Below are positions 1-64,000 of a DNA stretch of 64,000 bases, piece by piece; position 1 is the first letter of the stretch, and every line of letters starts with the position of its first letter. The DNA is taken from assembly GCF_009914755.1 (NCBI RefSeq), contig NC_060946.1, one strand, 5' to 3'. The DNA is from the human T2T-CHM13v2.0 reference genome, Homo sapiens. The position numbers were made by a program, and so were the translations under genes. The notes under the pieces are model-generated. The model had not been told where the DNA came from. It made no database searches and saw nothing but the letters and a program-made list of their open reading frames with translations.

Positions 1-378
1 GAAAGCAGGGTCCCAAAGAGATAGTTGTACACTTATATTCATAGCAGCCTTATTCACAAGAGGCAAAAGCAACCCAAGTGTTCATCAACAGATGAGTGGT
101 GTGTGTATTTACAATGGAGTATATTGTTCCACCTTAAAAAGGAAATTGTGACACATGCTACAACATGGATGAGCCTTAAGGCCATTATAGTAAGTAAAAT
201 AAGCCAATCATAAAAAGACAAACACTGTATGATTCCACTTACATGAGGTACCTAGAGCAGTCAGACTTCATAGAGACAGAAAGTAGAATGGTGGCTGCCA
301 GGGGCTTGGAAGAAGGAAAAATGGAGAGTTATTTAATTGCTATAGAGTTTCAGCATTGCATGATGTAAACAGCCCTGG

Positions 379-664
379 AGGCCAGGCACGGTGGCTCACG
401 CCTGTAATCCCAGCACTTTGGGAGGCCAAGGCGGGTGGATCACGAGGCCAGCAGATGGAGACCATCCTAGCTAACAGGGTGAAATCCCGTCTCTACTAAA
501 AACACAAAAAATTAGCCAGGCGTGGTGGCGGGCGCCTGTAGTCCCCGCTACTCAGGAGGCTGAGGCAGGAGAATGGCGTGCACCTGGGAGGCTGAGATTG
601 CACCACGGCACTCCAGCCTGGGCGACAGAGCAAGACTCCGTCTCAAAAAAAAAAAAAAAAAAAA
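379..664 (+). mobile_element. AluY-like element
   Basis: Dimeric Alu with GAATGGCGTG and poly(A). Degenerate TSD AAACAGCCCTGGA/AAAGAGCTCTGGA. Confidence 0.88.
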
Positions 665-743
665 GAGCTCTGGAAATTGGTTGCACAATGTGAATCTACT
701 TAATGCTACAGAACAGTACACCTAAAAATAGTTAAGATGGTAA

Positions 744-1034
<291 letters not shown>

Positions 1035-2169
1035 AAGATGGTAAATTTTGTTATGTGTATATTACCATAATTTTTTAAAAAGGCTCCATGAAATTATCTA
1101 TGTACATAGGTATCTAGCCTATATCCCACAGTCATTCACTCCAATACTTTATTCTCTACCCCATTCTGGGATGCATAAAGATTGCTTTTAGGATTACATA
1201 GTGATTTAGTTAATACAGTCATTTCAACACTCAAAAGACATGATCCTTGTTTCACCAGAGTAAAATGAGACTCTGAGAAGTTACAGGACATGCTCTAAGT
1301 CACCCAGCCATAAGTGTCAGAGCTGAATTTTCAAATGCAGTTACTAATTTGATAAATGAGATATGTTACCTTGCTGTTCTTAAAAAGGCTTGTAACTTCA
1401 GTGAGGAACTTATTCCTGTCTTCATTCATGTATTCAACTAATATAGAGAAATGAATGGGAAAGTGAAGAGAAGATGAAGACTATTACGGAGATGGCACAG
1501 GGTTAGCCAGCCTTATTTGTGTTATGCAGATGGGGAAACAGACCTAGGCAGGAATCTGCCTGATTCAACAAATATTTACTGAGTACCTACTATGTGCAAT
1601 GTGTATACTAGGTGCTGGGGATACAGCAGAGAACAAAGTCCCCACTCTCAATGAAAGGGGCCAGTCTTTTTATTCATCTTTAGTTAATTTTAAGCACACA
1701 ACAGCTATCTCAAACTTTCTTCACACTTTCCAAGCCCCTGATCCCTCATGTACTCTTGGCAGATGCCCCACCTTATCTCTTACCAGAACCTAAGGCCAAC
1801 TAGCATAAAATCCCTTGAGCACACTTAGATTGGCATGCTTTTACTGTGACATCTGTTCCTACAGCACCCTTACTTTCTTCTCTTGAGCTGAGGGTGAAGA
1901 TCTCTTTCTTTCCCATCTGTAATCTCACAATATGCACAACTACACCAGAGACAATGGAGGCACAATACAGGCCAGAGGTCTGTTCCTCATTCCTTCTGCG
2001 GGGCCTTCCTCCAGTGAATATCTCTTCTAACATTGTCAATCATATCCAACAGAAAAAGAGATCTCTCCATTGGTACAAAAACCTACAGCTCCTAAGAAGA
2101 TTTTGACTCTCACTGCTCAACTTCTCAAATAAAAATTCCTCCACTTTAGTTCTAATTATCACTCAAATG

Positions 2170-2335
2170 CTGTTAGACCTGTGGGCAGGTCACTATATCC
2201 CTGCCTAGGTCTGTTTCCCCATCTGCGTAACAGAGAAATAATTGTGCTTTATCTGTCCTACAGAAGTGTGAAGAGGTTTGATGTGACAGCAGTGAAAGCA
2301 ATTTAAAAAGTACAAAGTGCTGTATAAAAGAAGAC
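2170..2335 (+). mobile_element. MIR fragment
   Basis: MIR core-like GACCTGTGGGCAGGTCACT...CTGTTTCCCCATCTG..TAA. Confidence 0.65.
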
Positions 2336-2489
2336 GTTTTCATAATTATTCTGTTTTCACATGCTATCTTTATTCCAATGATCTCAAAGTACCTACCCAA
2401 GCACAGTTCTAACTCTAGTATATGTAAGCAAACGTGCAAGTCTGTCACCTTCCACACAAAGAGTCCCCCCACCCCCGCCAAACACACCA

Positions 2490-3944
2490 CTCCCTCTCCC
2501 TCTCCTTCTCCCTCTCCCTCTCTCCTTCTCCCGCTTTCCACGGTCTCCCTCTGTTGCCGAAGCTGGACCGTACCGCCGTGATCTCCGCTCGCTGCAACCT
2601 TCCTGCCTGTTTCTCCTGCCTCAGCCTGCCGAGTGCCTGGGATTGCAGGCGCGCGCCGCCACGCCTGACTGGTTTTTGTATTTTTTGGAGACGGGGTTTC
2701 GCCATGTTGGATCGGCTGGTCTCCAGCTCCTAACCGCGAGTGATCTGCCTGCCTCGGCTTCCCGAGGTGCCGGGATTGCAGACGGAGTCTCGCTCACTCA
2801 GTGCTCAATGTTGCCCAGGCTGGAGTGCAGTGGCGTGATCTTGGCTCGCTACAACCTCCACCTCCCAGCCACCTGCCTTGGCCTCCTAAAGTGCCGAGAT
2901 TGCAGCCTCTGCCTGGCTGCCACCCCGTCTGGGAAGTGAGGAGCGTCTCTGCCTGGCCGCCCATTGTCTGGGATGTGAAGAGCCCCTCTGCCTGGCCGCC
3001 CAGTCTGGGAAGTGAGGAGCGTCTCTGCCCAGCCGCCCATCGTCTGGGATGTGGGGAGCGCCTCTGCCCCGCCGCCCCGTCTGGGATGTGAGGAGCGCCT
3101 CTACCCGGCCGCGACCCCGTCTGGGAACTGAGGAGCGTCTCTGCCCGGCCGCCACCCCATCTGGGAGGTGAGGAGCGTCTCTGCCCAGCCGCCCCGTCTG
3201 AGAAGTAAGGAGCCCCTCCGCCCGGCAGCCGCCCCGTCTGGGAAGTGAGGAGCGTCTCCGCCCGGCAGCCAGCCCGTCTGGGAGGTGGGGGGCAGCCCCC
3301 GCCCGGCCAGCCGCCCCGTCCAGGAGGTGGGGGGCACCCCCCGCCCGGCAGCTGCCCCGTCGGTGGGGGGCGCCTCCGCCTGGCCGCCCCGTCTGGGAAG
3401 TGAGGAGCCCCTCTGCCGGGCCGCCACCCCGTCTGGGAGGTGTGCCCGGCAGCTCATTGAGAGCGGGCCATGATGACAATGGCGGTTTTGTCGAATAGAG
3501 GGGGGAAATGTGGGGAGAGGAGAGAGATCAGATTGTTACTGTGTCTGTGTGGAGGGAGGTGGACATGGGAGACTCCATTTTGTTCTGTACTGGGAAAAAT
3601 TCTTCCGCCTTGGGATGCTGTTGATCTATGACCTTACCCCCCAACCCCGTGCTCTCTGAAACATGTGCTGTGTCCACTCAGGGTTAAATGGATTAAGGGC
3701 AGTACAAGATGTGCTTTGTTAAACAGATGCTTGAAGGCAGCATGCTAGTTAAGAGTCATCACCACTCCCTAATCTCAAGTACCCAGGGACACGAACACTG
3801 AGGAAGGCCGCAGGGTCCTCCTCTGCCTAGGAAAACCAGAGACCTTTGTTCACATGTTTATCTACTGACCTTCCCTCCACTATTGTCCTATGACCCTGCC
3901 AAATCCCCCTCTCCGAGAAACACCCAAGAATGATCAATAAATAC

Positions 3945-3973
<29 letters not shown>
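2490..3973 (+). mobile_element. Full-length SVA retrotransposon, older subfamily (SVA_A/B-like), antisense to MAPK1 in intron 1
   Basis: (CCCTCT)n head from 2490, antisense Alu-like region about 2540-2910, GC-rich VNTR about 2920-3440, HERV-K-derived SINE-R about 3440-3945, AATAAA at 3936-3941, poly(A) 3946-3973. Confidence 0.96.
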
Positions 3974-3975
<2 letters not shown>

Positions 3976-4487
3976 AATATTTTCACGTGCAAATGAAAAA
4001 GCCCTAAACAAATCTTAAAATATATAAAGTGGTTCAAAAAATGTTTATTGTTATTATTTTAATAGAGGCCTATACATGGAGCATTTATTTGGGAAAGTTT
4101 TAAATGAATGTTTTCCCCTGTTTTGGTTGTTATCAATCTACACTTTACCAATTTTCAATAATGATCATGCCTAATTAATTCAAATTAAAAGGTGTGTAAT
4201 ACAAAAAAAAAAAAAACTGCAACCAACCCTCGAATCAGCTCAATCTCTCACTGAATTATGGTTATCTGTCACCACTGTATCTGCCTATCAGTGATTAGGG
4301 AGAGCTCTCTCTGGAGAAAAATGTCACCTAGAGCATCAACAATTTTCATACACAGTATCCAGCATTCACTTGAACGTTACCAAGCATACAAGGAAACAGA
4401 AACGAGAAAAAAGAGACAACATATCCACATATCCACAGTGACCCAGTTACTAGTTACTGAAGATGATCTTTAAAATAGCTGTAATTC

Positions 4488-4848
4488 GGCCGGGCGCAGT
4501 GGCTCACGCCTGTAATCCCAGCACTTTGGGAGGCCGAGGCTGAGGTCAGGAGTTCGAGACCAGCCTAGCCAACATGGTGAAATCCCGTCTCTAAAAATAC
4601 AAAAATTAGCTGGGCGTGGTGGGGCGTGCCTGTAATCCCAGCTACTTGGGAGGCTGAGGCAGGAGAATCACTTGAACCTAGGAAGCAGAGGTTGCAGTGA
4701 GCCTAGGGTGTGGTGGGGCGTGCCTGTAATCCCAGCTACTTGGGAGGCTGAGGCAGGAGAATCACTTGAACCTAGGAAGCAGAGATTGCACCATTGCACT
4801 CCAGCCTGGGCGACAAATTGCGACTGTATCCAAAAAAAAAAAAAAAAA
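4488..4848 (+). mobile_element. AluS element with an internal 94-bp tandem duplication of the right arm
   Basis: The right-arm segment starts at 4612 and again at 4706 with shared private variants (GGGGCGTGCC, AACCTAGGAAGCAGAG). Confidence 0.88.
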
Positions 4849-4849
4849 G

Positions 4850-9700
<4,851 letters not shown>

Positions 9701-11767
9701 ACCAGATTTTTTTTTTTGAGATAGAGTTTCACTCTTGTTGCTCAGGCTGGAGTGTAATGGCGCACAATCTCGGCTCGCCACAAGCTCCGCCTCCCAGGTT
9801 CAAGCGACTCTCCTGCCTCGGCCTCCCGAGTAGCTGGGATTACAGGCATGTGCCACCACACCCAGCTAATTTTGTATTTTTTGTAGAGACGGGGTTTCTC
9901 CATGTTGGTCAGGCTGGTCTCGAACTCCTGACCTCAGGTGATCCGCCTGCCTCGGCCTCCCAAAGTGCTGGGATTACAGGTGTGAGCCACCGCGTCTGGC
10001 CAAAATTTACCAGTTCTTGAATGCTGAATCCTGCTGGGATAACTGGAAACACTCCTAATGTTACTATAAACTCTCACACTGCCTTGTTGGCAATAATTAA
10101 ATAGCTCTTTCTAGCAGTTGTGTTCAAGTGGACAGATAATCACAAATGTCTTTTCTTTCTAGCTCCCTTTGGACGAAAGAAAGAAAGAATTTACAACACG
10201 TCTAAAGATTGTCACTTTTATCATCCCTTTGAATGATAAGTGATCAGGGCTGTCCCAAAAGAATGCCTGAAAACATTACAAAATGTTATCATAAGCAGAA
10301 TGGCTCACTAAGGGGATGAACATTCTGGCAAGTCTTAATCTAGCATCACTACCAACTGTTTTCTCACTGGTCTAAAACATAACATCTAATATTTTTATTT
10401 GCCTATATAGCCCTGCAGTAATAATTAACTTGTGAAAGGTCTACACTGATTTTTTTCTTTATAAAGTATTTGCTTCAACCATGGAACAGAAACAAAGTTG
10501 ATTTAATGGGAAAAATGTAAATTTATTTGAGGATAGGTTCAGCACTGCTAAATTGAAAAGGGAAAGAAAATTTCAAACAAACCCCAAAAAGAAACATTTT
10601 CACATCTGTAGTGAAAAAGCTAAATAGCAGTACACTAAACTTGGTTACTGACAAAATAAATCCTTGTGGCCAAGGTGAGGCAAAGATATTACTCTCTACT
10701 TTGCTAGCCTACCTTGTGTTCAGTGAATTCAAACATTAATTGGGGCAATGTATTGTTTTTGCTTCATTTTCTTTAGCTGTGCAGTAAAGTCTTTGCTTTC
10801 ATAGAAAGATTGTGCCAAGTTCTTTCTTTTTCAGAATTGCTTTTAAATCAGTTCTATTTAAGTATTTCTCTCTCTCTCAAACTTGACATTTTTCATTACA
10901 CCTTTTTTTTCCAATGCCAAAATAGCAGCATTAACATTCATTCCAGTCACTAGGTAAAAACTCTCTTCAGTCAAACACACATGAATAATCTAATTCGTGA
11001 GGTAAACGACTACTGTCATACAGTATTACGAAGTTCCAACCTTACTTGCAGAGCAAAAAATAAAAAATAAAAATAGTCATTTTCCTCAAGGGTTTAATTG
11101 TGGGCTTTTAATGTTGAAGTAAATCAATTTACTAGTTTTTAACCTCAAGTTTTTCCCTATTTCATTATATCTCAATAATGATTATCCAGAGATTTCTGAG
11201 GTAAATTACATTAAAGACAGCGCTAGTAACTGGGAAACAATCCACACATGAATCTTAATATATTGCATATATGCTAATTTCATGTAATGTTCCTGAGGGC
11301 GGTGACAATATTAGAGCTGTACGAGACCCTAGAGACCATCCCAATCCCTTAACTCCACCGATGAGAAACACAAAAACTTGCAGAAGCAGAGTGACGAGCA
11401 CATGCCCATGTGACATGTCATCAGAAGCAGGGACCAAGACTCAGGTCTCTTGCCTTCCAGGCCAGTCCTCTTTTGGTAGGCTAAAAGCTGCCTTTCACAG
11501 CTTCCCACAAATTTCAACACATCCTCACTCAAGTACGTTTCTGAAAGGGACTCACCGACAACTCTTTAGAGAAAAGGAACTATATCTCAAACCATAGGAA
11601 AAGTTCTATATCTAGCTTATCAAACTTTTAGTCTCTGAAGCATGTGAGAGTAAGTTTGCCAGTATTTCTTTCTCATTATCCCCCAATACTTTAGTGACTA
11701 TTTCCAACAAACAAAACTAGACTATTCTCCCATACAAACAAAATGCTACCATCAAAATCGTCAACGC

Positions 11768-12179
11768 TCACCTGTCAGATTATGACCAAAGGCCTCTAAG
11801 TCAGAATCCCGCCCAGGCAAAATGACATGGCAGCCAACTGTGGAGCCTCGGTTGGCCTCGGATAGCTGGTCCCCCCTTCATTCACACCACATATCTGAGG
11901 ACCAGATATGGAAAGCCTCTCATGCTGGAAAACTTGGCACAGTAGAAAGGCGGCCACACTTTTGCCCGTCACACAATGCACATTCACGGGGGACCTGTGC
12001 TAAACCATTCACAGACAACCTGTTTCTGGGTCAGGGTTTCGTATACAGCAGAGCAGTCAGCTATCGACACAAGGGTTTGTAACAAAAAACAAAAAACAAA
12101 AAAAAAAAGGAAGGACAAACCAAAACAAAAAAGAAAATACCAAAAAAAAGAAGAGTTAAAAAAAAAAGAAGATAAAAAT
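11768..12179 (+). pseudogene. Retrocopy of the 3' end of 28S (LSU) rRNA with a long A-rich tail
   Basis: GATTATGAC..GCCTCTAAGTCAGAATCCCGCCCAGGC, GGAGCCTCGGTTGGCCTCGGATAGC, GCTAAACCATTC..AGAC..CCTG.TTCTGGGTC.GGGTTTCGTA and the terminal TCGACACAAGGGTTTGT (ends 12080) match the 28S 3' terminus. A-rich tail 12081-12179 and a degenerate 14-bp TSD. Confidence 0.92.
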
Positions 12180-12469
12180 AAAATCATTAACACAGATACA
12201 CGACTACAATCTAATTTTCAGACATTCTAGTTTTGCCAATCATGCCGATTCAGAATCATGAACCACATGGAGTTGCCATGTTTCTGCACACTTCTTTAGT
12301 GTGGAACAATTCCTCAGTGTTTTCTTGGTTCCATGATCTTGACTTAATTTTGAGGTTTACAGGCCAGTTATTTTGCAGAATATCCCTAAACTCGGGTTAC
12401 CTTGATGTTGCCTCCTGAAGATTTGGATTATGCATGAAACACTTGACTGTCCCTATTCTAACTATATAA

Positions 12470-13113
12470 AGATGCTCCTTGACTTACTATGGACTTACAT
12501 CCCAATAAACCCTTCATAAATGGAAAACCTCATAAGGTGAAATGCTTGTTTTTTTTGGGAAAGTTTCTTGCTCTGTTGCCAGGCGGGAATGCGGTGACAC
12601 GACGACGGCTCACTGTAGCCTTGACCACTCAGGTTCAAGCGATCCTCAGCCCCAGGCTCCCAAGTAGCTGGGACTATAGGCACGTACCACCACACCTGGC
12701 TAATTTTTTTTTTTTTTAATTTTTAGTACCTTTAGTACAGAAAAGGCCTCACTATGTTGCCTAGATTGGTCTCAAACTCCTAAGCTCAAGGAATCCTCAT
12801 GCCTCGGTCTCCCAAAGTCCTGGGATTATAGGCATGAGTCCTGCACCCAGCCTAGCTGAAAATACATTTAATACACCTAACTTACCAAACATCACAGCTT
12901 AGCTTAGCCTACCTTAAACATGTTCAGAGCACTTACATTAGCCTACAGTTGGGCAAAATCATCTAACGCAAAGCCCATTTTATAATAAAAGTGTTGAGTA
13001 ACTCATATGATGTATGAAATACTATACTGAAAATGAAAAACAGAACAGTTGCGTGGGTACTCGGAAGTAAGGTTTCTACTGCATGTGTATCACTTCCATA
13101 CCATTGTAAAGTC
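12470..13113 (+). mobile_element. MER47A-like TcMar-Tigger DNA transposon interrupted by an antisense AluJ (about 12546-12855)
   Basis: AGATGCTCCTTGACTTACTATGG start. AATACACCTAAC..AGCTTAGCCTACCTTAAAC..GCCTACAGTTGGGCAAAATCATCTAAC after the Alu. Confidence 0.75.
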
Positions 13114-16100
13114 ATCTGACCACCAAGCCAAATATTTGTACTTCTGCACATGCTGCTTTACATAGAGACCGAGACAAAGGGGGATTCACATCTTGTCAAC
13201 CCTGTTTACTTCAAAGGAATAACAGAGCATTAACTAGGTACCAAGTGCTCAGGACTTCAAGTATACTGTTTTATTTAATACTCATGACAATCCTTTGACC
13301 CCTTACTTGTGACTGGCAAGTTACCCAACTTTTGTTTCATTTTCCTCATCTGTAAAAACCGGAGAGTGATACACACTCCCTGGAGAATGACAGGGAAAAC
13401 AGTACCAAGAACTTTAACCTAACAAGTCAGAAATCAATGAGACCCCTTTTGACAATTCCCACCTTGCCCTTTAGACATTCCGAGATATGCAGCTTTATTT
13501 AATAAATGACCCCACCTTGGGCCTCAGCTGACTAGACCAGAGGCAGACACTCTCCCAGGCTGGAAAGGCCAGGTGGAGTGAGCTGTTCTGTGCAGAATGA
13601 TCTCCCTAACAGTGTTTTTACACATTCTGTTCCACTTGGAATTGGATTCAGAGTGTTCTCAGCCTCTGGTCATCAAAAAACCTGAAGACACACACCTTCA
13701 GGGAGCTAGGGTCAGCTCTCCTCTGCTGAGTGCATGGGGAAGTGACAAAAGAGAAAAGAGGGGGGAAAATCCAGCTGCTGAGAGATGTAGGGTACAAGAA
13801 GCTTTTGTAACTGTAAAGAGGGAGGGAGGTAGCTACGTTGGTCTATTTTCCAGTTCCTGGTTCCAACTATACCTAAAGCTTTAACTGCACTTTCTATCCT
13901 TGCAGTAATATGACAAAGGCCCCCAGATCTTAATCATAAACTTTTCATTTTCTATAATGCAGTCTCTACAAAGTAGTGCCTAAAACATTCCAGCACTCTA
14001 CCCTACCTTTTACCCAGCTAGCTCTAAGTCTTCCTTCAGGTCCCAGCTTAAACACCACTTCCTCCCGGAAACCCTTCATGACTACTCAGAATATCTTATA
14101 TCATCCAGTGGCACTCCACACCTCACCATACTCAGTAAATGTTATTACTGCCCTGTTGGACTGTAAACACCAAAGAGTAAGAACAACTTTTGTTCACTAC
14201 TTTGTTCCTACTGCCTAGCACATAATCCGGTACGTGTTTAATAATATTAAATGAATGAAAATCAAGAAACTGGTAGAGGTAACTAGAAGGAATGGGAAGA
14301 AATCAATACTGCTTCCTGATAAAAATTAAGTTGCTAGATGACAGATCCTTTGGAGATAAAGAAAAAACAAAAACAAAAAACAAAGTTACTTTAACTCTAA
14401 TCCTTTCTAGCCTCTTCTTCAGGTCTGTCTGCAATGGCATAATCATTTTATACTTTAGGGCTAATCCATTCAGGAACCCAGGCTGTAGGAAGTACGTTTC
14501 TAGGTAACTCGGTATAACAGAGAAAAGCCTATAGTAGTTAAAAGAAAAAAGGTCACAGGATTTGGGGTCTGCATAAATCTCAATTTACATCTCAGTTCTG
14601 CAATATACTTACTGGCTGTGAACCCTGAACGAGTTACCTGACACCCAGTTCCCTTATGTGTAAAGTGCAAAATATAATACCTCAAAGACAAGGATGACGG
14701 TCAGGCGCGGTGGCTCACACCTGTAATCCCAGCACTCTGGGAGGCTGAGGCGAATGGATCACGAGGTCAGGAGTTCAAGACCAGCCTGGGCAACAGGGTG
14801 AAAGCCCATCTCTACTAAAAACTACAAAAAAAAAAAAAAAACTTAGCCAGGTACAGTGGCAGGCACCTGTAATCCTAGCTACTCAGGAGGCTGAGACAGG
14901 AGAACTGCTTGAACCTGGGGGCAGAGGTTGCAGTGAGCCAAGATCGCGCCACTGCACTCCAGCCTGGGCAACAGAGTGAGACTCTGTCTCAAAAAAAAAA
15001 AAAAAAAAAAAGACAAGAATGAGAATGAAGCTTAAACCAGCAAGGCAGGCTTGCAACTAACATTAGTCAGTTGATCATGGCATATTATCCATGCAGACAC
15101 CTGCTATCCAGCTCCTACTGGCCATAGGTTCAAACCCCAGGGCCTGCCTTGAGTCTGAGAATCTGGGAGGGACCTTGGAGACCATCTATCCTGCGGGTTG
15201 CCCAACATCATTTTCAAAGCAATCAAATCCTTTTTCCAAATGGGATCTTGCCCTGCTAACCCTAATAGTTACTACCTATGTGAACTGAAGATGATAATGA
15301 CTAAAAGGAAATTAAGAAAAAGAAAAAAGACTAAGGGCAGAGGAAGAAGGGAAACGGGAGGGGAAGGAGGTAGATAAGAGAAGAGCAAAGAATAGAAAAA
15401 ACAGGGATTAGGGGAGAGAATGCTGTATGTGAAGTTTCCCTATTTGGGGTGAGGCCTGAAGCCCCTAAGAGAGGAGGAGATTTGAAAACCACAGACAGAG
15501 CCCAGTCCTTTCATGTTATAGCAGGGGAAATAGAAACACATAAATTTTGTTCAGCTGCCTATAGCTTTCTCCTCCTGTGGTTCTGCTCAGTTTCCAGAAA
15601 GCCTGGGTAACGTCTGAATCCTCCTGGAATCTCTCTTCTTCCTTCTGGTACGGTGTGGGCCATTTCAAAGCTCAGGCAGGTGGCCTTTCCTAGAGGGAGC
15701 AGAGACAGCGCAGCTACTGGATGAGCTCCTAGGCACCTTTCAGTGTGGGAGCCTCAAGAAGTGAAAGAAAAAAAGCAAATCTAAAGGGGAGCAAAATAGC
15801 ATCTCAGGATTAGGCAAGAGGGTGGGTGGAGTAGGCCGGAGGCAAGGAGCTCTAGATGTTTGTTGGGGAATGAGGTGTTTTTCAATTAATAGGTATATAA
15901 ATTGTGAGCAAGGTGAGGAATAAATTACATACAGTTTTGGGGAAAAGTCAACTTGAATTTACACAAATCAAATTATGGGAATGGTGTAATGGTTATAGCT
16001 AACTACCAGGAATACATCATTAGGGATGCTATTAATATAAAAATTAATTTTGTTTTGACTTATCCTTTTACTCTAAACTCTGCTCAGAAACACTAGATTC

Positions 16101-16419
16101 TTCTGTTACTCATGTAAGCTGCTGTCCTTGCATCTTTGAGCTCCAAAAGTGTAGAGGAGACTTCTTGATTAAAAAAGTTAAGTAAACAATGAGCAAGCAA
16201 AATTAAGAATCTCAATATCTCTGTCTCCAGGTCTAGAGTTTTTATATATGATATATGTTATTGCTGTTCCTGCCTTTCAAACAGGTGGTACAAACACCCA
16301 GCAGAGATCCATGAAGAGAGTGCATTAACAGGAAGCAATAGGGCAAAGTTCATACAGATGAGCTTTAGAGAAAAGCGGGACTTAAATACAGCCTGATGTT
16401 TCTTGGGGCAGGCTGGGGT

Positions 16420-16823
<404 letters not shown>

Positions 16824-17914
16824 TCAGGAGGCTGAGGCAGAATTGCTTGAACCCAGGAGGCAAGGTTGCAGTGAGCCTCCAAGCAAAACTCTGTCTCAAA
16901 AAAAAAGTAAGTAAGTAGGCAAAATGGGCAGAAAGCATAAGAGATAAAGTGGGAGTGGAACTGGCAGACAGAAACAGGGCCATCCTTTAATGACTCCGTC
17001 ACCCACAAGATCAAGTCCAAAGTCCTTACCAAATAATGCCCTTCAGGATTTGGCCCTGCCTACCCCCAGCTGTCTCAACTCCCACCTTCTTACTAAGGCA
17101 CCCTACACTCCAGCCTTCCCAAGTAATTTGTGGTTTTCCTGACCTGATGCACTGTGTTCACGGTCTGTGCCTTTACATGCACACTTCGCTTTGCCTAGAA
17201 GGCATTTCTCAAGGCAAACTCCTACTCACACATCAACACCTAGCTCAGAAGTCTGGGAAGCCAAAGAAAGACAGCCCCAAGTCACTCAGCTCTTCTCTTC
17301 CTCTCAGCACTTCACAAACTCCTGGGTAACACTGGTATCTTCTCTGTATTATTCCCCAATTCCATCCCATTATTTGGATGAAGAGTTCAATAAACATTTT
17401 CTGAGTAAATAACTCTACATGAAAGGTTTTAAAGGCTAAAAAGTGATACAAGCAAAAGCAGACAACAGATATTTCTTGTTACTGAAATAATCTATTTTCT
17501 CAACTCTGATCTTTGGTGGAGCACTACTTAGGAACCAGAAAAACTGGGGTTGCTTCATCACTTCCTAGCTGTGTGTCATTGGGCAAGTTAACTAACCTCT
17601 GTGTGCCTCAAGTTTCTTCACTTGTGGGGTAAAAAACAAACAGAAGTTACCACTTTTGCTGTACAGTTATATGGCTTAGCATTAATGTATGTAAAATACA
17701 AAACAAGAGTGCTGAAAAAGTGGTAGTTCTACTAGTCTGCTATAATCACAATAACCTTAACAAGACAGGAGGACATTGTACCATCAGGAATGTGATCACA
17801 ATGAAATTTTAGTTGAAACCATCCCCCTCTTTTTTCTTTTATTCATTCAGCTTTCCCAAGTTGAACATCCCCGCTTTAAAAAAAAAAAAAAAAGAGGCCA
17901 GGCACAGTGGTTCA

Positions 17915-18217
<303 letters not shown>

Positions 18218-18802
18218 TCAGCTGCATTCTGTTTCCCTCCTATAGTACTCAATACCAATCCCTTAATGAGTACCATCTCCCTTGGCTCCTTTGATAACGT
18301 GCACTCCCAGTTCTTTGGTCTCTCTGGCCACATTTCCTCTGTCCTCTTCCATAACTTGACCTTTATTGACACAGTAAAGGCAGGCACTCCTTTGGCTTAG
18401 TTCTCAGATGTCTTATCCACTCTTAAGGCTTCAATTAATATCTCTATGAAGATGACCCCATGAGCTCTCTTGTCGCATTCAGAAACAGCATTTCAAACTC
18501 AATTAAACCAAAATAGACACTTGCTATCTTAGTCTAAGATGACCAAGCATACTAAGAGTGTTTCAATCTCTCCTCCTCTCCCTCCTCCCCGTCTACACTG
18601 TTCCCTTATACATCTGACCAGTCATCAGTTTCCTCTTCTTTGCCAGAGTTACCTGGTTGGTCCTCTGTTCTACTTCAGTGGTTCTTAATGTTTCCAGGAT
18701 AATGGACTCATTTGAAAATCTATCAAATGCTATGTATTTTTTAACCAAAAAGATAAATATAGAAAACATATAATTACAATTTCTTTTTTTTTTTTTTTTT
18801 GA

Positions 18803-18967
<165 letters not shown>

Positions 18968-19857
18968 TAGTAGAGATAGGGTTTCACCATGTTAGCCAGG
19001 ATGGTCTCGATCTCCTAACCTCGTGATCCGCCCACCTGGGCCTCCCAAAGTGCTGGGATTATAGGCGTGAGCCACCGCGCCTGGCCATGATTGCAATTTC
19101 ACCTAACCAATGACCCAGATAAGAATCTGTGCTCATCCACTCAAGATTTTAACTACCATTTACACAAATTTTCATCTCCAGCTCCTGCTCCCCTCTTACA
19201 AATTTTAAGATGGTTTCTGGATATAGCCTGAATGGCCTACAGGCATTACAAACTTAAGTTCAAACCAGAACTATTTCCCCCTGACAAATCTGCTCTAACA
19301 GTATTCCTTTACTTGGATAATGGCACCACCATCTCCCAGGCTCCCAACCTAGAGGCCTCAGAATGAACAACCGCCCATAGCCAATCAACCAGCAAGCCTT
19401 GTTCTATCTCAGAAATCCCTCCAAATCCAAATCCCACCTCTCTTGGTCTCTTACCCTTTAAGGTCTCATAATCCTTTGATTCCACTCAGACTTGCCATGA
19501 TTAAAAGTCTTTTTACCACTCTTCCCACAAGGGTCCCTGTTACTATTTCTGTCAATACAAAACTCCTCACCTCCATCTGCTACCTTCCGCTGCCACTTTA
19601 TTACTGCACCTCTAGGTGGTTAGGCTTTCCTAATTTATTCCTCCACTCCGGTTCTTCTTCCTTCATTCCCACTAGTGTTGATTTGTCTTCCCAAAAAATT
19701 TCAAAATTGACCATGTATGACTGCCTCTTTCAAAAAAAGGCCGGGCACGGTGACTAAAGCCTGTAATCACAGCACTTTGGGAGGCTGAAGTCAGGGGGAC
19801 CACCTGAGGTCAGGAGTTTGAGACCATCTTGGCCAACATGGCAAAACCCTGTCTCTA

Positions 19858-19998
<141 letters not shown>

Positions 19999-21623
19999 CT
20001 AGGCAACAAGAGTGAGACTCCACCTCAAAAAAAAAAATAAACAAATAAATAAATAAATAAGATGCTTCCTCCACTGAACAAATATACAGTCAAACTTAGT
20101 TTTGCCTTTGGAGTCCTCTACAGTTTGCCACCTAAGTACATTTCCAAGATTAGATTCCACAGCTCAAGCTGTCACTTGTTCCTATTATCTGCATATCAAA
20201 ATCACACCCACTCTTAAAGGCCCAACTCAAATCCCACTCTTCATCTTTACATCCTCTACATAATCATTAGGAAAGGACTCTAAACAAAATAGTCACAATT
20301 CCTAATGAACTGATAAGGAAACAGAAGGGGGTAAATCTAAAAAATGGCTAGAAATCCATAAATCCTTTTGGAAGCATTTTTTAAAAGATCACCATTCAAA
20401 TATTAGTGAATATTTCAACGAGCCCTCCATAAATCCAGCACTGTTAGCCAATATTTATTAAATGCTAATAATGTGCAATGGAGAAGGTTAACAGCAGGGT
20501 ATTTCATCAACCTGATAAAAGGCTATAATCTGGATCTTGGATTCAAATTCCAATTACATTTGTATTTCACTTAGGAAACGACAATCACAAAAAGGGGACT
20601 TAGCATTTCAAATGGAGAGTCAGAAGGTCAAACAAGCCTACAGCAGTGACAGAAGTAGTTCCCACATCTAAACATCTTCAGACTAGTAAAAACCTTATCA
20701 GACAGGAGAAATCTTATCAGATGGGGGTATCTTTTCAATTGACATGTCCTAAACGTAAAATACTTTTTTCAGTCCACATTTTAGATAAGCTAATCTTGTT
20801 AAAAGGGCCAAAGGATGTGATGGGAAATTCTGAGCCTCTCATAATGAGACATGTTCACTGGCACACTTCCCAGTGAGTGCAACAGCAATGCGATGTGTGG
20901 TGGAGAAATGATGCTACTGGCAATACTTTCTCTCCATTACTTTTTAGGGCCTTATTTCTTTCAGGCTCGACCTAATTTAAATTCTGTCTTGGCTCCTAAG
21001 CCTGTGAGTTCACATTAATTTTCACAGTTGTATTCAGCATTTTGCTCCTAAACAAAGTGAAAACATTAAAGATTCAATTAAAATCTCTTTAAAAAGAATT
21101 TTAACTAATCTTTCTATCTAGCTACAATACTTGGTAAAACATACCTTCTATGGCATTTCTAAAATTATGATTGAAATTTGAATACATTTCCGAAACAGAC
21201 TTATATTTACTTTATAACAGTAAGATACAGAAAATTCTGCAAGTATTAATTACACTAAGGAACGCAGAGTGTTTTCCTAAAAACAGCTGAAAAGAGCTAT
21301 AGTGTGTCTAGTAGAATCTCAGTCTACAATCTTAATAACTCTAGTTCTATGACCTCAAGAATTGGCTTCACCTCGAAATACTTTCTCACCTGAAAAAAGG
21401 AATAACACCATCTTTTCCTCCCTCAATGTGGCTGCTCAAATAAAATGAAATAATATATGTAGCACAGTACCTGCCACGAAGGGTTCAATAAATTATTAGT
21501 TTACTTTCTTCAGTCAACACAAAAGACACATTCACAAGATTCAGATTTAAGGAAATCTATTTCCACAAGTCCTCACCAGCACAAAATGCTATCGCTAGTT
21601 TGCTCTAATAAAAACTACCATCA

Positions 21624-21932
<309 letters not shown>

Positions 21933-22836
21933 TCACTTTTCTAAGGGACCTGAATCAAGATGAGGGAGTCTACGTGTGATTCTGCAAGAACTCCATTAAG
22001 GCTGCATACATAATGACCACTAAATCATTAACAGGAGTCCATAGCAATTGGGCTAAAACATCTGGGAGCATTTATGCTGGTAAAAGAGCTCACTTGGGGG
22101 CTAAAAAAAAAGTCAAATTAGGCCCAACTCTAAACGGATCTTTAACAAATCAAGAGAGTAATGTTAGTTTATCCTTCCTGAAACGCCAGCAGTACGATAT
22201 TAAAATCCACTTAGAAGTAAAAACTTCAAGACGGAAATATGCCACCAACACTGGCGTCAGTAATCCATTTTAGAAAGCCTGCGCGGAGACCACCATTAGC
22301 ACCGCTGAGGATATTTAATGAAAGCCGTTGGCTGCAAACAGAGGCGAAGAGAGAAAAACGATTATTTCGGTGTTCTGCACACACGCGGAGGCGAAACGCT
22401 TTCAGGACCTCAGCAGCCACCGCCGCCAACACCGACAAGCATCTGATGGAATTCACAGTTTTACAATCGAAAGTCCAAAAGAAGGCCATGATACTAGCAA
22501 ATTGAGGGGTGGGGACCCTTCCGTTGCCTTCCCGAGGGTCCAGACTTTAAAGGCCGCGCTGCGCCCGGGGCCAAGGGTCCACTAGTACCGGCCTACGCCC
22601 CCCGCGCCACTCCCTGAGCCCCTTCCCGAGCGACCGAAGGCCCGGGAACCGCGAGCAACAACACCTAAACCTCAACCGGCCCGGGGCCGCGCCCGAGCCC
22701 TGGCGCGCGGACCGCGGTGAAGTCCGGGTTCGAGGTCGCCGCGGCGCCTGAGGCCAAGGCGCGGGCGAGGCCGAGGCTGCGTCCGCTGCGGCCCCGGGCG
22801 GTGGGGGGGCCGGGCGTGGCCGGTCGCGGACACTCA

Positions 22837-23196
<360 letters not shown>

Positions 23197-23875
23197 GCGC
23201 GCCGAGGAGGGTGCCGGGGCGGGGACAAGAAGTGTGCATGCGGATTGGTTCCTCGCGGCTGGGGGCGGGGCCGCGCGGGCCGGCGGAAGCGGCGGGCTTC
23301 GGGAGGGGCACTGCGACGGCGTTGACTGTGGGGGCGCCACTAGGCGCGGTCACGTGCATTCGCGGTGCATTCGCGGGGGCGTCGGTGCGGGTCGCGTCTC
23401 TTAAGACACCCAGGGAGACAGACGTGGGGCAGAACTCATGGGCTGAAGTGAGAGATGGCTGGGGCCCAGGCGAGCGACCGAGCAGGGTCCGAACAGAGCC
23501 AGCGAGGGACCCCGGGCTGTGCTTGAGGCCCGACGACGCGCCATATCCCGGCAGCGCCGCAGCTCAGGCCTCTGCGAATCTGTGGTCCACACGCTGATAA
23601 ACTTAGAGGCCTCTGCACTGGGGCAGAAACCGAAAGGCATGACCCAGACCGAGAAAGATATTTGCATACTGAGAAAGTGTGAAACACAATTGTCGAGACT
23701 AAAAGGAGACACTGAGAGGATACGCCAATCAGGTTAGTTCAGATGTTTGTTGAGCACACTCCATGTTCCTGGGGATCCACCCTTATAGAAGTTACCTTTT
23801 AGAGAGAGGAGACAGACAAATACGTGTAATGCTCAAGTTGTGATAAGTACGATGAAGAAGTACAAAGCAGAAGGG

Positions 23876-24178
23876 AGGGCGCGGTGTCTCACGCCTATCA
23901 TCCCAGCACTTTGGGAGGCCGAGGCGGGCGGATCACTTGAGGTCAGGAGTTTGAGACCAGGTCTCTACTAAAAATACAAAAATTAAGTCCGGGCGAGGTG
24001 GCTCACGCCTGTAATCCTAGCACTTTGGGAGGCCGAGGCGGGCGGATCACGAGGTCAGGAGTTCAAGACCAGCCTGGCCAACATGGCGAAACCCTGTCTC
24101 TACTAAAAATACAAAAATTAGCCGGGCGCAGTGGTGGGCGCCTGTCATCCCAGCTACTTGGGAGGCTGAGGCAGGAGG
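23876..24178 (+). mobile_element. Composite Alu (left arm, left arm, partial right arm) with no poly(A), inserted in an L2 remnant
   Basis: Alu sequence ends at GAGGCAGGAGG. Flanked by the direct repeat ACAAAGCAGA (23862-23871 and 24179-24188). Confidence 0.8.
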
Positions 24179-24910
24179 ACAAAGCAGAGAGTAAGGGATT
24201 AGGGGGTGGTGGGTCGAAACACATGAGAGATACATTGCGTTCAGAGACAGACCGAGATTGGTACAGATAGGCAGAAATGCTGACAGAGCAGGTAATGAAA
24301 TAGAAATGCAAAGATAGAGTCACTAAAACCAAAACATCGAGGTTTAGAGAAAAAGAGACACACCAGGTTAAGAAACAGTCACAAACAACAGAGGTTGAAA
24401 AAATAAAAATTAGAGTCCTGAAGCAGGTGGATACCAAGGAAAGCTAAGACAACGAGACGGACAATGACCCAGGCACTGCTTCTGAACCTTTTCCCCTGCC
24501 ATGTTTGGAGGGAGAAGGAAGAGCGGCTGACCCTATATCCTCTTTGTTCAACTCTTCCAAGTTTAAAACCATCAACTCTTGACTTCTAGACATCAACAAA
24601 GATTAATTAGTCAATCTCAAAGGAGAATAAACAAAGTTTTTTGTTTGTTTGTTTGTTTAACTCTCTGGTGGAAGCTGGTGTGGTGGCTCACGCCTGTAAT
24701 CCCAACTTGGGCCCAAGAATTCAAGACTAGCCTGGGCAACACAGCAATACCCTGTCTCTAAAACAGAGAAACAAACAAACAAAAAATCCTGTGGGGGAAA
24801 AAGGATGTGACACATGAGAAAAGGAATAAACTGCTCCAGCCAAAATTTACTCCTTCAAAATATATTTAGCCCATGAAGCAGGACCCAATTTTAGAAAATA
24901 CCTAATTCTT

Positions 24911-25017
24911 GAGTTAATGGGTGCAGCACACCAGCATGGCACATGTATACATATGTAACTAACCAGCACATTGTGCACATGTACCCTAAAACTTAAAGTA
25001 TAATAATAATAATAAAA
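24911..25017 (+). mobile_element. 5'-truncated young L1 (L1PA2/L1PA3-like 3' end)
   Basis: GAGTTAATGGGTGCAGCACACCAGCATGGCACATGTATAC...ACTTAAAGTATAATAA tail. Perfect 18-bp TSD AGAAAATACCTAATTCTT at 24893-24910 and 25018-25035. Confidence 0.92.
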
Positions 25018-25067
25018 AGAAAATACCTAATTCTTATTCTCAAAAGAGGACATTGCATATTTTTTTA

Positions 25068-25478
<411 letters not shown>

Positions 25479-25481
25479 TCA

Positions 25482-25853
<372 letters not shown>

Positions 25854-26104
25854 CTAGGGATTCTAACTCTAGGCATCCCCACAGGAAGACAGAGCAAATC
25901 GGTTAGAGCGAATAATCAAAATTACAATAGGAGAAAAGTTTCCTTAGGTTGCAAAAAGGTCTGAGGTGGAGGTGGGAAATAGAGTGGGTTCACTGAGATT
26001 GAGAAAAATTAAGAAGAAACCAACAACACATAATCTGGGAAAATCATTAAGTTTCAGGGATAAAGAACAGACACTAATAGACCCAATTAGGGAAAAAAAT
26101 GTTA

Positions 26105-26974
<870 letters not shown>

Positions 26975-27201
26975 GATTTCATTCACTCCAGTGCCTTAAT
27001 TCCTCCTAGATCTTTTTTTTTTTTTTTTTTTTTGGAAAATTATATATAAAAGGAGACGGGGGCCAGGCGCGGTGGCCCACGCCCATAATTCAGCACTTTG
27101 GGAGGCCGAGGTGGGCGGATCACCTGAGGTCAGGAGTTTGAGATAAGCCTGGCCAACATGACAAAACCCTGTCTCTACTAAAAATACAGAAAAATTAGTT
27201 A

Positions 27202-27666
<465 letters not shown>

Positions 27667-28843
27667 TAGTAGAGGCGGGGTTTCACCATATTGGCCAGGC
27701 TGGTCTCAAACTCCTGACCTCGTGATCTGCCCACCTCGGCCTCCCAAAGTGCTAAGAATACAGGTGTGAGCCACCGTGCCCCTCATTTCCTGGATCTTTA
27801 TTGCTCAGAAGATCTCTCCTGAATTCCAGGTCAGCATGTCCACCTGCACACAGGACAGCTCCATGTGACATCCCACAGGTGTTTCAGTGCCACAAATTTA
27901 AACCACCATTGGTTAACTGCATGAGTTCTGTGCTGAGACTGAATCTTGGCTGCTCTGCTTACCAGCTGTGTGACCTTGTCCTCATTTTCCTCAGACTTAA
28001 AATGGGATCACAATAATGCCTACCTCACATAAGTCTGTTGGACAGAGTACATAAGACAACATATGTGAAGAGCCTGACACATATTATGTTATGTACCCAC
28101 TAAATGTTATCTGTTACCTACCTCACCTAAACCTGTTGTTTATCTTGTATCTGTGGATAGCATCACCTTCACCCAGACACTTAAGTTGGAGAGTTCACTA
28201 TAATCTTTAACAACACATTTTACCTCAAGCCTTACCCTGTACCCCATCCAATCAATTATGAACTATAAATTCTGTTTCTTTAATAGTTCAGAAATCTTTA
28301 CTACCTAAAGTCTGATCTCCAGGCCAGGTGTGGTAGCTCATGTGTGTAATCCCAGCACTTTGGGAGGCTGAGGCAGGAGGATTGTTTGAGCTCAGGAGTT
28401 TGAGACTGGGCAACATAGGGAGACCCCATCTCTACATAAAATTTTACAACTAGCCAGGTGTGGCCGGGTGTGGTGGCTCACATCTATAATCCCAGCACTT
28501 TGGGAGGCCGAGGTGGCGTGGATCGCTTGAGGTCAGGAGTTCAAGACCAGCCTGGCCAACATGTTGAAACCCTGCCTGTACTAAAAATACAAAAATTAGC
28601 TGGGTATGGTGGTGGCATGCACCTGTAATTCCAGCTACTCAGGAGGCTGAGGCAGGAGAATCACTTGAACCCGAGAGGCGGAGGTTGCGGTGAGCCAAGA
28701 TCATGCCATTGCACCCCAGCCTGGGTGACAAGAGCAAAACTCCATCTCAAAAAAAAAAAATACAAATACACCTGTAATCCCAGCACTTCGGGAGACCGAG
28801 ACGGGCGGATCACGAGGTTAGGAGATCAAGACCATCCCGGCTA

Positions 28844-29203
<360 letters not shown>

Positions 29204-29399
29204 TCAAAAAAACAAACAAACAAAAAACTAGCCAGCGTAGTGGCACCCATGGCCCCAGCTACTCAGGAGGCTGAGATGGGAGGATCAGCTTAGCTGGGAG
29301 GTCGAGGTTGCAATGAACCGTGATTGCACCACTGCATTCCAGCCTTGGAGACAGAGCAAGACATCGACAAACATCAAAAAAAAGTATGTCTCGAAAAAC

Positions 29400-29545
29400 A
29401 ATAAAAGTGGTATCCAGACCAGCAGCATCAGCATTATTCACAAGTTTGTTAGAAATGCAGCATCTCAGACCCAACCTGAATAAAATCAGGATTTTAATAA
29501 GATACCCAGGTGATTGATATGCATGTTAAACTTTGAGAAGCACTG
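29400..29545 (+). mobile_element. MER5-like hAT-Charlie element
   Basis: GACCAGCAGCATCAGCAT..TTGTTAGAAATGCAG.ATCTCAG...TTTGAGAAGCACTG. Confidence 0.75.
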
Positions 29546-29718
29546 TTTTTATTTATTTTACTTTTTTTTTGAGATGAAGTTCTGCTCTGTCACCCAAGCT
29601 GGAGTGCAGTGGCACAATCTCAACTCACTACAACCTTTGCTTCCCTGGTTCAAGCAATTCTCCTGCCTCAGCCTCCTGAGTAGCTAGGATTACAGGTGCC
29701 CACCACCACACCCAGCTA

Positions 29719-29865
<147 letters not shown>

Positions 29866-29957
29866 TTAAATGTCACCACTTCATCCCCGGTGCCACTCTG
29901 CTGGTTCATGTGTTGTGTCAACTCTCTAACCAAGGCTACCACAATATCCTTAATTAA

Positions 29958-30209
<252 letters not shown>

Positions 30210-30653
30210 TAGCCAGGATGGTCTTGATCTCCTGACCTCATGAGCCGCCCGCCTCGGCCTCCCAAAGTGCTGGGATTACAGGCAGGAGCCACCACGCCCA
30301 GCCATTTCTTTCTCCTAAACCCAGATCAATCTTTCCACAACAAATCTGACTGTCCCTCCTCCTCTTCTTCTTCTTCTTTTTTTTTTTTTTAATTTTTTAG
30401 GAGACAGGGTTTTGCTCTGTTGTCCAGGCTGGAGTGCAGTGGTATAATCATAGCTCACTGCAGCCTTGAACTCCTGGGCTGAAGCCATCCTGCTGCCATA
30501 GCCTCCCAAGTAGCCAGGACTACAGGCACGTACCACCATGCCTGGCTAATTTTTAAAAGTTTTTGTAGAGACAAGATCTCACCGTGTTACCCAGGCTGGT
30601 TTCAAACTCCTAGCCTCAAATGATCCTCCCATTTTGGCCTCCCAAAGTTCTAG

Positions 30654-30974
<321 letters not shown>

Positions 30975-31714
30975 TGAGCCACTGCACCCAGCCTGTCCCT
31001 CTCCTTCTTAAGTGGCTCCCCATCACACTCAGAGTGAGAGCTTTGCTGGCTACCTCTCCACCCTAATCTCCTCTTCTCTCCCTGACCCTTGCTTTCCACG
31101 CACCAGCCATGCTAATCTACCCTCAGTACTCTCGTGTCTTTTGGTTTTAGCATGTATCAGTCTCCCTCCCTGTAACATGTTGTCTCTGCGCTATTCCAGC
31201 ATTGGTGGACATTTAAAACTACCACACTGTTATGGGATGATGCGTCTGACTGTTAATTTTCTCCAGAGAGCGCCTCTTGCCTAGTTCCATGGGCACTAAG
31301 CAACCTTATGATTAGAGTTTGGGTTCACTTGTGATTTTCTGATGGGGAAAGTTCCCTGACCAGAGGACAACCCCATTTGGGTCCTATGGCAATGACTGTT
31401 CATTCTAAGATGGGGTTTAGTCTCATCGGTCTCTACTGAGTCAGGTTAGCATGAGCCAGGCCCAGAGGGAACAATCATCTAGCTCCGACAACAACAAGTT
31501 TCTGGAAACACAGTGGAGAACTAGCCTCTGGAACATGGTAAGACAATAACTAAGCTACCATCTAAGCATAAGGCCGACTACCTGAATGTCTTTCTTACTG
31601 ACTCAATACGGTGGCAATAATTCACAGATCTGCAGAATCTTAGAAAACAATGGACATCTACCCAGCATTGACTCCTCCTTCTGGTAGCAGCAACCTAGAT
31701 TTTTTTTTTTTTGA

Positions 31715-32390
<676 letters not shown>

Positions 32391-33566
32391 TACCCAATTA
32401 ACTCATTTTTCTGCAGAAATTGCTCAGAACTGTGCAATAAATTGTGAGACATGAATCAGAAACTCATGAATGATGAAATGAGAGAAAAGAACTGGCAATG
32501 AGCCTTGAAACTAGCTAAAGATAGAGAGATAACGGAATAAAAACACCACTCAGTAGAGACTGATACTGATAAGTTGAAATAATTGTTGCTATGGTAACAA
32601 ACAAAATGCAAAATAAAAAGTTGAGAACGAAGATCTTTAAAAATAGGGTTTTAAACCTGAGATTATGCAGTGGAAACCAGGGGAGAAGAAAGAGGATAGA
32701 AAAGCCAGAGACTATGTCTTTGTTTTATGTAACATGAGGATAAAAGTTATTTAAAAAAATATATAAGTTCATATAATTTTTCAGTGTAAAAAGCCTTATG
32801 TATACCTTATAATTCATTACATGAGACGAAAGGAACAACGTAATTCATACAGCAAAAATCAAGAGTCTTAGGAAGTATACTAGATACTTTCCTCACATTT
32901 GTAAATTAAAAAAAGAAATGGCAAGAAATTATAAACAAGAATATCAAAACACCAGAAAATTAGAAAATTAGATGAGCAAAGGTTAGATTACGTATAACAA
33001 GCCAAATGTAAACAAGTAAAAATGTAAACTTCTAAAATTACTATTTAAAATATTAAAACTTCAGATCACATCAAAAAGCAAACTGAATATATACTGTTGT
33101 TTAAAAAGATATGCCTATTTATGTGTGTGTATATATATAGTATGTATATGCATATATATACATATTAGTAGTATGTATACTAATAATATATATAATATAA
33201 AAAGGCTTTGTTACTGGACATGGTGGCTCACACCTGTAATCCCACTGCTTTGAGAGGCTGAGGTGGGAGGATTACTTGAGGCCAGGAGTTCAAGACCAGC
33301 CAGGTCAACATAGCAAGACTCTGTCTCTACAAAAATAAAAATTAAAAAATTAACTGAGTGTGGTGGTACACACTTGTAGTTCCAGCTATCCAGGAGGCTG
33401 AGGCAGGAGAATCCCTTAAGCTCAGGAGTTAGAGGCTGCGGTAAGCTATGATCACATCACTGCACTCCAGCCTGGCCAACAGAGCAAAATCCTGTCTCAA
33501 AAAAAAAAAAAGGCATTGTGAAACTAAAGGCACCAAATAACATAACAACACAAAACAAGAAGCAGA

Positions 33567-33749
33567 GCCGGGTGTGGTGGCACATACCTATCGTCCCAGC
33601 TACTCAGGAGACAGAGGCTGGAGGATCACTTAAGACTATTAAGACTGGAAGTTTGAAGCTGTAGTGCCATATGATCATGCTTGTGAATATGCACTGCATT
33701 CCAGCCTGGGCAACATAACAAGATCTTGTCTCTTTAAAAAAAAAAAAAA
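33567..33749 (+). mobile_element. FAM (fossil Alu monomer); its tail is the target of the AluYb8
   Basis: 7SL-like monomer with the GCTGTAGTG..ATGATC..TGTGAATA.GCACTGCA segment typical of FAM. Confidence 0.75.
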
Positions 33750-33752
33750 GTC

Positions 33753-34058
<306 letters not shown>

Positions 34059-34398
34059 GTCTATAGGAACACAGCTAATAGAAACACAGTTATAGGCTGG
34101 GCTCAGAGGCTCACACCTGTAATCCCAGTGTTTTGGGAGGCCAAAGCAGGAGGATTTCTTGAGGCCAGGAGTTACAGATCATCCTGGGCAATGTAGCGAA
34201 GCCCCTCTCTAAAAAAAAAAAGTTTTAAAAATTAGTCACGTGTGGTGGCATGCATCTGCAGTCCTATCTACTTGGGAGACTGACATGGAAGGATGGCTTG
34301 AGCTCAGGAGTTTGAGGCTGCAGTGAACTATAATTATAGTAAAATATGATATACCATTATCAGACTGTGACATATAAACAAAAATAAAGATGAGCTAA

Positions 34399-38195
<3,797 letters not shown>

Positions 38196-38299
38196 CGAGA
38201 ACTGTTCTTAATTTAAAAAAATGAATTAACTTACAGTAAAACTGACTTTTAAAATGTACACAGTAGTAGTTCTATTAGTCTTTTGGTTTTTGGTTTGTG

Positions 38300-38461
38300 T
38301 TTTTTTTGAGGCAGAGTCTCACTCTGTTGCCCAAGCTGGAGTGCAGTGGCATGATCATGGCTCACTTCAGCCTTGACCTCCTAAGCTCAAGGGATTCTCT
38401 CACCTCAGCCTCCCTAGTAGCTAGGACTATAGGCATGTAACACCATGTCCAGCTAATTTTT
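38300..38461 (-). mobile_element. AluJ-type host element, right arm, split by the composite SVA insertion
   Basis: Antisense Alu from the T-tract to CAGCTAATTTTT. It resumes at 41505. Confidence 0.88.
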
Positions 38462-40314
38462 TTTTTTTTTTATTGATCATTCTTGGGTGTTTCTCGCAGA
38501 GGGGGATTTGGCAGGGTCACAGGACAATAGTGGAGGGAAGGTCAGCAGATAAACAAGTGAACAAAGGTCTCTGGTTTTCCTAGGCAGAGGACCCCGCGGC
38601 CTTCCGCAGTGTTTGTGTCCCTGGGTACTTGAGATTAGGGAGTGGTGATGACTCTTAACGAGCATGCTGCTTTCAAGCGTCTGTTTAACAAAGCACATCT
38701 TGCACCGCCCTTAATCCATTTAACCCTGAGTGGACTCAGCACATGTTTCAGAGAGCACAGGGTTGGGGGTAAGGTCACAGATCAACAGGATCCCAAGGCA
38801 GAAGAATTTTTCTTAGTACAGAACAAAATGAAAAGTCTCCCATGTCTACCTCTTTCTACACAGACATGGCAACCATCCGATTTCTCAATCTTTTCCCCAC
38901 CTTTCCCCCCTTTCTATTCCACAAAACTGCCATTGTCATCATGGCCCGTTCTCAATGGGCTGTTGGGTACACCTCTCAGACGGGGTGGTGGCCAGGCAGA
39001 GGGGCTCCTCACTTCCCAGTAGGGGCGGCCGGGCAGAGGCGCCCCTCACCTCCCGGACGGGGCGGCTGGCCGGGCGGGGGGCTGACCCCCCCACCTCCCT
39101 CCCGGACGGGGCGGCTGGCCGGGCGGGGGGCTGACCCCCCCACCTCCCTCCCGGACGGGGCGGCTGGCCGGGCAGAGGGGCTCCTCACTTCCCAGTAGGG
39201 GCGGCCGGGCAGAGGCGCCCCTCACCTCCCGGACGGGGCGGCTGGCCGGGTGGGGGGCTGACCCCCTCCCTCCCTCCCGGACGGGGCGGCTGGCCAGGCG
39301 GGGGGCTGACCCCCCCACCTCCCTCCCGGATGGGGCAGCTGGCCAGGCAGAGGGGCTCCTCACTTCCCAGTAGGGGCGGCCGGGCAGAGGCGCCCCTCAC
39401 CTCCCGGATGGGGCGGCTGGCCAGGCGGGGGGCTGACCCCCCCACCTCCCTCCCGGACGGGGTGGCTGCCGGGCGGAGATGCTCCTCACTTCCCAGACGG
39501 GGTGGCTGCCGGGCGGAGGGGCTCCTCACTTCTCAGACGGGGCGGCTGCTGGGCGGAGGGGCTCCTCACTTCTCAGACAGGGCGGTTGCCAGGCAGAGGG
39601 TCTCCTCACTTCTCAGACCGGGCGGCCGGGCAGAGACGCTCCTCACATCCTGGACGGGGCGACAGGGCAGAGGCGCTCCCCACATCTCAGACGATGGACG
39701 GCCGGGCAGAGACGCTCCTCACTTCCTAGATGAGATGGCGGCCGGGAAGAGGCACTCCTCACTTCCTAGATGGGATGGTGGCTGGGCAGAGACGCTCCTC
39801 ACTTTCCAGACTGGGCAGCCAGGCAGAGGGGCTCCTCATATCCCAGACGATGGGCGGCCAGGCAGAGACGCTCCTCACTTCCCAGACGGGGTGGCGGCCG
39901 GGCAGAGGCTGCAATCTCGGCACTTTGGGAGGCCAAGGCAGGCTGCTGGGAGGTGGATGTTGTAGCGAGCCGAGATCACGCCACTGCACTCCAGCCTGGG
40001 CACCATTGAGCACTGAGTGAACGAGACTCCGTCTGCAATCCCGGCACCTCGGGAGGCCGAGGCTGGCGGATCACTCGCGGTTAAGAGCTGGAGACCAGCC
40101 CGGCCAACACAGCGAAACCCCGTCTCCACCCAAAAAATACGAAAACCAGTCAGGCCTGGCGGCGCGCGCCTGCAATCGCAGGCACTCGGTAGGCTGAGGC
40201 AGGAGAATCAGGCAGGGAGGTTGCAGTGAGTCGAGATGGCAGCAGTACAGTCCAGCTTCGGCTCGGCATCAGAGGGAGACCGTGGAAAGAGGGGAGAGGG
40301 AGAGGGAGAGGGAG
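38462..40314 (-). mobile_element. Full-length SVA retrotransposon (SVA_D-like), 3' part of a composite insertion
   Basis: Read on minus: CCCTCT hexamers about 40289-40314, Alu-like region about 39905-40285, long VNTR about 38975-39900, SINE-R about 38472-38972 ending AATGATCAATAAA directly into poly(A). Confidence 0.96.
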
Positions 40315-40518
40315 CTCTTATTTTTATAAAGCTAAAAATATCAATTGTACAAACACCCTAGGGTAGGGAAAAAAAACAAAAAAAACCTCTATTCTAGATA
40401 GTAACCAACTTTATCCTAAATGTTGTAAATCTGGCAAAATTTAAGGAAATATGCTGGATAGAGTCCTTGAATACATTTACAAAGATTCCACTTTAACAAA
40501 TAACATTTAAAGTTAGAT

Positions 40519-40797
40519 GGCTAGGCGTGGTGCCTCACGCCTATAATCCCAGCACTTTGGGAGGCTGAAGCAGGCGGATCACTTGAAGTCAGGAGTTTGA
40601 GACCAGCCTGGCCAACATGATGAAACCTGTCTCTACTAAAAATACAAAAATTAGCTGGGTGTGGTGGCGGGTGCCTGTAATCCCAACTACTCGAGGAGGC
40701 TGAGGCAGGAGAATCACTTGAACCAGGGAGGCAGAGGTTGTAGTAAGCTGAGATCACGCCACTGCACTCCAGCCTTGGTGACAGAGCAAGACACCAG
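40519..40797 (+). mobile_element. AluS-type element lacking its poly(A) tail, fused directly to MPPE1 codon 130 (exonised antisense Alu)
   Basis: Complete Alu body from GGCTAGGCGTGG to GACAGAGCAAGACACCAG, then MPPE1 sequence exactly where the tail should be. Confidence 0.92.
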
Positions 40798-41504
40798 CTC
40801 AGGGGTGCTCCAGTTCCCTTCATCAAAGATATCCCCCAGGATGAAGACGACTTCCGGCTGCAGCAACCACAGAGCTGTCTGGAAGGCTCTCTCCATCTGC
40901 CATTCCCTTCGTAATTTGTCCAGCCAGTGGCCTAGGAATTCCCCAAGCAAATGGGTGTCAGCCAAAAACATGGCTTTGAGCACAGGCTCACGTGTGGTCT
41001 GTTCACCATCAGAGGCTGTGGTTTTCACTTCAGGCCAATTACACTGAAAGATCGCTAAGTAATAGATTAAAAATTCACAAAATAGAAGCACAGCAAAGAC
41101 AACAGCTATGAGTTTCAACAGCAATGAACTCTTCCTCTTTAATGGATGAAAATTCTGTCTTCCAAACCCCAATTCGATCATCGCCATTTCTCAAGCAACA
41201 ACAAATCCATCAAGGGTTCACCACGAGAAAACTGCAGAGCCCTGGGGAGGGTGATGGCATTCAGGTCTTAGCTGGGCACCTATAATTTTCCAGGAAAATC
41301 ACCAAGTCACCTCATCTTTTAAAGACAGAGAGATTGGTACGAGGCTCTAAGTTGGCATCTGCTCCCCAAAATCAGAATTCATTTATAATAGCCATGCTTT
41401 CCAGCTCTGCGCACAATGCCAGGCAGATGGGGAGCACCGGGCGGTGCGGGAGCCCTTTCACCAGGGCAGGGTGGCTTCAGTGGCCAAGGGACCCGGGAAC
41501 TGCC
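40798..41504 (-). pseudogene. MPPE1P1: Processed partial copy of MPPE1 (PGAP5, metallophosphoesterase 1): 5'UTR plus codons 1-130, carried as an SVA 5' transduction
   Basis: The ORF from 41187 reads [21 protein letters not shown]...ADTH...[14 protein letters not shown], the MPPE1 N-terminus, with no introns. Homology stops at codon 130 (40798). The symbol comes from my recollection of an MPPE1 pseudogene on 22q11 and is less certain than the homology. Confidence 0.93.
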
Positions 41505-41623
41505 GCTAATTTTTGTATTTTTTTGCAGAGACCGGATTCCACCATGTTGCCCAGGCTGACCTCAAACTCCTGGTCTCAAGTGATCCACTTGCCTTGCCTT
41601 GGCCTCCCAAAGTGCTGGGATTA
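41505..41623 (-). mobile_element. AluJ-type host element, left arm (continuation)
   Basis: GCTAATTTTTGTATTTTTTTGCAGAGAC...CCCAAAGTGCTGGGATTA continues the Alu interrupted at 38461. GCTAATTTTT is duplicated as the TSD. Confidence 0.88.
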
Positions 41624-41844
41624 AGTTCTGAGTCTTAACACATGTATAGAGTTAGTAACTATCCCTACAATAAAGCTATACAAGACTTCATCACCATCCT
41701 CCACCCAAAAAACTCCCTTGTGTTGTCCCTTTATAGTCATATTCTCCCCTACCCTGAAACCCTAGCAACCAACCCATTGGTCTGTTTGCTATCACTATAG
41801 TTTTGTATTTTCAAGAATGTAATATATATATATGGAATTATAAA

Positions 41845-42070
41845 GTGTCTTAGTTTGGGCTGCTGTCACAAAATACTATACGCTGGTGGCTGAGACAGCA
41901 AGCATTGATTTCTCATGGTTCTGGAGGCTGGGAAGTACAAGATCAAGGCACTGGATGACCTGGTATCTCTTAAGAGCCCACTTCCTGGCTTGCAGACAGC
42001 TGCCGTTTCACATATACTCACATGGTCAAGAGACAGCTGATCTCTCTTGTGTCTCCTCTTTAAGAGCACT
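41845..42070 (-). mobile_element. MaLR LTR (MLT1A/MST-like) fragment
   Basis: TGTCTTAGTTTGGGCTGCTGT.ACAAAATAC...TTCTGGAGGCTGGGAAGT.CAAGATCAAGG. Confidence 0.75.
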
Positions 42071-42729
42071 ACTCCTTTTCTTTTTTTCTTTCTTTTTTCT
42101 CTTTCTTTTTTCTTTTTTTTCTTTCTTTTTTCTTTTTTTGAGACAGAGTCTCACTCTGTCACCCAGGCTGGAGTACAGTGGCATGATCTCGGCTCTGCAA
42201 CCTCCACCTCCCAGGTTCAAGCAGTTCCCTTGCCTCAGCCTCCCGAGTAGCTGGGACTACAGGTGTGTGCCACCACATCCAGCTAATTTTTGTATTTTTT
42301 AGTAGAGACGGGGTTTCACCATGTTGGCCAGGATGGTCTTGATCTCCTGACCTCGTGATCTGCCCGCCTTGGACTCCTAAAGTGCTGGGATTACAGGCAT
42401 GGACCACCGCGCCCAGCCACACAATTTGTGTATCCTTTCAGCAATGGAAGGACATTGGTTGTTTTCCAGTTTGGGGCGGTTATGAATACAGCTGCTCTAA
42501 ACATTTATGTATAGGTTTTTATATGATCATAAGTTTCATTTCTCTAGAGTAAACACTCAGGAGTGGGACTGCTGGATGATATGGTAACTTTATTGAAAAA
42601 AAAAAAAAAAGGCCCAGCGCGGTGGCTCACGCCTGTAATCCCAGCACTTTGTGAGGCCGAGGCGGGCTGATCACGAGGTCAGGAGATCGAGACCATCCTG
42701 GCTAACACAGTGAAACCCCATCTCTACTA

Positions 42730-42936
<207 letters not shown>

Positions 42937-43095
42937 TCAGGCCTGTAATCCCAGTACTTTGGGAGGCTGAGGTGGGTGGATCATGAGGTCAGAAGTTGGA
43001 GACCAGCCTGGCCAATGTGGTGAAGTCCCATCTCTACTAAAAATACAAAAATTAACTGGGCATGGTGGCAGTTGCTTGTAATCCCAGGAGGCTCA

Positions 43096-43191
<96 letters not shown>

Positions 43192-43952
43192 TCAAAACAA
43201 CAACAACAAAAAAAAAAACTTGCCAAACTGTTTTTCAGAGTGATGGTGTATTTTATATTCCCCACTTATGGCATTGTCAATATTTTTTATTTTAGCTATT
43301 CTAGTAGATGTGTGTAGTGGTATCTCCTATGTTTTCTTTCTTTCTTTTCCTTTTTTTTTTTTTTTTGAGATAAGGTCTCACTCCATCACCCAGGCTGCAG
43401 TGCAGTGGCACAATCATGGCTCACTGTAGCTTTGACCTCCTGGGTTCAAGGGAATCCTCCCCTCTCAGTCTCTTGAATAGCTGGGACTACAGGTGTACAC
43501 CACCATGCCTGGCTAATTTTTGTATATTTTGTAGAAATGAGGTCTCACTGTGTTCCCCAGGCTGGTCTTAAACTCCTGGACTCAAGCAATCCTCCAATCT
43601 TGGCCTCCCAGAGTTCTAGGATTACAGGCATGTGCCACCATGCCCAGTCTATGTCTTATTATGAAGGTTTTACAGTTTTACATTTTACATATAGGTCTCT
43701 GATCCATTTTGAGTTAATTTTTGCATAAGATATGAGGCTTTAGATTGAGGATCATTTTTCTGCCTATGGAGGTCCAATTGTTCCAATACCATATGTTGAA
43801 AAGACTAGTCCATCGAATTGCCTTTGCAGCTTTGTAAAATAAATCAATGGACAGAAGATGACATCAGGGAACATGGTAGAGTAGGGATCTATGGGAATCT
43901 TTCTGCCCATGGAAACAATAATTGGAGGAGCAGAAACTGCCTGAAGTAACTA

Positions 43953-44016
43953 TTAGGTTGGTGCAAAAGTAATTGCGGTTTTTGCCATTACCGCAATTAC
44001 TTTTCCACCTACCTAT
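43953..44016. mobile_element. MADE1 (Hsmar1-derived MITE), internally deleted
   Basis: TTAGGTTGGTGCAAAAGTAATTGCGGTTTTTGCCATTA followed by the inverted terminus CCGCAATTACTTTTCCACCTACCTA, with TA flanks. Confidence 0.9.
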
Positions 44017-44104
44017 ATTTTGGAATTCTGTGATGTAGTAGAATACTTGCATCGACCAGGAGAAAGTTTGATGAACAGGTGGGTAATTTTTTTTTTTTTT
44101 TTGA

Positions 44105-44407
<303 letters not shown>

Positions 44408-44553
44408 TAATTTTTGTAGTTTTAGTAGAGACTGGGTTTTTCGCCACGTTGGCCAGGTTGGTCTTGAACTCTTGGCTTCAAGTGATCTGCCTGCCTGAGC
44501 CTCCAAAGTGGTGGGATTACAGGGGTTAGCCACTGCGTCGGCGAGGCGGGTAA

Positions 44554-44778
<225 letters not shown>

Positions 44779-46504
44779 TGACCTCGTGATCCACCTGCCT
44801 TGGCCTCCCAAAGTGCTGGGATTACAGGCTTGAGCCACCGCACCTGGCAGAGGCGGGTAAATTTTGATTTTACTTTTTCACATAGCAGGGGCTGCCATCT
44901 CTTATCCCCCAACCCCATGACAGGCAGCTGTGGGGACTGCAGTTCCCCATTCCTCGTGCAGCTTGCTGGACCTGGGGTGAGCAATAAGGACCTTGTCTTC
45001 CAAAAGTCAGAGTTGTGGGTTCTGATTATTGATTGTTGTTTTTGATTGCTGAGAGGCCAGCACAGAAGTTGGCCATTGTTTATATATCCACAGGCTGAAG
45101 CAACTTACCAAACATGAGGGGATTTAAAGAAACAGGACCTAGGTACTTTTTCCCTCTTGAGAACCAGACATTTAAAGAAATCTCTCATCAGGTCACTGGC
45201 TGACCCCAGAGACAATGGAAGAAAAATTTCAGTGAAAACACACAAGGAATACTTGCTTTACAAAAATAGCTTAGAAAAGTCACAAAAGGATGGTTCCAGC
45301 CATCAACAAGCAAAACCCAGCAATTCCTGAGGAGTGAGAGAATTAAGACTGCAGAACTACCACAACATAAGGCTCAGAATGTCCAGTTCACAGTAAAAAA
45401 AAAAACTACAGAATAGGCCAGGCGCGGTGGTCATGCCTGTAATCCAGCACTTTGGGAGGCCGAGACGGGTGGATCACGAGGTCAGGAGATCGAGACCATT
45501 CTGGCTAACACTGTGAAACCCTATCTCTACTAAAAATACAAAAACATTAGCCAGGCATGGTGGCGGGCGCCCAGCTACTCAGGAGGCTGAGGCAGGAGAA
45601 TGGCATGAACCCGGGGGGCGGAGCTCACAGTGAACGGAGATCGCGCCACTGCACTCCAGCCTGGGCAACAGAGTGAGACTCCTTCTCAAAAAAAAAAAAA
45701 ACAAAAACCAAGAACTACAGAATATACAAAGAAACATGAAAGTATGGCCCATTGAAAGGAAAAAAAATTGATGGAAACCATCCCTGAGAAAGCCTAGACA
45801 TCAAAATTATTAGTGAAATACATTAAACCAACTGTCTTTAGTATGTTCAGTGAGCTAAAGGAAGACATGGAAAAGAACCAAAGTAAAAAAAACTGTTGTC
45901 TGAACAAAATGAGAATATCAATAAAGAGATAGAAATTAGCAAAAGTAACCAAAAAGATATTGTGAAATGAAAAGTGTAAAAACTGAAGTGAAAAACTCAC
46001 TGGAGAGATATAACAGCAGATTTGAGCAGGCAGAAAGAAAGAAACGGTGAATGTGAAGACATTTGAAATTATCTAATCAGAGGAACAGAAAGAAGAAAAA
46101 AGAATTAAAAAGACTAAATAGGCCTAGGGAACTGTGGGACATCATTAAGTGGGTAAACATATGCTTTATAAGCATCCCAGGAGGAGAAGAGAAAGAGAAA
46201 AAGGGGCAGAAAAAATATTTTGGGGAAATAAAGGCTAAAAACTTCCATAATCTGATGACAGACATGAAGATACACACCCAAGAAGCACAAAGATTTTCAA
46301 GCAGGCTATCTCAAGAGAAATCCACACTGAAACATTATGTTCAAATTGTGGAAACTGAAGGACAAAGAGAGAATTTTGAAAGCAAGAGAGAAGCAACTCA
46401 TCATGTACAAGTGATCCTCAATAAAATAAACAGCTGATTTCTTGTTAAAGGCATGGAGGCCAGAAGGCAGGGAATGGCATAAAGTCCTGAAAAAAAAATG
46501 TCAA

Positions 46505-46808
46505 CCAAGAATTCGATTTCCAGCAGAATTATTATTATTATTTTTGAGATGGAGTCTCGCTCTGTCGCCCAGGGTGGAGTGCAGTGGCACAATCGGCTCA
46601 CTGCAAGCTCCACCTCCTGGGTTTCCTCCATTCTCCTGCCTCAGCCTCCCAAGAATTCGATTTCCAGCAGAATTATTATTATTATTATTATTATTATTTT
46701 GAGATGGAGTCTCGCTCTGTCGCCCAGGGTGGAGTGCAGTGGCACAATCGGCTCACTGCAAGATCCACCTCCTGGGTTTCCTCCATTCTCCTGCCTCAGC
46801 CTCCCAAG
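46505..46808. repeat. Young tandem duplication (144/155-bp units) of an L1-Alu junction
   Basis: CCAAGAATTCGATTTCCAGCAGAATTATT...CAGCCTC starts at 46505 and 46649. The copies differ only in tail (ATT)n/T length and one substitution. Confidence 0.95.
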
Positions 46809-47200
46809 TAGCTGGGACTATAGGCGCCCGCCACCAGGCCCGGCTAATTTTTTGTATTTTTGGTAGAGATGGGGTTTCACCGTGTTAGCCAGGATGGTCT
46901 TGATCTCCTGACCTCACGATCTGCCCACCTCAGCCTCCCAAAGTGCTGGGATTATAGGAGTGAGCCACCGCGCCCGGCCCCAGCACAATTATTTTTAAGG
47001 AATGAGGGAGAAATTAAGATGTTTCAAGATAAACAGAAGTTGAGAGAATTTATTACCGGTAGACCTGCCCTACAAGAAATGCTAATGGTAGTTCTTCGTG
47101 ATAAAATAAAAAGATTCTAGGCCTGGCGTGGTGGCTCACACCTGTAATCTCAGCACTTTGGGAGGCTGAGGCAGGTGGATCACTTGAGGTTAGAAGTTCA

Positions 47201-47461
<261 letters not shown>

Positions 47462-47464
47462 TCA

Positions 47465-48110
<646 letters not shown>

Positions 48111-48296
48111 TTACTTGAAGACATAAGAAAAAAAGGACACTAGTAAAGTTAATTTCCTATGCAAATACAAATGCCAATATTGGCCGGGCATGGTGGCTCA
48201 TGCCTGTAACCCCAGCACTTTGGGAGGCTGAGGTGGATCACGAGGTCAGGAGATCGAGACCATCCTGGCTAACGTGGTGAAACCCCGTCTCTACTA

Positions 48297-48458
<162 letters not shown>

Positions 48459-48482
48459 CTAAATAAATAAATGCCAATATTA

Positions 48483-48924
<442 letters not shown>

Positions 48925-49317
48925 TAGCTGGGATTACAGGCATGTGCCACCACGCCCGACTAATTTTGTATTTTTAGTAGAGATGAGGTTTCTCCATGTT
49001 GGTCAGCCTAGTCTCGAACTCCTGACCTCAGGTAATCCACCCGCTCGGCCTCCCAAAGTTTTGGGATTACAGGCATGAGCCACCGTGCCTGGCCTAAAAA
49101 ACTTTTTCTATACGGGGTTTTGCTATGTTTCCCAGGCTAGTCTTGAACTCCTGGCCTCAAGTGAGCCTCCCACCTCGGCTTCCCAAAGTACTGAGCCTGT
49201 AATCAGGCTTGAGCCACTGCACTGGCCCTGATTTTAAAACTTACTGTAAAGCCGGGCACGGTGGCTCACACCTGTAATCCCAGCCCTGACTAACATAGAG
49301 AAACCTCATGTCTACTA

Positions 49318-49479
<162 letters not shown>

Positions 49480-51296
49480 TCAAATAAGAAAAAAAAAGAC
49501 CAGGCGTGGGGGCCCACGCCTGTAATCCCTACACTTTGGGAGACCAAGGCGGGTGGATCGCAAAGTCAGGAGATGGAGACCATCTCTACTAAAAATACAA
49601 AAATTAGCTCGCTGTGGTGGCCTGCACCTGTAATCCCAGCTACTCAGGAGGCTGAGGCAGGAGAATTGCTTCAACCTGGGAGGTGGAGATTGCAGTGAGC
49701 CGAGATCACACCACTGCACTCCAGCCTGGCAACAGAGCGAAACTCCGTCTCAGAAAACAAACAAACAAACAAAAACTTACTGCAAAACAACAGTAATCAA
49801 AACCGTGGGTACTGGCATGAAGGCAGACATAGACAAATGGAATTGAATAGAGAGCCTAGAAATAAACTCTCTCATATATGATCAAATGATTTTTGACAAA
49901 GATGACAAGACCATTCAGTGGAAAGGACAGTCTCTATAACAAATGTCACTGGGAAAACTGGATAGCCATAATCAAAAGAATGAGATTGGACCCCTACCTC
50001 ACAGCGTGTACAAATATTAGCTCAAAATGAATTAAAAACCTGAATATAAGAGTTAGAACTATAAAACTTTTAGGAGAAAGCATAGAAGAGAGGCTTCGTG
50101 ACACACCAAAAGCATAAGCAACAAAATAAATAAATAAATAGATCAGACTTGAGCAAAATTAGAATCCTTTGTGTATCAAAGGATACTATTAAGATAGTAA
50201 AAAGGCAACCCACAGAATGGGAGAAAATGTTTGCAAATCATATATCTGAAAAGGGGTTAAAGTCCAGAATATATAGAGAGAATTCCTACAACTGAACGAC
50301 AACAAAACAAACAACCCAATTTAAAAATGGACAAAAAATTTTCCCAGTGTGGTGGCGCGAACCTGTAGTCCCAGCCACTCAGGAGGCTGAGGCACAAGAA
50401 TCGCTTGAACTGGGTAGGCAGAGATTGCAGTAAGCCGAGATCATGCTACTGCACTCCAGCCTGGGCAGCAGAGCGAGATTCTGTATCAAAATAAAAAAAA
50501 CAAGCAAAAAAATGGACAAAAGACTTGAGTAGGTGTTTCTCCAAAGAAGACATATGAATGGCAAATAAACACATAAAATTATGTGGAGATATATTGGAAC
50601 CCTGATACATTGCTGGTGGGAATACAAAATTATTCAGCCACTGTGGAAAACAGTTTAACGGTTCCTTAAAAAGTTAAACGTAGAATTACCATATGGCTCA
50701 GCAATTTCACTCCTATTTGTATACCCCAAATATTTGATAAAAGGGACTCAATGTTCATAGCATACTATTCATAATAGCCAAAAGATGCAAACAACCCAAA
50801 TGCTGATCAACAGATGAATGGATAAACAAAATGTGCATACAGATACAGTGGAATATTATTCATCTAGAAAAGGAATGAATTGTCATAATTTTTTTTTTTT
50901 TGAGACGGAATCTTGCACTGTCCCCCAGGCTGGAGTGCAGTGGCTTGATCTCTGCTCACTGCAAGCTCCGCCTCCTGGGTTCATGCCATTCTCCTGCCTC
51001 AGCCTCCGAGTAGCTGGGACAACAGGCGCCCACCACCACGTCCAGCTAATTTTTCGTATTTTTAGTAGAGATGGGGTTTCACCGTGTTAGCCAGGATGGT
51101 CTCGATCTCCTGACTTCGTGATCCGCCCGCCTCGGCCTCCCAAAGTGCTGGGATTACAGGCGTGAGCCACCGCGCCCGGCCGAATTGTTATAATATTATG
51201 GTAAGTGAAATAAGCCAGTCACAGGCCAGGCACAGTGGCTCACGCCTGTAATCCCAGCACTTCGGGAGGCCGAAGTGGGCCGATTGCTTGAGCTCA

Positions 51297-51479
<183 letters not shown>

Positions 51480-51499
51480 TTAATTAATTAATTACAAAA

Positions 51500-56727
<5,228 letters not shown>

Positions 56728-56730
56728 TTA

Positions 56731-57717
<987 letters not shown>

Positions 57718-57815
57718 GATTTCATCCTGGACACTTAAAATATTATATCATGGGATTCTGGGTTCTGTTTAAATCCTATGAGAATGTGGAAATTTTTGTT
57801 TAAGCAGGCAATTGA

Positions 57816-58130
<315 letters not shown>

Positions 58131-59059
58131 TAAGTTTTTTGTTTTTTGTAGAGACGGGGTTTCACCATGTTGCCCAGGCTGGTCTTGAACTCCTGAGCTC
58201 AAGCAATCTGCTCATCTCGGCCTCCCAAAGTGCTGCGATTACAGGAGTGAGCCTCTGTGCCCAGCCTGGTTTAGAGTCAGCTCCATACATACACATCTTT
58301 GGGGTGAGTCTAGGAATTCATAAACAACTTTCAATCCTCCTAGTCCTTTCCAGTTTGTTGGGGTTCCCTCTTCCAGTCCTCTGTCCAGAAAGGTGTGGCT
58401 TTATTTCCTCAATTTCGCCACATACTTCCCATGACTAGATCCATACTGGGAGCCAAGCAGTGGAGGGCAGAGAAAAAAGCCCTGCCCTATTGGGAATCAC
58501 ATCTCTTCTGATCAAAGATGAGGTTTCCTTCTTTCAGAAGTTTAGGCTCCCGAACTCCCCCAGTGCCACTGCTATCACTGTGGCTGCCACCAACACAAAG
58601 TTGCCTACAGGATGGTACAAGAAATACTGGGGGGGAAAAGGAAAAAAGACAAATGGGCTATTTCCCTATTTGCTCTGCATGTTAGGAGGCTCCTTCCTCA
58701 CCCCTCTAGCCAGAGGTAGTGGGTTTCTCCTGAAGCTCTCTCGGTCCACAGCGATACATACTTCGGGTTCCAGGCTGCATTAAGTCTGGACTGAAGGAAA
58801 CAAGTTGGGGGGAACTCACTACCAGGTCAGTAGCACTTAGAATTCAGTATTCTTCCTCACTGTGCCCATATCATTTGCCGTTTCAAGTTCTTAGCGGGAT
58901 GCCCTTGCAGCTGTCCAGGTTTTCTAGCTGCATTCAAAGGGAGAGACACAGAGAAGTGTGCTGACTCCACCTTCCCTAGCATATTTTATTCTGCAGGATG
59001 TCCCCAACCCAGGGATGCATTATGGCTGTAGGCTGTATGCATTTTTGCACTTTTCAGTC

Positions 59060-59067
<8 letters not shown>

Positions 59068-59102
<35 letters not shown>
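59068..59102. repeat. (CA)17 microsatellite
   Basis: Uninterrupted CA run. Confidence 0.97.
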
Positions 59103-59104
<2 letters not shown>

Positions 59105-59214
59105 AAAAAAGAAAAAATTTCAATACGTTTCATATTGCATTGGTATGAAGATAAATATAATCAAGGTTGGATTCATTATTGTTATGCTTTTTTTTCTGAT
59201 TTCAAAATAAATTA

Positions 59215-59544
<330 letters not shown>

Positions 59545-59852
59545 CTAAAGCATGTTTTGTGTGCCTGTAAAAATCTCCTGGATGAGTTGGCCCTGTCTCA
59601 GTCTGGGTCTGTTCAGTGTGTCCTCATGACTCGCCCCGGCCCCGCGTTGTTGGTTGTAATCCTGCAGAAACAATGCCATGTTTCCCCATTGATTCGTGTC
59701 AGGAGGCACACGACGATGACTTGGGCATCATGGTGACTTTGGTTACACAGCGAAGTCGGTGTCCACCAGGTCTCTCCACCATGCAGCTCTCCTTGTCTCC
59801 TTTGCATTGGATAAGTATTTTGTGGAGAGATATTGGAGACTATACCAATACT

Positions 59853-63360
<3,508 letters not shown>

Positions 63361-63908
63361 CCATGTGATTTTCAAGGGACATTGTCCAGGAGGCAGCTGG
63401 AGATGTGGTCCTCGCCCACCGAACATCACTGGGGCTGGCAAGCCCTGGCTCTTGCTTTATGAGGGTCACTCAGCAGCACAGTTGAAGTATCAAGTATCTC
63501 AGCAATGCCTGTGTTAGGGCATTGGTGAGTTAGGGAAAAGGGGAAGGAACATTGCAATTTCTAATCATTTGTCATGTTCGTGTCCCTGAGCTTATCACAC
63601 ACAGGTCTCAGATACTCAACCTTGAAATACAATGTGTCGTGCAAATTGTATCTTAGTTAAAAAAAAAAAAAAAAAAGAAAAAAAGTGGGGAAGAATATGT
63701 GGACCATCTCAGCCAGAGCTCTAGCTTGGTGGGATTTACCTTTTCTTCCTGTGACCCCTCCCACCAGGCAGCTCTGTGGTCCATTGGTGGAGATTTGTTG
63801 GGGGTCACCCTGCCTTGTTGAGAAAGACAAGACCTGGGGCTCAGAGAGAGGTGTGGCCCCCCAAGGTTGGGCCTGTGCAATGCACCTGAGAACTTCAGAG
63901 GTTAAGTG

Positions 63909-64000
63909 TGAGGACTAAACTCTGATTTTTTATCTTGCCCAAATTCCTATCTAAGGGGTCTGGGGAGCCAAGCCCTACAAACCATAAATTCTCTTCAGAG
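63909..64000 (+). mobile_element. Start of an ERV1 LTR (MER4-group-like), truncated by the window edge
   Basis: TGAGGACTAAACTCTGATTTTTTATCTTGCCCAAATTCCTATCTAAGGGGTCTGGGGAG start; subfamily uncertain. Confidence 0.55.

What the first reader, a model, noticed from the sequence alone, without database searches (positions are those of the whole stretch)
3440..3600. Clustered sense-strand A>G changes in the intronic SVA: likely ADAR editing frozen into the genome
Seen by comparing with the second SVA in this window. GTGTGCCCGGCAGCTCATTGAGAGCGGG vs GTGTACCCAACAGCCCATTGAGAACGGG gives G at 3444, 3448, 3449, 3463. TGTGGAGGGAGGTGGAC vs TGTAGAAAGAGGTAGAC gives G at 3551, 3554, 3555, 3561. TACTGGGAAAAA vs TACTAAGAAAAA gives G at 3592, 3593. 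That is at least 10 A>G changes in about 150 bp. The changed As follow T, A or C, while As preceded by G are spared. Established: the HERV-K LTR5 ancestor has A at the LTR-derived sites, ADAR disfavours a 5' G and favours UAG, and inosine is copied as G. Inference: the SVA RNA (or a parent's RNA) was hyper-edited before reverse transcription.
Basis: partly seen in the sequence, partly recalled or inferred. Interest (0 to 1): 0.75.

Follow-up and report, generated by a model that had tools for sequence, protein, structure and literature searches.

The report
RNA editing frozen into SVA retrotransposons
This human SVA jumping-gene copy carries 17 A-to-G changes in 190 bases in the sequence contexts that the RNA-editing enzyme ADAR prefers, and the same stretch is changed in many other SVA copies, so edits made on SVA RNA were likely copied into inherited DNA again and again.

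Summary
Confirmed, and larger than reported. In the MAPK1-intronic SVA, 17 of 60 adenosines in 3420-3635 read G, against 1 of 57 T>C and 1 of 83 A>G downstream. None of 22 G-preceded adenosines changed. HERV-K proviruses have A, so the direction is A>G. Ten Gs are shared with two sister copies (clade 99/95 on parts outside the window), six are private: likely an edited source copy plus a second round. The window is a family-wide hotspot: independent changes per site rank 5' T>A>C>G and 3' G>C>A>T, the order published for human ADAR1, and stop sharply near 3632. Genome-wide, 282 copies gain G at five favoured sites against 29 at five G-preceded sites. Some Gs are fixed in a 964-copy lineage. 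No fold-back was found, so the double-stranded partner is unknown. Reviews cite 20% of SVAs as G-to-A edited by APOBEC3; these may be the same clusters read backwards. I could not read that primary paper and found no ADAR account in ten searches.

The parts
2490..3973 (+). Full-length SVA, antisense to MAPK1, in a MAPK1 intron; older type (A/B-like; label recalled, not tested against consensus sequences)
   Evidence: Sequence; 92-96% identity of its Alu-like and 3' SINE-R parts to other copies; annotation given with the finding
2490..2535 (+). CCCTCT-type hexamer head
2536..2905 (+). Alu-like domain; no A>G excess (1 A>G among 20 differences from the majority)
2906..3439 (+). VNTR; no clear A>G excess in this copy or in the last 150 bases of heavily edited copies
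3440..3945 (+). SINE-R: HERV-K env end and purine tract (3440-3508), LTR-derived part from 3509, AATAAA at 3936-3941
3444..3630 (+). Edited window: G for A at 3444, 3448, 3449, 3463, 3500, 3517, 3519, 3551, 3554, 3555, 3558, 3561, 3567, 3592, 3593, 3623, 3630. Ten shared with both sister copies (3444, 3463, 3500, 3519, 3551, 3554, 3555, 3558, 3561, 3567), 3517 with one, six with neither
3632..3640 (-). Splice-donor-like motif on the antisense strand at the 3' edge of the edited window; function untested, noticed after the fact
   Evidence: Only GTRAG on either strand of the 541-base SINE-R of copy L035; edge position
3946..3973 (+). Poly(A) tail
38457..40313 (-).

Best explanation
The first 190 bases of this SVA's SINE-R carry a sense-strand A>G cluster that was likely made by ADAR on SVA RNA and then likely fixed in germline DNA when the L1 reverse transcriptase read inosine as G. 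Shown: the excess, strand, direction, neighbour order, sharp window, recurrence across copies and sharing with two sister copies. Inferred: two rounds, about ten edits in a source copy that stayed mobile and six or seven more in the RNA that made this insertion; the enzyme; the RNA stage. Inferred and weakest: the substrate was a duplex of about 200 bp with an antisense RNA supplied in trans, since no fold-back exists. The 5' edge is where likeness to HERV-K ends and the 3' edge sits on an antisense splice-donor-like motif, so an antisense HERV-K or SVA transcript or intron is my best guess for the partner (about 35%).
For: 17/60 A>G against 1/57 T>C and 1/83 downstream; 0/22 after G. HERV-K has A at the first 15 sites. 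On a 56-copy tree built from outside the window, changes per A site: 5' T 5.55, A 3.32, C 2.0, G 0.62; 3' (sites not after G) G 6.18, C 4.17, A 2.73, T 1.67, matching hADAR1 5' U>A>C>G, 3' G>C~A>U (PMC3113232, passages). Rate 3.8 changes per favoured site, like CpG decay (3.8-6.3) and 11 times the downstream 0.33. Per-copy counts come in bursts: mean 2.0, variance 8.9 in the 23 copies picked by the Alu-like part, other changes mean 4.8, variance 2.7. Clade of query, L002 and L010 99/95 sharing ten Gs. Genome-wide 282 against 29 against 83 extra matches. The excess is on the SVA sense strand, which here is the MAPK1 template strand.
Against: No duplex found: local folds of two nearly unedited copies have z from -1.4 to +2.2; whole-element folds of four copies give only helices of 4-10 bp here; 1 of 76 loci has a long inverted match nearby, and that copy is unedited. 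No RNA data. ADAR1 was reported to restrict L1 without editing, and no edits were seen in L1 reporter RNA (PMC5224506, passages). 25 of 53 inner branches of the tree are poorly supported, which inflates change counts. 29 loci were fetched by likeness to the edited stretch and are biased toward G; the rank held for 5' G and 3' G in the other 47, though 5' C (0.043) passed A (0.030) there. Pattern counts mix SVA with HERV-K LTRs and do not remove shared descent.
Confidence: 0.85

Rival explanations
1. The Gs are ordinary subfamily-diagnostic alleles, or were patched in by gene conversion or template switching from another SVA lineage.
For: Ten Gs are shared with sister copies and five with the second SVA; 75 of the first 100 matches listed carry G at 3567 (hand count).
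Against: No other copy is closer than 91% over the edited stretch among 40 scored of 2928 candidates; only 5 places match its core haplotype within one mismatch. G alleles recur in many combinations (3500: 14 carriers, 10 changes). Conversion would not explain why the donor alleles are A>G and avoid 5' G.
Confidence: 0.04
2. G is ancestral and the other copies were hit by APOBEC3 G>A editing of the cDNA, as published for 20% of SVAs.
For: PMC3874205 and PMC4982230 (passages) cite Carmi et al. 2011 for this. Read backwards, 11 of the 17 sites look like GG>AG and 3 like GA>AA, the APOBEC3G and 3F motifs (motifs in PMC4866542).
Against: Four proviral stretches and one LTR have A; A is the majority state in SVAs at all 17 sites; the strongest signal is the 5' base; non-CpG G>A in the window is 0.62 changes per site against 0.40 downstream.
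Confidence: 0.02
3. ADAR or another deaminase acted on the sense DNA strand after insertion, in a hybrid with antisense RNA, or on RNA within an R-loop.
For: Would give the same neighbour order and needs no RNA duplex. ADAR activity on RNA:DNA hybrids is recalled from the literature, not read here.
Against: Strand follows the element, not the host gene, across copies of both orientations (963 extra-tolerant matches split 928/988 by strand shows both orientations are sampled); bursts of up to 24 A>G in one copy (L095) would need many fixed germline DNA events; sister copies share edits.
Confidence: 0.05
4. Context-dependent misreading by L1 reverse transcriptase, or another adenosine modification, produced A>G in this purine-rich stretch.
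For: The window is purine-rich and lies at a fixed distance from the poly(A) tail.
Against: A>C and A>T are not raised (0.12 and 0.08 changes per site); both neighbour orders match ADAR1; 1 change at 9 favoured sites just past 3632 against 32 at 11 sites just before; most copies have none or one while a few have more than ten.
Confidence: 0.04

Closest known systems
ADAR hyper-editing (ultra-editing) of human RNA, mostly inverted Alus (PMC3197674, passages; PMC3113232, passages)
   Same: Dense one-strand A>G clusters, G depleted upstream and enriched downstream; same rank order of neighbours.
   Different: Here the changes are in genomic DNA and inherited, in SVA SINE-R, with no fold-back partner found.
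APOBEC3 DNA editing of retrotransposons (Carmi et al. 2011, not held, known through PMC3874205, PMC4982230 and PMC9706992; PMC4866542 for LTR elements)
   Same: Bursts of one transition type fixed in a retroelement at insertion; SVA named as the most affected human non-LTR family (20.1%).
   Different: Direction is A>G by outgroup, the motif is ADAR's, the substrate would be RNA. PMC4866542 calls the ancestral state crucial for direction and treats LTR elements only.
ADAR1 restriction of LINE-1 (PMC5224506, passages)
   Same: ADAR1 meets retrotransposon RNPs.
   Different: That effect is editing-independent and no L1 edits were found; edited SVA copies here inserted and, by inference, went on to seed copies.

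Membership tests
ADAR A-to-I hyper-editing | Clustered A>G on the transcript strand without matching T>C | tested here: met
   17/60 against 1/57; 3.82 against about 0.5 changes per site
ADAR A-to-I hyper-editing | 5' neighbour U>A>C>G | tested here: met
   (rho 0.55, 58 sites); C and A swap in the 47-copy subset; genome-wide 282 against 29
ADAR A-to-I hyper-editing | 3' neighbour G favoured, U least | tested here: met
   (rho 0.47, 37 sites)
ADAR A-to-I hyper-editing | A is the ancestral (templated) base | tested here: met
   4 proviral stretches and 1 LTR; 3630 varies in HERV-K; four sites forced by the pattern
ADAR A-to-I hyper-editing | Double-stranded RNA substrate | tested here: inconclusive
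   No fold-back or nearby inverted partner; a partner in trans could not be tested
ADAR A-to-I hyper-editing | Inosine in the RNA, lost without ADAR | not testable with these tools
   No RNA or knockout data
APOBEC3 DNA editing | G ancestral, A derived on the sense strand | tested here: not met
SVA retrotransposon | Hexamer, Alu-like, VNTR, SINE-R, poly(A) in order | tested here: met
SVA retrotransposon | Target site duplication | tested here: inconclusive
   Only an off-position 8-mer found
SVA subfamily A-F | Diagnostic positions of a named consensus | not testable with these tools
   No consensus library; labels are recalled

The most novel reading that the evidence does not exclude
ADAR is a major mutagen of the SVA family. 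A fixed 200-base window of SVA RNA has been edited throughout hominid history, at favoured sites as often as CpG decay; edited copies stayed mobile, so several subfamily-defining bases are frozen inosines; and the '20% of SVAs edited by APOBEC3' are largely these clusters read in the wrong direction. The window's edges mark a specific antisense RNA present in the germline or early embryo.
Probability: 0.5. Interest if true: 0.85.

Novelty: new variant of a known kind. Interest (0 to 1): 0.7.

Why it matters
It would be a genomic record of RNA editing passing into inherited DNA through retrotransposition. A 2016 review says a role of ADAR editing in Alu subfamily evolution had not been determined (PMC4982230); SVA gives a testable case with thousands of copies. 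It would reopen the standard citation for APOBEC3 editing of non-LTR elements, warn that SINE-R 5' sites are homoplastic and mislead SVA trees and age estimates, show that SVA RNA is double-stranded in the cells where insertions arise, and show that editing does not stop SVA from moving. For this locus itself no effect on MAPK1 is suggested.

Tried and rejected
Local stem-loop as substrate: no window below z -1.4. Long-range pairing inside the element: only short helices; hexamer with purine tract in 1 of 4 folds. Inverted partner within about 1.5 kb: 5 of 76 loci gave a hit, four of 13-16 bases; the one long hit (L070, inverted LTR) flanks an unedited copy. The second SVA lies outside MAPK1, 35 kb away, so it is not a likely partner. 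Editing in the VNTR: composition p 0.10, last 150 bases no signal, further upstream mixed signals (5' A/T up p 0.013, 5' G down p 0.011; GGAGG fraction rho 0.31, p 0.02), none in the query: inconclusive. Editing in the Alu-like part: 7 in 13 edited against 6 in 23 unedited copies, with T>C raised alike. CpG reversion: 1 of 17 sites follows C. Shared flanks (transduction) with fetched loci: only Alu ends seen in the top 20 rows. Carmi 2011 is not held. Levy 2017 on SVA networks has no hit for editing, ADAR or APOBEC in its main text. No whole-family alignment could be made, so genome-wide numbers are pattern counts; the 964-copy group has no G-preceded control. Earlier scan findings were not available.

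Full report
What is there. Window 2490-3973 is a full-length SVA on the + strand (hexamer, Alu-like domain, VNTR, SINE-R, poly(A)), in a MAPK1 intron and antisense to it. A second SVA lies at about 38457-40313 on the - strand. Their pairwise alignment gives 19 A>G among 45 mismatches over 568 columns of the 3' part, and 3 among 33 over 402 columns of the 5' part.

Test against many copies. Three searches of the genome, with the edited stretch, the downstream SINE-R and the Alu-like part, gave 90 loci. After dropping the 3 self loci, duplicates and copies under 85% coverage, and adding the second SVA, 77 SINE-R and 58 Alu-like copies remained; L009, a twin of L008, was then dropped. The query differs from the majority base at 26 SINE-R sites, 18 of them A>G, and at 20 Alu-like sites, 1 of them A>G. 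In 3420-3635, 17 of 60 A sites are G, against 1 of 57 T>C there and 1 of 83 A>G downstream. By 5' neighbour: T 7/11, A 9/19, C 1/8, G 0/22. By 3' neighbour: G 8/17, A 6/19, C 3/10, T 0/14. Only 1 of 17 makes a CpG with its 5' base. The window was set after seeing the data.

Direction. A pattern for the longer env end found 82 places. Four that continue upstream into non-VNTR sequence ending in a splice acceptor, taken as HERV-K proviruses, have A at the first 15 of the 17 sites; 3623 is A in 3 with one gap, 3630 is A in 2 and G in 2. Four of the 15 were forced by the pattern. An LTR beside locus L070 has A at all 12 sites it covers. So A is ancestral; 3630 is the least secure site.

Two rounds. 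A tree of 56 copies built only from the Alu-like part and 3640-3939 joins the query with L010 (chr1:160.07 Mb) and L002 (chr17:16.05 Mb) at 99/95. All three have G at ten sites; 3517 is shared with L002 only; six are in neither sister; L002 has further Gs at 3426 and 3523 and L010 at 3565. The simplest reading is an edited source copy that stayed mobile, with each daughter RNA edited again. This is inference.

A family-wide window. Across the 76 copies A>G per site is 4-8% in each 50-base bin from 3405 to 3654 and 0.1-0.9% after it. On the tree, A>G at sites not preceded by G changes 3.82 times per site in the window, against 0.59 after G, about 0.5 for T>C, 0.33 downstream, and 3.8-6.3 for CpG decay. 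The same Gs recur in different combinations, though 25 of 53 inner branches are weak and inflate such counts for all classes. Changes per site rank 5' T 5.55, A 3.32, C 2.0, G 0.62, and 3' G 6.18, C 4.17, A 2.73, T 1.67; Eggington et al. give 5' U>A>C>G and 3' G>C~A>U for human ADAR1 (PMC3113232, passages). Counts per copy are bursty; L095 on chr20 has 24 A>G, some of them lineage-level. The 3' edge is sharp: 32 changes at 11 favoured sites in 3590-3632, 1 at 9 sites in 3633-3700. Bias: 29 loci were fetched by likeness to the edited stretch; in the other 47 the 5' rates are T 0.093, C 0.043, A 0.030, G 0.010.

Genome-wide counts. A 33-base motif over 3541-3573, allowing either base at the two lineage-level sites, matches 1634 places. 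Allowing G at five more A sites preceded by T, A or C gives 1916, at five G-preceded A sites 1663, and C at seven T sites 1717: 56, 6 and 12 extra per site. These counts include HERV-K LTRs and do not remove shared descent. A group defined by the second SVA's alleles, which include G at 3530 and 3538 where 4 of 4 proviruses have A, has 831 matches, and 964 when four favoured sites may be G: 133 of 964 carry further Gs. So lineage-defining bases include derived A>G at favoured sites, and editing likely went on in that lineage. I recall this group as SVA_D-F but did not test it, and it has no G-preceded control.

Mechanism. ADAR turns A into inosine in double-stranded RNA and reverse transcriptase reads it as G (established); SVA is copied by L1 proteins (PMC3418512, passages). 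The pattern follows the SVA sense strand, as expected for an RNA-stage event. The gap is the duplex: no local structure, no long helix in four whole-element folds, no nearby inverted partner for edited copies. The VNTR next to the window and the Alu-like part show no clear signal. The 5' edge falls where likeness to HERV-K ends, and the 3' edge falls on the only GTRAG motif on either strand of one copy's SINE-R, on the antisense strand (about 4% by chance, noticed afterwards). An antisense RNA of HERV-K or SVA origin pairing in trans would explain both edges; this is a guess.

What is known. Two papers cite Carmi et al. 2011 for G-to-A hypermutation by APOBEC3 in about 20% of SVAs (PMC3874205; PMC4982230; passages). 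The primary paper is not held, so I cannot say where its clusters lie, how it set the direction, or whether it or its supplement considered ADAR. Read backwards, 11 of the query's 17 sites look like GG>AG, so ADAR's 3' G preference would mimic APOBEC3G. PMC4866542 (passages) stresses the need for the ancestral state, covers LTR elements and has no mention of ADAR. PMC5224506 (passages) found no editing of L1 reporter RNA. PMC4982230 says ADAR's role in Alu subfamily evolution was undetermined. Also checked by term search only, with nothing on this point: PMC9706992, PMC7760323, PMC13648404, PMC5640379, PMC2873906, PMC5974252; PMC3197674 gave the ultra-editing motif. Ten full-text searches, read as listings, showed no paper on ADAR edits fixed in genomic SVA copies. 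The library lacks most subscription papers, including later reviews by the same group, and no supplements were read, so novelty is not assured.

Verdict. The single locus is one strong example; the interest lies in the family-wide window and the possible reversal of a cited APOBEC3 result. New variant of a known kind; interest 0.7.

Noticed in passing
L095 (G000:C20:35428130-35428380): SVA copy with 24 A>G in about 235 bases of the same window, more than the query; some are lineage-level.
   Followed up: partly
L008 and L009 (G000:C15:19441080 and 18111928): Two copies with the same 19 A>G in opposite orientation on chr15, probably a segmental duplication of one heavily edited insertion.
   Followed up: partly
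L070, about 1 kb upstream of its SVA: An inverted HERV-K LTR lies next to an SVA on chr8 (about 143.97 Mb); that SVA shows no window edits.
   Followed up: partly
G000:C1:144881815 (+) and 144883199 (-): Two SINE-R or LTR motif matches face each other tail to tail 1.4 kb apart, a possible inverted pair able to form double-stranded RNA.
   Followed up: no
window 2420-2490 and 3974-4000: No canonical target site duplication was found for this SVA; only an 8-mer at 2432 and 3985, off the expected positions.
   Followed up: partly
window 3495-3525 and 3432-3454, - strand: The antisense strand has a long pyrimidine tract followed by AG sites near 3454 and 3434; with the donor-like motif at 3637 this could frame an antisense intron of about 200 bases matching the edited window, though nearer AG sites exist at 3550 and 3544.
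   Followed up: partly
L091-L094, positions matching window 3628 and 3630: HERV-K proviruses themselves vary A/G at two of the SVA hotspot sites (G in 2 of 4 at each).
   Followed up: no
window 4640-4790: The Alu after the SVA appears to hold an internal duplication of about 75 bases in its right arm (seen in the sequence).
   Followed up: no
L002 5' end: The sister copy has a repeated hexamer and Alu-like start at its 5' end.
   Followed up: no
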